This document shows positions 1-63,482 of a stretch of 63,482 nt of DNA, in pieces. Where the stretch lies: contig JBGOTQ010000003.1 in assembly GCA_041476565.1 (NCBI GenBank), positions 1 through 63,482 on the forward strand, in the 5' to 3' direction. Origin of the DNA: Terriglobia bacterium (GTDB taxonomy: Bacteria > Acidobacteriota > Terriglobia > Versatilivoradales > Versatilivoraceae). Numbering within the stretch: position 1 is the stretch's first letter; every line of letters begins with the position of its first letter. The notes beneath the pieces are model-generated. The model was not told the DNA's origin. It did not search any database and saw only the letters and a program-made list of their open reading frames with translations. A program made the translations under genes and the position numbers.

Positions 1-1
1 A

Positions 2-649
2 GAAATAGAAAGGCCTGACAAGAGGACTTTTTGGGCACACATGGTCATTCATCCGATCATTCCGGAATTTGAACGGGTCGTGGGATTCCTGATTGTCTTA
101 ACTGACGTAACACGCCGGATTGAGTTGGAAAATGAACTCAGGCAATTGACAGTCACTGATGATTTGACGAGGCTCTATAATCAACGCAGCTTCTTCAAAC
201 AACTCAAGCGCGAGATTAAGAGAACCCAAAGGCGGAGTACCCCGCTTTCCCTCTGTATTTTTGATCTTGATCGGTTTAAGACCTACAACGACCAATATGG
301 CCATCTGGCTGGTGATGCGATTCTAGGCCGGGTTGGAGGTGTGACATCCAGGACCATTCGTGCAGGGGTTGACCTTCCCTTTCGATATGGAGGAGACGAG
401 TTTTGCCTTCTCCTGCCTGATACGGGAGCACGCGAAGCCCTGACTTCGGTAGAGCGCTTACGCCGGGCTATTGCTAAAGAATTCGACAATCAGATCAGCA
501 TCAGTGCTGGGATCGGCGAATATATGCCCAACATGGAAGAAAAAGAATTCATTGAATCAGTGGACCGAGCGATGTATCTGGCCAAACGAGATGGCGGGGA
601 TAAGGTCACGGTGGTGACAGCCGACTCCCGGCAATGGGAGCATTCATAG
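2..649 (+). CDS. PAS/PAC-GGDEF diguanylate cyclase, 5'-partial
   Basis: DxLTxLYNxR, DLDxFKxYNDxYGHxxGD and RYGGDEF motifs. Frame is open back to base 2 with PAC-like residues. Confidence 0.92.
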   Translation, partial: EIERPDKRTFWAHMVIHPIIPEFERVVGFLIVLTDVTRRIELENELRQLTVTDDLTRLYNQRSFFKQLKREIKRTQRRSTPLSLCIFDLDRFKTYNDQYGHLAGDAILGRVGGVTSRTIRAGVDLPFRYGGDEFCLLLPDTGAREALTSVERLRRAIAKEFDNQISISAGIGEYMPNMEEKEFIESVDRAMYLAKRDGGDKVTVVTADSRQWEHS

Positions 650-674
650 AGAACTGGAGAAAAGGGCCTGGATC

Positions 675-1574
675 ATGTTAAGAAAACTCTTTGGATTAAG
701 TGTTTCTTCTCACCAACAGAAGGCCGGGAAGTATGAACAGATCGGGAAGCTCGGCATGGCTAGACTGGAATTGGAGCAGGCCTTGGAAAACGTGGACCTG
801 GCGGACGCGGCCCTCAGGGAGAAGCTTCTTTCTGCTCTGGATCGGATTCAGGCCAAAGAAAAGGAAGATTCCGAAGCACGCGCCAAGGAGGCCCTGAGCC
901 GCGGCGATCAAAAGAAAGCCCGCTACCACTTGAACGTGGCTCTGTCCGGGCTGACAGAAGATAACCCTGCCTACGACCGTCTTCTGGAACAGCTCAATTC
1001 AATCCCGCAGGACAGTGAAGAGGCGGCAATGGTCGACGAGTTAGACAACACCCTTCGAGCCGAGGTCGGGGTGGACTTCCTAGATCGGCAGCGGTACTTG
1101 GAGTTCTGGAAGTCGGGATACCCGCCCTACAGAGAGGACTATTATTTCAATAAGGCCTTGACCTCAGAGGTCTTCCGGGCTCAGGCCGAACAAGTGGTAC
1201 AGAACCCGGAAGATGCTGACTCCCACTTTAATTTTGGAACGACCCTCGCGCAACTAGGTCTCATTGACAAGGCGCTGGAGGAGATCCGCTGTTTCGTAGC
1301 ACTCCGGCCTGACGATCGCGACGGCCACTATTTGCTGGCTAATCTCATGGCCGATCAGGGTCGTGACCATGAGGCGGTTCGGGAGTTTGAGCGAACTATC
1401 TCCCTGGATCCCGGGTTCCTGCAGGGATATTACTACCTGGCGGTACTCTATGCCGACCTGCAGGATTGGGAGCGAGCTGAGAAGTTGTTTGCCCATGTCG
1501 CAGAGCAAGGGAAGGGGACAGAACTGGCTGAAGAATCGCGCAGTCGCCTGGATGCGATTATTCACCGCAAGTGA
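675..1574 (+). CDS. Tetratricopeptide repeat protein
   Basis: Repeated TPR-like helices (AHFNFGTTLAQLG..KALEE, GHYLLANL..GR..EAVREFER). Confidence 0.8.
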   Translation: MLRKLFGLSVSSHQQKAGKYEQIGKLGMARLELEQALENVDLADAALREKLLSALDRIQAKEKEDSEARAKEALSRGDQKKARYHLNVALSGLTEDNPAYDRLLEQLNSIPQDSEEAAMVDELDNTLRAEVGVDFLDRQRYLEFWKSGYPPYREDYYFNKALTSEVFRAQAEQVVQNPEDADSHFNFGTTLAQLGLIDKALEEIRCFVALRPDDRDGHYLLANLMADQGRDHEAVREFERTISLDPGFLQGYYYLAVLYADLQDWERAEKLFAHVAEQGKGTELAEESRSRLDAIIHRK

Positions 1575-1585
1575 GGACAGCGAGG

Positions 1586-2464
1586 ATGAAGATACGAAAA
1601 GCCGTCTTTCCCGCCGCCGGCCTTGGGACCCGGTTCCTACCAGCCACGAAGTCACAGCCAAAAGAGATGTTGCCGTTGGTTGATAAACCCGTCATTCAAT
1701 ACGTGGTAGAGGAAGCTATGGCCTCCGGCATGGAAACCCTCATTATTGTGACCGGCCGTGGGAAGAATGCCATCGAAGACCATTTCGATGTTTCCTATGA
1801 ATTGGAAAAAATCCTGGAGGGCCGCGGCAAGATCGAACTCTTGGAACAAGTCCGTGCCATCTCAAAGATGGTGTCGATCTGTTACGTTCGGCAAAAAGAG
1901 GCATTGGGCCTTGGGCATGCAATTCTAGTTGCCCAGCCTTTAGTGGGGAATGAACCCTTCGCGGTGCTGCTGGGAGACGATATTATTTCGGCCGACGTAC
2001 CTTGTACACTCCAAATGGTCGAAGTCTATGAGAAATATCAATCCTCAGTGTTGGCTACTCAAGTTGTTGAGGGGCCAGAGATTTCTCGATACGGAGTCAT
2101 CAGGGGAGAACCGATAGCAGACGGCTCGAGAGACCCGCGGGTTTACAATGTTGAGGATCTTATCGAAAAACCTGCTTATTTAGAGGCCCCCTCTAACCTT
2201 GCAATCATTGGGAGATATATCCTTACACCGGAGATCTTCAACGTCTTGGAAAGTACTCCCCCCGATCAGAGTGGGGAGATTCAGCTGACCAACGGGCTCA
2301 AGAGGCTCCTGGAACAACAGCCTGTTCATGCCTACCGGTTCGAAGGGAAGCGCTATGATGCGGGGGACAAACTGGGTTTTCTAAAAGCTACAGTTGAATT
2401 CGCGCTTAAGCGCGAAGACCTGGGAGAAGAATTCCGATCCTACTTAAGATCCTTGAAACTGTGA
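1586..2464 (+). CDS. galU: UTP-glucose-1-phosphate uridylyltransferase
   Basis: KAVFPAAGLGTRFLPATK..PKEMLP, GLGHA, VEKP-like and GEIQLT motifs. ATG at 1586 follows GAGG. Confidence 0.96.
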   Translation: MKIRKAVFPAAGLGTRFLPATKSQPKEMLPLVDKPVIQYVVEEAMASGMETLIIVTGRGKNAIEDHFDVSYELEKILEGRGKIELLEQVRAISKMVSICYVRQKEALGLGHAILVAQPLVGNEPFAVLLGDDIISADVPCTLQMVEVYEKYQSSVLATQVVEGPEISRYGVIRGEPIADGSRDPRVYNVEDLIEKPAYLEAPSNLAIIGRYILTPEIFNVLESTPPDQSGEIQLTNGLKRLLEQQPVHAYRFEGKRYDAGDKLGFLKATVEFALKREDLGEEFRSYLRSLKL

Positions 2465-2549
2465 CTAGAAGGCATTTAAGTGGGAGAATTGCCGAAGCTG
2501 TAATCCCAGCCCCATTCTTTCTGCTTGGCCAAAACCCGAAAAAGAGTCG

Positions 2550-2573
2550 CCCCCCCCGGTTCGCCGGGGGGGG
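2550..2573. terminator. GC-rich hairpin, probable terminator
   Basis: CCCCCCCCGG-TTCG-CCGGGGGGGG (10 bp stem) downstream of galU. A T-rich tail follows on the minus strand. Confidence 0.5.
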
Positions 2574-3085
2574 GAATGTTTAGGTGAGACGTACTTCAAT
2601 GAGGAGTATAAAAACCGTTGGCGGGCTGTCGTAAGACAGCCGATCATAGGAAAGAAATTTAGTGTGGAAAGCTCGCATATACTCCGGAACCTCTGTCATC
2701 ATAACATTGGCTCCCTCGTAGCGGTGATCTGTGCTTGTACACTATAAAATGCCGAATTACGCGACCAACTCACCGCTAGAATGACTGAGCTAAATTAATC
2801 ATAGTTTAACTAAAATAAATCCAATGTCAAGTAAAAAAAGTTAATTTTTACTAATAAATATACATCACTCGACCTGCATTCTATCAAGTACAATAAAACT
2901 AATCGATTAATCTGAATTGAAAGGTCTCAACCCGACTGAGGAGTCTTGAATGATTCTCAAGACATCTAAGATTGTTCCTTGAATTTGGGACTCTAAGGAA
3001 CCTTCAACGACCCACGATCATTCTTGCAGGATCAGGATCAATGATATGGGAGTTGTCTTCCCGGCTGGGAGATTTTCATACAGGT

Positions 3086-4990
3086 ATGAAAAACATAGTG
3101 ATTGGAACAGCCGGCCACGTCGATCATGGGAAAAGTTCATTAGTTAAAGCCTTGACGGGAACCGGTCCGGATCGTCTGAAAGAGGAAAAGGAAAGGGGGA
3201 TCACCATTGACATCGGCTTTGCCAGCATGGATCTTGCAGACGGTCTCCATGTAAGTTTCGTGGATGTGCCAGGACACGAACGATTTGTCAAGAACATGCT
3301 GGCCGGAGCCGGTGGGATCGATGCGGTCATGCTCGTGGTGGCAGCCGATGAGTCGATAATGCCCCAAACCCGGGAACACCTCGACATTTGCAGACTCCTG
3401 GGAATCCGGAGTGGCTTAGTGGCGATTTCCAAAAGTGATCTTGTAGAGACCGAGTTTGTGGAGTTAGTTCGAGCAGAATTGCAGGACTATTTAAAAGGTT
3501 CATTCCTTGAAGAGGCGCCAATCGTTGCTGTCAGTTCAATCGATGGGTCGGGGCTGGATCAACTCAGGCATGCCATCCTTCAAATCGGGATGTCGACTCA
3601 ACCCAAGAACACCCAAACCGTCTGCCGTCTGCCCATAGACCGTTGTTTTTCCATGCGTGGTTTTGGTACGGTGGTCACTGGCACCTTAACCAGTGGGCAA
3701 CTGAGCCGTGACATGGAGGTTGAGGTCTACCCCGTTCACAAAATCACGAAGATTCGTGGCCTGCAGGTGCACAGTCGGCCCGTGGAGCACGCTGTCGCAG
3801 GCCAGCGTGTGGCCGTGAACCTGCAGAACATCGAAGTGGCGGAGATCCAGAGGGGGATGCAACTCTCGGTGCCTGGCCGTTTCCGCCCCTCCTCAGTGCT
3901 AGACACCAGCGTGCAATTGCTGAAGAGTTCTCCGACCAGCTTAAAGGGTCGGACTTCCATTCGTTTCCACCAGGGAGCTTCTGAATTGATGGCAACCTTA
4001 ACTCCTTTGGACCGGAAGGAAATTCTGGCGGGAACAACCGGCTACGCGCGGATTTCCCTGGAGGCACCAATTCTGTCGGTACCTGGAGATCGATTCGTGT
4101 TTCGGCGCACCTCGCCCATGATCACGATTGGAGGAGGAGTGATTCTAGACAATCATCCGCGCCGCTCGCGTAAAAGGACCAATACTGTGAATTTTCTCAA
4201 GGCAATCGATACCGGTTTGGTCGACCATTTGCTGCTGGGTCTAGCGAATCTGCAGGGAAGGGCAGGAGTCAGCCAATCCCAAGTCCTGGAAAGAAGCCTC
4301 GACCCTCCTGAATTCCTGGTCCAGCGCTTCCTGGAGTTATCGGGTCAAAACCAGCTCGTTCTGCTAAACCATAATCCCATCCAGGTCCTCTCTCGTGCCG
4401 TTTTTGAAGGCCTGTGCCAGCAAACTCTGGAGGCGGTCCGCACCTATCATCTTCGTGAACCTCTATCAGACGGCGTCCCGAAGGAGCAACTGCATTCCGA
4501 AGAGTTCCGTGGTTCTTCACCGGGCAGTTTCAAAGCAGTCATGGACCGACTCTCTGCGGAGGGGAGTCTTGTTTTGGAACAGGACAAGGTCAGGCTTGCG
4601 GGTCATCAGGTCTCACTGAATCCAGGGGAGGCGTCGAACAAGCAAAGGATCGAAGAGCTATTTCTGAAAGCCGCTTGGAAGGTTCCCGCCCTGGAGGAGG
4701 CGCTTTCCAATTTGGAAATCCCCAGAGATCAGGCTCGGGGATTAGTCCAGCTCTTGTCCAAGGAAAAGAAGCTGGTCAAGATATCCGAAGACTTGTGGTT
4801 CCATGCAGAATCCATCGGCCGCCTGAGGCAGATGCTCGTTGAATATAGGAAACAGAGCCAGACGATTGATGTGAGCCAATTCAAGGCACTGGCTGAAATT
4901 TCCCGCAAGTACGCTATCCCCTTGTTGGAGTACCTGGATCGAGAGCGGATCACACGGCGCGTTGGTGACATCCGTATGATTCTTGTGTGA
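3086..4990 (+). CDS. selB: Selenocysteine-specific translation elongation factor
   Basis: [20 protein letters not shown], [29 protein letters not shown]-terminal winged-helix end [14 protein letters not shown]. Confidence 0.97.
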
Positions 4991-5000
4991 CATGAACTGG

Positions 5001-6761
5001 CTATTTGGATTTCCGCAAGACTGAATCTAGTGGGGGATACTCGAGGGTATTCTCCACTTTGGCAATGGTGGCCGGGTCGTGATCTGGGAACGGCAATTCG
5101 TTGTTCTTTCGCCAGCGTTCCACCTCTGCTGCCGCGGCTCGGGATTTTTCTTGATCTGGTCCGGCCTCTTTGCCGAGGTAAAGGGTCTGGGATGGGAAAG
5201 CCAGGCTTGTCCCGGATTCCCCAACGAGGTCCATGATGCGCAAGAGGAGGTCCTCCTGAACGGCCAGGAACTCCGGATAATCCGAGGTCAAAATATAGGC
5301 AAAAACCTCCAAATCAATTGAAGATTGACCGAACCGCAGCAAGCGCACTCGAGCCGACGATGACTCGACTTTGGGATGTTGGTAGAGCAACTTGCGTATT
5401 TCCGCCAGCAGAAAACGAAGCTGATCTGCCGAGGTCTCGAAACGCAACCCGAGGGTGGGCCTAAAAAGAATCTTGTCGCGACGGCTAATATTTTCCAGGT
5501 TAGCGTTGGACAAGGCGCCATTGGGAATCGTCACCACGGTCCGATCGACCGTTCGGATGCGAGTGGACCTCAAGCCTATATCCTCCACCGTACCTGCCTG
5601 GTCTGCAACTTTGCAGAAATCGCCCACCTGGAAGGCTTGATCGCTCAAGAGTGAAATGCCTCCGAACAGGTTCTCCAAAGTCTTTTGGGCTCCAAGACCC
5701 AAAGCGATACTGCCGATTCCAATGCCGGCCCAGGCTGCGCTGACGTTGAACCCAAAGGACTGAAACACGAGGAGAATTAAAAGCACAAGAATGACAACCT
5801 TGAGGACCCGACGCCCGAGAAGGAACACGGAGTTGGCCAAGACCACGCTGGTCTTGGACAAGCGTGTGGCCAGACGACCGGTCAGAAAGTCAGTCAGCCT
5901 GGCCAGCGTCCAGTAGACAGCAACAGCCATGGGGATCCCTACTACCTGGCCGTAATACTGCCGGTAAAGCAAAGGGACCCCGAGGGCGTACAGAAATCTG
6001 TAGTGGAGAAAAAGCATCAGTAGGAGGGTTGCCGGACCGAGCCTGGGAATATGCAGCCGTGCTTCCGACCTCTCTCGCTTCATCCATGCCAGCCCCCACC
6101 GGGTTCTCCAACGGAGAAGCCCGAATAGCAAGAGGATTAGCCAGGCTCCCCCAAGGGCCACCGGGTATAACAAGATGATGGCAATCCACTGCCACAGGGG
6201 CATGTTGAGGATGTGGGTCTCCACCATATATCCCGGGAGGCGCTCTTCAAGATCCGAGAATTTGACAAGCTCATAAAAGTCGGGAAGCTGACGGAGTGTC
6301 TCTGCGGAGATCAACCAGATTTTCCCCACTTCTTTCTCAGAGACTTGAACGAGCAGGAGGCTTACCTCTTTCCCCTCAATCCGAATGTCTCCAGCCTGCT
6401 CCAGTCCGGGAGCCAGACCGTCATCTAATCTGCCTGAGGGCTCGTTACTCACGGCGTTCAGTTGGCCTACCCAATTCCGGTCGAGCAAGACTTTCAACTG
6501 ATTGGTTAGTTCAACTCCTTCTGCCTCAGTTTTGAATAAGTGGCCGGCCCTGGGCTGTAGGTATCGCATCGCCAGTGCGTAATTCCTCTTTTGGGCAGCA
6601 TCGATAAAGTGAAACAAAGTCTTTCGCGGTGAGGTTCGATCGAAGGGATCAACAGCCTGTGCCCCCCCCGCTTTCAAAGGCTGGCCAGCGGGCTGAATCT
6701 GCGCAATGGCCACGGACAAGGTGAGGAAGCTCGCCAGAATTAGCAGGACCAGCTTTTTCAT
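5001..6761 (-). CDS. Mechanosensitive ion channel, MscS family, with N-terminal periplasmic extension
   Basis: LGLGAQKTLENLFGGISL..FQVGD..GTVEDIGLRSTRIRT, IPNG and AFPSQT motifs. Signal-like N-terminus. Confidence 0.92.
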   Translation of the reverse strand: MKKLVLLILASFLTLSVAIAQIQPAGQPLKAGGAQAVDPFDRTSPRKTLFHFIDAAQKRNYALAMRYLQPRAGHLFKTEAEGVELTNQLKVLLDRNWVGQLNAVSNEPSGRLDDGLAPGLEQAGDIRIEGKEVSLLLVQVSEKEVGKIWLISAETLRQLPDFYELVKFSDLEERLPGYMVETHILNMPLWQWIAIILLYPVALGGAWLILLLFGLLRWRTRWGLAWMKRERSEARLHIPRLGPATLLLMLFLHYRFLYALGVPLLYRQYYGQVVGIPMAVAVYWTLARLTDFLTGRLATRLSKTSVVLANSVFLLGRRVLKVVILVLLILLVFQSFGFNVSAAWAGIGIGSIALGLGAQKTLENLFGGISLLSDQAFQVGDFCKVADQAGTVEDIGLRSTRIRTVDRTVVTIPNGALSNANLENISRRDKILFRPTLGLRFETSADQLRFLLAEIRKLLYQHPKVESSSARVRLLRFGQSSIDLEVFAYILTSDYPEFLAVQEDLLLRIMDLVGESGTSLAFPSQTLYLGKEAGPDQEKSRAAAAEVERWRKNNELPFPDHDPATIAKVENTLEYPPLDSVLRKSK

Positions 6762-7423
6762 AGTGGCGTGCAGTGTAACATTTTTGTGGGTGGATGATCC
6801 ATGGATCAACAACTACCGGGTGCAATCAAAAGCGACGGTCAACGGAGAAGTTGGGTCAGGTTTTCGATGCTCTTGGCAATCTTGGTCTTAATATGGACAA
6901 GTTGGGCTCTTAGGCGACTGGGCGCGCCCTCGGGTTAGTTGTAGACCGCGACCCAGCTTGCCGCGATCTGCTTTGCAACCCTCTGATTTCAACATATTCG
7001 AGAATGTCGTCTAAGCCAAAATAATGTAGAGGCTCCCTCTGCCCCCTGGCGATATGAAATTAGTTAACCAGATGTAGGACTGTGAGACTGCTTGCCTTGT
7101 AAGCCTGGGGGGAAGGAGGTATACTCTGAGTGGGGCACCAGGAACTGCGGAAGAGTCTGTAGTGATGGTGAAGCGAGTTTCCACTATCGCCGTGAAGCGT
7201 CCCCAGAAGGATTTGCCTTTTGGACAGGAGTAGATGCTAGGATGGCAGTCGGCGCGACTGGGAAGCCTGCAGGATGGCCATTTCGTAAGTGAGTTACACC
7301 GGTCACCGCGAGTGGTCAAACGTAAATCATAAGATCCTGCCGATGAACGCGCTCGGAGCATTGTCCAGTTTCCTCACATTCTGTTTGCCCTGAGCCTCTT
7401 CGGTGAGGAGCAAGGAGGAGATC

Positions 7424-7885
7424 ATGGTTTTGCCCAACCTGATGAAGATGGTTGAAACTCACGCGGAGGACCTCACTAATGAAGTCATGAGCGACCTCGC
7501 ACGGAACCCGAAAACCCCTTATTTCCACGGGATTCCTCCTCAGGAAGTTCACCGTCGGATTTATGATGTTTATCATAATCTCGGCCGTTGGTTGTCTGAA
7601 AAGAACGAAACCAACATACAGGCCGTCTACAGTGAAGTGGGCCGACGACGTCACGAAGAAGGTGTTCCATTGTATGAGGTGGTGTGCGCCGTGATTCTCA
7701 CCAAAGAACATCTTTGGGATTACATACGCAGAAATCAAGGATTGAGTTCCGCCGTCCAGCTTTACCAGCAAGAGGAACTGGTTCTCATGATTAGCCGGTT
7801 CTTTGATAAGGCCATCTACCATGCGGTGAAGGGGTACGAAAGTGTCCGAATGGTCGCGGTGTCGGCAGCAAGGAAGGCCGTCTGA
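7424..7885 (+). CDS. Stand-alone all-helical protein, RsbRD N-terminal-like
   Basis: Strong AAGGAGG RBS. Helical pattern with GRRRHEEGVPLYEV and RFFDKAIY resembles RsbRD_N-type domains (recognised from memory). Confidence 0.55.
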   Translation: MVLPNLMKMVETHAEDLTNEVMSDLARNPKTPYFHGIPPQEVHRRIYDVYHNLGRWLSEKNETNIQAVYSEVGRRRHEEGVPLYEVVCAVILTKEHLWDYIRRNQGLSSAVQLYQQEELVLMISRFFDKAIYHAVKGYESVRMVAVSAARKAV

Positions 7886-8205
7886 CTGGTTGCCAGGATT
7901 CCCCCGACCGGTTTGCTGAGTCACGCTCCAAGCGCTGATGGGTCCGGCCATGTCCGTCCTTAGCGGGTCCCGTCTGCTCATAATATGATTTTTTCCCACC
8001 GCTGCTGAGGAAGCAGCACAAGCCCAGTCCTAAGAAAAGGACCAAAGAAACATCGTGCCCGTCAATGCATCGCAGAGTTTCATGAACGTGCGTTCTCGAA
8101 GGTGGGCGCCGCGCTCAGTAGCGGCGAATCTCTCCGACATTGGAAAGCCGCGGACCTAGAAATCAGGTGCGCACTGGTGCCCTGGAAGGGGCATGAAAGG
8201 CTTCT

Positions 8206-8344
8206 ATGAAAATGCGAGTTTTGGTAGCCACGCCGACCGCTTTTTTCCAGGAGGCGTGGGCTTTTGGTTGTGAGGAAGAAGCCCACGGTTCGCGGCGACT
8301 GCTGTCGCCAATACGCTCACCATGGCTACCCCTCCCATTTTCAT
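8206..8344. repeat. Dispersed ~140 bp inverted-repeat element, copy 1
   Basis: Reverse complement matches 61487..61626 with about 14 differences by eye. Imperfect terminal repeats ATGAAAAT...GGTAGCCA. Confidence 0.9.
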
Positions 8345-8642
8345 CGACCGTGGTGACCTGAAAAAGGTCATGGGGCAATTCCTAAGCGGTGAGCTGGGTT
8401 GGCTAGGTCGTTTCTCTCAGTTCGGCGACGGGGATTCCAGACGGGGGGGCTGGCGACAGGTAAGAGCGCTAGGCTCTTCCATCGATTTTGCGCTCGTCTT
8501 CCCTGCTGTTAAAATACTGAAGTCGATGACTTATCCCCTATTCAAGAGCAGAGCTTTGCAATGAGTCGCAGGGTCGGTCGACCCTTTAAGCCTGACCCGT
8601 TCTCGATCCAAGAGTCTCTTTCTGGACGAATACGGAACTTCG

Positions 8643-8701
8643 GTAGGGACGTGCTGCCGCGCGTCCATTAAAGTCGAGGACACGGAGTACCGTGCCCCTA
8701 C
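8643..8701. repeat. Inverted pair of GTAG-footed REP-like palindromes
   Basis: GTAGGGACGTGCTGCCGCGCGTCC on plus and GTAGGGGCACGGTACTCCGTGTCC on minus, 9-11 nt apart. Confidence 0.65.
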
Positions 8702-8751
8702 TGTTTTAGCACCGAGATCTACCTATCTCTGAATCTGAAAGGAGAACCCTG

Positions 8752-9615
8752 ATGAAACCCACAGAAGCAAGAACGTATGCCGATCCCGAGGTTTTGGTGG
8801 CGACCAGTTGGGTAGCCACCAACCTTGAAAACCCGAAAGTCCGCATTATCGAGTCCAATGAGGATACTCTCCTATATTCTTCCGGGCACATACCGGCTGC
8901 CGTGCACGTAGACTGGACCAGCGATCTCAATGATTCGGTCCGCCGGGACTATATTCGAAAGGCTGGATTTGAGTCACTCATGTCGCGGATTGGGGTCACT
9001 CCCGATACGACGGTCGTCTTTTATGGTGACAAGAACAACTGGTGGGCCTGTTATGCTTTCTGGGTCTTCCAGCTCTTTGGCCACACCCGGGCCAAAGTCA
9101 TGGACGGTGGTCGGGTGAAATGGGAACGAGAGCGTCGCATGCTGACCCGCGAGGTTCGACAGTATCCAGAGACCCAGTACAAAGCCCAAGAACGGAATGA
9201 CAGTCTGAACCGTGCCTTTCGTGATGAGGTTTTGAAGCATATCGACCGAAAATTACCCCTGGTGGATGTCCGGTCAATTGATGAATACACGGGCAAACGG
9301 TTGCACATGCCCGACTATCCAAATGAAGGGGCTCTGCGGGGCGGGCATATCCCCGCTGCAAAGCATATCCCCTGGTCCAGGGCGATCAACCCCGAGACAG
9401 GTGCGTTTCGAAGTGCCGACGAACTCCGTCAGATTTACATGGACGAGAACGGACTCAACCCGGATGAGAACACCATCGCCTACTGCCGTATCGGAGAGAG
9501 AAGCAGCCACACCTGGTTTGTTCTCAAATACCTGCTGGGATTTAAAAATGTCAAGAACTATGATGGAAGTTGGACAGAGTGGGGAAACCTTGTCGACGTT
9601 CCGATTGAAAAGTAA
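8752..9615 (+). CDS. Thiosulfate/3-mercaptopyruvate sulfurtransferase (double rhodanese, SseA-like)
   Basis: [16 protein letters not shown], catalytic YCRIGERS and C-terminal YDGSWTEW signature. Confidence 0.94.
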
Positions 9616-9650
9616 ACGGCAGGTTACCACTTGAGGAGGGTATTCAATCG

Positions 9651-10115
9651 ATGAGGGATGGCCCGGAAAGATTAAGAGAATTCCTGGAGACGATGGTGAT
9701 GGTGAGTGACGAAACTGAACGAGCAAGTGTCCTGATCAGCTATGCTGACCGGTTTAAAGAGGTGCCTCCCGACATTGCCCGGCGACCTTTCCCCGAGGAC
9801 CATCGAGTCCCTTTCTGTGAATCGGAAGCTTTCGTGTGGGCAGTTCCCAACCCGGATGGATCTCTCAAGTTTTATTTTGCTGTGGAAAATCCGTCTGGCG
9901 TGTCGGCTAAGGCCCTGGCGGTGATCTTAGACAAGACCCTTTCAGGGACACGTCCCGAGCAAGTGGCAACGGTCTCTCCGGACATTGTGGAAAAAATCTT
10001 CCGTCAAAATATCTCCATGGGCAAGGGGATGGGTCTCATGAGCATGGTCCAGGCTGTGCAGAGGTTAGCCCTCCGGGCTTGCGCCCGTAGTTCGTTATTT
10101 CAAGATCTCGCTTGA
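9651..10115 (+). CDS. sufE: SufE family sulfur-acceptor protein
   Basis: RVPFCESEAFVW with the conserved Cys. Follows the sulfurtransferase, as in the sseA-sufE pairing. Confidence 0.82.
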   Translation: MRDGPERLREFLETMVMVSDETERASVLISYADRFKEVPPDIARRPFPEDHRVPFCESEAFVWAVPNPDGSLKFYFAVENPSGVSAKALAVILDKTLSGTRPEQVATVSPDIVEKIFRQNISMGKGMGLMSMVQAVQRLALRACARSSLFQDLA

Positions 10116-13100
10116 ACTGATCCAGGAGATGGCCTGCCTGAGTACATCAGGGAATTGTGCCCCCAGGAGCGCTGAAATGGGAAGGAAGGCATAGGTCAGG
10201 ATTCGGAAGACAAACGCCCGGTCCCAAGTAACTCGGCCAGGAGTAGTTCCAGAAAGGAGACTCAAAACGGCATCCCGGTCAATCTGGACGAAGACGATCA
10301 AGGTGAGCGCGACAAAAGCTAAAATAATCGACCAATTATAGAGAAGAAGAAGGTCGCTGGGCTGGAATGGATAAGTGATGACTGCCAGCAGCATGAGCAG
10401 CAGCCCCACCATCACGAAGTAGACCAGGTTCTGCATTTGCGCAAAAACCAAGGCGAGAAGGTGCACGATCCGGCTCACCAAGAAACCCTCAGCCAGCGAC
10501 TGCCATTTCTTCTCACCTGTCCTGATCTCCAGCTTCGGCGGGATAGCGGAACCCGCCAGATGCCAATAGGGCTCGAGTGCTGAACTCAAAGTTTTCGATA
10601 GGGTTGCCAAGCTTTCCAGGGCAGTGCGTCGCAGCCTAAGTGCCTTCCGCCATTGGCCGGTGGCCTCAGCCTGCAGCGAAGCTGCAAGGTGTGCCTCGGA
10701 ATTGTTGACTTGGTGATCAAGGTCCCCAAGGGAGGAGGAAAGCCAAGACCGCAGATCGGGCGAATCCATGCTTGACAGGGGGTCAGAGGCCAGTTCCCTG
10801 GAGAGTCGAAGGACCTTACCCGCCTGGTCGACTGACATCTCCAGAAGGCCGAGACTCGGAGGTGCGGCGGTGAGCTCAATTTTCGACACAGTGGGAAACT
10901 GTTCTCGGAACTCCGGGTACGCGCTGCGCAAAGGATGCCAGGCCATGCGCCTGAGCAGCAGCCTCAATTCTCGCCAGACGCAAAGAAATCGCAAAAAAGA
11001 CAGCGAAAGCGCCACGTAGACGACAAAAAAGACGACACCGAAAAGAGCGTCATACGCTGACCCTTCCACGGTGTGCACCAACCGCACCAGGAAGATCCGG
11101 TAGCAGGGGAAGCCCAGCAGAAAAACCAGGACCAGGCTGCCGGGAAGACTGAACACCGGCTCGTATAGGCAACGGCGGACTCGCCCCTCCTGTTCCAGCG
11201 AACCAGTGAAGGAGGCCGACTGGAAGCCGAGCACTGATGTGGATGAATCCAATTCTTCCATCATTCTCAGTCGGCGGAGACAGCACACGGACCATAGAAA
11301 ACCGGCACTTGCAATCATGAGCAGCGGCAACAATGGCGACAGGCCGCTGAAAAGGCTGGAGGAACGCAAGTGAATAAAAAAGGCGGTCACCGGCTCTTGT
11401 CGGGCGGTAAGAATCCAGGAATAACAGAGCCGTACACAAAACACCAGGGTCAGCAAGGTTCCTGCCGACAGGGCTAAGGCGGAATTAAGTCCGGTGAAGC
11501 GGGTGATGAAGGGCCGGCCGGAAGACAGCCGGCGATTCTTCCGCTGACTCACCATGCCCATCACCAGAATGCGACAGAGGTTGAAACCTGAACAGACGCA
11601 CAACATCAGTACAGAGAGGAGAAAGAGTCTCAGTAAGACCATTCCCAGGAAATAGCTGACAGACTGGCTCCATCCCAGGTATGCAGCGTAAGCACCCAGC
11701 CAACCCCGGGATGAGCCGCCGGCGAGAGAAGTCCCTCCCACACTCAAGCTAATATTCAGGGCTGCGAGATCCTGCAGAAAAAATGCCGTAACGATGACCA
11801 GATAAAGTCCCAACAAAGTAGAAATAGCGAGCAGCAGGTAAAGTCGGTATTCATTTCTATAGGGACGGAAGACCAGGTCGCAAGAGAGCCTGGTCAACCA
11901 GTTCGTCTTCTCGGACAGCCGCCTACGCCATCGTTTGAGGAGAGAGGCGGTCCTCAGGGGGAACTGCTGAAGAACCAGCCACGACGGGATGGCACACAAG
12001 AGGCCTACCAATAACAAGGCACTCAATTCAAACTCGGAGCCACCGCCCTGGGCCAAATGAAGATCCCGCCCCTTTAGCAACAAAGGTTGCGACAAAACCG
12101 GATAAAGATACCCTTCCTTGTCTGAGTAATTCAGCAGTCTCACTGGCCAGAGCTGATCGCGCCCCACCTGCGCGATCCAAAGCGGCGGGGCGGTTTTGTC
12201 GCCAGGGGTCTTTTCACTACAGAAAGGCGGACCGTACTCCAGCATTTCCTCAGAATGTCCCAAAAGCGCCAGAATCGCGTTGTACACGCCCTGTGAAGTA
12301 TGATTCGGGAATTGCAGCCGTGCCCGGTCCCCACTCCATGGGTAACTCCAGAACTGGTTAAGGTTGAACAGCGGATAAGGCGTAGCAACCAGCATCCCGC
12401 GCAAGTCTTGATTGACATCAGGATGCAAGTAGAGGAGGTCGGAACTGAAAGTGAACAATACCGCTTGGGGACAGTGCTGGCGGATCTCGCGGGCCAGAAG
12501 AATCCGGTCTCGAACATCGGTCGCCAGCAGCCCCACATAGCGGATACCTTCCCGGGAAATGGTGGAGAGTAGGGTAGCCAGGACCAGTTCAACCGAAGAA
12601 GTCTCCAATTTCGAAGTGACGGGGAGAACATCCCTGGGTTCACTGCTCTCGGCCAGGGCTATCGGCATAAAGGGGGTCGTGCTGCTTGTCAGTTGCGAAG
12701 AGCCTTCTTTCCGAAGGGGACTTGTTTTTTCTGAAGCACTACGCAGTTGGGATATATGGAGCGGGAAGGTGAGCCACAAGGGTTTTTCGGGATCCCTTGA
12801 GCTCGGGTCTGTTTCCCGTGTCTTAGCTTGAAGCATACTGCGGCTATGTTGGCCGTAGACCGTGTTTCCTTCGGCCAGGACGGCAATCCTGTGGCGGTTG
12901 TTGGAATCCAGGGTTTCGAGGAAATTGAAAAAGGCTCGAAAAGCAGGTTGGTCAGGGATCACAGTGGAGTGAAAGCTTGCTATTGGCCTATCCTTGCCCA
13001 GCATGAAGAAGGAACTCTTATCAATGGCGGTGGCACTGCCGGACACGATTCGAAATTCAAGGTGTTCTGGTTCTCCCATCTCACGGAACCAGGTCCTGAG

Positions 13101-13841
13101 CACAAACTCCAGGGATTCCGCCGACCCTGAAAACGAGGGGCTCATTAGTCGCACGAGCCAATGCGGAGCACCCGGCTGGCTGTCGAGGCGCTGCCGACTG
13201 CCGGTCTCTGGCTGAAGGCGATGCCATCCTCCTAGTTGTGCGATCTGATTCAACGCATCGAGAAGCGCCGCTTTATGAATCCCACTGGTGGGGGTTTCCC
13301 CGACCAGAAACAGCGACAGCAATCGCATATCGCGGCTATTTCGAAATAGGACAACTCCCGGCTCGTACTCATAACGTCTTGCCTCAGACACTTGTCCTTC
13401 CCTGGTTGGTCCTGAATTCTCGAACCAAGGCAAGTCAAAGAGATCAGGCAAGTACCCAGCCACTTCGAGCGCCCGCTGTATCGAATCCAGGTACCGGTCG
13501 TACAAATAAGGCAGCCGGGAGTCGAGAGGATCCGGCACTGTTGCGATCAAGAATTCAATAGAATAGGCGCGGCGGCGATCCCCCTCCCGCCAGGTTGCCG
13601 CCGGTTGACTTGGCATTTCACCAAGAAACTCGTGGAGCAGATAGGCTGCCGAGTGCGGGGGGTAAGGGTTTCTGTTGGTACGGGACCCCTCCTTCTGAGG
13701 CTTAGAGGTCTGAGCGGGCTGTGCAGTCAGGAGTGCCTTTCCTTCAGTGCCGGGAGGACCAGTGGAACTCAACCTGGGAAACAGCAGCACGATGACGAAT
13801 GCAACGGGAAGCACTAGTTTCCCTAAGCTACGGTTTTCCAT
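10095..13841 (-). CDS. Large multi-pass membrane protein of unknown function (~1248 aa)
   Basis: Long ORF with a signal/anchor helix, a ~600 aa soluble region and many hydrophobic helices. Start chosen at MENRSLGK. Confidence 0.85.
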   Translation of the reverse strand: MENRSLGKLVLPVAFVIVLLFPRLSSTGPPGTEGKALLTAQPAQTSKPQKEGSRTNRNPYPPHSAAYLLHEFLGEMPSQPAATWREGDRRRAYSIEFLIATVPDPLDSRLPYLYDRYLDSIQRALEVAGYLPDLFDLPWFENSGPTREGQVSEARRYEYEPGVVLFRNSRDMRLLSLFLVGETPTSGIHKAALLDALNQIAQLGGWHRLQPETGSRQRLDSQPGAPHWLVRLMSPSFSGSAESLEFVLRTWFREMGEPEHLEFRIVSGSATAIDKSSFFMLGKDRPIASFHSTVIPDQPAFRAFFNFLETLDSNNRHRIAVLAEGNTVYGQHSRSMLQAKTRETDPSSRDPEKPLWLTFPLHISQLRSASEKTSPLRKEGSSQLTSSTTPFMPIALAESSEPRDVLPVTSKLETSSVELVLATLLSTISREGIRYVGLLATDVRDRILLAREIRQHCPQAVLFTFSSDLLYLHPDVNQDLRGMLVATPYPLFNLNQFWSYPWSGDRARLQFPNHTSQGVYNAILALLGHSEEMLEYGPPFCSEKTPGDKTAPPLWIAQVGRDQLWPVRLLNYSDKEGYLYPVLSQPLLLKGRDLHLAQGGGSEFELSALLLVGLLCAIPSWLVLQQFPLRTASLLKRWRRRLSEKTNWLTRLSCDLVFRPYRNEYRLYLLLAISTLLGLYLVIVTAFFLQDLAALNISLSVGGTSLAGGSSRGWLGAYAAYLGWSQSVSYFLGMVLLRLFLLSVLMLCVCSGFNLCRILVMGMVSQRKNRRLSSGRPFITRFTGLNSALALSAGTLLTLVFCVRLCYSWILTARQEPVTAFFIHLRSSSLFSGLSPLLPLLMIASAGFLWSVCCLRRLRMMEELDSSTSVLGFQSASFTGSLEQEGRVRRCLYEPVFSLPGSLVLVFLLGFPCYRIFLVRLVHTVEGSAYDALFGVVFFVVYVALSLSFLRFLCVWRELRLLLRRMAWHPLRSAYPEFREQFPTVSKIELTAAPPSLGLLEMSVDQAGKVLRLSRELASDPLSSMDSPDLRSWLSSSLGDLDHQVNNSEAHLAASLQAEATGQWRKALRLRRTALESLATLSKTLSSALEPYWHLAGSAIPPKLEIRTGEKKWQSLAEGFLVSRIVHLLALVFAQMQNLVYFVMVGLLLMLLAVITYPFQPSDLLLLYNWSIILAFVALTLIVFVQIDRDAVLSLLSGTTPGRVTWDRAFVFRILTYAFLPISALLGAQFPDVLRQAISWISSSEILK

Positions 13842-14266
13842 CCCTATCCCCTTCAGTTGGGCCCTGATTACAAACAGCTCTTGGATTTTTAGTTTGGGCA
13901 AGACTCTAATTCTTCCTGACTTGTTTTGCAAGGGGTAAACAGACCAAGTGAGAGCGTGCGACAAATATGTGAGTGGTAGGGTTGATGCCTTCAATCGACC
14001 GCGGCCGACGGTGGAACATCCGGCATAGCAGCACCCCAATAGCCTATTCCGGTTCATCAGACTTGCGGGGGAGGAAGCCGTTGCGGAATGGTCCCACAGA
14101 TCTGTTGCACACCCCCAGGTAAGAGTCCACTTGAATCTAGAGATATTTGCCGGTAAGATTAAACTATAGTGAAAAAAGGAATCCCTGTGGGTGTGCCTCT
14201 CGCGACTCTCCAAGGACGAGGAGGGCCACTGGAATCCCGATTTTCAAATTCAATACAGGAGGATAC

Positions 14267-14608
14267 ATGAAAAAACTGTTCCTGATTCTGGCCATGCTGG
14301 TTACTCTTTCTCTAGGGTTGCAGGCTGCCTCTGAAACCTGGAAGGGAGTGGCATTAGTGGACGGTATGTGTGCGTCTAAGGTGAAAAGCGATCCAGACAA
14401 GCATACCACCAAGTGTGCACTCCAGTGTCAAGGGAGTGGCTATGGGCTTGTCACAGCAGATGGCATATTCCTGAAGTTTGACACTGCGGGGAACGACAAG
14501 GCGCTGGCTGCGCTGAAGGCCACAAAGAAGGCTGATCACCTGCGAGCCACGGTGACCGGAGAGAAAGATGGGGACACCATCAAGGTGGACTCTCTATCTC
14601 TTGACTAA
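14267..14608 (+). CDS. Small secreted Cys-containing hypothetical protein
   Basis: AGGAGG RBS and signal peptide MKKLFLILAMLVTLSLGLQA. Cys in GMC and KCALQC. Confidence 0.82.
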   Translation: MKKLFLILAMLVTLSLGLQAASETWKGVALVDGMCASKVKSDPDKHTTKCALQCQGSGYGLVTADGIFLKFDTAGNDKALAALKATKKADHLRATVTGEKDGDTIKVDSLSLD

Positions 14609-14722
14609 GCAAGGAGAATCACCACTGGTTGTGGCTGGAAGTCAGACCGTTTGCCTCGCTTCCGTCTGATCCGGAGGACAAATTGGCCCTTGGCGTACCC
14701 GGATTCCTGAAGCCGATGGGCT

Positions 14723-14887
14723 TCAGGAATTCCCTCCGTTCATCGGGATGTTGTCGAGCATCTGGCGCATTGTCTCGACGACGGCTCGGTCAGAAAGCTC
14801 CTGGTTCCCCATGCCCATGGTTCGGGCAGCGGCAATGGCCGCCTCTTCCACGACTCTTAAAAACTCTCTGGAAAGTTCCTGTTCCAC
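14723..14887 (-). pseudogene. glpX: Class II fructose-1,6-bisphosphatase N-terminal fragment (54 aa)
   Basis: EFLRVVEEAAIAAARTMGMG..SDRAVVETMRQML..IPMNG matches the GlpX start. The expected IGEGERD continuation is absent in every frame. Confidence 0.8.
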
Positions 14888-14989
14888 TGGTTTTCCTTCA
14901 TTGATGATGACGCATCCTTGTGCTGGTGCCATTCCAAATTGGCAATTCAGAGGAACGTAGAAGATAACCGACTTTCAGAAGGGTTGAAG

Positions 14990-15066
14990 TGGTGGGCGGT
15001 GCAGGAATTGAACCTGCGACCTCATGCGTGTCGAGCATGCGCTCTAGCCATCTGAGCTAACCGCCC
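14990..15066 (-). tRNA. tRNA-Val (GAC)
   Basis: GGGCGGTTAGCTCAGATGGCTAGAGCG, anticodon arm CATGC-TCGACAC-GCATG, GGTTCAATTCC T-loop, encoded CCA. 77 nt. Confidence 0.96.
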
Positions 15067-15641
15067 AATCTGTGGTCTGATTGGCAGAACTCTTACTTCA
15101 TCGACGGCAGGGCTTACCTGTTTGTGCGCCAAGAACGCTTTCCCACCCACATAGCCGTTCGTTGCCTTTCCATGCCAAAATAGCGCCCAAAAGAACTGAT
15201 GTCGGAGCCCCACATAGCCGCCCCGGCTAAAGATAGTGGAACGTGCCGAGCCTGTCAATCAGTATCTGGCACAGGAAAATAGATCTTGACATTCCACTCC
15301 TGCTGTATCATTTTGGTATTACAAATTCCCAAACAATGGTTGTTTTCCTTTGGCCAAAAGGATGTTCTTGCATGGTGGCTATGGATTCCAAAGCCCTAAG
15401 GAACAGTCCCAGTTCCACTCGCGGGGGAGTGGCAGTTTGCACCGCTGTCGAATGGAAGCCCTTCCGGAGTGACCCTAAGCAGAAGCTTCTAGCAGGGTTC
15501 GGGAAGGAAACAGGACTAGCCTTGATTGATGACGACACGCCTCGTGGAAACAATCCATTGGATTAGGTAGTTGTCTCAAAGAATGAGTTTTTGGCAGGGG
15601 GGAATTTCCTGCCCTTCGCAATAACCACAAGGAGGAATCAG

Positions 15642-16688
15642 ATGACCAGCAAACGAGAATCGACACGATACCGTCCTATGAACGTTCTTGTGGCCCGAGG
15701 ATCTCGGGCCGAGAAGCATTTTCTTGCGCTGGCTGCGTTGCCTGGAGGTGAGGTGGCGCATCCGGAGGTAATTGCCCCTGGTGTTCGTCCAACGCCGAAG
15801 CATAATCTGATAAACCATGGTGGGAAGACCATTCAAGATCTGATCTTCACGAATTCTTATCTGGGGGGCGCTGAAAGCTGGAATCAGAGCGACATTCTGA
15901 ATATCGACAAGTCACTGGCTGCAGCCATGTCAGACACGGATCTCAACAATGTAATGATGCAGTATTTCGGCAACCAGGCGATAACCAGTAGCTCGAAACC
16001 CTCGCAATTTTTGGATGGGCCGAAACCATCTGTGTTCTCGCAAGGAGATGTCGAGAATCTAGTCACACAACTCTATTCACAAGGCAGGCTAAGTGGATTT
16101 GATTTGGGGAAGACGGTTCTCAACTTTATGTTGCCTAGTGGAACGGTCCTGACTACAGACGAGACCCCTTCGCATCAGGCCAGGATACAACCCCCTAAGG
16201 GCGCATCGGTCCACAATCCTGTTCATCCGGAAGAAGAGGCCAGTTCCCTCCAAGGTTTGGGTGGCTATCATGGGTCTGTCCACGCTTCCACTCAAGACAC
16301 CATCTATTACGCCATAGGTGTCTATTCTGAAACACTTCCAAATGGAACTGACAATGGCATCGTTGCTTTTGACCAGCCCTGGAAAAACATTGTGGCCACC
16401 TTCTATCATGAACTGAATGAAGCCAGGACGGATGCCGATGTAGAAGACGCCATCAGGGCAGGGAACGATCCCCAAGCCATCAAATTTCTGGGATGGATGT
16501 CGCGACAGGGAGAGGAGTGTGGGGATTTCCCGATGTTCGAGGTAGGTGCGGACCTTAACCTGGTGATGAAGGAAGTGGCGCTAACCGACGGCAGCGGTAC
16601 AGTGCCTGTCCAGTTTCAATACTCGAACGCCGTTCGGGGTCCGGAGGGTCCGATTCCTTCGCCACACAGGGCAAAAGGAGTAGCCTGA
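15642..16688 (+). CDS. Hypothetical protein with HELxEAxTD motif (Phi-1/EXORDIUM-like)
   Basis: GGAGG RBS. NHGG, GGYHGSVH and FYHELNEARTD motifs. Family assignment is from memory. Confidence 0.6.
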   Translation: MTSKRESTRYRPMNVLVARGSRAEKHFLALAALPGGEVAHPEVIAPGVRPTPKHNLINHGGKTIQDLIFTNSYLGGAESWNQSDILNIDKSLAAAMSDTDLNNVMMQYFGNQAITSSSKPSQFLDGPKPSVFSQGDVENLVTQLYSQGRLSGFDLGKTVLNFMLPSGTVLTTDETPSHQARIQPPKGASVHNPVHPEEEASSLQGLGGYHGSVHASTQDTIYYAIGVYSETLPNGTDNGIVAFDQPWKNIVATFYHELNEARTDADVEDAIRAGNDPQAIKFLGWMSRQGEECGDFPMFEVGADLNLVMKEVALTDGSGTVPVQFQYSNAVRGPEGPIPSPHRAKGVA

Positions 16689-16748
16689 TTCGGGTTGAAA
16701 ACCCAACTGTCTCAGTAAAGTCACGTTGCTTATTTGAAAAGGAGTATT

Positions 16749-17741
16749 ATGTCTACCAGCGCGGCGATCCAGCATGTCGTAATCATCGTCAAAGAAAACC
16801 ACTGCTTCGACAACTACTTTGGCACATTCCCCGGCGCCGAGGGGGCGAAGTTGGGCCTTTCAGCGAATCCGCCGAGAGTAGATCCAGACCACCGTCACGT
16901 GGCGTGGTTGAAGCGAAGTGGGACGGCTGTCCGTGAGCAATTCACCTCAAAAGATATCCCCGCTTATTTTGCTTACGCGCGCGAGTTTACACTCTGCGAC
17001 CACTACTTTACTGACGTCGCGGGACCATCCACGCCAAACCACCTGATGCTCATCGCCGGCGATTCCCCAATAATTGATAACCCCCACCAATATAGGCTCC
17101 CGGTAGGTGCGCCGCTATTCAAGATCCCCTCGTTGCCAGGAAGTCTGGAAAAAGCAAAATTGACCTGGGGGAACTACGGTGGTTACGCCTTCGACTTCAT
17201 CGAAGAGTTACACCGTCGTCACAAATACCCGTCCACGCAATTCTCCGCAGACGCCAGCGCCGGAAAGCTGCCGAATGTTTCCTGGGTCTACGCACCTCAT
17301 GACGCGAGCGAACATCCGCCCGACCCAAAAGATCGAAGTAATGCCTTGGTTGGAAATGTCACACACGGGATGCAGTGGACGGTGGATCAGGTCAATTCTA
17401 TCGTCAAGGGGAGCCTCTGGCCGAAGACCGCCATCTTCATTACTTGGGACGACTGGGGTGGTTGGTATGATCACGTTGATCCCCCCAACGTGGAAAAATG
17501 GACTGATGGAACGCAATTCCGTTACGGTTCCCGCGTGGGCTGCCTGGCGCTCAGCCCTTATGCCAAACGAGGCTACATCTCCAGGCAACTGCATTCCCAT
17601 GTGAGCCTGCTCAAGTTCTGTGAAACCACGTTTGGTTTGCCACCCCTTAACCAGCGCGTCAGCACCGCACAGGACATGACGGATTGTTTCGATTTCAAGC
17701 AGCAGCCGAGTCCACCGCCACCGACCAAACCAATGATTTAG
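16749..17741 (+). CDS. Phosphoesterase / phospholipase C (AcpA/PlcN-like) family protein
   Basis: IQHVVIIVKENHCFDNYFG, FTLCDHYF..GPSTPNH, ITWDDWGGWYDHV, YGSRV...SPYAK. Confidence 0.92.
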   Translation: MSTSAAIQHVVIIVKENHCFDNYFGTFPGAEGAKLGLSANPPRVDPDHRHVAWLKRSGTAVREQFTSKDIPAYFAYAREFTLCDHYFTDVAGPSTPNHLMLIAGDSPIIDNPHQYRLPVGAPLFKIPSLPGSLEKAKLTWGNYGGYAFDFIEELHRRHKYPSTQFSADASAGKLPNVSWVYAPHDASEHPPDPKDRSNALVGNVTHGMQWTVDQVNSIVKGSLWPKTAIFITWDDWGGWYDHVDPPNVEKWTDGTQFRYGSRVGCLALSPYAKRGYISRQLHSHVSLLKFCETTFGLPPLNQRVSTAQDMTDCFDFKQQPSPPPPTKPMI

Positions 17742-17924
17742 ACATTGCCTATACCACTAGGAGCGGGTCCCGAGGTCTTTGGACTCTGAAGAATTCCGGA
17801 ATGACTGGATCTTCTCAATGGTCCAGTCTCGCTCCGGTCACAGACTCTCTTTCCGGTCACTCATTGCTCGAAGTCCAATTTTCCACACCGGCTGACCCAT
17901 TGCTAACTGGACGATTTGGGAACT

Positions 17925-17959
17925 TTGACACTTGACAAAGGTGTCAGCAGTTTGATATT
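17925..17959 (+). promoter_or_regulatory. Sigma70-like promoter with overlapping palindrome
   Basis: TTGACA at 17925 and 17932, GATATT at 17954, TGACAC-N9-GTGTCA at 17926..17946. Confidence 0.5.
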
Positions 17960-18150
17960 TGAATATATTGGGGAGTGTTGAAATTGGCCCGTTTCGGTAC
18001 TGCGGGCCTTCTCTTCGGACGTCGTTGAAAGGGAGCGGGAAGCATCATGTGGACGGGCATGGATCTTCGGTTTCAGATGATCTTTCTGGGTAACCGAAAA
18101 GACGTTTGGTTACGCAGCTAGAACGCCTTTTGTAAAATCGGCCCATTCTG

Positions 18151-18192
18151 AAACCGACAAGCTTTGTTCCTCAAGTTATGTCGGTTTTTTTT
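18151..18192 (+). terminator. Intrinsic terminator in the leader of the HNH gene
   Basis: AAACCGACA...TGTCGGTTT stem followed by a T run. Confidence 0.75.
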
Positions 18193-18298
18193 ACCCAACG
18201 GAAGAGAGGATTAGTGAAAGGTGAAACTCTCTCCAGTGTTGGAAGAGCGCTTCATCTAACTGGATGCATCTTTAAGGCTCGGGAGCTGGAAACAAGGT

Positions 18299-18826
18299 AT
18301 GGAAACAACTCTCCTACTCAACGCGTCTTTTGAGCCGTTGAAAATCATAACCTGGCAAAGGGCGATCACCTTGCTGTTTGCCGGCAAGGTGGAAGTCATT
18401 GAAGAGTACACGCGTGAAATTCACAGTGTGACCTTTTCAATGCGGCTGCCTTCGATCCTCCGATTGCTGAAGTATGTGAGGGTAAGAAGGACCCGAGTCG
18501 TCAAGTTTTCTCGGGCCAACATTTACGCACGTGACAGGCACACCTGCCAGTATTGTGGCCAGACCCTCCCGAGCGATGAGCTGACGTTCGACCATGTGAT
18601 CCCTGTATCGCGCGGGGGCACCAAGAACTGGGAAAACATTGTGACAGCCTGTATCGAATGCAACCGTAAGAAAGGAGGGAAGACGCCTGAGGAAGCCGGA
18701 ATGAAACTGGTCCAAAAGCCGCATGAACCCCTCTGGGTTCCTAGTTTCAATGTAACCTTCGTCTTCAAGAATTCCCCCGAAAGCTGGCGGGATTATCTAT
18801 ACTGGAACGTAGAATTGGAAACCTGA
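18299..18826 (+). CDS. HNH endonuclease (McrA/HNH_5 type)
   Basis: LLLNASFEPL, RDRHTCQYCG, TFDHVIPVSRGG..WENIVTACIECNRKKG. Confidence 0.95.
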   Translation: METTLLLNASFEPLKIITWQRAITLLFAGKVEVIEEYTREIHSVTFSMRLPSILRLLKYVRVRRTRVVKFSRANIYARDRHTCQYCGQTLPSDELTFDHVIPVSRGGTKNWENIVTACIECNRKKGGKTPEEAGMKLVQKPHEPLWVPSFNVTFVFKNSPESWRDYLYWNVELET

Positions 18827-18901
18827 AGCATTCCACTGTCTATCCGATTCCCTCCATCGTCCGGGAGGTCATCCTATTCTGGATATTCAACGCCACTCCC
18901 C

Positions 18902-19453
18902 ATGTCCTCAACCCCAAAAGTCCAGTTGCGTGCCTTCGAGCCGGAGGATCTCGATATTGTCATCCGTTGGGTCAACAATGAGGCGGTCACGCTAAATCTT
19001 TCCGACTTCCTCCTCTACCCCGTGTCCCGGGCCGACGAAATGAAATGGCTCGAGAGTGTTTCCATGGCCAACCCCAACGAGAAAACCTTCGCCATTGAGA
19101 CTAATAACGGCCGACTGATCGGGTCGGCGGGGTTACGCGGCATCAATTGGGTGGAACGCAAAGCCGAACTGGGGATTATGATCGGCGAGACTGATTGCTG
19201 GGGGCAGGGATATGGCACCTCGGCGGTACTCGAATTATTGCGGATCGCCTTTGAAAAGATGAACTTGAATCGGATCTACCTGCGCGTGTATGAGGGCAAC
19301 TCGCGGGCAATCCGGGTTTATGAGAAATGCGGTTTTCGCGGGGAAGGAATTCTTCGGGAAGACCACTATTCGAGCGGAGCATACCATAACACTCTGGTTA
19401 TGGGGATCCTGAGGAGAGAGTACTTCGAGGCCTATCACTCTGCCAGCACTTAA
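18902..19453 (+). CDS. GNAT N-acetyltransferase, RimJ/RimL family
   Basis: AELGIMIG..WGQGYG, LNRIYLRVYEGNSRAIRVYEKCGF. Confidence 0.92.
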   Translation: MSSTPKVQLRAFEPEDLDIVIRWVNNEAVTLNLSDFLLYPVSRADEMKWLESVSMANPNEKTFAIETNNGRLIGSAGLRGINWVERKAELGIMIGETDCWGQGYGTSAVLELLRIAFEKMNLNRIYLRVYEGNSRAIRVYEKCGFRGEGILREDHYSSGAYHNTLVMGILRREYFEAYHSAST

Positions 19454-19516
19454 CCCTCTGATGACTACTTCAGAGGGAAGAGTCTTGGTCGGGAATCTCG
19501 TGATGCCCACAAGGGT

Positions 19517-20023
19517 TTATGCGTGGCTGCCTCGGACTCTAACGGTGGTCAAGGCGTGGTCGACGAGTGCTTGGACCTTGTCCTCCGTCTGGTTCCCGAC
19601 CGTTGCCACTTCACTGACCAATAGATAGCGGGCCCGGTCAAGCATCTTCTTTTCACGAAACGATAGGACTCGACTCTGGCTGAGAATGGAGAGGCTTTTC
19701 AGTACGTCGGCAACGTCAAAAATGCAGCCGGTCCGCATCTTGTCAGAGTTTTCTTTGAATCGGCTCTTCCAGTCGGAGTAGTTGGCAACCTTGACATTGC
19801 GGAGATGATCCAAGACTTTCGTTACATCTTCCTTCCTGATCAGCTTCCGCAAGCCCACGTCAGCAACATTACCCGTAGGCACCATCACCATCATGCTGTT
19901 GGAATAAATCTTGAGCTGGTAGAAAGCTTCTTCATGGCCGGAGACACTGCGAGTATTGATCCGCTCAATCACGCCCACTCCATGATTCGGATAAACCACC
20001 TTTTCACCAATTAGGAAATTCAT
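19517..20023 (-). CDS. carD: CarD family transcription factor
   Basis: FLIGEKVVYPNHGVGVIERI, MVPTGNV...GLR, LSFREKKMLDRAR. Confidence 0.92.
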   Translation of the reverse strand: MNFLIGEKVVYPNHGVGVIERINTRSVSGHEEAFYQLKIYSNSMMVMVPTGNVADVGLRKLIRKEDVTKVLDHLRNVKVANYSDWKSRFKENSDKMRTGCIFDVADVLKSLSILSQSRVLSFREKKMLDRARYLLVSEVATVGNQTEDKVQALVDHALTTVRVRGSHA

Positions 20024-20380
20024 AGGTCCTTCAAAGGAAGGGAAAACTAAAGGCAACACAAAGGCTTCAAAACTACATTCTACTCATTCCTCCTCCAGGA
20101 GTCAAACATGAAATTGGATGACACACAACATGACAATATAATTTATGCAAAAAGGCTAAGGCGCATTTTGAGAATCACCTGCAACTAAGCACGACGCAGG
20201 AACAACCTACCCCCGAAATCACGCCCCATCCGCAGACCCTTCGGGACTGATCTCCACCTTGATCTGGATTGAGGAACGGGCTGGCCAGGCGCACAGCAGA
20301 CCGACCCGGCAGTCAGCACTGCAACATCACCCCGAGTCTGACGGGTCTCCCTGGATTCCGGATCCATTTTAATTCTCACT

Positions 20381-20494
20381 TCATTGTTTTACTTTCCGGA
20401 CAGGAGGTTTCTGTTTACTCTTTTTGCGGCGGCGTTTTCCGAAAGTACCGCGAAAGATTTTCCCGCGCCTGGATCGTTGATCGCCTTTACCCAT
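20381..20494 (-). CDS. thx: 30S ribosomal protein Thx (bS31-like)
   Basis: MGKGDQRSRRGKIFRGTFGKRRRKK (37 aa), preceded by GGAGG-like RBS. Confidence 0.85.
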   Translation of the reverse strand: MGKGDQRSRRGKIFRGTFGKRRRKKSKQKPPVRKVKQ

Positions 20495-20559
20495 CTTGAA
20501 TTCCTCCAAACTCTCGTTTAGTACAAGAATGCAACACCTTGTTTTCCTGGGAAGATTTC

Positions 20560-20591
20560 GTGAAGCGCAGACCCGCTTATGAGGTCTGCAC
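20560..20591. repeat. REP-like palindrome GCGCAGACC..GGTCTGC
   Basis: Same arms as 38370..38400. Overlaps the stop codon of the TIGR00725-like gene. Confidence 0.6.
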
Positions 20592-21116
20592 CTCATGTTC
20601 TAGGTCTGAACTCGACGCCAATACTCGGGTTTCATATTTCTTGATGAGAGAAACGGCCTCTGCGGGGGACTCAGCAATGAAGACCTGTTTTTTCCCCAAA
20701 TCCTGGAAATACGACTTGGCCAAAGAAGCGGCTGCGAGGAGAATCACTTGCTTTCCAGCTTTTAATGCCAGTGCAATCTCCGAGGCTGTTCCTGCTCCTC
20801 CCTGCCCGCATGCCACAACGATGTGGCTAGAGAGGACATTGATGTTGTTCCTGGCGTTTCCCATGTCGGTCACAATGACCACGTCCACGTCAGGGGACGG
20901 CGTGGATTGGGGGTCGGGGAGAATGCCGATGGTCAAGCTTCCCGAAATCTGCTTCGCACCTTCATTGGCAGCTTTCATGACTCCAGAATCCCTTCCCCCG
21001 CTGAGCAACACCCAACCTTGTTTTGCGATCAGACGGCCCAAAGTGCGAGCGGTCTCCATCAGATGGGGATCCCTGTCATCTCCCGAACCCATGACACCCA
21101 CTACAAATCTCCTCAT
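20577..21116 (-). CDS. TIGR00725 / LOG-like nucleotide-binding protein
   Basis: VGVMGSG, LLSGG..GVMKAANEGA, TDMGNARNNINVLSS, GTASEIALALK. Confidence 0.85.
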   Translation of the reverse strand: MRRFVVGVMGSGDDRDPHLMETARTLGRLIAKQGWVLLSGGRDSGVMKAANEGAKQISGSLTIGILPDPQSTPSPDVDVVIVTDMGNARNNINVLSSHIVVACGQGGAGTASEIALALKAGKQVILLAAASLAKSYFQDLGKKQVFIAESPAEAVSLIKKYETRVLASSSDLEHEVQTS

Positions 21117-21156
21117 AGGTTTCCCCTCCTTTCCCCCTGAAGCTGTGAAAAAAAGC

Positions 21157-21259
21157 GCCGGGTCGGGGGACCTGGCCTACAAAGCTCCCGTAAAACTTTT
21201 GCAATGAGCGCAGACCGTTGAGGCTTTCTCAAACCTTGCGGTTTTCTCAAAACCGCAAG
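21157..21259. repeat. REP-like palindrome cluster
   Basis: GTAGGCCAGGTCCCCCGACCCGGC on minus (21157..21180) and perfect 11 bp IR CTTGCGGTTTT-CTC-AAAACCGCAAG (21235..21259). Confidence 0.55.
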
Positions 21260-21407
21260 CTCACACGGCGTTTTTCTGGAACTCCGTATTCTTTCACAGG
21301 TTTCCTCTGCGAAGGGAGAAGCAAGGCCATGTGGTTTGGGTTCCTCCCGAGTCCGGATCCGCCGAGTCAGCAGAGTATCCCACTCAGGACTGCGAGAGTT
21401 TTGCCGT

Positions 21408-22082
21408 TCACAATGGTTCGGAGCAGACTTCAATGATTTTCAGATCCTTATCTACAACTAGCTCAGCATCGGTGTTGCGTCGGACTTCATCCACGGTCAA
21501 GTGCGGTGCAATTTCCCGGAGAACCAGCCCTGCTGGGGTCACGTCGATCACGGTCATTTCCGTGATGATACGATCAACCGCAGCCAGGCCGGTTAACGGA
21601 AGAGAGCAATGGCGAAGAATCTTGGGTTTCCCATCTCGCGTGGTGTGTTCCATCGCCACGACCAATCGCTTCGCTCCCACGGCCAGATCCATGGCTCCAC
21701 CCATCCCCTTCACCATCCTCCCAGGGACCATCCAGTTGGCCAAATTCCCCTTTTCGTCAACCTCCATGGCTCCCAGGATGGCCAGATCGATGTGGCCACC
21801 CCGAATCATGGCAAACGCCTCATCGCTAGAGACGAAACAAGCGCCTCGTACTGCTGCCGCCGGTTCTTTGGCAGCGTTGATCAGGTCAGGATCTGGATCC
21901 TGGTCGGCCGGATGAAGCCCCATGCCAAGAAGACCGTTTTCCGAAAGAAAAAACACTTTCAACCCCGGCGGGACATACTGAGCGATCAGGGTCGGAAGTC
22001 CGATCCCTAATGTCACGTAAAGCCCGTCATGAAGCTCCAGAGCTGCTCGCCTCACAATGCATTCTCGTTTAGTATCACCCAT
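21408..22082 (-). CDS. scoB: 3-oxoacid CoA-transferase subunit B
   Basis: LGIGLPT, SENG catalytic motif, MIRGGHID..LGAMEV, GMGGAMDL. Confidence 0.93.
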   Translation of the reverse strand: MGDTKRECIVRRAALELHDGLYVTLGIGLPTLIAQYVPPGLKVFFLSENGLLGMGLHPADQDPDPDLINAAKEPAAAVRGACFVSSDEAFAMIRGGHIDLAILGAMEVDEKGNLANWMVPGRMVKGMGGAMDLAVGAKRLVVAMEHTTRDGKPKILRHCSLPLTGLAAVDRIITEMTVIDVTPAGLVLREIAPHLTVDEVRRNTDAELVVDKDLKIIEVCSEPL

Positions 22083-22130
22083 CTTCGATTCCTATCCAAG
22101 CCGTTGCCTGATCTGGCTTCATACATTGCG

Positions 22131-22817
22131 TCACGCCAGTTTAAGGTTGTCACGGTTCTGGTAGCCTGCTCCCTGGAAGATCGTCTTCACGTAGATACCG
22201 GGCGTGTGAATGAAGTCGGGGTCCATCTCTTCCGGCTCAACCAGTTGTTCGACCTCGGCAATAGTGACATTGGCTGCAGCGGCCATCACGGGGTTGAAAT
22301 TACGTGCGGTTTTGCGGTAGACCAAATTCCCGTAACAATCCCCCCTCCAAGCTTTCACGAAGGCAAAATCAGCCCGGAGCGGCAGTTCCAAAACATAGTG
22401 TCGGCCGTTCCAGGCCCGGGTTTCCTTGCCTTCGGCACTGATGGTTCCGTACCCTGTGGGTGTGAAAAAAGCGCCGAGACCGGCTCCTCCGGCCCGGATC
22501 CTTTCAGCAAAAGTGCCCTGAGGCAAGAGTTCGATTTCCAACTCACTCCTGAGGACGAGCTCTTCAAAAAGTTGGTTTTCCCCGACGAAACTGGAAATCA
22601 TCTTTCTAACTTGGCGCTGGCCAAGCAGCAAACCGATGCCGAAACCGTCTATCCCCCCATTATTACTAATGATCGTGAGGTTCCGAATCCCTTTTTCGTG
22701 CAGTGCCAGGATTAAATTCTCCGGAGTGCCGCAAAGGCCAAAGCCTCCGATCATGATCGAGGCTCCATCTTGTATCTCCGCAATGGCTTCGTGGGCATCG
22801 GAAACAGTCTTTTTCAT
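22131..22817 (-). CDS. scoA: 3-oxoacid CoA-transferase subunit A
   Basis: GGFGLCGTPENLI, SNNGG, PQGTFAERIRAGGAG, TARNFNP. Confidence 0.93.
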   Translation of the reverse strand: MKKTVSDAHEAIAEIQDGASIMIGGFGLCGTPENLILALHEKGIRNLTIISNNGGIDGFGIGLLLGQRQVRKMISSFVGENQLFEELVLRSELEIELLPQGTFAERIRAGGAGLGAFFTPTGYGTISAEGKETRAWNGRHYVLELPLRADFAFVKAWRGDCYGNLVYRKTARNFNPVMAAAANVTIAEVEQLVEPEEMDPDFIHTPGIYVKTIFQGAGYQNRDNLKLA

Positions 22818-22964
22818 GGTCCGCCCCAGGGGCTCACAAAGGACAATCCCACTCCTCTCGGGAAGAAATTCTCTCGGTCGTTTAACGACGACCAACAATC
22901 ACCCGGAAACCAGACTCACCCCATTCGGTCTCCTCCCCGACGCCCGACACCTAGCACCTGACAC

Positions 22965-23987
22965 CTACATCCGCCGTCCAACCACGGGAGCAATTACCGC
23001 CAATTCTTCCATCAGCTTTTGAAACTCGGCAGGAAACAACGACTGTGCCCCATCGCTGAGTGCCTGGTCGGGGTGTGGGTGAACCTCCACTAGCAGCCCA
23101 TCGGCCCCGGCGGCCACTGCAGCACGGGACATGGGGGGAACCTTATCCCGACGCCCGGTGCCGTGAGACGGGTCAACAACGATCGGCAAATGAGAGAGTT
23201 TCTTGATTACAGGAATCGCCGAAATATCCAGGGTGTTATGAGGGTAGTTCTCGAAGGTCCGGATCCCACGTTCACAAAGAATTACATCGGGATTTCCACC
23301 TGTCATAATGTATTCAGCAGAGACCAATAGCTCTTCAAGAGTGGCTGCGGTGCCTCTCTTGAGCAGGACGGGCTTGCGAACCTTTCCAAGATCCCGCAGC
23401 AGATGAAAGTTCTGCATATTTCGGGCCCCAACCTGGAGGATGTCAACATACTCACGGAACAGAGGAATCTGAGGGCTTTCCAATATTTCACTTACCACGA
23501 GCAACCCATGGCGATCTGCGGCCTCGCGTAGCAGGCGGAGGCCCGCCTCGCCCATTCCTTCAAAGCTGTAAGGAGAAGTTCTGGATTTGAAGGCACCCCC
23601 ACGGAGAACTCTCCCCCCGCAGTGCCGGACAGTCTCGGCTACGTCAAGCATCTGTTCCCGGCTCTCCACGCTGCAAGGCCCAGCCATCACCACCAGCTGG
23701 TCTCCCCCGATTTCGACATGATGCGAGCCGTTGCTGAGACGGATGCGAGTGCCCTCAGGCTTGAACTGTCGGCTGGCCAGCTTATAGGGGGTTGTGACTC
23801 GAACAACCTCGCGTACACCTTCCATCAACTCGATGTCTCGAGCGTCGATGATTCTATTTCCAACCACCCCCAGTACTGTGCGTGTCATACCGGTTGAGCG
23901 ATGGATATCAAATCCTAAATTCACCAGCCTTTCGACAACCCGCTGAATCTGAGTCTCCGCAGCTCCTTCTTCCATGACAACAATCAT
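22965..23987 (-). CDS. aroF: DAHP synthase, type I-beta with N-terminal regulatory extension
   Basis: MAGPCSVES, RGGAFKSRTSPYSF, QVGARNMQNF, LCERGIRTFE, VDPSHGTG. Confidence 0.93.
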   Translation of the reverse strand: MIVVMEEGAAETQIQRVVERLVNLGFDIHRSTGMTRTVLGVVGNRIIDARDIELMEGVREVVRVTTPYKLASRQFKPEGTRIRLSNGSHHVEIGGDQLVVMAGPCSVESREQMLDVAETVRHCGGRVLRGGAFKSRTSPYSFEGMGEAGLRLLREAADRHGLLVVSEILESPQIPLFREYVDILQVGARNMQNFHLLRDLGKVRKPVLLKRGTAATLEELLVSAEYIMTGGNPDVILCERGIRTFENYPHNTLDISAIPVIKKLSHLPIVVDPSHGTGRRDKVPPMSRAAVAAGADGLLVEVHPHPDQALSDGAQSLFPAEFQKLMEELAVIAPVVGRRM

Positions 23988-24283
23988 GATTGCTTGGCCT
24001 CCTTGTCGGATCGGCGCTCACCGGCCATCAAGCGTTCCACGCGGCGGGATTCATCCAGAATTCTTTCGAATAGCCGGATCAAAGCCTCATTTTCCATGGG
24101 CCCTCGGTTATTCCGGGTTACGCGGGCGACAATGTCCTTCTCACGTTCCGGGTCGTAAATGGGGAGACCGCATTGTCGCTTGATTTTTCCGATTTCAATG
24201 ACTCAGTGAGACCGCTCGCTGAGCAACTCTGTGAGCTTCTCATCAATTTCATCAATCCTTTTTCGCCAGTCGGCAATATCCAT
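23984..24283 (-). CDS. Chorismate mutase (AroQ) with in-frame UGA at codon 27; candidate selenoprotein or recoded gene
   Basis: MDIADWRKRIDEIDEKLTELLSERSH*VIEIGKIKRQCGLPIYDPEREKDIVARV...LFERILDESRRVER. AAGGAG RBS upstream. The final stop overlaps the aroF ATG. Missing from the ORF track. Confidence 0.9.
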
Positions 24284-24286
24284 TGG

Positions 24287-25081
24287 TCAAGACTCTCCTT
24301 TTAGCCACCGCGCGAAATTGCCGACTATTTCGGGCAGGCGCGGATTACCTGATGTCTCTTCGATACAGCGAACGATGGCACTGCCTACAACAACGCCGTC
24401 TGCCAGTTTCTCGACTTCCCGAACCTGTTCCGGACGGGAAATCCCAAAACCCACGGCTACTGGCAAACGGGAATGAGCACGGATTCGATGAATTAAAGGC
24501 GCAATCTCGCTGGACAATGAGTTCTGTATCCCGGTCACCCCCGTGCGGGAGATTGCATAGATGAAACCGGAAGAATAATGAGAAATCCGCTGAATTCGGT
24601 CATTTGTGCTGGTTGGGGCAGCCAAGAAAACCGAATCCAATCCAACGCGCCGCATGGTCTCGACAGGAACGGCCGCCTCTTCCACCGAGATATCCGTAAT
24701 CAGGAACCCGTCTACGCCGCTTTCCACGGCTTGCTTGGCCACGGCTTCGAAGCCGTAAGAGAAGAGGGGGTTGTAATAACTGAACAACAGCAAAGGAACT
24801 TCTGTCTTCTTTCGCAACTGCTGAACCAGTTCCAATGCGTTCTTCAACTTAAAGCCGCCTCTGAGGGAGCGTTCGCTCGCCCGCTGTATCACGGGGCCGT
24901 CTGCCAGAGGATCAGAAAAAGGGACTCCCAACTCGATTATATCGGCACCAGCCTGCTCGAGGGACAGCACTAACTTGAAGGTAGTATCAAGGTCAGGATC
25001 CCCGATAGTGATGTAAGGGATGAACGCTTTCTTGCCAGCCTTCTGCAATTGCTGGAATTTGGCTTGGATTCGAGTTGCCAT
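24287..25081 (-). CDS. trpA: Tryptophan synthase alpha chain
   Basis: IELGVPFSDPLADGPVIQ, SRTGVTG, VGFGIS, GVVVGSAIV. Confidence 0.97.
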   Translation of the reverse strand: MATRIQAKFQQLQKAGKKAFIPYITIGDPDLDTTFKLVLSLEQAGADIIELGVPFSDPLADGPVIQRASERSLRGGFKLKNALELVQQLRKKTEVPLLLFSYYNPLFSYGFEAVAKQAVESGVDGFLITDISVEEAAVPVETMRRVGLDSVFLAAPTSTNDRIQRISHYSSGFIYAISRTGVTGIQNSLSSEIAPLIHRIRAHSRLPVAVGFGISRPEQVREVEKLADGVVVGSAIVRCIEETSGNPRLPEIVGNFARWLKGES

Positions 25082-25198
25082 TAGTCACCATCTTGAAATG
25101 GGCTAGAGACGAATCTTCGATTGAATGATTAAAGGCTTCCGAGCGGGCTCTCGGTGCAAGAATCGGAAAGAGACCAGGGGAACTTCTACAGGAGAATG

Positions 25199-26395
25199 TC
25201 ACTCCAGTCGTGCCACGCTCTGAACGTCTTTATCTCCCCGCCCGGACAAATTGATGACCATCAAATTTCCCGGACGCAACGTTGGCGCCAGACGGATGGC
25301 CTCGGCGACAGCATGAGCACTCTCCAGAGCTGGGATGATTCCCTCCAAACGGCTCAGCAGGTGAAAAGCTTCAAGGGCTGCAGCATCGTCGATGGAGGTA
25401 TAACGAATACGTCCCAAATCGTGTAAGTAGGCGTGTTCCGGTCCGACCGACGCATAATCGAGACCCGCCGAGACCGAATGAGTGGTCGCGATCTGCCCAT
25501 CCTCAGTCTGCAAGACGTAGGAGAAGGTGCCCTGGAGAATTCCCGGCCTGCCGCCGCCGAAACGGGAGGCGTGTTGTCCCAATTGTGGGCCCCGCCCTCC
25601 TGCTTCTACACCGATCATTGCGACTTCCGAATCTGCCAGGAAGGGATGAAACAGGCCAATGGAATTACTTCCTCCTCCGACACAAGCAAGGAGCAGGTCC
25701 GGCAGCCGTCCCTCTTTTTCCAGAATCTGTGTTCGAGTCTCTCGGCCGATGATGGACTGAAAATCACGCACCATCATGGGATAAGGGTGAGAACTCAGGA
25801 CCGATCCCAACAGATAGTAGGTGGTTCGAACGTTAGTTACCCAATCACGGATCGCCTCATTAATGGCATCCTTGAGGGTCCTACTGCCGCTAGATACGCA
25901 GTGCACTTTAGCCCCGAGAAGCCGCATCCGATACACATTTAACTCCTGGCGTTGCATGTCCTCTTCGCCCATGTAGACTTCGCAATCCAGGTTCAACAAA
26001 GCACAGACGGTTGCAGTAGCCACGCCGTGCTGGCCAGCCCCCGTCTCGGCAATGACCCGCTTTTTCTCCATTCGCTTGGCCAGCAGTCCCTGACCCAGAC
26101 AGTTGTTGATCTTGTGTGCCCCCGTGTGATTGAGATCTTCACGTTTCAAGTAAATCCGGGCGCTCCCCAGTTGCTGCGTCAATCGCCTGGCGTAATACAG
26201 TGGGGTTGGACGCCCTGCGTACTCATGCCAGTAATATTGAAGTTCGGCTTGAAAGTCCGGATCCTGGCGAGCGACGTGATAAGCTTGCTCCAGTTCTTCC
26301 AGTGGTTGCATCAGCGTCTCGGGGACAAACTTCCCCCCATAAGGCCCGTAATGGCCTTGGGCATCGGGAAATTGGCTAGACTGAAACTCCGGCAT
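25199..26395 (-). CDS. trpB: Tryptophan synthase beta chain
   Basis: [43 protein letters not shown]. Confidence 0.98.
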
Positions 26396-26404
26396 CAGAC
26401 TCCC

Positions 26405-27052
26405 TCAATGAACATAATCCTTGGACATATCCGATTGGGCCCTCCGGATTTCGCGGAAGAGCGCATCCAGTTTCTTGAAGTCCTTCTTGCCTGGTTCGGT
26501 CTCTACCCCACTGCACACATCAACGGCGTAAGGCTCGACCTTTCGGATGGCCTCATAAATATTCTCGGGTCCCAGCCCTCCGGCAAGGATGATTCGACCG
26601 TGTTTCTTGGCCTCGATAGCCAGGTCCCAATTAAATGTTTTTCCGGTTCCTCCGTGTACGCCTTCTTCATAGGCGTCCAGAAGAAATGCATTGACAGCGT
26701 ACCGAGACACTTGGCTCATGTCGAATGTGGCATCTACTCGAAATGCCTTGATTACCCGGAGCTCGCTCAAGTGCTTGATGTACTCTGCAGTTTCTGAGCC
26801 ATGCAGTTGCACCGTGCCCATTCCCATGGCGTGCGTCATGCTCATGACTCGGTCGGGGCTGAATTCATCCACAAAGACTCCGATCAGCGACACGATAGGA
26901 GGCAGAGCTTCCACGATTGACTTGGCTTTGGCTGGTTCGATATATCTCGGGCTTCTCTTGTAGAAATTGAAGCCCAAGGCATCTGCTCCCAGGGCAATAG
27001 CGGCCTCTGCATCCTGGATGTCCGTAATTCCGCATATCTTGATCTTAGTCAT
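26405..27052 (-). CDS. trpF: Phosphoribosylanthranilate isomerase
   Basis: KIKICGIT, VQLHGSE, GGTGKTFNW, LAGGL, VDVCSGVE. Confidence 0.96.
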   Translation of the reverse strand: MTKIKICGITDIQDAEAAIALGADALGFNFYKRSPRYIEPAKAKSIVEALPPIVSLIGVFVDEFSPDRVMSMTHAMGMGTVQLHGSETAEYIKHLSELRVIKAFRVDATFDMSQVSRYAVNAFLLDAYEEGVHGGTGKTFNWDLAIEAKKHGRIILAGGLGPENIYEAIRKVEPYAVDVCSGVETEPGKKDFKKLDALFREIRRAQSDMSKDYVH

Positions 27053-27058
27053 GACTCC

Positions 27059-27862
27059 TCAGTTGAGGCTTCTAATCATTAATTCGCGCAAGGTCTTTCC
27101 CGGGTTTGGAGACTTCATGAGGTGTTCACCGATAAGAAACGCATCCACCCCTGCTTCGCGAAGCAGTCGGACATCATCAGCGGTACTGATACCACTCTCG
27201 CTGACCAGGATTGTTTTTTCCGGGACCTGAGGCGCCAACTGCAAGGTAGTCTGCAGGTCGACCCTAAATGTGGTTAGATCGCGATTGTTAATCCCGATGA
27301 TCTCAGCCCTACAATCCACGGCTTTTTCCAGTTCAGCTTGATTATGGACTTCGACCACAATGCTTAGACCCGCACGGTCGGCGACGGTCAAAAGCTGCGA
27401 CAGCGAAGCAGCGTCCAGGATTGCCGCAATCAGTAGAATCGCATCGGCACCGGCGGCACTGGCTTCGTAAACCTGGTATGGATCGATAATAAAGTCTTTT
27501 CTTAAGACCGGGCAAGAAACACTTTGTTTCACTTGTTTCAAGTCTTCCAAAGATCCAAGGAAATAATCTTCTTCAGTGAGAACAGAGATAGCCGCAGCGC
27601 CGTGAGACTCGTAAGCAACGCCCAACTCCGCCGGGTCGACATGCCCTCGCAAAAGGCCTCTAGACGGAGAGGCTCGCTTGATTTCCGCGATGAAGTTGAG
27701 ACGGTCGGTTCGGTCCAAGGTGACGAAGAATGGACGCTGGTTGGAAGGCTTTTTGGCCGCTGGGCGCACTACCTGTTCGGCTAGGAGTGGATACTCCCTT
27801 TTCTTTTTTTCCAGCTTGGAACGTTTCTGTTCGACGATGCGGGCTAAGAAGTTGGTTTCCAT
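27059..27862 (-). CDS. trpC: Indole-3-glycerol phosphate synthase
   Basis: IAEIKRASPS, PVLRKDFI, IGINNRDL, VSESGI. Confidence 0.97.
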   Translation of the reverse strand: METNFLARIVEQKRSKLEKKKREYPLLAEQVVRPAAKKPSNQRPFFVTLDRTDRLNFIAEIKRASPSRGLLRGHVDPAELGVAYESHGAAAISVLTEEDYFLGSLEDLKQVKQSVSCPVLRKDFIIDPYQVYEASAAGADAILLIAAILDAASLSQLLTVADRAGLSIVVEVHNQAELEKAVDCRAEIIGINNRDLTTFRVDLQTTLQLAPQVPEKTILVSESGISTADDVRLLREAGVDAFLIGEHLMKSPNPGKTLRELMIRSLN

Positions 27863-27871
27863 ATTCCGCGC

Positions 27872-28912
27872 TCAGGCCATTGGCAAATTCGTAAAGGTGA
27901 TAAGCTGCTCAAGTTTGCGAAACGCTTGACCGCTCTCCAAAGATTCCCGGGCCAACGCCAAGCCGGCCAGAAGGGAATCAGTCCGGTCTGCGACATAGAT
28001 TCCAGCAGCTGCGTTCAGCAAGACGGCATCCCGCTCAGGGCCATCCCGGACTCCTTCCAAAATCTCCTTTAAGATCCGACTATTCTCAGTTGCATCGCCG
28101 CCTCGGAGGCACTCGGAAGGGCTGCGGCTCAGCCCAACGTCCTCAGGGGTCAAGAAGCGGGTCTGAACCGATCCTCGCCGCAATTCCGAGAGCTTCGTCG
28201 AGCCTGAAACGGAAATCTCGTCCAGCCCCTCCTCGCCGGAAAAAACCAGCGCTCTTTCACAGCCGAGTACATCCAATACCTGGACGAAAATCTCAGTCAG
28301 TTGGGGCGAGTAGACCCCTATGATCTGTCTCTTGACCCTCGCGGGATTAGATAGAGGACCCAAAAGGTTGAATATGGTTCGAATCCCCATCTCCCTCCGG
28401 ACCTTGGCCACGATTCGCATGGCTGGATGAAATGAAGGGGCAAATAAGAACGTAATGCCGCACTTTTTCAAACAGTCTTCCAGAACCCCCTTGGGAGCAT
28501 CGACCCTTACGCCCAGGTAGGTCAGGACATCAGCGCTCCCGCACTGCCCTGAAATGGCTCGGTTCCCATGTTTGGCGACCCGAATTCCTGCGCCCGCAAT
28601 GACGAAGGCCGCTGCCGTGGAGATATTGAAGGTTCTTGTGCTGTCTCCGCCCGTGCCTGCCGTGTCTACTACTACTTCTTCTTCATTGTGGCTGAACTTC
28701 ACTGCATGCCGGCGCATTCCGCGTGCAAACCCGACAATCTCGCTGACCGACTCCCCTTTCCAGGCCAGTGCTGTCAACAGAGTGGCCATCTGGATTTCAC
28801 TCAGCTGTTCGTCGAATATGACCTCCAGTAGCTGGTCCGCTTCGTCTATCCCCAGATCCTCTCGACGATACAGTTTCTTAAGGCACTCATTGTAGAGATC
28901 ACTGCAGTTCAT
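27872..28912 (-). CDS. trpD: Anthranilate phosphoribosyltransferase
   Basis: [28 protein letters not shown]. Confidence 0.97.
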
Positions 28913-29472
28913 AATCCCAGAAAGTTGGCTAGGAGCTGCTTACCCTCATGGGTCATTATGGATTCCGGGTGGAACTGAACTCCTTCGACTGGGTATTCCT
29001 TGTGGCGAAGGCCCATGATCAGTCCATCAGTTGTTGTGGCTGAGACTTCCAAACATTTAGGCAAACTCTTTCTTTCCACAATCAGGGAATGGTAGCGCGT
29101 GGCTGGAAAGCGGTAAGGCAGCCCCTTAAAAATTGTCCGATTGTCATGGCAGACTTCGCTGGTCTTGCCGTGCATCAAGTACGGAGCTCTGACCACCTTG
29201 CCTCCGAATGCCTGTCCAATGGCCTGGTGCCCGAGGCAGACACCCAGGATTGGAACTTTGCCAGAAAAAAACTTGACGACGCCGAGAGAGATCCCCGCCT
29301 GGTCGGGGGTACCGGGCCCGGGAGAAATCACAATCCGATTCGGTTTCAAAGCCTCGATCTCGGTAACCTCAATTTTGTCATTCCGATGGACTTGAAGTTC
29401 TTCACCCAGTTCCCCCAAATACTGCACCAGGTTGTAAGTGAAGGAGTCGTAGTTGTCAATTACCAGGATCAT
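28909..29472 (-). CDS. trpG: Anthranilate synthase glutamine amidotransferase subunit
   Basis: [29 protein letters not shown]. Confidence 0.96.
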
Positions 29473-29481
29473 GGCGCCTCA

Positions 29482-30960
29482 CTAAAAACCGGTCTCTGCC
29501 ATTTCCACTGCCTTCATCAAAGCTCGGGATTTGTTAAGAGTCTCTTGGAATTCTCTTTCCGGAAGAGAGTCTGCAACAATTCCGCCACCAGCTTGGATGT
29601 ATGCTTTGCCATCCTTGACCACCAGGGTTCTGATCGCAATGCAAGAATCCAGGTTTCCGGCGAAATCAAGGTACAAGACCGCACCGGCATAGACGCCCCG
29701 TCGATGGGGTTCCGATTCATCAATAATCTGCATGGCCCGGACCTTGGGTGCCCCGGTCACCGTGCCAGCAGGGAAACAAGCCATCAGGCCTTCGAATCGG
29801 TCTACATCCGAGCGCAAGCGGCCGCGCAAGCTCGAAACTAAGTGCATCACATGGGAGTACTTCTCGATAAACATCAAGTCCAAAACTTCCACGCTCCCAT
29901 ACTCGCAGAATTTCCCTAAGTCATTCCTTCCTAAGTCCACCAGCATGATATGTTCGGCCTTCTCTTTCTCATCCGCCTTGAGTTCTTCGGCCAGCAAGGC
30001 ATCTTCGTCTTCCGTATTGCCTCGAGGGCGAGTGCCGGCAATGGGCCGGTAATAAGCGCAGCCGTGGCTGATCTTGACTAACATCTCAGGAGATGAGCCA
30101 ATGACAAAGTGGTCCCCCAGTTTGAGAAAGAACATATACGGAGAAGGATTCACCATCCGCAAAGCCCGGTATATATTAAAAGGAGCGGTAGTCACTGGGA
30201 CGGTGAATCGTTGTGAGAGGACAACCTGGAAGATGTCTCCGGCTTTGATATACTCCTTCGCCTGTTCCACTGCCTGGAAGTAATCCGTCCTGGAAAAGTT
30301 CGATTTCACCGTCAACGATCCTGCATCGGGATCCCCAAACTGCGGCATGGAGACGGGTCCATTCAGCAATTGCTCGGTAGCTTCAATCTCTCCGATAGCC
30401 TCCTGATACTTGACCTCAGAACTGGAAGCGCTGTCGTCCAGCATGACGTTTGAGATGATTAGAATTTGCTGGCGAACATGGTCGAAAGCCAGCAGGCTGG
30501 AGAAGAACATCATTACTGAATCCTGAAGATGCAGGTCATCGTCTCCTGTCTGGGGAATATCCTCCACCCACCGAACCGCGTCATAAGCGAAATAACCGAC
30601 AGCCCCTCCGGTGAATGGGGGCAATCCTGGCACGGTTACTGCCCGATAACGCTCGGTGATCTTCCTCAGCACATCCAACATCCGCCCCTTGCGCTTGATG
30701 GTCTCCCCGTTTTTCTCTATCTCAACCATCTCTCCCTTGGCTCGAATGGTTAAATAGGGGTTACATCCGATAAAGGAATAGCGCGCGATTTTCTCGCCAC
30801 CCTCAATACTCTCCAGCAGAAAGGCCTGGGGGTTGTTCGATTCAACCCTCAAATAGGCCAAAACTGGGGTCAGGAGATCGGCGGTTACCGCCTTGCAGAC
30901 AGGGATGACATTCCCCTGGCCGCAGAGCACTTCAAACTCTTTAAAGGTCGGTCGGATCAT
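29482..30960 (-). CDS. trpE: Anthranilate synthase component I
   Basis: LLES, GDIFQVVLSQR, NPSPY, IAGTRPRG, EHIMLVDLGRND, GAPKVRAM. Confidence 0.96.
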   Translation of the reverse strand: MIRPTFKEFEVLCGQGNVIPVCKAVTADLLTPVLAYLRVESNNPQAFLLESIEGGEKIARYSFIGCNPYLTIRAKGEMVEIEKNGETIKRKGRMLDVLRKITERYRAVTVPGLPPFTGGAVGYFAYDAVRWVEDIPQTGDDDLHLQDSVMMFFSSLLAFDHVRQQILIISNVMLDDSASSSEVKYQEAIGEIEATEQLLNGPVSMPQFGDPDAGSLTVKSNFSRTDYFQAVEQAKEYIKAGDIFQVVLSQRFTVPVTTAPFNIYRALRMVNPSPYMFFLKLGDHFVIGSSPEMLVKISHGCAYYRPIAGTRPRGNTEDEDALLAEELKADEKEKAEHIMLVDLGRNDLGKFCEYGSVEVLDLMFIEKYSHVMHLVSSLRGRLRSDVDRFEGLMACFPAGTVTGAPKVRAMQIIDESEPHRRGVYAGAVLYLDFAGNLDSCIAIRTLVVKDGKAYIQAGGGIVADSLPEREFQETLNKSRALMKAVEMAETGF

Positions 30961-31029
30961 GGCATTATCTGGTGAACGAAGAGATCTTGTGACGGGCAAA
31001 GATGAACTCTGGTCCCGCTTTCTAGTTTA

Positions 31030-31710
31030 TCACTCCTCGGTGGTCACTGCCTTTGCGGCTCTCCTTTCAAGTTCGTTCAAGATATCATCCAGCTCCAGCC
31101 CTTCATTCACGAATAGAACCAGCAAATGGTAGAGAAGATCCGCGGACTCCATGGTCAGTTCAGGCTTGGATTTATTCTTGGCGGCGATAATCGTCTCCGC
31201 CGTTTCTTCTCCTACCTTCTTGAGAATCTTGTCAGTCCCCCTGGAAAAAAGATAGGCCGTATAGGAGCCTTCGGGCATATCGGCTTTGCGACCCTTGATG
31301 ACCTCCACCAGCCGGCTCAGGGTAGTGTGAGGGTCATGCCGTGCACGAGATGTCTCGGACTTTGAGCTCTCAGCGGCTGATTCTGCATCGAAGCAACTCT
31401 CCGTTCCCGTATGACAAACAGGCCCTAACGGGATAACGGAAAAAAGGAGTGTATCAGAGTCGCAATCGAGCTCGACCTTGACGATTTTTTGTCGGTTCCC
31501 GGAGGTTTCACCTTTGTGCCAGATCTGTTGACGGCTACGGCTCCAAAAATAAGTCTCCCGGTACCTCAGCGACAGGTCAACAGCCTCTTGATTCATATAG
31601 GCCATCATCAAAACCCGATGCGTCCGGGCATCTTGTACAACCGCCGGGATCAGACCGTAGTCATCAAGTTTGAGCCTGGCCACAGCATCTTCATTATCGA
31701 TCTGCATCAA
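31030..31710 (-). CDS. hisIE: Bifunctional PR-AMP cyclohydrolase / PR-ATP pyrophosphohydrolase
   Basis: FWSRSR..WHKGETSG, DCDSD, CHTG..SCF, SYTAYL..KKVGEE, ADLLYH. Confidence 0.96.
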   Translation of the reverse strand: MMQIDNEDAVARLKLDDYGLIPAVVQDARTHRVLMMAYMNQEAVDLSLRYRETYFWSRSRQQIWHKGETSGNRQKIVKVELDCDSDTLLFSVIPLGPVCHTGTESCFDAESAAESSKSETSRARHDPHTTLSRLVEVIKGRKADMPEGSYTAYLFSRGTDKILKKVGEETAETIIAAKNKSKPELTMESADLLYHLLVLFVNEGLELDDILNELERRAAKAVTTEE

Positions 31711-31900
31711 ACACTCCTGGAAATAATTGAAGGAGTCGACACCCTCTCAGTCAGTGGCTGCTGAAGAACCACCAGCCGGCCAACCATGAGGACATGAAAC
31801 ATCCCTTTCTCGCAGAAAGCCTAAGGTGCTGACGTGCAGCCCGAAAGAGAATCATCTGCCTTTTCTTAAGTCTGGGATGTCAACTGTTCACGACCCGTAG

Positions 31901-32671
31901 TCAACGGACCAGCAGCCCCTGTTTCCTCAAATAAGCTTTAGCTTGTTGGACTGTGAACGTGCCAAAGTGAAAAATCGAGGCGGCCAGTGCCGCACTGGCT
32001 CCACCCTCAGTCAGCCCGCTGTAAATGTGCTCTAAATTCCCGACCCCTCCAGATGCAATAACCGGGATCTGCACCGCAGCCGTGATAGCTTTCAAGAGTT
32101 CCAGGTCGTAACCATCTTGCGTTCCGTCCCGATCCATGCTGGTCAGCAGAATCTCTCCCGCACCAAGCTGTTCAATGCGGTGGGCCCACTCCACAGCGTC
32201 TATTCCAGTTGGGGTGCGGCCACCGTGGATATAAACTTCCCATGAAACTATTCCGGGTTGGTCGGAATTGCGCCGTTTAGCGTCAATGGCGAGGACAATG
32301 CACTGGGTTCCGAACTTTTCAGCGCCTATAGTGATCAGTTCCGGGTTTTTGACGGCTGCCGTATTGAGAGATATTTTATCAGCTCCAGCCCGCAGGATGT
32401 CGCGAATGTCCGCTGCGTTTCGAATTCCCCCACCCACCGTGAAGGGTATAAAGACGGTGTCAGCGACACGTCCGACCATGTCAATCACAATACTGCGCGC
32501 GTCTGAAGAAGCAGTGATGTCCAGGAACACCAATTCGTCCGCCCCTGCCTGATCGTAACGCTTCCCGCACTCGACGGGATCTCCGGCATCGACGAGGCCA
32601 ACAAAATTGACTCCCTTGACAACGCGTCCTCGATCGACATCAAGGCATGGAATGATGCGTTTTGCCAGCAT
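31901..32671 (-). CDS. hisF: Imidazole glycerol phosphate synthase cyclase subunit
   Basis: [34 protein letters not shown]. Confidence 0.97.
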
Positions 32672-32842
32672 AAGCCCAAATTCTAATGAAAGCCCCTCAC
32701 AAAAACAACGGCTGCGTCTAGATAAGACGAGTGGGGAAAACGAAACGAGCATGGGACAAGGTTGACGGATGAATCAACCGCCAAACTATCAATTCTCGTA
32801 CCCATGCCTCCGGCTGGATGTTCCCCTGGCCCGTCGCCCTCT

Positions 32843-33562
32843 TCAAGCGTACTGAAGGGCCTGTTTCAAAGTGAACTTTCTTTCGTACAATGCTTTTCCC
32901 ACAATGACCCCTTCCACGCCAAGAGGCTCCAGTACTTTGACTTGCTTCAGATCATCCAAACAGGAGATTCCGCCAGAGACAATGACCTTGAGGCCGGTAT
33001 CCACAGCTATTTGACTGGTCATTGTTAGATCCGGTCCGTCAAGCATCCCATCTTTGGAAATGTCCGTATAGATGATTCGACTTGCCCCCATCTCGGCCAG
33101 ATGCTTAGCAAATAGGACCGCGTAGAGGGATCCTGTTTGCTGCCATCCTCGGGTTGCAATCATTCCCTCTCGGGCATCCAAACCGATGGCAATCTGATCC
33201 TGGAACCTGGATAGGGCCTGTTTTAGGAATCCGGGATCTTCGACCGCCGCAGTTCCCAGAATTACCCGACGCGCACCCGCCAGCAGCAAATCCTCCAGGT
33301 TCTCCATGCTGCGCACGCCACCGCCGAATTGCACGGGGATCTTCAGGGCTTTGAAAATCTGTTTTGCCAGCGTGCGGTTGCTGTTTGCGTCGCCTATGGC
33401 TCCGTCGAGATCGACCAGATGAAGCCACGGCGCACCCTGTCGCTCCCATGACAAGGCCACTGCCATCGGATCATCAAAATACACTGTTGCAGTTTCCGGT
33501 CGTCCCTGCAGGAGCCGGACGCAACGGCCTCGACGCATGTCAACTGCAGGAAAAATGATCAC
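32843..33562 (-). CDS. hisA: ProFAR isomerase
   Basis: IFPAVD..GRCVRLLQG, LHLVDLDGA, QFGGGVR, TDISKDGML. Confidence 0.96.
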   Translation of the reverse strand: MIIFPAVDMRRGRCVRLLQGRPETATVYFDDPMAVALSWERQGAPWLHLVDLDGAIGDANSNRTLAKQIFKALKIPVQFGGGVRSMENLEDLLLAGARRVILGTAAVEDPGFLKQALSRFQDQIAIGLDAREGMIATRGWQQTGSLYAVLFAKHLAEMGASRIIYTDISKDGMLDGPDLTMTSQIAVDTGLKVIVSGGISCLDDLKQVKVLEPLGVEGVIVGKALYERKFTLKQALQYA

Positions 33563-33774
33563 TCCTCCAACCTCTCCTGGAAGCCTATCGAACCCTTAAA
33601 CAATGATGTCTTGGGGGGAAAGGGACTAGGCGGGGGTGCCCCCCCAAAAGCGGTGAGACCCAACTATAGCGCGAGTAAGATTGAAGAATCTGAATCTGTA
33701 GCCCTTCATATCACTGCAAATCTTAGCATATTAGCGTTGCGGTAAACACCCAGAAAACTGGGGGGCTGAGCAGA

Positions 33775-34374
33775 CTACATCTCCGCAAAGTTGCGGAGAA
33801 TGCAAAGACCCACGTCCTGGCTTTTCTCGGGATGAAACTGCGTGGCCCAAACGCTGCCTCGACGAACAATGGCAGGGAACTCGAATCCATAATCAGTTGT
33901 TGCAACGACGTCTGAAGACTCGACAGGATCGGCAAAGTAGGAATGGACGAAATAAACAAAACTCTCCTCAGGAATCCCCTCCAAGAGCGGATCCACCGCC
34001 TTTAGATGAAGCTGGTTCCAACCGATGTGTGGCACCCTCAAGCCTGCAGGAAGACGTTTCACTCTGCCTGGTATGAAATCGAGTCCCTGGTGTCGTCCGA
34101 ATTCCTCACTTTCGGTAAAGAGCAGTTGCAGCCCCAGGCAAACGCCTAGTAATGGAGTTCCCGAAGATACCTTTTCGGAAAGACACTGAACCATGTCTTT
34201 GGTCCTCAGGTTGTGCATGGCATCCGCAAAGGCGCCGACTCCGGGAAGAATCAGCTTACTGGCAGCCAATACTCGTTCCGGTTGGTCGGTTACTTCAACG
34301 GGAATCTTCAGGCTCTGAAACGCCTTCTCCACGCTGCGCAGATTATTGATAGCGTAATCGACAATGGTGACCAT
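33775..34374 (-). CDS. hisH: Imidazole glycerol phosphate synthase glutaminase subunit
   Basis: ILPGVGAF, GVCLGLQ, VPHIGWN, YFVHSY, QFHPEKS. Confidence 0.96.
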   Translation of the reverse strand: MVTIVDYAINNLRSVEKAFQSLKIPVEVTDQPERVLAASKLILPGVGAFADAMHNLRTKDMVQCLSEKVSSGTPLLGVCLGLQLLFTESEEFGRHQGLDFIPGRVKRLPAGLRVPHIGWNQLHLKAVDPLLEGIPEESFVYFVHSYFADPVESSDVVATTDYGFEFPAIVRRGSVWATQFHPEKSQDVGLCILRNFAEM

Positions 34375-34967
34375 TAAAGCACGCCCTTGGTGGAAGGAAC
34401 TCCCCTGACACGGGGGTCGATAGCTAATGCGGCAGAGAAGGCTCGAGCGGCTGACTTGAACGCCGCCTCAGCAATGTGGTGTGAATTCCGGCCATATAAG
34501 ACTTCGACGTGCAGGTTGATTCTGGCCTGTACCGCCAGGGCACGAAAGAACTCCTCGACCAGTTCGGTACTCAAGCCTCCGACCATCTCTGAAGGAAAGC
34601 GGGCGTTGAACACCAGGTAAGGCCGGCCCGAGAAGTCCACGACTGCCCGGCAAAGAGCCTCGTCCATGGGAACATAGGCCATACCGAAACGTGTGATGCC
34701 TTCCTTCGTTCCCAGGGCTTGAAAATAGGCTTCTCCCAGTGCTATCCCGACGTCTTCCACCGTGTGATGGCCATCGACGTTCAGATCTCCCTGGCATCGA
34801 ATCTCCAGGTCAAATAGTCCGTGTTTGGCGAACAAGGCCAGCATGTGGTCGAAAAACTCAATTCCTGTGGAGATGTCGGAATTCCCCTTGCCGTCAAGGT
34901 TGAGCCTGATCGAGATGTCTGTTTCTTTGGTCTTTCGGGAGACTTTAGCGGTTCGGGGCTTGGTCAA
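34374..34967 (-). CDS. hisB: Imidazoleglycerol-phosphate dehydratase
   Basis: [38 protein letters not shown]. Confidence 0.97.
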
Positions 34968-36025
34968 TTTAACACTCCTTCTAAGGCAGATAAGAATAGG
35001 TCATTCTCCTCGCGGGTCCCGATGCTTACTCTCAAGAAGCGATCTAGCATAGGATAGCGGCTGATGTCACGCACCAGAATTCCCTTGGCAAAAAGCTGCT
35101 CAAACAAGGTCTTTGCCCCTAATGGTGTTTCAAAAGCAATGAAATTGGCTTGGGAAGGAAGGGCTCGGACCCCCTCCATTCCCTGCAATTCAGTGAATAC
35201 TCGCTCCCTCTCTTCAATCAGAACATCGATTTGGGGCTTGAGCAAATGAAAATGTTCGATAGCTGCTTCCGCTGCCGCCATGGAGAAGACGTTTAGGTTA
35301 TAGGGTAACTTTGCCTTGGTGACCTCTTTGACTAGATATGGGTGCCCCAGCAGATATCCGACTCGAAGGCCAGCCATGGCCATGGCTTTGGAATAGGTCC
35401 TCAGCACAATGAGGTTCTCAAAATCCTGCAATAGAGATACCACGGATTGCCGGCTGAACTCATGGTAGGCCTCATCCACGATGACCAGGCCTCTAGCGGC
35501 CTTCAGCAAAGCCCTTAAGTCACAATGCGGCAACACCCCGCCCGTCGGATTATTGGGAGAGCAGATGATTGTCAATTCAGCGTCCTGGACTGATTCCATC
35601 AAGCGGGGCATATCAAACTCGAATTGAGGGGTCAGAAAGACATCACGACAATCTCCCCCCAGGATAGTCGTCAGGAGTTTGTAAAGCGTGAACGTAGGTT
35701 GAGAGATGACCACACGCTTGCCCGCTTCCACTACCACCATCAAAACGGCTTCAATTAACTCATTTGACCCGTTTCCTATCAGTATCCCTTCCTCTTTCCA
35801 GCCGCTGAACCTGGCCAGTTTGGTGGCGAGCGTAGTTGGGACGAAGGGAGGATAACGTGACCAGGCTACCTGGGACATCTTTTCATTGACAGAAGCCTTG
35901 ACGGGTTCCGGCAGATCGAAAGGGTTCTCATTCTGGTTGACCTTGACCGGCGCTTCCAGATGCCTGAGCGTATACGCCTGTAACTGTCGCACAGACGTCT
36001 TGATGAACGAAATGTAATCAGTCAC
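34964..36025 (-). CDS. hisC: Histidinol-phosphate aminotransferase
   Basis: [38 protein letters not shown]. Confidence 0.95.
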
Positions 36026-36341
36026 GTGAATCCTTGCAGAAGGCCTGACGCTCTCCTGGCGTCAACAGCGAATGACAGATTTTACAGAAAATCTGCCAAA
36101 AGATAAATCGACAATGGGAATCGTTGCTTACGCGGACCTCAACCGACTTCGACGAGTGAAATCAAGGTGAAATGCTATCTCAATGCCGAGGGGGGGGGGT
36201 CTGTTGCTGTTGCTTGGAAAGGGCAATTCTCAAGACTGGCTGTTTTTTTGTTAGAATGATTTTTTGAGCAGTTCTTAAACAAGTCAAGAATTCTCGACTT
36301 CTTTGATTCAGGGTCAATAACGATGGTGGGAGGTGGATGAC

Positions 36342-36902
36342 ATGAGGAAGCGATCTCTGGTGGGACTCCTAATGCTGGTGGCAGGCTTCGGTTCAAATCT
36401 GTATGCGGCAGACGCCACATTCTACTTTGGGTTTCAGAAAGCTGGTAATTTGACCGTGAAGCAGGTCCCGGGGATCATTTCTGAGAGTCTGCAGGTGGGG
36501 ACCGACTGGGGAGGACTCCTGGGGGCTCGGATCGCGACGAGTGGTATTGTCGGATTTGAGCAATCCATCGGGTACAGCCCAAAATTCCTGGACTCTAATA
36601 CCGGGGCATTTAACACGCAGAGCAACCTGATGGTCAACATCCCATTGTACAAGTTCGTTCCGTACGGGACCGCCGGAATTGGCTTCATCACGACCTGGGG
36701 GGATAGCCAGAAGAGCTTCGGGACCAAGTTCGACTTGAATTATGGGGGTGGGTTGAAATGGAAGAATATTATAGGCCCGCTCGGCTTGCGGTTCGACTTG
36801 AGGGGGTACACGGCGTTCAATGCTTTCAATAATAGCCCCTTTTTCCAGGTCCAGCACGTCAACTACATTGAAGGCACTGTGAATCTGTTTCTCTCTTTCT
36901 AG
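36342..36902 (+). CDS. Outer-membrane beta-barrel protein
   Basis: Signal peptide, PYGTAGIG and NYGGGLK strands, terminal Phe. Confidence 0.78.
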   Translation: MRKRSLVGLLMLVAGFGSNLYAADATFYFGFQKAGNLTVKQVPGIISESLQVGTDWGGLLGARIATSGIVGFEQSIGYSPKFLDSNTGAFNTQSNLMVNIPLYKFVPYGTAGIGFITTWGDSQKSFGTKFDLNYGGGLKWKNIIGPLGLRFDLRGYTAFNAFNNSPFFQVQHVNYIEGTVNLFLSF

Positions 36903-37151
36903 CATGGCGCACGCAGTCAAGCTCAGCAGCGGGCTAGAGGAACATCGTCAAAAGCTGTCAGCTTAGCACCAATGTCGTCCGCGTTTGGGATCCAGATGTG
37001 AACGGGGGGGAGCGTGAGCCTCCGATTGCCCTCAATAGCCTACAACCCTAACGCCGCACCGAACGGATGACGGCAGTCATCCCGGCCGATCGGCGCCACC
37101 CCGCGCTGATCATTTGTCATAGTGCCCTGCCGTCAGCCTCACTTCATTGTG

Positions 37152-37382
37152 TCACGCTTTCGGGGTAGGTGGAGGGAGTTGCCGGGCCTGAATCTCGGAT
37201 TGGAACCCCACTTTACGGTGAGTCCCGTCACAAAACGGTTTGTTCTCGGAGTGCCCACAGCGACAGAACGAAATCGCGGTGCGCCCCGAGAGGTCAAACG
37301 CATTACCCTGCATATCGTGAATTGTAAAGTCTCCTTCCACTTTCAATGACCCGTTGTTGTTCACAGTGATCTTGACGCTCAA
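37152..37382 (-). CDS. CDGSH iron-sulfur domain protein
   Basis: CRCGHSENKPFCDGTH motif. TTG start after GGAGGT. Confidence 0.9.
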   Translation of the reverse strand: MSVKITVNNNGSLKVEGDFTIHDMQGNAFDLSGRTAISFCRCGHSENKPFCDGTHRKVGFQSEIQARQLPPPTPKA

Positions 37383-37743
37383 GTTATCACCTCCGTCTAA
37401 GAATTTGTTCTCGAACCAGCTTAAATAAGATGACACAGAGTCTAAAAGCCAGCAAGTGGTTCGGCTCACGACTGCGACAGTTGACTCTCCTGGTACCTCA
37501 TTTAGCCTTCCCCCTCCGTATGCCAATATACGTCAGGTTCCGCCATGACATGCCGAGATTGGAGCACCCGTCCATTCGGAAGGAACGATCAGAAGACCGA
37601 GCGTTCCATCGGCAAATCGCATACCGCCCTTTCTTGTTATTAAGCTTGTCGCCGCGCACCCGATATTTTCTTTTACAGGACATTCCTGTTGACGTTCAAC
37701 AGGAATGTCGCTACACTCATGTTGATATCCAAAAGGAGGCATC

Positions 37744-38088
37744 ATGACTTTATTAAAGGAAGACATCCTCCGAGGCACACTGGACTTGCTGGTTTTGAAG
37801 ACCCTGGACGCGCTGGGGCCGCTGCACGGGTTTGGAATTGCCCGTCGCATCGAACAGGTTTCCGTGGATCTCCTGTATCTCAATCAGGGCACGTTGTATC
37901 CCGCTTTGCTGCGCCTGCAGCAAAAAGGTTGGATCTCCTCCAAGTGGGGGATTTCGGAAAACAATCGACGGGCCCGTTTCTACTCCCTGACCAAATCGGG
38001 CCGGAAGCAGCTGGCCCAGGAAACTGAGAGCTGGGAACGGATGGTGGGAATCATAGCTCGACTGCTGGATGGCGCTGAAGGCGTATGA
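37744..38088 (+). CDS. PadR family transcriptional regulator (Acidobacterial type)
   Basis: GTLDLLVLKTL..PLHGFGIARRI, QGTLYPALLRL, RARFYSLT..GRKQL. Confidence 0.94.
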   Translation: MTLLKEDILRGTLDLLVLKTLDALGPLHGFGIARRIEQVSVDLLYLNQGTLYPALLRLQQKGWISSKWGISENNRRARFYSLTKSGRKQLAQETESWERMVGIIARLLDGAEGV

Positions 38089-38369
38089 GATGAGTAACAA
38101 GTGGCGTGTGATCAGTTTAATAAGGCGGTCAGCCATCAGCAGTCGGCCAATATTCGGAAGGCAGCGAGCGGGTCAGTGAAAGCCCCCTTTGAAAAGCGGC
38201 GGATGATCAAGCGATTGCATCTGAAACAGGGTACCTCGGGGCTCCCTCTGGAGGGCACCGACCTTGGCCGCGCTTTGGATTGAACTGGTTTCCCGGGCCA
38301 GAAACTGGGGCAGGTTGCTCGGCACGGAGCAAAAGCGGGGTCGAAGCCGCCGCACTCCAAAAGAGCACG

Positions 38370-38400
38370 GTAGCGCAGACCCGGCTTTGTGGGGTCTGCG
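38370..38400 (+). repeat. GTAG-footed REP-like palindrome next to a second palindrome
   Basis: GTAGCGCAGACCC-GGCTTTGT-GGGGTCTGCG, preceded by AAAGCGGGGTCGAAGCCGCCGCACTCC. Confidence 0.6.
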
Positions 38401-38418
38401 ACCTTTGATTTCTCGTGA

Positions 38419-40638
38419 TTGCTGGATATTGTGAAGAAAGGTGTGAGGGGTCATGACCAGGCTGCACCGGCGAATTTCGCGGATTGGCGGAAGATGAACA
38501 CGACCTTCACCGACATCGCCAGTTACGTGAGGCATAATGTGTTTGTGACGGGTCACGGCGAGCCTCGGCGTCTGAGAAGCCTTGCGGTAAGCGGTAACCT
38601 TTTCGACGTGCTCGGCGTTGCGCCCTTGCTGGGGCGAACCTTCACCATAGACGAGACATTTGGGGGCAAAGATCGTGTCGCCGTCCTCAGCTACAACCTG
38701 TGGCGGGAAGAATTCGGCGGCGATCCATCCATCGTAGGGCGGAGCATTTCTCTGTCGGGAAAAAAACATGAAGTAATCGGAGTGATGCCAGGTAGCTTCT
38801 TTTTCCCCACTCATGACATCCAGATCTACGTGCCATTCGGCTTCAAACCCACTGAATTGGTGGAAACGCGACGCCCTCATTATATGAGTGTGATTGCCCG
38901 TCTCCGAGCGAACGTTTCTTTAGAGCAGGCGAGAGTCGAAATGAGAGGAATTGCGAGTCGCCTGGAGCAGATGTTCCCGGATACCAATACCCAGATGGGA
39001 GTGCGGGTCGACAGCTTCCACGCCATGCTGGCACTGGATATGAAACCGGCGTTGTTGATGCTCTTTGCAGCGGTCTCGGCACTATTCCTGATCGTGTGCT
39101 CCAACGTGGCCAACCTTCAGCTGGGGCGCGCCGCCGCGCGTATCCGTGAGTTTGGCATCCGCCAGGCGCTGGGTGCAGGACGGTGGAGGTTGATTTGCCA
39201 GCTCATGACTGAAAGTCTGATACTGTCATTCCTGGGAGGGACACTCGGCCTGACGATGGCTATCGGCGGCCGTTTGGTCCTGCTCCATTCAGCCCCCGAG
39301 GCTATTCCGCGCTTTGCCGAATTACGGCTGGACGGTTGGGTCATTGTGTTTGCCGTAGCGGTCACGTTGTTTGCTCCCATGCTGTTTGGAGTGGTCCCGG
39401 CCATGGCAGGCGCCCGCTCGGAATCGCTCCGGGTTCGTGGCGACACGGCGTTGAAGGACCGCCAGTCGATACAGCACATCCTCGTCACATTCCAGGTGGC
39501 ATTGTCCGTCTTGTTGGTCACAGGAGCAGTTCTCTTGGTCCGCAGTCTCATCCGGCTGGAAAGGATTGCCCCCGGCTTTGACCCTGGTCACGCCGTAAGC
39601 ATCAGCCTTGCGCTGCCGGACATTCGATATCCCAACGAAGAGCAGATTGTCCGTGCTGTTCAGGAGTTCGAACGGCGTCTGCTTGCGGAACCTCAGATCG
39701 AGCGGGTTGGAACCACGCTCACCCTCCCTCTGAAAGGCTTTGCCTGGAGTGGTGACGCGACGGTCGAGGGACGTCCTACGGGAGAATATGAACGCGAACT
39801 TCGCCACAACTCGGTGACACCAGGTTATTTCAATGCTATTGGCACTCCTGTGCTCCGCGGTCGACTTTCTAATGAATTCGATACGGCAAAGAGCCCGGAG
39901 GTTACCATTGTCAATGAAGCTCTGGAGAAGGCTTACTTCCGGGGTGAGAATGCGGTGGGCAGGAGGATCAAGTTCGGCCGTCCCCAGGATCAGGACCCTT
40001 GGGTTACCATCGTTGGCGTCGTCGCAGACGCAAAGCAGGACGGCATGGACAAACCCACCCAACCCGAAGAGGACACACCCTTCGCGCAACGGCCCAATAA
40101 CGCCTTGACCCTGGTGGTCCGAGGAATCGTCCCTCCAGATCACCTTGTCGCGCTGGCGCGGCAAGCCGTCTGGTCCGTCGATAAGGACCTCGCGCTAACC
40201 GAAATTACGCCGCTTCCCCAACTGGTTCGCGCGTCTGCCGGCGATCAGAGGTTCCGCACGTCGTTACTTTCCACGTTTGCCGGTACCGCCTTGTTCTTAG
40301 CCACTTTGGGTGTCTATGGCGTTCTATCCTACTCTGCTACCCGACGTTTACGCGAGATGGGTATCCGCAGGGCTCTCGGCGCGCCTCACGGGAGCCTGTA
40401 CTGGATGGTGGTGCGCGATGGTATGCGGCCTGTGCTTGTGGGTGCCGTCATTGGACTTGTAGGGGCGTATGCTGCCACCCAGTTGATCGTGTCCCTCTTG
40501 TTTGGTGTGACTCCTGCAGACCCAATCACCTATTTGCTGACCACCACCACTCTGGTTGCCACCTCGTTGTTCGCCTGCTCAATTCCAGCATTAAAGGCAG
40601 TCCGCGTTGATCCAATAGTGGTGCTGAGGTGGGAATAG
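38419..40638 (+). pseudogene. ADOP-type duplicated ABC permease, 5'-truncated
   Basis: Starts at ANFADWR and lacks the first TM segment (LTLALGIGANTAIFS) seen in the neighbouring paralog. Upstream frame is closed by stops. Confidence 0.7.
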
Positions 40639-40669
40639 GTGTCAGGTGCGAGGTGTCAGGTTTTAGAGC

Positions 40670-43345
40670 ATGAGCGAACTGCGTGTGCTGGTTCTTCGTT
40701 TCTTGGCATTGTTCAGAAAAAGGCATCTGGAACAGGAACTGGGTGAAGAACTGAGTTCCCATATGGAGATGCTAGTGGAGGAAAACGTCCGGAAGGGGAT
40801 GTCCCCGGTGGAGGCACGATATGCAGCAAGGCGCAGCTTTGGTGGCGTCGAACAATTCAAGGAAAACTATCGGGGCCAAAGGGGGCTACCGATGATCGAG
40901 ACCCTGGTTCAAGATGTGCACTACGGTCTGCGCATGTTGGTCAAAAGTCCCAGCTTCACCGCTGTTGTGGTGTTAACGCTCGCGCTTGGCATCGGAGCCA
41001 ACACCGCCATCTTTAGTGTTGTCAATGCGGTACTGCTTCGGTCATTTCCTTACAAGGACCCGGACCGGCTGGTCATCGTTTGGGAACAGCTTCGGAAACT
41101 CGGCTTAAACCGGTTTGCAGCTCCATTTGGCAATTACTATGACTATAGGGACCAGAACCACGTATTCGAGCGCCTGGCAGTACTTGAGTATGCTCACTTT
41201 GACTTCCTGGAAGTTGACCAACCTGAACGCATTCTTGGAGTGCGTATCTCGGCCGACCTGTTTCCGTTGCTGGGAGTAAAAGCAGCTTTGGGGCGAACCT
41301 TTCTACCGGAAGAGAACCAGACTGGCCATGACCAGGTGGCCGTCTTAAGCGATAGTCTATGGAAGCGCCGGTTCGGGAGTGACCCGCACGTCATGGGCAG
41401 GACGATGATCCTGGACGGGAATCCTTTTACGGTGATCGGCGTCATCCCTCGGAGTCTTCGCTTTTCGTTCGGGAATTCCAGCTTGCCGGACGTGTGGTTA
41501 CCGATTGCTTTCCAAACTGATCCGCGAAGAGAGTTGGGCAATTTGCAGATGATTGCGCGCCTTAAGCCCGGCGTCTCGGTGGAGGAAGCCAGGGCGGATA
41601 TGAAAGCTCTCGCTGGGAGGCTCGAACAGGAATACCACCTTTACCGAGGTCCGCAAGGCGAGGATGCGGGCTACGATGTGGCAGTGACTTCGTTGAGGGA
41701 GGAAATCACTGGTAACTCGCGCGACGGCTTATTGGTCATGCTGGGGGCAGTTGGCTTTGTGTTGTTTATCGCCTGCGCCAATGTTACCAATTTACTGCTG
41801 GCTCGGTCGGCCACGCGCCAGAGGGAAATTGCAGTCCGAGCGGCTCTAGGCGCAAGCAGGGTGCGGCTTGTTCGGCAGTTCTTGACCGAGGGCTTACTTC
41901 TGGGGATGCTTGGTGGATGCTTCGCTCTGGTCATTGCTTACTGGAGTATCGGTGGCCTCGTCCGCTGGAGTCCTTACGATGTCACCCGTCTCTTCAGTGT
42001 CGACATTGATGGTCCAGTGCTCGTCTTCTCGTTGGGAGTCTCCCTTTTGACAGGGCTCATTTTTGGCCTGGTTCCAGTCATTGAAGGAGCCAATACAAAC
42101 CTCACCCGGTCACTTAAGGAGGCGGCAAGAGGTCCTGCCGCAGTTCCGCCCCGGGGCATCTTGCGCCAGGTGCTCGTGGTCATTGAGGTTGCCCTTTCCC
42201 TGTCAATGGTGGTTGGAGCTGGTCTTTTGGTGAAAAGCTTTATCGCCATTCAAAACGTCAATCCGGGGTTTAACTCTGAAAGTGTCCTGACAGCTCAAAT
42301 TTCACTGCCTGAATTTGAATACCGCGAGGATTACCAAGTGGCAGCTTTTTACCGAGGTCTGCTCGAGCGAATCGAATCCCTGCCTGGGGTCAAGTCTGCC
42401 AGTATGATTTCGGTGCTCCCACTGAGCGGCGGTGGCGGTCGAGATCCATTTAGTATCGAAGGTCAGTCCTGGCGTCCGTTCGGGGCAAACCGGACCCCTC
42501 AGGTCGCCAGCTATCGCGTCGCCGCCCCGGGCTACTTCCGGACAATGCAGATCCCTTTGGTAAAGGGTCGTGAGTTTACGATGAGGGATGTCGAGGGCGC
42601 GGTGCCTGAAGCCATTGTCAACGAAACCCTCGTGCGTGGCTTCTGGCCTGGTGAGGATCCCGTTGGCAAACATATCATGATGGGAGCTCCGAGAGAGAGG
42701 GTTCCCTGGCTGACCGTTATCGGTGTGGTCGCAGATGTCAGGAACTCTGGACTCGACTCGACCCCTATCCCGCAAATCTATGCGCCGCAATTCGAGATTC
42801 CCTCGCGTTCCATGACCCTGGTGATCCGGACCGATTCGGAGCCGATGAGGGTCGTCTCGGCAGTGCAACACGAAGTTCAGGCGCTGGACAAAAGCCGCCC
42901 TCTTTACGGCATCGCCTCCATGGATCAGGTGTTATCCGAAATAGTGGCGACCCGACGCTATAACATGCTGCTCCTGGGAATTTTCGCCGGACTCGCTTTG
43001 CTTCTTGCCGCCGTAGGGATTTATGGCGTCATTTCATATTCCGTGACCCAGCGGACTTATGAGATCGGCATTCGCCTGGCTTTGGGCGCAGACCCAGGGA
43101 ACATTTTCGGGTTGATAGTAGGGCATGGATTGGTGCTGACGACGATAGGCCTCGTCATCGGGTTGGGTGGTGCGTTTGCCTTGACGCGTTTTCTCTCAGG
43201 CATGCTCTTCGGGGTTCGTCCAAATGACCTGACGACCTTTGTTGGCGTTTCTCTATTGCTAATGGCGGTGGCTGTGCTGGCCTGTTACATCCCGGCGCGG
43301 CGAGCCACCAAAATTGATCCGATGGTGGCGTTGCGGTATGAATAA
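40670..43345 (+). CDS. ADOP-type duplicated ABC permease (MacB/FtsX-like), full length
   Basis: ELSSHMEML..RRSFGG, LTLALGIGANTAIFS, CANVTNLLLAR, EIGIRLALGA, PARRATKIDPMVALRYE. Confidence 0.94.
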   Translation: MSELRVLVLRFLALFRKRHLEQELGEELSSHMEMLVEENVRKGMSPVEARYAARRSFGGVEQFKENYRGQRGLPMIETLVQDVHYGLRMLVKSPSFTAVVVLTLALGIGANTAIFSVVNAVLLRSFPYKDPDRLVIVWEQLRKLGLNRFAAPFGNYYDYRDQNHVFERLAVLEYAHFDFLEVDQPERILGVRISADLFPLLGVKAALGRTFLPEENQTGHDQVAVLSDSLWKRRFGSDPHVMGRTMILDGNPFTVIGVIPRSLRFSFGNSSLPDVWLPIAFQTDPRRELGNLQMIARLKPGVSVEEARADMKALAGRLEQEYHLYRGPQGEDAGYDVAVTSLREEITGNSRDGLLVMLGAVGFVLFIACANVTNLLLARSATRQREIAVRAALGASRVRLVRQFLTEGLLLGMLGGCFALVIAYWSIGGLVRWSPYDVTRLFSVDIDGPVLVFSLGVSLLTGLIFGLVPVIEGANTNLTRSLKEAARGPAAVPPRGILRQVLVVIEVALSLSMVVGAGLLVKSFIAIQNVNPGFNSESVLTAQISLPEFEYREDYQVAAFYRGLLERIESLPGVKSASMISVLPLSGGGGRDPFSIEGQSWRPFGANRTPQVASYRVAAPGYFRTMQIPLVKGREFTMRDVEGAVPEAIVNETLVRGFWPGEDPVGKHIMMGAPRERVPWLTVIGVVADVRNSGLDSTPIPQIYAPQFEIPSRSMTLVIRTDSEPMRVVSAVQHEVQALDKSRPLYGIASMDQVLSEIVATRRYNMLLLGIFAGLALLLAAVGIYGVISYSVTQRTYEIGIRLALGADPGNIFGLIVGHGLVLTTIGLVIGLGGAFALTRFLSGMLFGVRPNDLTTFVGVSLLLMAVAVLACYIPARRATKIDPMVALRYE

Positions 43346-43474
43346 GTGTCAGGTGCCAGGTTTGAAGTATCAGTGGCTACCCATAGAGAAAGTGGCAGCC
43401 ACGGCAACTGACGAAAGTCGTAGATTTTTCTCGTCTACGGTTCCGACCTTTGAACCTATAATCTACCATCCTGC

Positions 43475-45178
43475 TCAAAATGGCCGGTTCCACTCGCGCC
43501 GCATCACCACCTGGATTCCCTCCCGCCAGTTTTCATTGATCCCCACCTGGACCATAGGGACCGACGATTCAATGCGGGCCAGGATTTGGGGAAATGTACT
43601 GTGGTAGCAGAACTGCGGGCAAACAAAATACAGGAGTGGAGACTCCGGGCTCAGTCCGAGGCCGCGGAAGTAACCTTTCTGGACAAACTCCCCCCGGACC
43701 TGATGCCAGCGAACCCGCAACCAGTAATCAAGACCTTGGAGGGGTAATTCAATCTCCTCATTGACTTTCAACTCAAGTACAGCCAGTCTTCCCTGCAGGG
43801 TGACCGCCAGGACATCAATCATCCCCCGGTCACCGGCCAGGAATGCAGGGACTTGCGGATAGAGGTAGCTTGGATTGAGGCGGCTGTCGATGCGCTGAAT
43901 GTCCTGGAGAACCAAGCTTTCCAGCCAGCGTTCAGACTGAAGTTGATAAAACTCATGGCTGCGGTTCCTGTCTTGTGCGTGACGTTCGTCAAGGATTTGC
44001 GTCACTAACCGACTCAGCTGATCCCATTCGTCCAGTGGCTCAAGCGTTCCCACACCATAAAATATCTCCCCCTCTGGTCCTGCAGACAGACGGAGCTGGG
44101 CAAATTCCAGCCCGTGAATCCGGAAGGATACAGAGTTGGGGGCAGCGCGAAAAGCAGGCTGTATCCGGCCCTGCGCCAGATTCATGATGCGCTGGTAATT
44201 CGTGGTTTGAGCCAGATTGGATCTTGGACCCATCGAGTGCATCAGGGTCAAGGCAGTATCAATATTGCCACTATCGGTCAAGTCTTGGAACCGCAGTGCC
44301 TCAGCAGAGGAATCCATTTCCATCAGATGAATACTGAGGCCAGCATCCCGGATCAAACTCAGACGGCTTTTCAGCACCAGGGAACGGCCGACTGGGACAA
44401 TCAATAATAACTTGCCGCCATGACCGCTGGAGTGAGTGGCAAGATAATCTCGCCAGATGATCCCGCTGGAGAGTATTCCGTCAATAGTAGCTTGGTCTTC
44501 CCAGGAATTGACGGCGAGGGCTGTCCAGTGGGTTCTACCCGAACTGAAATGCAGGCGGACATAGTTTCCGGACAGTGAATGGGACAAGTCTGAGAATAGC
44601 GTGGACCGTAGGATTTTTGCCTTGGGAAAATTCCTGAGGATCAAGGTCTCAATGGATTTCTGGAAGTTCCGCCGTAGGAGTCGTGGAGATTGGGCGACGG
44701 AGGCTCGCAGTGCAGAGTGAATAATAAATGACTCGGTGACGTTAAGGCGGGATGTCCTCAGTTCTAAGGCGTCAGGACCTACAGCCAGAACCTCATCAAT
44801 CTTTCTCCTAAATGGCCTCTTCCCGATATGGAATCCGCAATAGAGGTTGCCACGGTCAATCTCCAAGAAAAAGCCGATGTCAGCGAGTAGAGCGTGACTA
44901 CCCTTCCTTTGGAAGAGGGCAGGTTGCTCAACTCGCGCGATCAGGCTCTCAATCCTTTGCTTCCATTGAGCAGCCAAACCATCGGGCGGCAACGAGGGAT
45001 AACGGGGGGTATGCTCCTGAACGTTCTTTGTGCCCGATGATTGGGGTGGGGTAGCCTTTTCAGGTGATGATCGACTTCGTGGTTTCTGGACCTTTCTGAT
45101 TTTCAACGCTCTAGAGTCCTTTTTCCTTGACCCTTTTAAAGAATTCCTGTTATAGAATGAATCCTCCTGAATCTGCAA
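43475..45178 (-). CDS. Hypothetical protein with C-terminal PD-(D/E)xK (NucS-like) nuclease domain
   Basis: ERWLESL, GMIDVLAV..GRLAVLELK..PLQGLDYW. Start uncertain. Confidence 0.7.
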   Translation of the reverse strand: MQIQEDSFYNRNSLKGSRKKDSRALKIRKVQKPRSRSSPEKATPPQSSGTKNVQEHTPRYPSLPPDGLAAQWKQRIESLIARVEQPALFQRKGSHALLADIGFFLEIDRGNLYCGFHIGKRPFRRKIDEVLAVGPDALELRTSRLNVTESFIIHSALRASVAQSPRLLRRNFQKSIETLILRNFPKAKILRSTLFSDLSHSLSGNYVRLHFSSGRTHWTALAVNSWEDQATIDGILSSGIIWRDYLATHSSGHGGKLLLIVPVGRSLVLKSRLSLIRDAGLSIHLMEMDSSAEALRFQDLTDSGNIDTALTLMHSMGPRSNLAQTTNYQRIMNLAQGRIQPAFRAAPNSVSFRIHGLEFAQLRLSAGPEGEIFYGVGTLEPLDEWDQLSRLVTQILDERHAQDRNRSHEFYQLQSERWLESLVLQDIQRIDSRLNPSYLYPQVPAFLAGDRGMIDVLAVTLQGRLAVLELKVNEEIELPLQGLDYWLRVRWHQVRGEFVQKGYFRGLGLSPESPLLYFVCPQFCYHSTFPQILARIESSVPMVQVGINENWREGIQVVMRREWNRPF

Positions 45179-45366
45179 AGTCCTGTCCCTTTGCCAAAAC
45201 AGATTGCCGTTTAAATCATGAACTCATTTCAGCAACGGCGCAAGATTGGTCCCGGTCTGTCCTGCTGCCGGAGACCGTCGAGGGAGAGCGGAATTTCAGT
45301 GTCTTTCCCCTCTCAGGCGTTTCAAAATGCAGCAGTGGTTCATGAACTTCTTTCTGGAGGTTGGGA

Positions 45367-46332
45367 ATGAAAATCGGAGTCTTCACCGTTTTATTGGGCA
45401 ACAAACCGTTTGAACAAGCATTGGATTACGTGAAAGAGCTTGGGTTGGAAGCTGTTGAAATCGGCTGTGGAGCCTATCCAGGGGATGCCCACTGCAAGCC
45501 AGTGGAATTGCTGAGCAGTGATAAGAAGCTGAAGGCGTTTAAGGAAGCCATCAGAAGTCGCGGACTGGAGATCAGCGCACTCAGTGTTCATGGCAACCCG
45601 ATCCATCCCAATAAGGCGATTGCCAAAGAACATCACGAGGCCTTCGTCAGAACTCTAAAACTGGCTAGAAAACTGGAAGTCGATCGGGTGATCACCTTCA
45701 GTGGTTGTCCGGGTGCTGACTCCAAGGCCACTTCAGCGGCCTGGATTGTTTCTCCCTGGCCCCCGGATTTTTCGGAAGCCCTGGAATGGCAGTGGAAAGA
45801 GCGTGTCATCCCGTATTGGAAAGAGGCAGCTAACTTGGCCAGGAGTGAGGGAATCAGAAAGATCGCTCTGGAAATGCATCCTAACTTCGTGGTTTATAAT
45901 CCGGAGACGTTGCTGAAATTGCGCGAAGCAGTAGGACCTGAGATTGGATGTAATTTCGATCCTAGTCACTTGTTCTGGCAAGGAGCCGACATAGCCTGTG
46001 CCATCCGAGCTTGCGGAGAATCGATTTATCACTTCCATGCCAAAGACTGCAAGCTGGACCGGCAGAACATTGCGGTAAACGGTGTCCTAGACTCAAAGCC
46101 TTACACCAATGAGATTCGCCGTTCTTGGATTTTTCGCACGGTTGGTTACGGGAATGATTTTGCTCAATGGAAAGATATCGTCAGCAACCTGCGGATGGTG
46201 GGATACGACCACGTCCTCAGCATCGAGCATGAGGACAGCCTGATGTCGGCTGAGGAAGGCCTGAAGAAAGCGGTTGCCTTTCTCAAGAGTGTGGTGATTA
46301 GTGAGAGGCCAGGTGAAGCTTATTGGGCTTGA
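45367..46332 (+). CDS. Sugar phosphate isomerase/epimerase (xylose isomerase-like TIM barrel)
   Basis: ALEMHP, NFDPSHLFWQG, HFHAKD, LSIEHED. Confidence 0.9.
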   Translation: MKIGVFTVLLGNKPFEQALDYVKELGLEAVEIGCGAYPGDAHCKPVELLSSDKKLKAFKEAIRSRGLEISALSVHGNPIHPNKAIAKEHHEAFVRTLKLARKLEVDRVITFSGCPGADSKATSAAWIVSPWPPDFSEALEWQWKERVIPYWKEAANLARSEGIRKIALEMHPNFVVYNPETLLKLREAVGPEIGCNFDPSHLFWQGADIACAIRACGESIYHFHAKDCKLDRQNIAVNGVLDSKPYTNEIRRSWIFRTVGYGNDFAQWKDIVSNLRMVGYDHVLSIEHEDSLMSAEEGLKKAVAFLKSVVISERPGEAYWA

Positions 46333-46688
46333 AAGGATCTCCGGGTCGGTCATCGACAGAAGAGAAAATGGTTAGCGAGAGATCAATAGGCAAGCTAATG
46401 CCATGACCCATGCGGGCAACCGGCGCCCGAATATTCCTTGCTTCTGAGGAACGAATTATCTATATTTAAGCTACCGCAAATCATCCTGGGCGGACTGTTC
46501 TTTTCTTTTCCCTGTCAAGGGAACTCGGCACGAGAACGATGTTCGGTGGCCGAGGCCATGTCTCTCACCCTCCCCCCTGGTCCGATCAAAGTGTGGGGAA
46601 CAGGTTGCGTAAGGCATGCTGGTAGCCGGTTGTCCCTTCGGTTCAGAAGACCCAGCCCGTAGGAGCAAATTGCAGGAGGTACACCTAA

Positions 46689-47099
46689 TTGAAATTCACA
46701 TTGAAAGTTGTCGGCGATGTTTGTGTCCTGAAGCTCGAGGGAAAGTTCATGGGAGGCGGAGACAGTTTCTTTCTCCGGGAGAAGATCAAGAACGTCTTGA
46801 GCACAGGCATTCAGAAGATCTTGATCGATTTGGATGGGGTCCCTTACATCGACAGTACTGGCGTCGGGTTCCTCGTTGGAAGCCACACAACCATTTCCCA
46901 GGAGGGAGGAAGTCTCAGACTAGTAAGGGTCAAGCCCAAGTTACTGGAAGTACTGAAAGTCATGAACCTTCTCAAGGTCTTTGATATCTATGAAGACGAG
47001 GAGAACGCCCTGAAGAGTTTCGAGGATAAAAAAACTGCCCCTGCCTCCACTTCGAAGAAAAAGAAAGCGTCGAAAGCTGTTAAAGAGGTCGAATCGTAG
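46689..47099 (+). CDS. Anti-sigma factor antagonist (STAS domain)
   Basis: ILIDLDGVPYIDSTGVGFLV with the phosphorylatable Ser. GGAGG RBS and TTG start. Confidence 0.9.
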   Translation: MKFTLKVVGDVCVLKLEGKFMGGGDSFFLREKIKNVLSTGIQKILIDLDGVPYIDSTGVGFLVGSHTTISQEGGSLRLVRVKPKLLEVLKVMNLLKVFDIYEDEENALKSFEDKKTAPASTSKKKKASKAVKEVES

Positions 47100-47282
47100 C
47101 TAATTCGGCCATGATCCTGGCCGGATTCATTCCTGTTTGGGTTTGACGACTACTCCCGGTAGTTTGATCCTTCCGAGTTGCTTAGATTCTCCGAGCGGAT
47201 TGTTGGTGGAAGAAATACCCTTACTAACTGCGAGTACGAGTCTGTCTCAACCAAACGACCCGGTGACGAGGGCGCGACTAGT

Positions 47283-48713
47283 ATGAGGAAATTCTCGAGG
47301 CAGTACCGACTTCATCGACACTCCCGGATTGGACTTGGCTGCAATCTTCGACCCTTATGGCTGTCGCTCACGCTAGTGATGTCAACTCCCTTGCTTCTGG
47401 CTCAATCCAAGCCGATCCTGATTTCGCCAGAGGTTCAGTTTCAACGGATTCAAGGGTTCGGCATCACCGTGGGGAATGGGGCTGCCAGGGAAATCAACAC
47501 ACTCCCTGCAAATGAACGAGAGCAACTGATCGAGTTGCTTTTTGGGGTGAACGGCGCCCGATTTAATATCATACGGAGTGAGATCTGGTGGACCGGCAAA
47601 CGGCTCGCTTTTACTTCCTTCCTCTATCTCTCTGGCTTGATTTATGACTTCTCGGATGAGGAGAACGAAACCGCCCAATACTCCCTGGTCCGAGAGGCCC
47701 AGAAGCGAAACGAAATGATTATCTGTAATAGCGTTTGGACCCCTCCGCCGCCATGGAAAGACAACAACTCTCCAGTACAGGGAGGGGAACTCCTGGTAAA
47801 GAACTTTGAAAACTACGCAGACTACCTCTACGGGTACTTGGTCTATTACAAGGGGATCCGAAACCTGGATGTCCGGGTAGTGGGCTTGCAGAACGCACCT
47901 GACCAAAAGTCAGCGATGCAAAGTTGCCTGTGGACACCAGCGGCGCTGAAGGATTTTGCCAAGCTGGTGGCGAAGCGGTTGAAGCTGGGAGGATTTTCTC
48001 CCCAATTTCTCCTCCCGGATGTGGAATGGGAACATGCTATGGCCTATTTGAAATCTTTTTGGGAAGACCCTGATGCACGTCCGCTGGTGTCGTACATTGG
48101 CGTCCATTCCAACTTGGGTCCGACCCCGGCCCGAAGTGCCCTTAAGGACTTTGTCCAAAGGAATAGTCTTAAGCTCTGGGTAACTGAGTTTGCCATGCCG
48201 TCGGATGTTTCCAGCCAGCAAATGGAATCCGGTTTGGGATTGGCTGAGACACTGGTTCGTGACCTCACAGAAGGGGACTGCAATGCCTGGGTTTACTGGG
48301 TTCCGATGGCATCGCAAGGATGGGGGGGACGGGAAGGCCTGATTGATCGACAAGGCAACTCGTTCAAGCCAACCAAGAGATTCTGGTGTCTCAGTCAATT
48401 TAGCCGTTTCATCCCCCGGGATGCCGTCCGGATTCCCACGTCAATCTCGGAATTGCCGGTGGTGGCCTTTCGCACGCCGGAATACAAAGGGGTCGTCCTA
48501 GTGATGGTCAATCCATCACGCCAGCAGGTGACGCAGGAGGTAGAAATTCATGGGTGGACCATGGAAAGGGTTGCCGCTTACCGAACGACTGAGAAGGAAG
48601 ATGGATCGCAAGTCGCCGTCACCGGTGAGAGTGGAGCCAAGCAGTCCTTTGTTCTGGAGCCCCGGAGTGTGACTACGGTTCTGGCCCAAATTCGGCGGAC
48701 CGGGGCCAGATAG
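47283..48713 (+). CDS. Glycoside hydrolase family 30-like protein with acid/base Glu replaced
   Basis: FQRIQGFG, WTPPPPWK, QNAPD (canonical QNEPD), LWVTE, AWVYW, SQFSRFI, C-terminal beta domain. Confidence 0.8.
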   Translation: MRKFSRQYRLHRHSRIGLGCNLRPLWLSLTLVMSTPLLLAQSKPILISPEVQFQRIQGFGITVGNGAAREINTLPANEREQLIELLFGVNGARFNIIRSEIWWTGKRLAFTSFLYLSGLIYDFSDEENETAQYSLVREAQKRNEMIICNSVWTPPPPWKDNNSPVQGGELLVKNFENYADYLYGYLVYYKGIRNLDVRVVGLQNAPDQKSAMQSCLWTPAALKDFAKLVAKRLKLGGFSPQFLLPDVEWEHAMAYLKSFWEDPDARPLVSYIGVHSNLGPTPARSALKDFVQRNSLKLWVTEFAMPSDVSSQQMESGLGLAETLVRDLTEGDCNAWVYWVPMASQGWGGREGLIDRQGNSFKPTKRFWCLSQFSRFIPRDAVRIPTSISELPVVAFRTPEYKGVVLVMVNPSRQQVTQEVEIHGWTMERVAAYRTTEKEDGSQVAVTGESGAKQSFVLEPRSVTTVLAQIRRTGAR

Positions 48714-48721
48714 TTCCCAGG

Positions 48722-49609
48722 TTGACCGTCTCCATGTCCACAACTTCCAAAAGGGTTGCATTTCATGGGTTGTTAGGGCTCTCGCTGGCATTCCTTGCCC
48801 TTGCCATCTACGGTGTATGGGTAGAACCCTTCCGCCTCGAGATCCATCACCAATGGATAGAACACGAGCCCCTCTCGAGAGTTCTAGGTAACCGGACGGT
48901 CGTGCAACTCTCCGATCTTCATGTACTCACCGTAGGGAAAATGGAACAACAGGTACTAAAGGCACTTGATGATCTGAAGCCCGATCTCATCTTTCTCACC
49001 GGCGATTATGTTCGGTGGAAAGGAGAGTACGAGGCTCCTCTTGAATTTCTTTCGCGCCTGCAAGCCGGAACCGGTGTCTTCGCGGTCATGGGGGACTACG
49101 ACTACAGTAACTCACGCAAAAGCTGCCTCTTTTGCCACGAGAAGGACTCGGGGAAACCAACTCGACGGCACAAGGTCCGGTTCTTGCGAGACTCTTACGT
49201 GATGTTGGACCTTGGGGAAGGGCCGTTCTGGCTGGCCGGGTGGGATGAGGTGCGAGACCATGTCTTCCCGGTTTCACCGATCCATCCGGACAGATTCTCC
49301 GAACTGCCATCAATCATCTTAAGCCACAATCCTTTGAATTTTGATCTTTTGGACCGGGGGACTGGAGCCACGATGCTGTCGGGGGACACTCATGGAGGTC
49401 AAATCTGGCTTCCCTCCTTAGTTTGGCAGGCAATTGGATATGAAAAAAATGCCCGCTATAGTCAGGGCCTCTTTCGCCGGGGGGAAAACACTCTCTTTGT
49501 GAGCAGGGGAATTGGAACCAGTCACATCCGCCTTCGAATTTTTCGACGACCAGAAATCGTTGTGCTTCATTTTGTTCGCCCGATATCTTCAGCACAGATC
49601 CACCATTGA
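48722..49609 (+). CDS. Metallophosphoesterase (YkuE-like) with variant motifs
   Basis: QLSDLH, LTGDY, SHNP, THGGQ, LFVSRGIG, RPEIVVL. Confidence 0.85.
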   Translation: MTVSMSTTSKRVAFHGLLGLSLAFLALAIYGVWVEPFRLEIHHQWIEHEPLSRVLGNRTVVQLSDLHVLTVGKMEQQVLKALDDLKPDLIFLTGDYVRWKGEYEAPLEFLSRLQAGTGVFAVMGDYDYSNSRKSCLFCHEKDSGKPTRRHKVRFLRDSYVMLDLGEGPFWLAGWDEVRDHVFPVSPIHPDRFSELPSIILSHNPLNFDLLDRGTGATMLSGDTHGGQIWLPSLVWQAIGYEKNARYSQGLFRRGENTLFVSRGIGTSHIRLRIFRRPEIVVLHFVRPISSAQIHH

Positions 49610-49610
49610 G

Positions 49611-50189
49611 ATGAGAAGTATGCACAGACCTCTGCTATTTTCGTTGCTCGGCCTATTACTGCTCCTGCCCGGATGTTCCCCCCAGCGCGCCACAGAACAA
49701 ATCCTTTCTGATTTTGAATCAGACTCCGAGCTGGATCAACTTCAATGGAAATGCCATACCCTGTTTAGCCTCTCAGACACGCACACAACTCACGGAGGAT
49801 TTTGCCTGAAGATGGACCTATACCCTTCAAGTTACCCTGGGGTCGCTTTCAAGCTGCGAACTAGGAATTGGAGTTCATACGGTTCATTAGGCTTTGATCT
49901 TTTCAACCCTCAGCCAACAGCCTTGCCGCTTACCATCAGAATTGACGACCGCCTGGATTATCCGGATTATCCAGATCGCTACAACGCCAGCTTTTCTTTC
50001 ACTCCCGGTATGAACCATTTTGTTCTTCAACTGAAAGACCTCGTAACTGCGGGAAGTCGAAAGCCGCTGAACTTGAGACAGATTCACAGGTTTTTGATAT
50101 ATATGGTGGATCCTGCTGAAGGGGCGACATTCTACTTGGACTATGTGCGCCTGAGCCCCACAATTGGCGCTCCCTTTGCCTCCCCCTAA
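49611..50189 (+). CDS. Lipoprotein with carbohydrate-binding-module-like beta sandwich
   Basis: Lipobox LLPGC. SDFES and NWSSYGSLGFDLFNP, YLDYVRL patterns. Confidence 0.6.
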   Translation: MRSMHRPLLFSLLGLLLLLPGCSPQRATEQILSDFESDSELDQLQWKCHTLFSLSDTHTTHGGFCLKMDLYPSSYPGVAFKLRTRNWSSYGSLGFDLFNPQPTALPLTIRIDDRLDYPDYPDRYNASFSFTPGMNHFVLQLKDLVTAGSRKPLNLRQIHRFLIYMVDPAEGATFYLDYVRLSPTIGAPFASP

Positions 50190-50354
50190 AGATAACCTGC
50201 CTGTAATTATTTCTAGAAGTTCGCGTGTGGGTATCAATACTAACTGATCCTTAACCAAAGGGATCTCTCCTTCCAAGGCTTTGGTATAACTCGTGCAGCA
50301 GACAGGTATGTTTGAGGGTGGATACAAATGACTCTTCATGGGAAGGATCCAGAC

Positions 50355-51020
50355 ATGTCCAAGCATTTATGGTTCTTCGTTTCGGTCATGTTGACCATTT
50401 CTTTGACGGGATGCTCCGGACCGTCCACTGTCAGCTCAGATACGAGCGACACCGACGACCAGTCGACCAGTTTGGTTAAGAAAGCGATTCGAGAGACCAC
50501 GCCGGAAGAAACACTTGTCGCTGGAACCACTATCCGGGCTTCGCTAGAACACGCCCTGAGCACAGAAAGCGCGGCACCTGGAGACAACTTCACGATGAAA
50601 GTTGTGGATCCGGTCAGAATCGGCAACAAAACAGTGATCCCGATTGGAAGCACCATTAAGGGAGTCGTGGCCGACTCAGTGCGGTCCGGGCGTGTCAAGG
50701 GACTCGCGCATATGACTCTCAGGTTCACTGAACTAATTCTCCCGAACGGGAAGACCTTCCCGCTTCAGGCCGCGTCGGTATCTCGGGTGGCACCGGCGAC
50801 CAAGAAGAGAGATACCATGATGATTGGCGGCGGGGCTGGGGCGGGTGCGTTGATCGGAGCGATTGCCGGAGGCGGGAAAGGCGCTGCTATCGGGGCCTTA
50901 GCGGGCGGAGGAGCCGGTACGGGCGTGGTCTTGGCGACGCGCGGGAAGGAAACAGGCTTCGCATCGGGGACAACCATGAACCTCAAGCTTACCGAACCCT
51001 TGAATGTCCGCATGTCGTGA
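50355..51020 (+). CDS. Lipoprotein with TrbI/VirB10-like beta domain and glycine zipper
   Basis: Lipobox LTGC. LSTESAAPGDNF, GGGAGAGALIGAIAGGGKGAAIGA. Confidence 0.7.
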   Translation: MSKHLWFFVSVMLTISLTGCSGPSTVSSDTSDTDDQSTSLVKKAIRETTPEETLVAGTTIRASLEHALSTESAAPGDNFTMKVVDPVRIGNKTVIPIGSTIKGVVADSVRSGRVKGLAHMTLRFTELILPNGKTFPLQAASVSRVAPATKKRDTMMIGGGAGAGALIGAIAGGGKGAAIGALAGGGAGTGVVLATRGKETGFASGTTMNLKLTEPLNVRMS

Positions 51021-51119
51021 AGGGGATTTGAGACGCCTTAATCCGGGATCCACGCCGGGTAAAGGAGGGTGCTGTCCAACACAGCAGGCTGCGCTCGGCT
51101 TCGGGGGGCCGGCAGTGAC

Positions 51120-51530
51120 CTAATTGTGAACCGTGAAGGCGAGGGGGTAACTGTAACCAACAACCAGCAAATCAATGGGAACGGTATAACTGACTGATAT
51201 GAACACAACCTGCCCTTCTCGATGGACTTTGACCTTTTCCCTTTCCAAAGGGATCTCCAATTCCTTGGCCTTTACCAAGACGGCCTCTTGGATATCCTGA
51301 ACTGCGCCCGCCGACCGGCCGGGCAGTCCGTCACTTCGCGGAAGGGATCCGACAGCACTGAGAGTTGCGATCTCAACCACAGCATCCTTCAGTTGGAAAT
51401 AACTGAAATAAGGAGGAACGATCCGGTAAAGGCCAAACGCTAAGGCGCCCAGGATCAAAAGACTGAAGATACAACCGAGGCGCCCTTTGCCACTTTGACT
51501 ACAGGATGTTCTCGGAAGTGACATTTTCAT
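51120..51530 (-). CDS. Membrane-anchored hypothetical protein (DUF4845/pilin-like)
   Basis: GKGRLGCIFSLLIL..hydrophobic helix..VPPYFSYFQLKDAV. Overlaps the proS stop. Confidence 0.6.
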   Translation of the reverse strand: MKMSLPRTSCSQSGKGRLGCIFSLLILGALAFGLYRIVPPYFSYFQLKDAVVEIATLSAVGSLPRSDGLPGRSAGAVQDIQEAVLVKAKELEIPLEREKVKVHREGQVVFISVSYTVPIDLLVVGYSYPLAFTVHN

Positions 51531-53233
51531 GAGGCTCCTGCCGTTTCAAGGATGGATCGGGCCTTACGGGGTAATTCTGCCAAAGGCATGTCTTCCATTT
51601 TTCGTGTAAATCGGTCGACCCACTCTACTATCCCTGCAGCATATTTCTTGCTGCCAAAATTGATTCGCACAGGAATTCCGATCAAATCGGCGTCCTTAAA
51701 CTTCACCCCGGGCCGTTCGCCCCGATCATCCAATAGCACTTCGACACCCAGGGTTTGTAATTCCTGGTAGACTTGCTCGGCGCCATGGACCAGCGCTGGA
51801 TCCTTGGTATTGAGCAAGCAAATCAGGCAATGGAAGGGAGCGATCGAGAGGGGCCATTGAATGCCATCCGCGTCATGGTAGAGCTCGATGGCGGCCGCCA
51901 TGATGCGCTCCAAGCCGATTCCGTAGCTCCCCATCACAATGGGGACCTCCTTCCCCTCCGCATTCAGGACAGTGGCCCCCATGCTTTCTGAGTACTTGAT
52001 GCCCAGCTTGAAGATGTGCCCGATTTCCAGTGCCTTGTTGACAGTCAGGGGTCTGCCACACTCGATGCAGGCCTCGCCTTGCTGAACTACCCGCAAATCC
52101 ATGGACTCGGCTTGATAATCCCGGCCCGGAGTGACCCCGGTCAAATGGTAATCGTCGCGGTTTGCACCGCAGGTAAGATTCTTCCTATTTACCAGCGCAA
52201 GATCGGAAAGAATTCGCAGGCCCGACACTCCCACCGGACCTAGCGAGCCTGCCGCAGCGCCCATGACGTTGCGGATTTCATCGGGATGGGCCGGCCGAAC
52301 CTCGGCACCCAGGGCCGTCTGTAGCTTGATTTCATTGAGTTGGTGATCGCCGCGCAACAGTGCCAGGAACGGCTTCTGTTCGCACACATAAATCATCGTC
52401 TTGATCTGCTGGGAAGAAAGAATCTTCAAGAAGTTGCTGATTTCGTCGATAGTCTTCTGATTGGGAGTGTGCACGAGATGAGGATGGTCAGGGCCATCCT
52501 CATCCACAATGTTTTCCAGACGGGAAGCTGCCTTTTCCAGATTGGCCGCATATCCGCAGCCGCAATAAACAATCAGATCCTCACCCGCGTCCGTGACCAC
52601 CATGAATTCCTGAGACTGCCGCCCACCCATCATGCCGCTGTCAGCTTCGACCACATGATACTTGAGTCCACATCGGTCATAAATGCGTCGGTAGAGCTGG
52701 TGGTGTTTTTGATAGCTCACATCGAGCCCTTCCCAACTGGCATCGAAGGAGTAGGAGTCCTTCATTGAGAATTGACGTACCCGGAGTAGTCCGGACTTGG
52801 GGCGGGGCTCGTCACGGAACTTGGTTTGAATCTGGTACCAGACTTGGGGCAACTGCCGGTAGGAACGGAGTTCATTGCGAGCGATGGCAGTGAAGACCTC
52901 CTCGTGGGTCATCCCCAGGCACAGGTCCCGGTCGGACCTGTCCTTCAGGCGGAACATGTTTCGCCCCATTATTTCCCAACGTCCACTCTCCTGCCAGAGT
53001 TCAGCCGGGTGCAGGGCCGGGAGAAAAAACTCCTGGGCACCCATCCGGTCGAGTTCCTCACGGATGATCCTTGCAATCTTGTTCATTACCCGCTGGGCCA
53101 AGGGGAGAAACGAATAGATCCCTGACGCCAGCTGGCGAACATATCCGCCCCTCAAGAGCAGAATATGGCTGGCAACTTCGGCCTCTGCCGGCGCTTCTCT
53201 CAAAGTAGGGATAAACATCTGACTCCAACGCAT
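51527..53233 (-). CDS. proS: Prolyl-tRNA synthetase (bacterial type with editing domain)
   Basis: MRWSQMFIPTLRE, KFRDEPRPKSGLLRVRQF, IGHIFKLG, MGSYGIG. Confidence 0.97.
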   Translation of the reverse strand: MRWSQMFIPTLREAPAEAEVASHILLLRGGYVRQLASGIYSFLPLAQRVMNKIARIIREELDRMGAQEFFLPALHPAELWQESGRWEIMGRNMFRLKDRSDRDLCLGMTHEEVFTAIARNELRSYRQLPQVWYQIQTKFRDEPRPKSGLLRVRQFSMKDSYSFDASWEGLDVSYQKHHQLYRRIYDRCGLKYHVVEADSGMMGGRQSQEFMVVTDAGEDLIVYCGCGYAANLEKAASRLENIVDEDGPDHPHLVHTPNQKTIDEISNFLKILSSQQIKTMIYVCEQKPFLALLRGDHQLNEIKLQTALGAEVRPAHPDEIRNVMGAAAGSLGPVGVSGLRILSDLALVNRKNLTCGANRDDYHLTGVTPGRDYQAESMDLRVVQQGEACIECGRPLTVNKALEIGHIFKLGIKYSESMGATVLNAEGKEVPIVMGSYGIGLERIMAAAIELYHDADGIQWPLSIAPFHCLICLLNTKDPALVHGAEQVYQELQTLGVEVLLDDRGERPGVKFKDADLIGIPVRINFGSKKYAAGIVEWVDRFTRKMEDMPLAELPRKARSILETAGAS

Positions 53234-53471
53234 GGGATCTCCTCGAGGAGAATGCTGATTGGTAAAACCGGTAAAGTAGTGTATCTCGCCACAGCCGTCA
53301 AGCAAATTCTGACCTCCCTCATCCTCCAAAACCCTTGCCAGACGCGGGAAAAACAGTAGCTGACGGGCGACATAGATATTGTGTTCAGGCCACTTCTCGA
53401 GTAGACTGAGAACAGGTCAAACCGGAAGGGAAAACCAATTCTTACTCATTTTAGATAAAGGAAGACATCCA

Positions 53472-54737
53472 ATGTCCTCTGTTCTCAACGCCACAATGAC
53501 AAAACCTTTGCAAGACGTAGATCCGGAAATTTTCCGGGCGATATCCGACGAGACGCGGCGGCAAGCTTCTCAGCTGGAATTGATTGCTTCGGAAAACTTC
53601 GTCAGCGAAGCAGTTCTCGAAGCCATGGGCAGCGTCTTTACCAATAAGTATGCGGAAGGCTATCCCGGCAGACGGTATTATGGAGGTTGTGAATTTACCG
53701 ATGTCGCCGAGACCCTGGCTATTCAGAGGGCCCAGCAGTTATTTGGCGCTGACCACGTCAACGTCCAGCCACATTCCGGGACCCAGGCTAATGTTGCGGT
53801 CTATATGACTGTGCTATCCCCTGGCGACACCATACTGGGGATGAACCTTTCTCACGGGGGCCATCTCACTCACGGCCATCCCCTGAATTTCTCAGGAAAA
53901 ATGTACAAAGTCGTCCCCTATGGAGTCCGAGAAGACACAGAGACGCTCAACTATGATGAACTGGAGCGGTTAGCTCACGAGCATAAGCCCAAGATGATCG
54001 TAGTTGGTGCCAGTGCTTATCCGCGCATCCTCGATTTTGAGCGGATTGGAGGGATCGCCCGGAGCGCGGGAGCGCTAGTGATGGCCGATATAGCTCATAT
54101 TGCCGGCATGGTTGCCGTGGGGGAGCATCCGAGCCCAATTCCCCATTGCGACTTCGTGACCACTACCACCCACAAGACACTTCGGGGGCCGCGGGGCGGC
54201 ATGGTGATGTGTAAGGCGGCTTATGCAAAAGATCTGGATCGACTCGTGTTCCCGGGAACTCAAGGGGGTCCACTGGTTCACATCATTGCGGCCAAGGCCG
54301 TATGCTTTCAAGAAGCATTGCAGCCAAACTACAAGATTTATATCAGCCAAGTGCTGGCCAATGCCAAGGTGTTGGCAGCGACTCTTAAAGAAAGAAACTT
54401 TCGGATCGTTTCCGGTGGAACTGACAACCATCTGATGCTGGTGGACGTGTATTCCAAAGGTATCACCGGTAAAGACGCCGAGAAAGCATTGGATGCCTCC
54501 GGGATTACCGTCAATAAGAACACGATCCCATTCGACAAAAACTCCCCTATGGTTACCAGCGGAATTCGGGTCGGAACTCCTGCTCTGACCACGAGAGGGA
54601 TGAAAGAAGCGGAAATGAAGCAAATTGGTGCCTGGATCGCAGACGTCCTCGATGACATCCAGAACCTTGAACTGCGGAATGATGTTCGCCAGCAGGTGCT
54701 GGAAATGACCCGCTCATTTCCGCTCTATGGGCAATAA
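53472..54737 (+). CDS. glyA: Serine hydroxymethyltransferase
   Basis: [44 protein letters not shown]. Confidence 0.98.
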
Positions 54738-55105
54738 GATGGAGGGATTGGCCAAGAGGCTCCCCGGTTTTTCCATTAATCGGTAACATGATTCTACTCT
54801 CGAAATCCCAGCAAAGGCTTGTAGCCCTCATTAGAATCACTGTAAGCCTTTTTCTTTTAATAGGTTAGATAGCGAACAGAGATTCGTATTCTTGAATACA
54901 GTTAGATGGCTTTATCCTTGCATAAATCTATTTGTACATGGGATTCCTGTACAAAAGTAAAGAGTTTGACTCTTCCGGGACCGAGAGGGAACACGCAGGG
55001 CACCCTTTGGAGTCGTTCTCTCATCCAAATTCTGGAAGGGGCGTTTTGACTTATCGGGCAGGAGACGTTAAAAATCGGGATAGAATTAGAAAAGGATAGA
55101 GTTAT

Positions 55106-55408
55106 ATGAAAAGAAATCGTTGGCTGAGTTTAGGCAAAGTTTCACGGATCCAGGTGAGGCGGGGTCTGGAGGATCGGGTTGTCTTTTGTGCCAATTGCGA
55201 TGCCAACCGAACGCTGTCTGTGTCTTCGTGCGGAAATCTCACCTGCTCCAGCTGCAGTTCTGAAAATTGGATGTATCTGTCAGCCCCTATTGCTGCTAAC
55301 TTCAAAGAATACAACGAACGACAGATCCTCGAACGTATCCAGGTCGATCGCTATCTGGATAGGTTAGAGCGAGAGGCTTTCTTTGCTCCCAATGTTGCGC
55401 TTGTTTGA
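55106..55408 (+). CDS. Small zinc-ribbon-like hypothetical protein
   Basis: CANC-x15-CSSC. AGGA RBS upstream and terminator downstream. Confidence 0.6.
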   Translation: MKRNRWLSLGKVSRIQVRRGLEDRVVFCANCDANRTLSVSSCGNLTCSSCSSENWMYLSAPIAANFKEYNERQILERIQVDRYLDRLEREAFFAPNVALV

Positions 55409-55474
55409 AACTGAATAGCACTTGACCCTTAGAAGCAACTAGAATTTAGACCATTTGGCAGTCTCCAGAAAATG

Positions 55475-55511
55475 ACCCACTTCTCGCCAAGGGGCGAGGA
55501 GTGGGTTTTTT
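55475..55511 (+). terminator. Intrinsic terminator
   Basis: ACCCACTTCTCGCC-AAGG-GGCGAGGAGTGGGT followed by a T run. Confidence 0.85.
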
Positions 55512-55745
55512 GTTGGTAACAGAGGCTAAAGAAAAGGCGAAGATCGAACGAGGAAATTCATTTTGTTCAGAATTCACTTGGTCAGTTATCGTCCCGCTCC
55601 TCTCCTGCTTTTGAACAACCGACCCGGTTCGGGTTGTTTCCCTCGCTTTTAAACATCCTGCCTTTTGGCGTTCAGTTGAGGATTTTTTGACATCGCATAA
55701 GGCATGTTCTATCCTGAACTCCGGTTATCGTGACGGCCCAGAGCG

Positions 55746-57224
55746 ATGAGAGAAAAAGTACTTCTTGTTTATCCTCGCCACACCGAAGGTTTCCAGGTTC
55801 AACCATGGATGGAAGTTCCCCAAGGTCTCCTGCATGTCGCTGCCCCCCTTCTGCCAGCCGGCTTCGAGGTCAGGATTCTAGATCAGAGATTCGAGCCGAA
55901 TTGGCACTCGCTCTTACAGGAGGAATTGGAGCTCGGCCTGATCTGCGTGGGTGTTTCAGCTGCTACGGGACCACAACTTCATCATGCGCTGGAGATTTCC
56001 AAAGCGGTCAAATCAATCCGAAATACCCCACTAGTCTGGGGAGGGGTCCATCCCAGCATCCTCCCTGAACAAACCCTCCACGAACGAGAAATCGACATCG
56101 TAGTCATGGGCGAAGGCGAGCAAACCTTTCTCGAACTGGTCCAGACCCTCGAAAATCAGAGTCCGCTGTCGGCCGTGAAAGGGATTTGTTATAAGGAACA
56201 GGGAAAGATTATCCACAACGGTCCTAGACCGTTTATCGATCTCAATGACTTGCCCCCTCTTCCCTTCCATCTGGTGGATCCGCGTCGCTATTTAATGAGG
56301 GTTTTTGGTGTAGAACGATTGAGTTTTTCAACCAGCCGTGGTTGTCCGCGTGACTGCGCCTTTTGTGTGAACACAGTTTTCAACCGGAGACAGTGGCGAG
56401 CAATGAAACCCGATTTGGCGGTCACACGAATGAAGGATTTCATAGGGTCTTACGGTATGAAAGGACTCGTCATAACCGACAGCAATTTCTTCGTTGATAT
56501 GGACCGCAGTCGCGAGATTTTCCGAAGAATGATCGAGGAAAAGCTCAAAATTAGCCTCACTCGAGTCCACATTTGTTTTGATGAATTGTCACGGCTAAAT
56601 GAAGATGATTTCCGGTTGCTCGAGAAAGCGGGCTGCAAGTGCCTTTCTATCGGCGTAGAATCCGGTTCGGAAAGGATTCGAAGCCAGCTCCACAAACCAA
56701 TCGACATCGCGAAACTGCTGGAGATTAACCGTAAGATCAAGCAGTATCCGATCGTTCCACTTTACTTCTTTATGATGGGGTTTCCAGGGGAGACGCTGGA
56801 AGATCTCGAACAAACGGGTCTGCTTTTCCGCCAGTTGCTTGCGGAAAACCCTAACGCTCTCAAGTCAATCAATATCTTCACACCGTACCCCGGAACAGAA
56901 CTTTTTGAGACCGCCGTACAAAATGGATTGCAGATGCCTCAAGCCCTGGACGAGTGGGCCCGTTTTAACTACCGCAATCTCCCCCAGGAATATCCCTGGT
57001 TATCGAAAAAGATGCGGCAGACGATCCAGATGCTTGACTTTTGTTCCTTCTTCGTCGGATCGAGAGGTTATACAAATCCTTTCAAGAAGACTCATCCACT
57101 GGCAGTGGCCTTGGCGACATTGTATGCTCCGTTGGCGCGAATGCGCGTGGAGAAACTCTTCTCAAAGTTCCCCGTTGAAATCAAACTCGCAAAGATGCTC
57201 GGGTTATTCGCAAGACAAGGATGA
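55746..57224 (+). CDS. B12-binding radical SAM protein
   Basis: VWGGVHPS B12-binding region, TSRGCPRDCAFC, IGVESGS, FMMGFPGET. Confidence 0.93.
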   Translation: MREKVLLVYPRHTEGFQVQPWMEVPQGLLHVAAPLLPAGFEVRILDQRFEPNWHSLLQEELELGLICVGVSAATGPQLHHALEISKAVKSIRNTPLVWGGVHPSILPEQTLHEREIDIVVMGEGEQTFLELVQTLENQSPLSAVKGICYKEQGKIIHNGPRPFIDLNDLPPLPFHLVDPRRYLMRVFGVERLSFSTSRGCPRDCAFCVNTVFNRRQWRAMKPDLAVTRMKDFIGSYGMKGLVITDSNFFVDMDRSREIFRRMIEEKLKISLTRVHICFDELSRLNEDDFRLLEKAGCKCLSIGVESGSERIRSQLHKPIDIAKLLEINRKIKQYPIVPLYFFMMGFPGETLEDLEQTGLLFRQLLAENPNALKSINIFTPYPGTELFETAVQNGLQMPQALDEWARFNYRNLPQEYPWLSKKMRQTIQMLDFCSFFVGSRGYTNPFKKTHPLAVALATLYAPLARMRVEKLFSKFPVEIKLAKMLGLFARQG

Positions 57225-57410
57225 CTCTCAGGAAGGACGAAGGAGAGATCTTGTCGAGTGAATCCAGACGGGATGTGTCATCTGCGCCCCTCCCTACTTT
57301 ACTCTTGCAGGGACATTCTCTCTAAACGGCAGAACCGCCTTGCCTAATATTATTTAAGTCCGCTCATACCAGGCACTTATCCAGTCCGGACAGTACCCAA
57401 AGCCTGCGCT

Positions 57411-57947
57411 TCAATCTGATTTTTGCCAGAACCTGGAGTATTCTTTGAGATAGGTCAGGGAGTCTAGACTTCGCATGCGGTCGAGAAAGACCTTTCCAGT
57501 CAAATGGTCATATTCATGTTGAATGACTCGAGCGAAAAAATCCTTGGCGTGAATATGAAGGCTTCTCCCGGAAGGATCAACGGCCTGGACCTTGATCTCT
57601 TGGTGCCTGGGGACCATGCCTCTCATGTTCGGAATACTCAAACATCCCTCCCAGCCCTCTTCCAGGTTCTCGGAGACAGCTGTGATCACAGGATTGATCA
57701 AGACTGTCAGAGGTGTTGTCGTTTCTTTGGGATTCTTAGGGTCGCCCAAAGCTTCGACGGCTAGGATTTGGACAGATTGATGGACTTGGGTGGCCGCCAG
57801 TCCTACACCTTCATATTCTCGCATGGTCTCGACCATGTCCCGGATCAGACGCTGGACCTCAGGGCTGGCAATTTCTTTGGAAGAGACCGGCTGAGCAACT
57901 CGCCTCAAAACGGGATGACCAAGTTTAGCAATTTTCAAAATCGACAT
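57411..57947 (-). CDS. def: Peptide deformylase
   Basis: GVGLAATQ, EGCLS, QHEYDHL. Confidence 0.96.
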   Translation of the reverse strand: MSILKIAKLGHPVLRRVAQPVSSKEIASPEVQRLIRDMVETMREYEGVGLAATQVHQSVQILAVEALGDPKNPKETTTPLTVLINPVITAVSENLEEGWEGCLSIPNMRGMVPRHQEIKVQAVDPSGRSLHIHAKDFFARVIQHEYDHLTGKVFLDRMRSLDSLTYLKEYSRFWQKSD

Positions 57948-58018
57948 CAAAATCCTCCTGAATCCTATATAATTGTAATAGGAAAGGAAGCTACTTTCGG
58001 CAACTGGCTCAACCTATC

Positions 58019-58654
58019 ATGATTTTCGAGGCGATCGCTGTCGGCCCCCTGCAATGTAACTGCTACGTCTTAGGTTGTGAGAAGACCCGCGAAGGAATTG
58101 TTATTGACCCAGGTGATGACTCCGATTTGATCCTGCCTCTAATCGAGAAACATCAGCTTAAAATCAGATACATCTTGAGCACTCACGCCCACATCGACCA
58201 TGTTGGCGACCTCGAACCGCTTAAGGCTCGAACCGGCGCCCAAGCCATTCTCCACGAACGGGACCTGCCTCTTTATCAAAATTTGCCCATCCAGGCCGCT
58301 TGGCTCGGTGTTGCAACTCCCAGGATGGCTCAAATCGACACCTATGTCCATGATCGAGACATCCTGCGGTTTGGTAAACATTCCGGTGAAATCCTCTACA
58401 CCCCCGGACACTCACCTGGCAGTTTGTGCTTCCACGTTCCAGGTATTGTGGACCAATTGTTTGCGGGTGACACCATGTTTCAGCGCAGCATTGGGCGAAC
58501 CGACTTATGGGGAGGCTCTTATGAGGCGATCCTGAAGTCGATTCGAGAGAAGCTGCTGGTCCTGGATGACCGCACGGTGGTTCACCCCGGTCACGGGCCA
58601 GCCACGACCGTGGGCGATGAGAGACGACACAATCCTTTCCTGAACGAACTGTAA
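58019..58654 (+). CDS. MBL-fold metallo-hydrolase (glyoxalase II-like)
   Basis: THAHIDH, TPGHSPG, GDTMF..IGRTDL, PGHG. Confidence 0.93.
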   Translation: MIFEAIAVGPLQCNCYVLGCEKTREGIVIDPGDDSDLILPLIEKHQLKIRYILSTHAHIDHVGDLEPLKARTGAQAILHERDLPLYQNLPIQAAWLGVATPRMAQIDTYVHDRDILRFGKHSGEILYTPGHSPGSLCFHVPGIVDQLFAGDTMFQRSIGRTDLWGGSYEAILKSIREKLLVLDDRTVVHPGHGPATTVGDERRHNPFLNEL

Positions 58655-58658
58655 CCGT

Positions 58659-59612
58659 TTAACGCAGCAGCGGCTCGATGGCTTTCTCGATCGTTCTCTC
58701 CTCCTGATAGTTCACAAAGTGAGCGCGAACGATACCGGCGCGGTCAATGAGGAATAGAGTTGGAAATAGAGACACGCCGCCGTATGAGGCCTGGACTTCA
58801 GCGCTCATGTGGGCCACCGGAAAGTTGATCTGATTCTTCTGTAAGTAAGCCTGCCGCTCCTGGTCACTATAGCCCAGTTCGAGAAACTGGTCTGCATTCA
58901 TCCCCACCACCACAAAGTTGCTTGCCCGGTACCTCTTCTGGAGGGAAACGAGGTGAGGCGTGATTTGGACGCAGGGAGGGCAATGGGTGAACCAGAAATA
59001 AAGCAGGCAGACCTTCCCTCGATAGTCGCTCAGAGCCAAGCGACCTCCGTCAATCGAACGAACCGCAAATCCAGGTGCCGGTCTTCCTTCCCAGCCGCCC
59101 AGGCTCCGCTCTACCACCTTGTTGAAACGAGGATCAACCTTGATCTTCTCCACGTCTACTGTCGTAATCTCGCCGGTCTTGGGATCGCGGCTGAAGAACC
59201 TGGGAATGCGCTGATCGTATTCCAGAATCCGTAAGAGAGTCTCAGCTTCTCCTTCAAGAGTTAGGTGGAATTGCTGAGCAATTTCGTCTAACGATGGAGG
59301 CTTCTGTGCGGTCAAATAGTACTCAGCCACGAACGAAGGGATCTTAAAGACGACGTTGTAGAAGCGGTCTAGTGCCCGACGGTCCGCAGGTGTGGTAAAC
59401 ACCTCGTTATAGAGCTTGCTAACCGAGAAGTTTTCACCCGGTCTGAGGTGGGCCCTAAGGTAGTCGTAGACTTTGCGCTCAGCTGTGACGTCCTCCGGCC
59501 CATACGACGCGGCGATCTCTAAACACGGCAGGAGCAGGAAGAAAAAAATGCCAAACCATGAGACCACGCCAGTATTCATGATGTAGTCTATATTTTTCCT
59601 GAAGTTGGTCAT
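58659..59612 (-). CDS. TlpA/ResA-like thioredoxin-fold protein with extra N-terminal domain
   Basis: YFWFTHCPPC, FPTLFLIDRAG. N-terminal hydrophobic helix. Confidence 0.85.
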   Translation of the reverse strand: MTNFRKNIDYIMNTGVVSWFGIFFFLLLPCLEIAASYGPEDVTAERKVYDYLRAHLRPGENFSVSKLYNEVFTTPADRRALDRFYNVVFKIPSFVAEYYLTAQKPPSLDEIAQQFHLTLEGEAETLLRILEYDQRIPRFFSRDPKTGEITTVDVEKIKVDPRFNKVVERSLGGWEGRPAPGFAVRSIDGGRLALSDYRGKVCLLYFWFTHCPPCVQITPHLVSLQKRYRASNFVVVGMNADQFLELGYSDQERQAYLQKNQINFPVAHMSAEVQASYGGVSLFPTLFLIDRAGIVRAHFVNYQEERTIEKAIEPLLR

Positions 59613-59679
59613 GACTTTGAGAGTTGCGTGGGGAAACTCAATGAGTATTGTGCAGACTCACCTCTAGAGTCACGCTGGT

Positions 59680-60780
59680 TCAAGAGACCTGGGCTTGCCG
59701 CACCGGCCGATACAGCGTGTCGCGTTCTACGGGCTCCCGCCCAGCCTCGCGGATCAGATGTTCAATCTCGGTCCGAGTCAACCCGAGTGGAGTCTGGGCT
59801 CCAGCCATATGCACAATCTTTTCCTCGATCACGGTTCCGTCCAGATCGTCTGCCCCGAAGCTCAGGCCTACCTGAGCGGTTTTTGGACTGATCATGATCC
59901 AGTAAGCCTTGATGTGCGGGAAATTGTCTAGCATGAGACGAGCCACCGCAATGGTTCGCAGGTCTAACATAGCCGTCGGCCCAGGGAGGTGGCTGAGCTT
60001 TGTATTGGCCGGATGGAAAGCCAACGGAATGAAGCACTGGAACCCGTTGGTTTCATCCTGCAAATCTCTGAGCCGGATCAAATGGTCAATCCGTTCTTCA
60101 ACGGTTTCCACATGCCCGTAAAGCATGGTGGCATTGGATTTCAGCCCGGCCTCGTGAACCTTACAGGCAATTTCTAGCCATCGCTTCGCCGATACCTTAT
60201 GGTCACAAATAATGTCGCGGGAGCGGTCTGCAAAGATCTCCGCTCCCCCGCCCGGACAGCTATCCATCCCCGCTTCTTTCAATGCCTGAATGGTCTCCTC
60301 AATCGAGAGCTTGGCCCGTCGGGCAAAGAAATCGATCTCCACCATAGTAAAGGCCTTCAAATGTACGTTGGGGAATCGTTGCTTGAGGCCGCGCAATAGG
60401 TCCAAATAGTAGGTGAAATTCAGGTAAGGATGGAGTCCCCCGACGATGTGGAACTCGGTCACACTCTCGGTATATCCTTGGGAGGCATGGTGGAAGACCT
60501 CTTCCAGCGTCATCGTGTATCCATCCCTGTTGGGTTTCCGGGCAAACCCGCAGAACATGCAGTCCACGACACAGACATTGGTGGGATTAATGTGACGGTT
60601 GATGTTGTAATAGCCGACATTGCCGTTCCATTTTTCGCGAACCCAGTTAGCCAATCGGCCGGCTGTGTAAAGATCCGGGGTCGTATAAAGCGTCACTCCA
60701 TCCTGAAATGAAAGCCTTTGTCCGGCAAGCACCTTCTCGGCAAGGGCCGCCATTTCCGGGTAGATCAGTCGACTATCCAT
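59680..60780 (-). CDS. mqnE: Aminofutalosine synthase (CofH/MqnE radical SAM)
   Basis: NRHINPTNVCVVDCMFC, PGGGAEIF, NATMLYGH, HIKAYW, GADDLDGT. Confidence 0.88.
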   Translation of the reverse strand: MDSRLIYPEMAALAEKVLAGQRLSFQDGVTLYTTPDLYTAGRLANWVREKWNGNVGYYNINRHINPTNVCVVDCMFCGFARKPNRDGYTMTLEEVFHHASQGYTESVTEFHIVGGLHPYLNFTYYLDLLRGLKQRFPNVHLKAFTMVEIDFFARRAKLSIEETIQALKEAGMDSCPGGGAEIFADRSRDIICDHKVSAKRWLEIACKVHEAGLKSNATMLYGHVETVEERIDHLIRLRDLQDETNGFQCFIPLAFHPANTKLSHLPGPTAMLDLRTIAVARLMLDNFPHIKAYWIMISPKTAQVGLSFGADDLDGTVIEEKIVHMAGAQTPLGLTRTEIEHLIREAGREPVERDTLYRPVRQAQVS

Positions 60781-60881
60781 GATTGTACACTCCGTAAGCA
60801 CTCGGGTTCGTGACAGATCGCACGGAATCACAGGATGAAGTTATGTTAGCTCAGGGGGAAAAGGGGTGTCAAATTCACCCC

Positions 60882-61421
60882 TCAACGCGGGGCATCTTTG
60901 TCCCAGTGCAACAACTCAACCGTTACACCGAGATCCTTCCTGCTATCCAGGTAGATGTAAGTACCGTCGTCACTGTCGAACCGGCCCTGATGGATATTGG
61001 GCATCCCCAGTGCTTCACAGGCCTTGAGTGTTTTCTCCACATTCAGGATCTTAAAGGCGATATGATGAACCCCCTCACCATTCGCGTCCAGAATCTCCCG
61101 CCAACTCGTATTGCCTCCAACAGGTTGGAGTAACTCCAGAACAGTTTGGCCGGTCTCAAAGAAAGCCAGCTTTACCTGTCCGTTTGAGGGTTTGCCACGA
61201 TAGAGGATATTAACTTCCCGGCCGGGCTTGGTCGTAGTGATCTTAGGAGGATCCATTCCCAGCAAGGCCGCCCAGCGCCTGCTACTGGCTTCAATGTTCC
61301 GGCATACGATAGCCACTTGGACAATGGTTTTCATTCCTGGATCATGGTAAATGGGATCAGCCGCCTTAACCGGCGTCCCGAGAACTAGTGTAAGGCTCAC
61401 GATTAGTCCGAGATTTTTCAT
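60882..61421 (-). CDS. VOC family protein (methylmalonyl-CoA epimerase-like) with signal peptide
   Basis: QVAIV, LELLQP, GEGVHHIAF, VELL. Confidence 0.85.
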   Translation of the reverse strand: MKNLGLIVSLTLVLGTPVKAADPIYHDPGMKTIVQVAIVCRNIEASSRRWAALLGMDPPKITTTKPGREVNILYRGKPSNGQVKLAFFETGQTVLELLQPVGGNTSWREILDANGEGVHHIAFKILNVEKTLKACEALGMPNIHQGRFDSDDGTYIYLDSRKDLGVTVELLHWDKDAPR

Positions 61422-61486
61422 TCAACACCTCTTTCCTTGGAAATAGATGAAAATCTACCCTGGACGGTTTTGGCGCGCCACTTCGG

Positions 61487-61626
61487 ATGAAAATCGCAGG
61501 GGTAGCCATGGTGAGTGTATTGGCGACAGCAGTCGCCGCGAACCGTGGGCATTTTTACTGGCAACCAAAAGCCCATGCCTCTCGGAAAAAAGCGGTCGGC
61601 GTGGCTACCAAAACTTCCATTTTCAT
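61487..61626. repeat. Dispersed ~140 bp inverted-repeat element, copy 2
   Basis: About 90% identical by eye to the reverse complement of 8206..8344. Confidence 0.9.
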
Positions 61627-61692
61627 GAATGTTGAACGCCAGCAGACCCCCATCCGAACTGCGAGAAGCGCACCAGCCGGACTCAAACCCTC

Positions 61693-63168
61693 TCACCATG
61701 CAACGATGAACTCGGCGCGCAGGAAGGTCGCAGGATCTGGCTTTAGTGAACTGTAGTAATCGCCCGGTAAGAATAGCTCGCCCAGCAGATGTCCACTTAG
61801 ATGTTCATTGAATTTATACCTCACCAGGGCCGAGGCGAAATTCCCCCGAGACTTCCCACTTTGACTGAAGCCGGGCCTGTCTTGGAAAGGGTTACTGGCA
61901 GCGAAAAGCGGCATGTAGTCCGCATTGAGTTCCATCCGGTTTGTCGGATTGCAGCTCCATCCGAAATCCATTCGATGAAGGTTGGTCCAATACCCCACTC
62001 GCGTTTCTGTCGCGAAATTATACAAAAGCAACTCCGACCATTGCGGCCAGCGACCCCACAGGGGATCAAATCCCTCATCTCTCCCTTTTGTTCCGGGGTC
62101 ATCCCCTGAGAGGTATTCATATCCGAAACGGACACTCTGGTTAGTCCGGTTCTTCAGATTATAGCTTAGCCTGTTATTAGACCCAAAAGCCTTCAGGTCT
62201 TGTCCGTTCTTATTCCCCACCTCCGGGGCGAACTCAGCCCGGTATCTCCAATGATTATTGATGTTGCCTTCAATCCGGCCACCAAAAGCATAAATATTGC
62301 CGTTGTCTCCCCGCAATAGGATTCTTGTATCGTGCTTGTAGATGAAGTACCCGTCGATCTGTGTTTGTGGCAGCGCCTTGTTGGTAACGTAGAAGATAGC
62401 TCCGTTTTCGTTCTGTTCAACGAGAGATTTATGCTGATCATATAAGGGGGGAACCCCGCGGTTCGAAGCGGCACTTTGACTGATCCCGATCAGATCGACG
62501 GTGGTCTTCCTGCTCGCAAGAGTGTAGGTCATGCGTGCGGCGTCAAAGAACAAGGTACGTGAGCCGTCAAGTGGTGTTCCTTCTAAAACAAGCCATCCGT
62601 TGCCCAAAATGATTTCCTGACGTCCCACAGTCAAAGTCATTGGTTGGCGGGCGACGTTGCGCCAGACCATATTGAGGCTGTCGAAGATAAACTCATCCGA
62701 CACACAGCCACTCATCCGGTCAGGCTTCAGGTAGGTTCGGGGCTCGCTAGTCAAACGGACATTGAAGTCAAGTTGCTCGATAGGGTGGATTTTGGTCCAG
62801 ACGCGCATCCGGTATCGCTGGTAGCTGTATTCATGCTCAGGCAAGCCGGAGTTTAACGTGAAGACGTCGAACTGGTACTCCCAGCGGAATCGAAAATCTG
62901 CGCCCAGAGACAGCCAAGGCCAAGGGTTCTTCAGGCGGTCCGAGACGGATGATCCACCGGGTCCCTTGGACTGATCGGCGGGAGTTCCGGCCGGCTGATT
63001 CTCCGTTGCCGGTTTCGTGGATGGAATCTGGGCCTTGGATTCGGAAAGACAATAGATATGGATAAGGATAAAAGAAAACAATGCCGCCAGCATGTTGCCT
63101 GGCGATTTCTTCTTGAAGGTTTTCATTCGTGAACACCCCAAGCAAGTCAACAGCGCTGGCAGCGCCAA
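61693..63168 (-). CDS. Alginate export family outer-membrane beta-barrel
   Basis: LGADFRFRWE, VGRQEIILGNGWL, FFDAAR, YLSGDDP..FDPLWG, C-terminal aromatic residue. Start uncertain. Confidence 0.8.
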   Translation of the reverse strand: MALPALLTCLGCSRMKTFKKKSPGNMLAALFSFILIHIYCLSESKAQIPSTKPATENQPAGTPADQSKGPGGSSVSDRLKNPWPWLSLGADFRFRWEYQFDVFTLNSGLPEHEYSYQRYRMRVWTKIHPIEQLDFNVRLTSEPRTYLKPDRMSGCVSDEFIFDSLNMVWRNVARQPMTLTVGRQEIILGNGWLVLEGTPLDGSRTLFFDAARMTYTLASRKTTVDLIGISQSAASNRGVPPLYDQHKSLVEQNENGAIFYVTNKALPQTQIDGYFIYKHDTRILLRGDNGNIYAFGGRIEGNINNHWRYRAEFAPEVGNKNGQDLKAFGSNNRLSYNLKNRTNQSVRFGYEYLSGDDPGTKGRDEGFDPLWGRWPQWSELLLYNFATETRVGYWTNLHRMDFGWSCNPTNRMELNADYMPLFAASNPFQDRPGFSQSGKSRGNFASALVRYKFNEHLSGHLLGELFLPGDYYSSLKPDPATFLRAEFIVAW

Positions 63169-63335
63169 CGATCTTGCCCTCGTTTTGAATTAAGATAAGA
63201 AGATAGATGTATCCGATTAGCATTTTCTGGAAAGCTTCCGATTCTCTGTGGACATCGAGCTCCGTGGTCCTGGAAAGATGCTCGAAGTCCTACTTAATCA
63301 CTTCGTCAAAATCAAAAAGAATTCCTCTGGATAAT

Positions 63336-63482
63336 TTAAGGGAGCTTTTCCAGATTCTTCTGGAACTGATGCAACTGGCCGCAAGCTGCAGAGATATCAA
63401 CTCCGCGCGGCCGCCTGACAAAGGCAGGGAGGCTTTTGGAAACTAAAATTCCCTGAAAACGAAGCACTCGCTCGGGTGAGGA
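63336..63482 (-). CDS. rlmN: 23S rRNA m2A2503 methyltransferase, 3' end only
   Basis: Translation ...[16 protein letters not shown]... is the RlmN C-terminal signature. Not in the ORF track. Confidence 0.9.

Follow-up and report, generated by a model that had tools for sequence, protein, structure and literature searches.

To our knowledge, nearly all work on leader-peptide attenuators has been done in Proteobacteria, Firmicutes, and Actinobacteria, and most of those described control biosynthetic or resistance genes. In trpL and the other amino-acid leader attenuators, a promoter, a Shine-Dalgarno (SD) site, a short leader open reading frame (ORF), and an intrinsic terminator stand in front of the structural gene, and the terminator reads the position of the ribosome. 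A second class comprises bmrB-bmrCD of Bacillus subtilis (PMC4191407), together with vmlR, the msrD leader MsrDL, and ermK. Here, the rate of leader translation sets terminator read-through, rare codons tune the response, and impaired translation is sensed rather than any single metabolite. In the bmrB attenuator, for example, rare codons in the leader ORF raise read-through (PMC4191407). A third group consists of arrest peptides such as TnaC, SpeFL, SecM, MifM, and PepNL. Their ORFs are short and conserved mainly near the C-terminal stall point, while the N-terminus and the residues after the stall are variable. TnaC has 24 codons and includes critical W and D residues. Lastly, in HEARO, the omega-RNA of IscB, a structured non-coding region adjoins a gene with an IscB/Cas9-like HNH domain.

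The leader considered here resembles each of these systems in part. It shares the order of elements with trpL and the shape of the ORF with the arrest peptides, and it lies next to a gene with an HNH domain of the IscB/Cas9 kind; the reading of ribosome position by its terminator, and the sensing of impaired translation in the manner of bmrB, are proposals of this study. It is found within a window of 63,482 nt from an acidobacterial genome (contig JBGOTQ010000003.1), designated G000. G001 is a relative of the same genus, and labels such as g1 and g11 refer to genera. Judging from the comparisons described below, we see an even chance that the leader is a ribosome-mediated transcription attenuator built on a new leader ORF (uORF), conserved as a peptide, with a programmed pause at codons 21-22.

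The locus begins downstream of a phosphoesterase gene that ends at 17741, and its parts are all encoded on the forward strand. A promoter of the sigma-70 type (17932-17959; 10 of 12 positions matching) has its -35 hexamer TTGACA at 17932-17937, a 16-nt spacer, and its -10 hexamer GATATT at 17954-17959, from which transcription would start at about 17966. A purine-rich SD region (GGGAG/GGGAAG; 18031-18042) precedes the 24-codon uORF (18047-18121), which encodes MWTGMDLRFQMIFLGNRKDVWLRS followed by a stop codon. Codons 16-22 (18092-18112) specify the core N-R-K-D-V-W-L and form the candidate pause site, with the Trp codon at 18107-18109 and a UUA codon at 18110-18112. The intrinsic terminator follows at 18150-18192, and a variable spacer (18193-18298) separates it from the proposed regulated gene (18299-18826), which encodes a 175-aa HNH protein (Pfam HNH_5, 3e-18; HNH). 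A facultative downstream gene (18902-19453) encodes a GNAT acetyltransferase (Pfam Acetyltransf_3). A preliminary description of the locus had listed the ORF, an 11-nt complement between ORF and terminator, and the terminator itself in front of HNH and GNAT, and all positions and sequences that it gave agree with the sequence.

Homologues of the uORF were sought by DNA and six-frame peptide searches in relatives, followed by inspection of the regions upstream of HNH orthologues. Twenty-seven were recovered (24 genomes and 3 metagenome contigs), representing at least seven genera of a single family, Ca. Versatilivoraceae (Terriglobia, Acidobacteriota), for which the surveyed genomes are all metagenome-assembled genomes (MAGs) of uncultured bacteria. 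The uORF occurs once per genome, in every case 120-250 nt ahead of the gene for the 175-aa HNH orthologue, and is 22-27 codons long. The order of promoter, SD, uORF, terminator, spacer, and HNH is constant in 24 of 24 genomes. This conservation is what the reality of the uORF rests upon, because a 24-codon ORF is not significant by itself (151 ORFs of at least 20 aa occur in 9 kb). The preliminary description had read the leader as an ORF followed by a genuine intrinsic terminator. With 27 homologues of the one and a terminator in all 24 genomes, that reading holds, and on comparative grounds both are genuine elements that a single family of uncultured acidobacteria from soil has conserved.

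The promoter is equally constant, with the form TTGACA-16-GATA(A/T)T in 24 of 24 family genomes. It lies 67-115 nt from the AUG, leaving a 5' UTR of 32-80 nt, and an SD motif (GGAG, GGGA, or AGGA) occurs 6-10 nt before the uORF start in 21 of 24 genomes. Several genomes of genus g5 carry a second TTGACA hexamer inside the 5' UTR. Between the U-tract and HNH, by comparison, the spacer varies from 44 to 136 nt and, like the 5' UTR, cannot be aligned between genera. Further hairpins that had been pointed out at 18200-18275 are not conserved, and this region is partly deleted in G001. A promoter downstream of the terminator had been named as a finding that would overturn the attenuator reading; none of the 24 genomes has a promoter-like site in the terminator-HNH interval. 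Since the only promoter-like site lies upstream of both uORF and terminator, HNH must be reached by read-through.

The promoter also occurs in front of HNH where the rest of the leader does not. In G002, which either lost the uORF and terminator or never acquired them, the same promoter stands 117 nt before HNH, and in G026, a member of a neighboring family, TTGACA-17-AAAAAT is located 67 nt before the gene. The promoter thus belongs to HNH, and the uORF and terminator are a module inserted into the HNH leader.

Several lines of evidence bear on what is conserved within the uORF. Between g1 and g11, the frame shows eight synonymous and two non-synonymous changes. Among genera, pN/pS is 0.06-0.5, at pS values of 0.5-1.0 where synonymous sites are near saturation, and entropy is 1.16 at third codon positions versus 0.69 at first and second positions. 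The core reads G-x-x-(K/R)-D-V-W-(I/L): D19, V20, and W21 never change, only K or R occurs at position 18, and only I or L at position 22. Across the family, the invariant Val is written with each of its four codons and the invariant Asp with both of its own. The Trp residue is codon 21 in 27 of 27 uORFs, with the start codon exactly 20 codons upstream (26 ATG, 1 GTG), the otherwise divergent g3 version included; the single GTG start, in G012, has its own GGAGG. After codon 22, zero to five variable residues remain. Taken together, these patterns indicate that the uORF is under selection as a peptide and not as a nucleotide sequence, and selection at the peptide level implies that it is translated. 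The three representative uORF peptides compared with Pfam and NCBIfam found no match at E <=10.

Selection on a peptide would also be expected if the uORF encoded a product that acts in trans. Under this alternative, the main one to the attenuator, it encodes a 22-27-aa micropeptide that might, for instance, modulate or inhibit HNH or some other target, and a leaky terminator sets a high ratio of peptide to nuclease with no sensing of ribosomes at all. Purifying selection, the fixed length up to W21, and an SD site belonging to the ORF itself all fit such a gene, as does the conservation in most genera of D6, R8, F9, and L14 in the N-terminal half (these are replaced in g3, which has MNSVHPSQIPKIAWGKQRDVWI). 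We nonetheless regard it as unlikely, for reasons that begin with the codon following the Trp.

Codon 22 is AUA in 24 and UUA in 3 of the 27 uORFs. Among the Ile codons of the neighboring HNH genes in these genomes, AUA accounts for 4.7%, and among their Leu codons UUA accounts for 1.6%; the two are the second and third rarest sense codons of G000 (1.19 million codons). The other codons of the uORF drift freely among synonyms, and a micropeptide leaves the invariant use of such rare codons at position 22 unexplained. The idea that ribosomes undergo a programmed shift of frame here (+1 or -1) and so translate through the terminator was considered and rejected, as neither frame is consistently open (the +1 frame stops at W+25 in G011 and at W+16 in G007). 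A rare codon also recurs near the start of the frame, with AGA (Arg) as codon 2 in 15 of 24 uORFs (e.g., L011-L023). A search of G000 for tRNA genes with ARAGORN returned one tRNA-Leu(UAA), two tRNA(CAU), one tRNA-SeC, and no tRNA-Ile(GAU); the assembly comprises 566 contigs and this tRNA set is incomplete, so that AUA decoding cannot be inferred from it.

The terminator provides the second positional signal. In G000, its stem (18150-18164/18173-18188) has 12 pairs and one bulge at -15.2 kcal/mol, an 8-nt loop, and a tract of eight U residues at 18185-18192 (T8 in the DNA). A simple terminator scan missed this hairpin solely through the stem bulge, the loop being within the limit of the scan. 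Intrinsic terminators are present in 24 of 24 genomes, with energies of -12 to -29 kcal/mol and differing stem sequences. Counted from the Trp codon, the U-tract begins after 79.3 +/- 1.7 nt across the family and the left arm of the stem after 43.8 +/- 2.3 nt. The first of these distances is similar to that in trpL, whose stall codons lie roughly 80 nt before the U-tract of the attenuator. The stop codon, on the other hand, falls one to six codons after W (a range of 15 nt), and the interval from stop to left arm is 20-38 nt. By these measurements, it is the Trp codon, and not the stop codon, from which the terminator keeps its distance.

This geometry again departs from what a micropeptide gene would require, since the residues after codon 22 vary or vanish and the terminator keeps its distance to W rather than to the end of the frame. 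In combination, the fixed Trp position, the invariant rare codon 22, and the spacing anchored on W speak for a cis-acting function that depends on position. One aspect of the geometry counts against the attenuator reading: at least 27 nt would separate the stem from a ribosome paused at codon 22 or at the stop, too far for direct blocking.

In the attenuation mechanism that we propose, transcription would start at the TTGACA-16-GATATT promoter and yield a 5' UTR carrying the SD and the 24-codon ORF. The translating ribosome would slow or arrest when its nascent chain ends in (K/R)-D-V-W and the next codon is UUA, as in G000, or AUA, as in most relatives; the pause would stem from the ...(K/R)DVW chain together with a slowly decoded NUA codon. 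The position of the lead ribosome as RNA polymerase arrives at the terminator would then govern how the RNA between them folds, and the outcome of folding would be either formation of the terminator at 18150-18192 or passage of the polymerase into HNH (and GNAT where present). In G000, the competing fold may be a helix of 11-13 bp between 18067-18079 and 18145-18157, and other genera would use other partners. General translation stress and limited decoding of AUA/UUA are the candidate signals. In short, we infer that the uORF is translated, that ribosomes pause at codons 21-22, and that termination is modulated as a result. If trpL and bmrB are a guide, read-through into HNH would probably follow when translation is slow or pauses.

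A more specific version of this mechanism can be put forward only tentatively, and we rate it as somewhat unlikely. In it, (K/R)-D-V-W plus AUA/UUA would constitute an undescribed pause or arrest module that senses the capacity to decode NUA codons, be it through lysidine-carrying tRNA-Ile2, tRNA-Leu(UAA), or branched-chain charging, and that is coupled to HNH by way of a terminator at spacings of 44 and 79 nt. Trp limitation, which the preliminary description had offered as an inducing signal alongside translation stress, finds little in its favor across the family: W21 is the sole conserved Trp, W2 is confined to g1 and g11, there is no tandem run, and the genes downstream encode HNH and GNAT.

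How the folding step might operate is best seen in G000, where the preliminary description had proposed a pair of mutually exclusive structures. The 5' strand of the putative antiterminator, TCGGTTTCAGA (18067-18077), lies in codons 7-11 of the uORF, and its 3' strand, TCTGAAACCGA (18147-18157), overlaps the left arm of the terminator. The overlap is as described, and the pairing is non-random in this genome: a perfect inverted repeat of at least 11 nt arises in only 8 of 1000 dinucleotide shuffles of 17960-18300, and the duplex of the left arm with the upstream leader has p of about 0.01 (RNAduplex versus shuffles). The minimum free energy (MFE) fold of the whole leader includes the helix, although the z-score of that fold is only -1.6. 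What does not extend beyond g1 and g11 is the helix itself, and G000 is the only genome in which the duplex exceeds shuffles. It is shorter by one or two pairs in G001 (10 bp) and G011 (9 bp), shows no compensatory change within these two genera, and in G011 loses 2 bp through a synonymous CGG-to-AGG change.

These observations bear directly on a switch of the classical kind with two alternative structures. In such a switch, the helix 18067-77/18147-57 would melt as codons 7-11 are translated and so permit termination, the peptide would be irrelevant, and HNH would be induced by failed initiation or elongation or by scarce Trp. The significance of the 11-nt complement and its use in the MFE fold accord with such a switch. 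So does the effect of masking a ribosome footprint at codon 10: left-arm pairing drops to 0.36 in G000 (0.77 unmasked) and to 0.53 in G001 (0.83 unmasked). The pairing is, however, absent or insignificant in the 21 genomes outside g1 and g11, all of which keep uORF and terminator; their best left-arm partner lies elsewhere, in the 5' UTR or the uORF tail, and is no stronger than in shuffles. A switch of this kind also leaves the conservation of the peptide, the rare codon, and the fixed geometry without explanation, and it would have a single conserved Trp codon with which to sense Trp. We find it very doubtful.

Other candidates for a shared competitor were looked for with equally little outcome. 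RNAalifold, applied to 18 family sequences, predicted only the terminator and a 5-bp hairpin in the coding region, and partition functions with a ribosome footprint masked at codon 22, the stop, or codon 10 gave no consistent shift of left-arm pairing across the family. No competitor helix common to the family, and no consistent direction of switching, emerged from RNAduplex, RNAalifold (on genus g5 as well), folds downstream of the paused ribosome, or footprint masking; 27 sequences from about eight genera do not suffice to assess lineage-specific helices statistically by covariation. The additional G-x-G codons in the uORF tail of g5 are able to base-pair with the left arm ahead of right-arm synthesis (-13 to -22 kcal/mol), which would place the competitor under, and not behind, a ribosome at codon 22. 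A competing structure in each lineage is therefore plausible, but such a structure is not the feature that the family appears to conserve. The failure to find a conserved antiterminator counts against the attenuator reading and is in keeping with a micropeptide gene; in its other structural elements, the leader appears to have what defines an attenuator.

The coding-region hairpin deserves separate mention. It pairs GUAACCGAA with UUUGGUUAC (18090-18113) over the N-x-K-D-V-W codons, with 9 bp in G000 and 5 bp in most relatives. Its free pair, X3:V3, occurs as CG, AU, and GC types but is broken in 6 of 18 sequences, which makes for a weak signal, and changes on both sides are maintained in 9 of 19 predicted pairs when the terminator and this hairpin are counted together. 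As a conserved element, it was discarded, given that four of its five pairs follow from the amino acids, the fifth is the one so often broken, and the hairpin is missing in g3.

A further alternative sets aside regulation of HNH altogether. The unit from promoter to terminator (about 228 nt) would be a small RNA, possibly of dual function, that acts in trans or as a partner of HNH, and expression of HNH would be incidental read-through. The unit is indeed self-contained, and the HNH core resembles the HNH domains of IscB and Cas9. A structured RNA partner had likewise been suggested in the preliminary description, along with a scan against Rfam. Covariance models run over 17000-19500 returned nothing relevant at E <=10 (three spurious eukaryotic families scored far below thresholds), and the fold z-score of -1.6 given above is unremarkable for a structured RNA. 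Outside the terminator, moreover, conservation tracks codons and not base pairs, and the 5' UTR and spacers that such an RNA would contain cannot be aligned between genera. The 175-aa HNH protein has no RuvC or guide-binding domain, and its orthologues in other phyla do without the leader. We thus consider a small RNA highly improbable, and the earlier suggestion of an RNA partner for the nuclease falls with it.

The distribution of the module supports its attachment to one family and to one gene. A profile search of 301 genomes of the class and 400 of the phylum found no additional copies of the uORF, so that the peptide gene was never found apart from the HNH leader, which is not what one would expect of a free-standing micropeptide. 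No uORF or analogous leader precedes the HNH orthologues of other lineages (70 genome loci and 77 metagenome loci); outside the family, these genes have short upstream intergenic regions with neither such an ORF nor a terminator. HNH persists without the peptide in G002, G008, genus g9, and all other phyla, and its intactness in family members that have no uORF argues against an obligate protein partner.

Exceptional leaders within the family take several forms. At L055 (G008), a MITE-like insertion with terminal inverted repeats CTGAAGGTGTGAA ... TTCACACCTTCAG fills the HNH leader about 120-250 nt upstream of the gene; uORF and terminator are missing, and the contig ends 432 nt upstream of HNH. 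At L059 and L060 (G009 and G015; genus g9, with small low-GC genomes), the region upstream of HNH at 1501 and 2025, respectively, contains a gene resembling tRNA-Val(GAC) that has a promoter to itself and is situated between HNH and a doubtful relic of the uORF (MTVVWLRSFMFLFKRNDWHKLLTGQ), and there is no terminator. Lastly, at L062 (G016, genus g10), a run of N covers exactly the expected end of the uORF and the terminator stem, with the promoter and the T-run after the gap both present.

The HNH gene itself is far more widespread than its leader. Inside the family, orthologues share 71-97% identity; those of Vicinamibacterales, Nitrospirota, Desulfobacterota, and others are 60-68% identical. 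The core most resembles the stand-alone Geobacter HNH 4H9D and the IscB/Cas9 HNH domains, and it is the only part modeled with confidence by AlphaFold2 (residues about 70-145). The N-terminal segment LLLNASYEPL and the C-terminal segment ESWRDYLYWNVEL are invariant (loci L082-L151 and L155-L231) in spite of being poorly modeled. PADLOC, run on HNH and GNAT, reported only generic HNH-domain similarity, so HNH is not a recognizable component of a defense system. From its conservation, which is unusual for an HNH, the gene seems to behave like a housekeeping gene rather than a mobile nuclease.

GNAT is found in g1, g11, g6, g5, g2, and g8 and is absent from g3, g4, g7, and g9. The preliminary description had treated HNH and GNAT as a pair induced together, a unit that dissolves on comparison, as g3, g4, and g7 keep the leader without GNAT. 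A carD gene (19517-20059, reverse strand) converges on HNH or HNH-GNAT in every family genome examined, and the GNAT gene between them is an insertion. In the complete genome G024 (L009), HNH aligns as overlapping pieces, 1-134 and 118-175, in different registers, which suggests a small duplication or a frameshift. In other families of the class, a distant group of HNH paralogues (L063-L070; 40-46% identical) lies directly downstream of a ComF-like phosphoribosyltransferase gene (motif LLVDDVMTTGAT) and lacks the leader module.

The locus is unusual in three respects. An attenuator-like leader occurs in an uncultured acidobacterial family. What this leader conserves is a peptide, one invariant rare codon, and constant spacing to the terminator, not alternative helices. 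And it precedes the gene of a small HNH nuclease whose orthologues in several phyla are 60-68% identical. The literature searched contains no paper on Versatilivorator and none describing an HNH leader peptide. If the pause is real, it gives a first hint that the need for this widespread nuclease arises as translation slows. Were NUA decoding to be what is sensed, the HNH nuclease family would be linked to a response to translation or tRNA stress; were the uORF instead to encode a trans-acting product, it would represent a new micropeptide family tied to an HNH nuclease.

Set against the known systems, the leader differs most plainly from HEARO/omega-RNA. There is no Rfam match, the HNH protein has neither RuvC nor guide-RNA-binding domains, conservation resides in the reading frame, and the leader is specific to one family while HNH is widespread. 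Compared with trpL, it lacks a run of regulatory codons, having instead one Trp codon and one rare Ile or Leu codon; the sequence of its peptide is conserved; no conserved alternative helices of the 1:2/2:3 kind were found; and the regulated gene encodes a nuclease rather than a biosynthetic operon. In bmrB, the terminator lies inside the leader ORF and is accompanied by antiterminator and anti-antiterminator helices, whereas the ORF of the HNH leader stops 20-38 nt before the stem, and no conserved competitor helix was found. HNH is also neither a resistance transporter nor an ABC-F protein, unlike the genes of that class. From the arrest leaders, the uORF is distinguished by the lack of sequence homology and by the fact that arrest is, in this case, a proposal. 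Rho-dependent termination is the target of TnaC and SpeFL, which respond to a ligand, and SecM and MifM control translation initiation of the next gene; here, the target would be an intrinsic terminator. We know of no invariant rare codon at the putative A site of TnaC, SpeFL, SecM, MifM, or PepNL. A genuine pause at codons 21-22 would thus add a new motif to the arrest peptides, one that is directly testable in a cell-free system.
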